A stretch of 7,592 nucleotides of DNA from Naegleria gruberi (lineage: Eukaryota). Made by a program: the position numbers and the translations under genes. The notes below the pieces were generated by a model that was given only the letters and a program-made list of their open reading frames with translations, was not told where the DNA came from and did no database searches. The stretch lies in NCBI GenBank assembly GCA_000004985.1, contig GG739127.1; one strand, written 5' to 3'. This document shows positions 1 through 7,592 of the stretch, piece after piece (within the stretch, counting starts at the first letter, position 1; every line of letters begins with the position of its first letter).

Positions 1-1
1 A

Positions 2-712
2 TCAACAGTTTGTGATTTAATGCTTTGCACAATTTTACAACACAGAATGCCAAAATATTATTTTGAAAATTATAGAGTTCCTGAAGATTTAGATCAGGCA
101 CAATATCTTGCTCTGGTTGATGTATTTTACTATGAAATGTTAAGCTCTGAAACTAGGTTGAGTGTAATTCCTGTATTCGTCACCCAGAATTATCTCAATA
201 CTCCATTTGAATTGTTAAAGTATGGTTTAGAAATGAGTTTTGACATTCTCTATAATCAACTATCCACACATAAAAAGATTGGTCTTGTTGAGAAACTGAT
301 AGCCACCTATCTCAATCAAGACTTCACTCCAGAACATGTAGAAACCATTCATTCCCTTTCCTCTCTCGAACGAAAAGATTTGAAAGCAAACAAATACACA
401 TCAGTCAGTATTGAAAAGGAGAGTCTGAAATTTACAGTTGTTTGTTTGGAAACTGTTACAACAATTCAAGAGAAAAAGGAACAATCGATCACACTGAATG
501 ATATCAGTGATAAGAGAGTGAAAATCGTGACAATCAAACTCATGGAATACACCCTTCAATTGCCAAACCTATTCAATGGAAATACTGTTGGAAGTATTAA
601 AATATCAACCAAAAATCTTTCCTCTGCCACCAACAATGGTCAACCAACACAGCCAACAGTTCAACCAAATCAACCAGCCAACCCACAAAAATCAAATTGT
701 TCATTGCTTTAA
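2..712 (+). CDS. Hypothetical protein; either complete from ATG 20 or the C-terminal part of a longer protein, since frame 2 is open back to nt 2 at the window edge. It has a Q/P/N/T-rich low-complexity C-terminal tail. Stop TAA at 710-712.
   Basis: A 231-codon stop-free frame in sequence of roughly 70% AT is very unlikely by chance. Codon usage is A/T-ending, like the other ORFs here. The tail ...NNGQPTQPTVQPNQPANPQKSN is low complexity. I recognise no conserved domain by eye. Confidence 0.6.
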   Translation, partial: STVCDLMLCTILQHRMPKYYFENYRVPEDLDQAQYLALVDVFYYEMLSSETRLSVIPVFVTQNYLNTPFELLKYGLEMSFDILYNQLSTHKKIGLVEKLIATYLNQDFTPEHVETIHSLSSLERKDLKANKYTSVSIEKESLKFTVVCLETVTTIQEKKEQSITLNDISDKRVKIVTIKLMEYTLQLPNLFNGNTVGSIKISTKNLSSATNNGQPTQPTVQPNQPANPQKSNCSLL

Positions 713-814
713 CCTACTGAAGTACCAAAAGAAACTAAATTGATTGAACCACAGCGTTTTATTAATAATTAATTATAATTTTCCTGCAATTTGATTTGAT
801 AAGTATCAAGTCTT

Positions 815-834
815 TGAACTCTGCTGAACTCTGC
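815..834. repeat. Perfect 10-bp tandem duplication (tgaactctgc x2), with a 5-bp x2 'ttgat' repeat just upstream at 791..800.
   Basis: Read directly: tgaactctgc at 815-824 is repeated exactly at 825-834, and ttgat is repeated at 791-795 and 796-800. It sits in the non-coding spacer after the TAA at 710-712, immediately before the ATG at 836. Confidence 0.8.
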
Positions 835-1352
835 AATGATTCGATTACTCTTTACAACCACCAGTTGTGAGTGGATTTGTGTCAATACAATTTGTGGTTG
901 CAAATCACTAAACAAGTTTGCGCGAGGATTTCGACTTGCCACACAACATGATTCACGAAAAAAATCTGGTAATGTTTTATTACGTTTACAATACGAATCT
1001 ATTCAGATTCCTGCTTCAAAGACGTGAAGTCAATGATCTCCAATTGTAAACAGTTCGCAGGAAGCAGCGCTTCTTTCACAGATACATCATTATTTAAAAT
1101 GAAGGGGACTTTTGTAGAGACATTGGAGTTATCGCCTAGCCTTCAAGCTTGATTTGGAACGAAACTAAACCTTTTGATTATCCATAAATAGGAATACACT
1201 TAATAAAGATGTTATAAGAGTTAACCAGGAAGTCTTCTATGTGCCTGCTCAACGACACCGAGCGGAATGGATGGAACATTCTGTCTTATGCTAATAATTA
1301 ATTCTTCACCAATATCAACGAACCAATGTGTTTTCGTTTACAATACATCAAA

Positions 1353-4300
1353 NNNNNNNNNNNNNNNNNNNNNNNNNNNNNNNNNNNNNNNNNNNNNNNN
1401 NNNNNNNNNNNNNNNNNNNNNNNNNNNNNNNNNNNNNNNNNNNNNNNNNNNNNNNNNNNNNNNNNNNNNNNNNNNNNNNNNNNNNNNNNNNNNNNNNNNN
1501 NNNNNNNNNNNNNNNNNNNNNNNNNNNNNNNNNNNNNNNNNNNNNNNNNNNNNNNNNNNNNNNNNNNNNNNNNNNNNNNNNNNNNNNNNNNNNNNNNNNN
1601 NNNNNNNNNNNNNNNNNNNNNNNNNNNNNNNNNNNNNNNNNNNNNNNNNNNNNNNNNNNNNNNNNNNNNNNNNNNNNNNNNNNNNNNNNNNNNNNNNNNN
1701 NNNNNNNNNNNNNNNNNNNNNNNNNNNNNNNNNNNNNNNNNNNNNNNNNNNNNNNNNNNNNNNNNNNNNNNNNNNNNNNNNNNNNNNNNNNNNNNNNNNN
1801 NNNNNNNNNNNNNNNNNNNNNNNNNNNNNNNNNNNNNNNNNNNNNNNNNNNNNNNNNNNNNNNNNNNNNNNNNNNNNNNNNNNNNNNNNNNNNNNNNNNN
1901 NNNNNNNNNNNNNNNNNNNNNNNNNNNNNNNNNNNNNNNNNNNNNNNNNNNNNNNNNNNNNNNNNNNNNNNNNNNNNNNNNNNNNNNNNNNNNNNNNNNN
2001 NNNNNNNNNNNNNNNNNNNNNNNNNNNNNNNNNNNNNNNNNNNNNNNNNNNNNNNNNNNNNNNNNNNNNNNNNNNNNNNNNNNNNNNNNNNNNNNNNNNN
2101 NNNNNNNNNNNNNNNNNNNNNNNNNNNNNNNNNNNNNNNNNNNNNNNNNNNNNNNNNNNNNNNNNNNNNNNNNNNNNNNNNNNNNNNNNNNNNNNNNNNN
2201 NNNNNNNNNNNNNNNNNNNNNNNNNNNNNNNNNNNNNNNNNNNNNNNNNNNNNNNNNNNNNNNNNNNNNNNNNNNNNNNNNNNNNNNNNNNNNNNNNNNN
2301 NNNNNNNNNNNNNNNNNNNNNNNNNNNNNNNNNNNNNNNNNNNNNNNNNNNNNNNNNNNNNNNNNNNNNNNNNNNNNNNNNNNNNNNNNNNNNNNNNNNN
2401 NNNNNNNNNNNNNNNNNNNNNNNNNNNNNNNNNNNNNNNNNNNNNNNNNNNNNNNNNNNNNNNNNNNNNNNNNNNNNNNNNNNNNNNNNNNNNNNNNNNN
2501 NNNNNNNNNNNNNNNNNNNNNNNNNNNNNNNNNNNNNNNNNNNNNNNNNNNNNNNNNNNNNNNNNNNNNNNNNNNNNNNNNNNNNNNNNNNNNNNNNNNN
2601 NNNNNNNNNNNNNNNNNNNNNNNNNNNNNNNNNNNNNNNNNNNNNNNNNNNNNNNNNNNNNNNNNNNNNNNNNNNNNNNNNNNNNNNNNNNNNNNNNNNN
2701 NNNNNNNNNNNNNNNNNNNNNNNNNNNNNNNNNNNNNNNNNNNNNNNNNNNNNNNNNNNNNNNNNNNNNNNNNNNNNNNNNNNNNNNNNNNNNNNNNNNN
2801 NNNNNNNNNNNNNNNNNNNNNNNNNNNNNNNNNNNNNNNNNNNNNNNNNNNNNNNNNNNNNNNNNNNNNNNNNNNNNNNNNNNNNNNNNNNNNNNNNNNN
2901 NNNNNNNNNNNNNNNNNNNNNNNNNNNNNNNNNNNNNNNNNNNNNNNNNNNNNNNNNNNNNNNNNNNNNNNNNNNNNNNNNNNNNNNNNNNNNNNNNNNN
3001 NNNNNNNNNNNNNNNNNNNNNNNNNNNNNNNNNNNNNNNNNNNNNNNNNNNNNNNNNNNNNNNNNNNNNNNNNNNNNNNNNNNNNNNNNNNNNNNNNNNN
3101 NNNNNNNNNNNNNNNNNNNNNNNNNNNNNNNNNNNNNNNNNNNNNNNNNNNNNNNNNNNNNNNNNNNNNNNNNNNNNNNNNNNNNNNNNNNNNNNNNNNN
3201 NNNNNNNNNNNNNNNNNNNNNNNNNNNNNNNNNNNNNNNNNNNNNNNNNNNNNNNNNNNNNNNNNNNNNNNNNNNNNNNNNNNNNNNNNNNNNNNNNNNN
3301 NNNNNNNNNNNNNNNNNNNNNNNNNNNNNNNNNNNNNNNNNNNNNNNNNNNNNNNNNNNNNNNNNNNNNNNNNNNNNNNNNNNNNNNNNNNNNNNNNNNN
3401 NNNNNNNNNNNNNNNNNNNNNNNNNNNNNNNNNNNNNNNNNNNNNNNNNNNNNNNNNNNNNNNNNNNNNNNNNNNNNNNNNNNNNNNNNNNNNNNNNNNN
3501 NNNNNNNNNNNNNNNNNNNNNNNNNNNNNNNNNNNNNNNNNNNNNNNNNNNNNNNNNNNNNNNNNNNNNNNNNNNNNNNNNNNNNNNNNNNNNNNNNNNN
3601 NNNNNNNNNNNNNNNNNNNNNNNNNNNNNNNNNNNNNNNNNNNNNNNNNNNNNNNNNNNNNNNNNNNNNNNNNNNNNNNNNNNNNNNNNNNNNNNNNNNN
3701 NNNNNNNNNNNNNNNNNNNNNNNNNNNNNNNNNNNNNNNNNNNNNNNNNNNNNNNNNNNNNNNNNNNNNNNNNNNNNNNNNNNNNNNNNNNNNNNNNNNN
3801 NNNNNNNNNNNNNNNNNNNNNNNNNNNNNNNNNNNNNNNNNNNNNNNNNNNNNNNNNNNNNNNNNNNNNNNNNNNNNNNNNNNNNNNNNNNNNNNNNNNN
3901 NNNNNNNNNNNNNNNNNNNNNNNNNNNNNNNNNNNNNNNNNNNNNNNNNNNNNNNNNNNNNNNNNNNNNNNNNNNNNNNNNNNNNNNNNNNNNNNNNNNN
4001 NNNNNNNNNNNNNNNNNNNNNNNNNNNNNNNNNNNNNNNNNNNNNNNNNNNNNNNNNNNNNNNNNNNNNNNNNNNNNNNNNNNNNNNNNNNNNNNNNNNN
4101 NNNNNNNNNNNNNNNNNNNNNNNNNNNNNNNNNNNNNNNNNNNNNNNNNNNNNNNNNNNNNNNNNNNNNNNNNNNNNNNNNNNNNNNNNNNNNNNNNNNN
4201 NNNNNNNNNNNNNNNNNNNNNNNNNNNNNNNNNNNNNNNNNNNNNNNNNNNNNNNNNNNNNNNNNNNNNNNNNNNNNNNNNNNNNNNNNNNNNNNNNNNN

Positions 4301-6113
4301 NNNNNNNNNNNNNNNNNNNNNNNNNNNNNNNNNNNNNNNNNNNNNNNNNNNNNNNNNNNNNNNNNNNNNNNNNNNNNNNNNNNNNNNNNNNNNNNNNNNN
4401 NNNNNNNNNNNNNNNNNNNNNNNNNNNNNNNNNNNNNNNNNNNNNNNNNNNNNNNNNNNNNNNNNNNNNNNNNNNNNNNNNNNNNNNNNNNNNNNNNNNN
4501 NNNNNNNNNNNNNNNNNNNNNNNNNNNNNNNNNNNNNNNNNNNNNNNNNNNNNNNNNNNNNNNNNNNNNNNNNNNNNNNNNNNNNNNNNNNNNNNNNNNN
4601 NNNNNNNNNNNNNNNNNNNNNNNNNNNNNNNNNNNNNNNNNNNNNNNNNNNNNNNNNNNNNNNNNNNNNNNNNNNNNNNNNNNNNNNNNNNNNNNNNNNN
4701 NNNNNNNNNNNNNNNNNNNNNNNNNNNNNNNNNNNNNNNNNNNNNNNNNNNNNNNNNNNNNNNNNNNNNNNNNNNNNNNNNNNNNNNNNNNNNNNNNNNN
4801 NNNNNNNNNNNNNNNNNNNNNNNNNNNNNNNNNNNNNNNNNNNNNNNNNNNNNNNNNNNNNNNNNNNNNNNNNNNNNNNNNNNNNNNNNNNNNNNNNNNN
4901 NNNNNNNNNNNNNNNNNNNNNNNNNNNNNNNNNNNNNNNNNNNNNNNNNNNNNNNNNNNNNNNNNNNNNNNNNNNNNNNNNNNNNNNNNNNNNNNNNNNN
5001 NNNNNNNNNNNNNNNNNNNNNNNNNNNNNNNNNNNNNNNNNNNNNNNNNNNNNNNNNNNNNNNNNNNNNNNNNNNNNNNNNNNNNNNNNNNNNNNNNNNN
5101 NNNNNNNNNNNNNNNNNNNNNNNNNNNNNNNNNNNNNNNNNNNNNNNNNNNNNNNNNNNNNNNNNNNNNNNNNNNNNNNNNNNNNNNNNNNNNNNNNNNN
5201 NNNNNNNNNNNNNNNNNNNNNNNNNNNNNNNNNNNNNNNNNNNNNNNNNNNNNNNNNNNNNNNNNNNNNNNNNNNNNNNNNNNNNNNNNNNNNNNNNNNN
5301 NNNNNNNNNNNNNNNNNNNNNNNNNNNNNNNNNNNNNNNNNNNNNNNNNNNNNNNNNNNNNNNNNNNNNNNNNNNNNNNNNNNNNNNNNNNNNNNNNNNN
5401 NNNNNNNNNNNNNNNNNNNNNNNNNNNNNNNNNNNNNNNNNNNNNNNNNNNNNNNNNNNNNNNNNNNNNNNNNNNNNNNNNNNNNNNNNNNNNNNNNNNN
5501 NNNNNNNNNNNNNNNNNNNNNNNNNNNNNNNNNNNNNNNNNNNNNNNNNNNNNNNNNNNNNNNNNNNNNNNNNNNNNNNNNNNNNNNNNNNNNNNNNNNN
5601 NNNNNNNNNNNNNNNNNNNNNNNNNNNNNNNNNNNNNNNNNNNNNNNNNNNNNNNNNNNNNNNNNNNNNNNNNNNNNNNNNNNNNNNNNNNNNNNNNNNN
5701 NNNNNNNNNNNNNNNNNNNNNNNNNNNNNNNNNNNNNNNNNNNNNNNNNNNNNNNNNNNNNNNNNNNNNNNNNNNNNNNNNNNNNNNNNNNNNNNNNNNN
5801 NNNNNNNNNNNNNNNNNNNNNNNNNNNNNNNNNNNNNNNNNNNNNNNNNNNNNNNNNNNNNNNNNNNNNNNNNNNNNNNNNNNNNNNNNNNNNNNNNNNN
5901 NNNNNNNNNNNNNNNNNNNNNNNNNNNNNNNNNNNNNNNNNNNNNNNNNNNNNNNNNNNNNNNNNNNNNNNNNNNNNNNNNNNNNNNNNNNNNNNNNNNN
6001 NNNNNNNNNNNNNNNNNNNNNNNNNNNNNNNNNNNNNNNNNNNNNNNNNNNNNNNNNNNNNNNNNNNNNNNNNNNNNNNNNNNNNNNNNNNNNNNNNNNN
6101 NNNNNNNNNNNNN
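1353..6113. other. Assembly gap: 4761 consecutive N. No sequence content.
   Basis: The N run is read directly. All long ORFs in the supplied track that cross this interval are poly-X artefacts of translating N. Confidence 0.99.
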
Positions 6114-6129
6114 ATCCAACATTATGTGA

Positions 6130-6537
6130 AATTTTCAAACAATTGCCAAAACTGAGCATTCGTTGGAAAATGTAATATTCTGGACTAAACTTGCACCAGT
6201 ATTCGAATCTATCAATAATGGCAACACACCTGCAACCACAGAATTGTGTAAACATTTTGAAGAGTGGAAAGCTACATTTATTGAAAATAATTCTCCAATG
6301 GAACTTAACATTTCACACAATACCAAGAAATCCTTCCATAAAATATTCGAATCTGTAAGAAACAATCAACAAAACGATAAGGAAATTAAGGAAGTTCTCT
6401 CAGATTTGTATTGTGCCATAATTATGAATATTGACGATACCTTCTCACGTTTTGTCCTATCTGACAGTTATGAAAGTATGAACAAAATAATTGAATTGAA
6501 AGAAAATCTTGGCTCTACTTTGAAACTGAAAGAATAA
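6130..6537 (+). CDS. C-terminal part of an RGS-domain protein (regulator of G-protein signalling). The visible part runs from just after an in-frame TGA (6127-6129) to TAA 6535-6537. The true 5' end is upstream in the gap.
   Basis: The translation NFQTIAKTEHSLENVIFWTKLAPVFES...FIENNSPMELNISHNTKK...DDTFSRFVLSDSYESM aligns with canonical RGS-box motifs such as human RGS4. FKAFLKSEYSEENIDFW matches FQTIAKTEHSLENVIFW. FISVQATKEVNLDSCTRE matches FIENNSPMELNISHNTKK. DSYRRFLKSRFY matches DTFSRFVLSDSY. The RGS box normally starts about 20 residues before this first motif, so the coding sequence must continue upstream of 6130. Confidence 0.8.
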   Translation, partial: NFQTIAKTEHSLENVIFWTKLAPVFESINNGNTPATTELCKHFEEWKATFIENNSPMELNISHNTKKSFHKIFESVRNNQQNDKEIKEVLSDLYCAIIMNIDDTFSRFVLSDSYESMNKIIELKENLGSTLKLKE

Positions 6538-6538
6538 A
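6533..6538 (+). promoter_or_regulatory. AATAAA hexamer overlapping the TAA stop of the RGS gene; candidate poly(A) signal.
   Basis: The sequence gAATAAAtg contains the stop TAA at 6535-6537. The same arrangement recurs at 7200-7205. Confidence 0.35.
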
Positions 6539-6651
6539 TGTTATTCATGAGCATGTACGATTCAGCAATCATGTTTTTCAATAATAGGTAAGAGACAATT
6601 TCAAAACAGCATGAAGTTAATATTTCGCAATTTAAGGTATTGCATGGCTAT

Positions 6652-6661
6652 TTTTAATATT
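6652..6661 (+). promoter_or_regulatory. TATA-like element (ttttaatatt) about -40 to -31 relative to the 5S rRNA start; candidate upstream Pol III promoter element.
   Basis: The AT-rich TATA-like box is at the position where many eukaryotic 5S genes (Drosophila, C. elegans, yeast, Neurospora) need an upstream element. It is assigned by position only. Confidence 0.3.
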
Positions 6662-6691
6662 CCTTATTATCATTGTAGTATGATTATGAAT

Positions 6692-6810
6692 GGCTACGGC
6701 CATATCACGATGAATGCACCTCATCCCGTCCGATTTGAGAAGTTAAGCATCGTCGAGCCACATCAGTACTGAGGTTGGAGACAACTTGGGAACCTGTGGT
6801 GCTGTAGTCT
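6692..6810 (+). rRNA. 5S ribosomal RNA gene, 119 nt, eukaryotic nuclear type.
   Basis: GGCTACGGCCATATCACGATGAATGCACCTCATCCCGTCCGATTTGAGAAGTTAAGCATCGTCGAGCC...GTACTGAGGTTGGAGACAACTTGGGAACCTGTGGTGCTGTAGTCT matches conserved eukaryotic 5S blocks: GGCCATA(T/C)CAC, GAATGCAC, ATCCCGTCCGAT, AGTTAAGC (box A), GTACT, GGGAGAC/GGAGAC, TGGGAA and GGTGCTGTAG. Hand alignment gives about 73% identity to C. elegans 5S and similar to human and yeast. Helix I closes: 5' GGCUACGGC pairs with 3' CUGUAGUCG reading backwards, nine pairs including two G-U. The 3' end runs straight into a T-run. Confidence 0.93.
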
Positions 6811-6821
6811 TTTTATCTTTT
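6810..6821 (+). terminator. RNA polymerase III terminator: T5 at 6810-6814, then atc, then T4 at 6818-6821.
   Basis: A run of four or more T on the coding strand directly at the 5S 3' end is the standard Pol III termination signal. Confidence 0.6.
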
Positions 6822-6916
6822 ACCATCTTGAGCTTTCCGAAAGCAGAAGAAACCAAAAACAAGGCAACCATGATTGCAAGTATTCAATACTTTTGGAAAT
6901 TAATCCCAAATCTCAA

Positions 6917-7204
6917 ATGGGAAGGTATGTATTAATAATGTTGTTTACAATAATATTGAATTCAATATATTACAAAAAATTGAATATTAAAGTAAGAGAA
7001 ATGCTTCAAGATAGGAATAGAGTAATTGTCAGATCACGTGCTAGTGGAAATCCAATTGGAAATTTCTTTGGAGTTCCATGCAATGGATCCAAAGCATTTG
7101 ATATCATGACCATTGATATTCATACAGTTGAGAATAATCAAATTGAAACTATTTATCATGAAGAAGAATGGACTCTTGCCATTAAACAATTATCTGGAAA
7201 ATAA
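6917..7204 (+). CDS. Hypothetical small protein, 95 aa from ATG 6917; an alternative ATG at 7001 would give 67 aa. Stop TAA at 7202-7204. The gene model is uncertain.
   Basis: The frame is open from TTG 6893; the first ATG is at 6917. I recognise no domain. The N-terminal 25 codons (6926-6992) are extremely AT-rich and hydrophobic/odd, and begin with GTATGT, so this stretch may not be coding. The C-terminal 67 aa (MLQDRNRVIVRSRASGNPIGNFFGVPCNGSKAFDIMTIDIHTVENNQIETIYHEEEWTLAIKQLSGK) has a normal composition. Confidence 0.35.
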   Translation: MGRYVLIMLFTIILNSIYYKKLNIKVREMLQDRNRVIVRSRASGNPIGNFFGVPCNGSKAFDIMTIDIHTVENNQIETIYHEEEWTLAIKQLSGK

Positions 7205-7205
7205 A
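7200..7205 (+). promoter_or_regulatory. AATAAA hexamer overlapping the TAA stop of ORF 6917..7204; candidate poly(A) signal.
   Basis: The sequence ggaaAATAAAtag contains the stop TAA at 7202-7204. Confidence 0.35.
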
Positions 7206-7229
7206 TAGTACCATGATTGACTTCATCAA

Positions 7230-7592
7230 TTAATGACATCTCTTTTTTTGACAATCAATAACCAACCATTGATAGTAGAATGCTTGTGGTGACAATGGCA
7301 TATCTTCCTCTAGTACAATAGCAAGCTTTGGCCTTTGAGACATTAGAGTTTCTAATAGTTCGAATTTAGGCTCAGTTTGTACATTTAGAAATTCAAGTTG
7401 TGGCCAGCAATTAATGTTTTCTAGTAAAAAATTGAAGAGACCGAAATGAGCGCCTTCAATAACTTTCAAGTTGGGAAATGATTCTGTGAGAATTGGATAC
7501 ATTTCATGACTGTAACAATAATCAACCAGTTCAGTTACATTCAAGTTACATACAATCTTGTCTTGTTTATCCAATACACTATCCAATATACT
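7230..7592 (-). CDS. C-terminal part of a leucine-rich-repeat-like protein (cysteine-containing LRR pattern, as in F-box/LRR or RNI-like proteins). The frame continues beyond the window end; the 'M' in the ORF track is a TTG. Stop TAA is the reverse complement of 7230-7232.
   Basis: The translation ...IVCNLNVTELVDYCYSHEMYPILTESFPNLKVIEGAHFGLFNFLLENINCWPQLEFLNVQTEPKFELLETL... shows spaced L/I/V/F with conserved N and C positions (LxxLxLxxCxx[IL]). The frame is stop-free for 120 codons to the window edge in AT-rich sequence. Confidence 0.55.
   Translation of the reverse strand, partial: SILDSVLDKQDKIVCNLNVTELVDYCYSHEMYPILTESFPNLKVIEGAHFGLFNFLLENINCWPQLEFLNVQTEPKFELLETLMSQRPKLAIVLEEDMPLSPQAFYYQWLVIDCQKKRCH

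What the first reader, a model, noticed from the sequence alone, without database searches (positions are those of the whole stretch)
6114..6165. In-frame TGA inside a conserved RGS domain, with no room for an intron
The RGS-box homology (FQTIAKTEHSLENVIFW is the alpha3 'FxxFLKSEFSEENLxFW' motif) starts at codon 6133. RGS boxes extend about 20 residues further N-terminal, so the reading frame must continue upstream. Immediately upstream the frame reads S-N-I-M-TGA-N-F-Q, with TGA at 6127-6129. No AG dinucleotide occurs between 6114 and 6154, so a 3' splice site cannot rescue the frame without removing the conserved motif. There are four explanations. (a) A base-call or assembly error; this is the most mundane reading, since sequence at gap edges is often low quality. 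(b) A recently disabled pseudogene. (c) TGA read as sense (Trp or Cys), as in some ciliate, Blastocrithidia-like and Amoebophrya nuclear codes. All four well-supported ORFs here end in TAA and none in TGA, which is compatible with (c) but is too few and expected anyway in an AT-rich genome. (d) Programmed readthrough.
Basis: partly seen in the sequence, partly recalled or inferred. Interest (0 to 1): 0.55.

Follow-up and report, generated by a model that had tools for sequence, protein, structure and literature searches.

The report
Off-frame TGA beside a one-base frameshift
The "in-frame stop codon" is an illusion: one base is missing 16 nt downstream, at the edge of an assembly gap in a Naegleria gruberi receptor-RGS gene, so the TGA is really the overlap of a Cys and a Glu codon and says nothing about an unusual genetic code.

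Summary
The window is a complete 7,592-bp Naegleria gruberi scaffold: two contigs of about 1.4 kb joined across 4,761 N. The TGA at 6127-6129 exists, and no AG lies between 6114 and 6154. But the TGA is not in the gene's reading frame.

A near-identical N. gruberi protein, NAEGRDRAFT_80662 (1,572 aa; NHL repeats, GPS motif, 7TM, C-terminal RGS), reads ...NPTLCEIFKQFAKTEHSLENVIFW.... The window encodes PTLCEIFKQ (9/9) in the frame starting at 6116, right from the gap edge. It encodes AKTEHSLENVIFW... (130/131) in the finding's frame from 6145. One nucleotide, the third base of a Phe codon, is missing between 6144 and 6145.

In the true frame, "TGA" spans TGT-GAA (Cys-Glu). Fifteen paralogs share the motif NPxLCxxFxQ[F/Y]. 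Repairing the base raises the Pfam RGS score from 26.6 to 38.3 bits; reading TGA as Trp gives 26.8.

Codon reassignment, readthrough, selenocysteine and programmed frameshifting all fail their tests. What remains is a base-call deletion in a low-coverage Sanger read tail (about 0.7) or a real, very recent 1-nt deletion in an allele or young paralog (about 0.25). No independent N. gruberi DNA was available to decide between them. Ordinary; low interest.

The parts
1353..6113 (.). Scaffold gap (4,761 N). By size it should hold roughly the first 1,430 codons of the receptor-RGS gene: signal peptide, NHL repeats, GPS motif and 7TM.
   Evidence: N-run coordinates. P0002 is 1,572 aa and its residue 1442 aligns to window 6145. 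1,441 codons upstream of 6145 puts a start near 1,820, inside the gap. No P0002 N-terminal match was found in the left contig.
6116..6144 (+). True reading frame at the contig edge: CCA ACA TTA TGT GAA ATT TTC AAA CAA TT- = P T L C E I F K Q (F). This is the N-terminal part of the RGS box.
   Evidence: 9/9 identical to P0002 residues 1433-1441. Chance about 6e-13. It fits the family motif NPxLCxxFxQ[F/Y] in 15 paralogs.
6127..6129 (+). The reported TGA. It is off-frame: the last base of TGT (Cys, 6125-6127) plus the first two bases of GAA (Glu, 6128-6130).
6143..6145 (+). Frameshift site. The third base of the Phe codon (TTy) is missing between 6144 and 6145: the window has CAA TT|GCC where the paralog requires CAA TTy GCC.
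   Evidence: The two tblastn HSPs to P0002 lie in different frames and overlap at 6133-6151. All 15 relatives have F/Y here with identical spacing. Inserting one base raises the Pfam RGS score from 26.6 to 38.3 bits and extends the match to profile position 11.
6145..6537 (+). Remainder of the RGS domain and C-terminus (AKTEHSLENVIFW...LKLKE), ending in the TAA stop at 6535-6537.
   Evidence: 130/131 identical to P0002 residues 1442-1572. PF00615 match.
6484..6486 (+). ATA (Ile) where P0002 has Lys. This is the only amino-acid difference from NAEGRDRAFT_80662 downstream of the shift, and it marks the window copy as a distinct allele or paralog.
   Evidence: alignment: MNKIIELKE against MNKKIELKE.

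Best explanation
Shown: the window is a small Naegleria gruberi scaffold. Its right-hand contig begins inside the C-terminal RGS domain of a gene nearly identical to NAEGRDRAFT_80662, a receptor with NHL repeats, a GPS motif, 7TM and a C-terminal RGS domain. The gene's frame at the contig edge is the one starting at 6116 (PTLCEIFKQ). One nucleotide, the third base of a Phe codon, is absent between 6144 and 6145. Extending that downstream frame backwards across the missing base enters a wrong frame, which hits an ordinary off-frame TGA (TGT|GAA) six codons later. The standard genetic code applies, and nothing is decoded at this TGA.

Inferred: the missing base is most likely a base-call deletion. 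It lies 31 nt from the inner edge of a 1.48-kb contig, in a mate-pair-only scaffold of a Sanger assembly. That edge is where the 3' tails of low-coverage reads fall and where single-base indels concentrate.

Confidence that the TGA is off-frame because of a 1-nt gap is about 0.97. Confidence that the gap is a sequencing or assembly error rather than a real mutation is about 0.7-0.75.
For: Organism and scaffold: the ORF at 20-712 is 100% identical to an N. gruberi predicted protein whose only contig is 7,592 bp long.

Closest relative: P0002 = XP_002674282.1 / NAEGRDRAFT_80662, on a 362,555-bp scaffold, 97% identical at E = 6e-77, with the match at its C-terminus.

Two-frame collinear match: P0002 residues 1433-1441 equal window 6116-6142 at 9/9, and residues 1442-1572 equal window 6145-6534 at 130/131. 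The chance of the 9-mer match is 6e-13.

Family conservation of NPxLCxxFxQ[F/Y][A/C]KxE in 15 paralogs.

Pfam RGS scores: 26.6 bits as sequenced, 26.8 bits with TGA read as Trp, 38.3 bits with one base restored, and 39.5 bits for P0002.

Off-frame stop density is 7.9% per codon.

For the error reading: the N. gruberi NEG-M genome is a Sanger assembly of a heterozygous diploid (PMC9928731). The lesion lies in the first 32 of the 424 coding nt visible, which has a 7.5% chance if it were placed uniformly. The rest of the ORF is intact.
Against: No reads or independent N. gruberi DNA could be obtained, so error against real deletion rests on inference.

The 29 nt between the contig edge and the lesion translate perfectly, so the read tail is not grossly bad.

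The copy carries at least one apparently real substitution (Lys to Ile at 6484-6486), so it is a separate allele or paralog that could carry a genuine frameshift.

Phe codon usage in the window is TTT 14 against TTC 13, so it cannot be shown that the lost base sat in a T homopolymer.
Confidence: 0.72

Rival explanations
1. The 1-nt deletion is real. This copy, an alternative haplotype or a very young paralog of NAEGRDRAFT_80662, carries a genuine frameshift. Translation in the 6116 frame would end at the TAA at 6173-6175 (PTLCEIFKQLPKLSIRWKM*). That would give a 7TM receptor without a functional RGS domain, either a nascent pseudogene or an RGS-less allele.
For: The copy differs from P0002 by a substitution in mid-contig, so it is a distinct sequence and not just the same locus re-read. 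The left-contig gene P0001 occurs only on this scaffold. The SnoaL-like and minus-strand ORFs have no identical N. gruberi protein elsewhere, which hints at a separate locus. N. gruberi has 229 RGS proteins (PMC3971589), a large family in which gene death is expected. The neighbouring SnoaL-like gene also looks truncated.
Against: There is a single lesion, and the otherwise intact ORF is 130/131 identical to P0002. The lesion sits 31 nt from a gap edge in a low-coverage Sanger contig, where errors concentrate. No read-level or transcript evidence exists.
Confidence: 0.24
2. TGA is a sense codon (Trp or Cys) in this organism's nuclear code, as in some ciliates, Blastocrithidia or Amoebophrya.
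For: Only that the four ORFs in the window end in TAA, which is expected in a genome of about 33% GC.
Against: No residue of any of the 15 homologs aligns to the TGA; the homology lies in another frame there. Substituting Trp adds 0.2 bits. There are 0 in-frame TGA in 587 codons of the window against 48 TGA in 1,174 off-frame codons. In N. fowleri, 4 of 10 annotated genes end in TGA and 2,596 single-exon codons have no in-frame TGA. No tRNA gene is present in the window.
Confidence: 0.004
3. Programmed stop-codon readthrough or selenocysteine insertion at 6127-6129.
For: Naegleria is reported to have selenoprotein machinery (a paper on selenophosphate synthetases lists N. gruberi; PMC4561486 was seen in the listing only and was not read).
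Against: The TGA is off-frame. No SECIS or other Rfam element was found in 6114-7592 even at E <= 10, apart from the 5S rRNA. The conserved Cys of the family is encoded by TGT at 6125-6127 in the true frame.
Confidence: 0.004
4. Programmed -1 ribosomal frameshifting at about 6140-6146 restores the RGS domain from the sequence as it stands.
For: A -1 slip after CAA (6140-6142) would read ATT-GCC and give ...KQIAKTE..., a conservative Phe to Ile change.
Against: There is no X_XXY_YYZ slippery heptamer at the site. The only XXXYYYZ string (AAATTTT, 6129-6135) is in the wrong register and lies upstream of residues still conserved in the 0 frame. Downstream RNA 6146-6235 folds no better than shuffles (-8.4 kcal/mol, z = +1.1). 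P0002 and all paralogs need no shift.
Confidence: 0.01
5. The TGA itself is a nonsense substitution or a miscalled base in a codon of the 6115 frame. This is the literal form of the reader's options (a) and (b).
For: Proximity to the gap edge.
Against: It would require SNIMxNFQTI to be the native sequence. That string matches the family at 1 of 10 positions, whereas the other frame matches at 9/9.
Confidence: 0.01

Closest known systems
NAEGRDRAFT_80662 (XP_002674282.1 / EFC41538.1 / D2VNP4_NAEGR), N. gruberi predicted protein, 1,572 aa
   Same: The C-terminal 140 residues are identical except for one Lys/Ile difference, once the missing base is allowed for. The gap size fits a gene of the same length.
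   Different: The window copy lacks one nucleotide at 6144|6145 and has ATA for Lys at 6484-6486. It lies on a separate 7.6-kb scaffold with different annotated neighbours. About 90% of it is hidden in the gap.
Naegleria seven-transmembrane RGS proteins (Nf 7TM RGS1-4 and 24 others; PMC9283941) and plant AtRGS1
   Same: P0002 has the described architecture: an extracellular N-terminus (NHL repeats), a GPS motif, a cluster of 6-7 hydrophobic segments, and a C-terminal RGS domain. For N. fowleri members of this class, GTPase-accelerating activity on self-activating G-alpha subunits has been shown.
   Different: No function has been tested for this N. gruberi member. NHL repeats are present rather than the EGF or lectin domains mentioned for Nf 7TM RGS2-4. 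In the window only the RGS part is visible.
UGA-to-sense nuclear code variants (ciliates, Blastocrithidia, Amoebophrya) and eukaryotic selenoproteins
   Same: Only the superficial appearance of a TGA upstream of conserved coding sequence.
   Different: The TGA is not in the translated frame. TGA is a normal terminator in the genus. There is no SECIS.
Frameshift artefacts at contig ends of low-coverage Sanger draft assemblies (general knowledge, not a tool result)
   Same: A single-base indel within about 30 nt of a contig or gap edge, in a scaffold held together only by mate pairs, with an otherwise intact ORF.
   Different: Not verified here, because no traces or quality values were available.

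Membership tests
RGS domain (Pfam PF00615) | Profile match above the gathering score | tested here: met
   26.6 bits as sequenced (cutoff 23.9, profile 15-116). 38.3 bits with profile 11-116 after restoring one base.
Naegleria 7TM-RGS receptors (PMC9283941) | Seven transmembrane segments N-terminal to the RGS domain, often with a GPS motif and an extracellular domain | not testable with these tools
   In the window this part lies in the 4,761-N gap. The 99%-identical relative P0002 has NHL (PF01436), GPS (PF01825), a signal peptide, six clear hydrophobic segments plus one weaker one, and RGS.
Stop-codon reassignment (UGA = Trp/Cys) | In-frame TGA aligned to a conserved residue in homologs | tested here: not met
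   Homologs align to the other frame across 6116-6142, so the TGA straddles Cys-Glu codons. Reading TGA as Trp gives no score gain.
Stop-codon reassignment (UGA = Trp/Cys) | TGA not used as a terminator; in-frame TGAs in ordinary genes | tested here: not met
   N. fowleri locus L001: 4 of 10 genes end in TGA, and there are 0 in-frame TGA in 2,596 single-exon codons. Window: 0 in-frame TGA in 587 codons. This is evidence at the level of the genus and the window, not a whole N. gruberi genome.
Stop-codon reassignment (UGA = Trp/Cys) | A cognate tRNA with UCA anticodon | not testable with these tools
   No tRNA gene in the 2.8 kb of readable sequence. The rest of the genome was not available.
Eukaryotic selenoprotein | SECIS element in the 3' UTR and Sec/Cys at the aligned position | tested here: not met
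   No SECIS hit at E <= 10 in 6114-7592. The conserved Cys is encoded by TGT in the true frame.
Programmed -1 ribosomal frameshift | Slippery heptamer in register plus a downstream stimulatory structure | tested here: not met
   No heptamer at 6140-6146, and the only XXXYYYZ string is out of register. The downstream fold has z = +1.1.
Pseudogene (recently disabled paralog or allele) | A disabling lesion confirmed in genomic DNA, usually with further lesions or relaxed constraint | tested here: inconclusive
   There is one frameshift only. The remaining 131 codons are intact and 130/131 identical to P0002. No independent DNA is on record.

The most novel reading that the evidence does not exclude
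The single-base deletion is genuine. One haplotype or a very young duplicate of the NAEGRDRAFT_80662 receptor gene has just lost its C-terminal RGS domain, with translation ending at 6173-6175. That would yield an adhesion-type 7TM protein uncoupled from its GTPase-accelerating module: a snapshot of gene death, or of domain loss, in the 229-member N. gruberi RGS family.
Probability: 0.24. Interest if true: 0.12.

Novelty: not a real feature. Interest (0 to 1): 0.05.

Why it matters
It matters mainly as a negative result. Naegleria gruberi shows no sign of UGA reassignment, readthrough or recoding at this site, so no follow-up on its genetic code is warranted.

It also shows how a T-run can fake continued motif homology. 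Phe is encoded in both frames here, which hid a 1-nt frameshift from a reader working by eye.

In practical terms, this scaffold carries an unannotated, nearly full-length copy of a 7TM-RGS receptor gene that lies mostly in a gap. The base at 6144|6145 should be checked before the copy is called a pseudogene.

Tried and rejected
(1) A word-index homology search with the RGS fragment found nothing. This was a false negative, since the exhaustive HMMER search then found the 97%-identical P0002.

(2) Fetching DNA for P0001, P0002 or ORF-derived products of the window found none on record. N. gruberi DNA is not in the searchable collections.

(3) A metagenome scan for the junction, with or without the extra base, gave 0 hits.

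(4) Synteny through the SnoaL-like neighbour failed. The N. fowleri ortholog locus has no RGS gene and no 5S gene, so no orthologous DNA for the junction was obtained.

(5) The intron rescue was rejected. There is no AG before 6155, and the homology is contiguous across the shift with no extra sequence.

(6) A frameshift inside the A3T4 run (6129-6136), my first guess, was rejected. Homology in the 6116 frame persists through CAA at 6140-6142.

(7) SECIS, tRNA-UCA, a slippery site and a downstream structure were all negative.

(8) Haplotig against paralog remains undecided. The neighbouring ORFs have no identical N. gruberi protein elsewhere, but they may simply be unannotated.

Full report
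**What the window is.** The 7,592 bases are a whole scaffold of Naegleria gruberi. The ORF at 20-712 is 100% identical to an N. gruberi "predicted protein" whose only contig is 7,592 bp long. Bases 1353-6113 are N (4,761 of them). Only two contigs are readable: 1-1352 and 6114-7592. N. gruberi NEG-M was sequenced by Sanger technology and is regarded as a heterozygous diploid (PMC9928731). The reported TGA lies 13 nt inside the right-hand contig.

**Checking the observation.** The sequence is as described. In the frame 6115+3k the translation is SNIM*NFQTIAKTEHSLENVIFW...LKLKE*, with TGA at 6127-6129 and TAA at 6535-6537. No AG occurs between 6114 and 6154; the first is at 6155-6156. The ORF after the TGA is an RGS domain: PF00615, 26.6 bits against a gathering score of 23.9, profile positions 15-116 of 117. 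All four ORFs in the window stop at TAA.

**What is really there.**
- A word-index search with the RGS fragment found nothing. An exhaustive HMMER search then found 36 relatives. The best, P0002, is 97% identical over 134 residues, and the match is at the very C-terminus of a 1,572-aa protein.
- P0002 is XP_002674282.1 / NAEGRDRAFT_80662 of N. gruberi, on a 362,555-bp scaffold.
- Around the junction it reads ...NEILKNPTLCEIFKQFAKTEHSLENVIFWTKLAP....
- The window encodes PTLCEIFKQ in the frame that starts at 6116, right from the gap edge. It encodes AKTEHSLENVIFW... in the finding's frame from 6145.
- tblastn returns exactly these two collinear HSPs in different frames: P0002 1433-1441 against 6116-6142 at 9/9, and P0002 1442-1572 against 6145-6534 at 130/131.
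- The chance of the 9-residue match at a fixed collinear position is about 6e-13. The two bases left over at the edge (AT, 6114-6115) fit the preceding Asn codon.
- The window has CAA TT|GCC where the relative needs CAA TTy GCC. One nucleotide, the third base of a Phe codon, is missing between 6144 and 6145.

In the true frame the bases 6125-6130 are TGT GAA (Cys-Glu), so the "TGA" is their overlap. The TTTT run at 6132-6135 yields Phe in both frames, and from AKTE onward the frame really is correct. The native motif IFKQFAKTEHSLENVIFW fits the RGS consensus better, with its second aromatic residue in place.

**Support from the family.** Fifteen paralogs, lined up on the junction, share ...NPxLCxxFxQ[F/Y][A/C]KxE[F]SLEN... 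with identical spacing. The 6116 frame fits this motif. SNIM*NFQTI does not. Pfam scoring agrees:
- 26.6 bits as sequenced.
- 26.8 bits if TGA is read as Trp.
- 38.3 bits, with the match extended to profile position 11, if one base is restored.
- 39.5 bits for P0002.

Running into a stop after slipping into a wrong frame is expected. In this window's coding sequence, 93 of 1,174 off-frame codons are stops (7.9%), and 48 of those are TGA.

**The exotic readings.**
- Reassignment of TGA: there are 0 in-frame TGA in 587 window codons. In an annotated N. fowleri locus fetched for another purpose, 4 of 10 genes end in TGA, and six single-exon genes (2,596 codons) have no internal TGA. No tRNA gene is present in the window.
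- Selenocysteine or readthrough: no SECIS or any other Rfam element apart from the 5S rRNA was found, even at E <= 10.
- Programmed -1 frameshifting: there is no slippery heptamer at 6140-6146. The only XXXYYYZ string (AAATTTT, 6129-6135) is out of register and lies upstream of residues still conserved in the zero frame. The 90 nt downstream fold no better than shuffled sequence (z = +1.1).
- Intron rescue: this is unnecessary and impossible, because homology is contiguous across the shift.

**What the gene is.** P0002 carries NHL repeats, a GPS (GPCR proteolysis site) motif, a signal peptide, a cluster of six clear hydrophobic segments plus one weaker one, and the C-terminal RGS domain. This is the seven-transmembrane RGS receptor class described in Naegleria. 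N. fowleri has 28 of them, many with GPS motifs, and the RGS domains of the tested members accelerate GTP hydrolysis on self-activating G-alpha subunits (PMC9283941). N. gruberi has 229 RGS proteins (PMC3971589). Counting 1,441 codons back from 6145 puts the start codon near 1,820, inside the gap. The scaffold therefore probably holds a full-length copy, about 90% of it unsequenced.

**Error or real mutation?** This is the one step I could not settle, because no N. gruberi DNA other than the window is reachable.

For a base-call deletion:
- The lesion is 31 nt from the inner edge of a 1.48-kb contig. The scaffold's geometry (two short contigs plus a gap, 7.6 kb in total) looks like a few mate pairs of roughly 8-kb clones, which is my inference. 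Inner contig edges are then the 3' tails of Sanger reads, where single-base indels are the typical error.
- The lesion falls in the first 32 of 424 visible coding nt, a 7.5% chance if placed uniformly.
- The remaining 131 codons are intact.

For a real deletion:
- The copy is a distinct sequence (Lys to Ile at 6484-6486, in mid-contig).
- Its neighbours are not found elsewhere in the annotated N. gruberi proteome.
- The 29 nt before the lesion translate perfectly.
- Phe codon usage (TTT 14, TTC 13) does not show that the lost base was in a homopolymer.

I put error at about 0.7-0.75 and a real, very recent frameshift at about 0.25. In the latter case the product would end at 6173-6175 and lack the RGS domain.

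**Verdict.** The reported in-frame TGA is not a real feature. It arises from reading one frame across a single missing base next to an assembly gap. The gene is an ordinary member of a known, very large Naegleria family, and the standard code applies. Interest is low.

Noticed in passing
window 6692-6810 (+): A complete 5S rRNA gene (RF00001, 105.4 bits, E = 5e-23, followed by a T-run). It lies 155 nt after the RGS gene's stop codon and directly upstream of the SnoaL-like coding sequence. It is a dispersed 5S copy wedged between two protein genes.
   Followed up: partly
window 6843-7204 (+): A SnoaL-like 'ester cyclase' gene (PF07366). It is split by a canonical 68-nt phase-1 intron (6925-6992, GTATGT...AAAG), and the spliced product reads ...LKWEVREMLQD..., the same length as its homologs. 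Only profile positions 41-135 of 136 are encoded. Positions 1-40 are found nowhere in 6114-7592, and the 5S gene occupies their expected place. The gene is therefore 5'-truncated or a remnant, or it has a novel N-terminus; the first in-frame ATG is at 6870.
   Followed up: partly
window 6843-7204; L001 10001-10459: The SnoaL-like protein is 66-71% identical to 136-aa proteins from many metagenome contigs, some labelled 'predicted ester cyclase', and 45-55% identical to bacterial ones, including one from an Elstera MAG. N. fowleri FDP41_005940 is a single-exon ortholog (69%) in a non-syntenic locus with no 5S gene. This suggests possible bacterial ancestry followed by intron gain in N. gruberi. 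That idea was not tested.
   Followed up: no
window 7230-7592 (-): A 121-codon ORF that runs off the scaffold end and stops at TAA (7230-7232). It has no Pfam match and no homolog in the word-index search.
   Followed up: no
window 2-712 (+): This ORF (P0001, annotated as a 221-aa predicted protein) is truncated by the scaffold start. It has a Gln/Pro/Asn-rich C-terminus, no Pfam domain, and no relative other than itself in 5.8 billion proteins. It is an orphan gene, and the only annotated N. gruberi protein recovered for this scaffold in the searches made here.
   Followed up: no
window 6130-6534 as query: Tool caveat: the word-index search returned no hit, although a 97%-identical protein (P0002) is in that collection. 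The match lies at residues 1439-1572 of a long protein. Negative results from that tool should not be read as absence.
   Followed up: yes
window 6484-6486: ATA (Ile) where NAEGRDRAFT_80662 has Lys; if that Lys codon is AAA, this is a T interrupting an A-run. It is the only amino-acid difference in 131 codons, and it would serve as a copy-specific marker for phasing the frameshift in read data.
   Followed up: no
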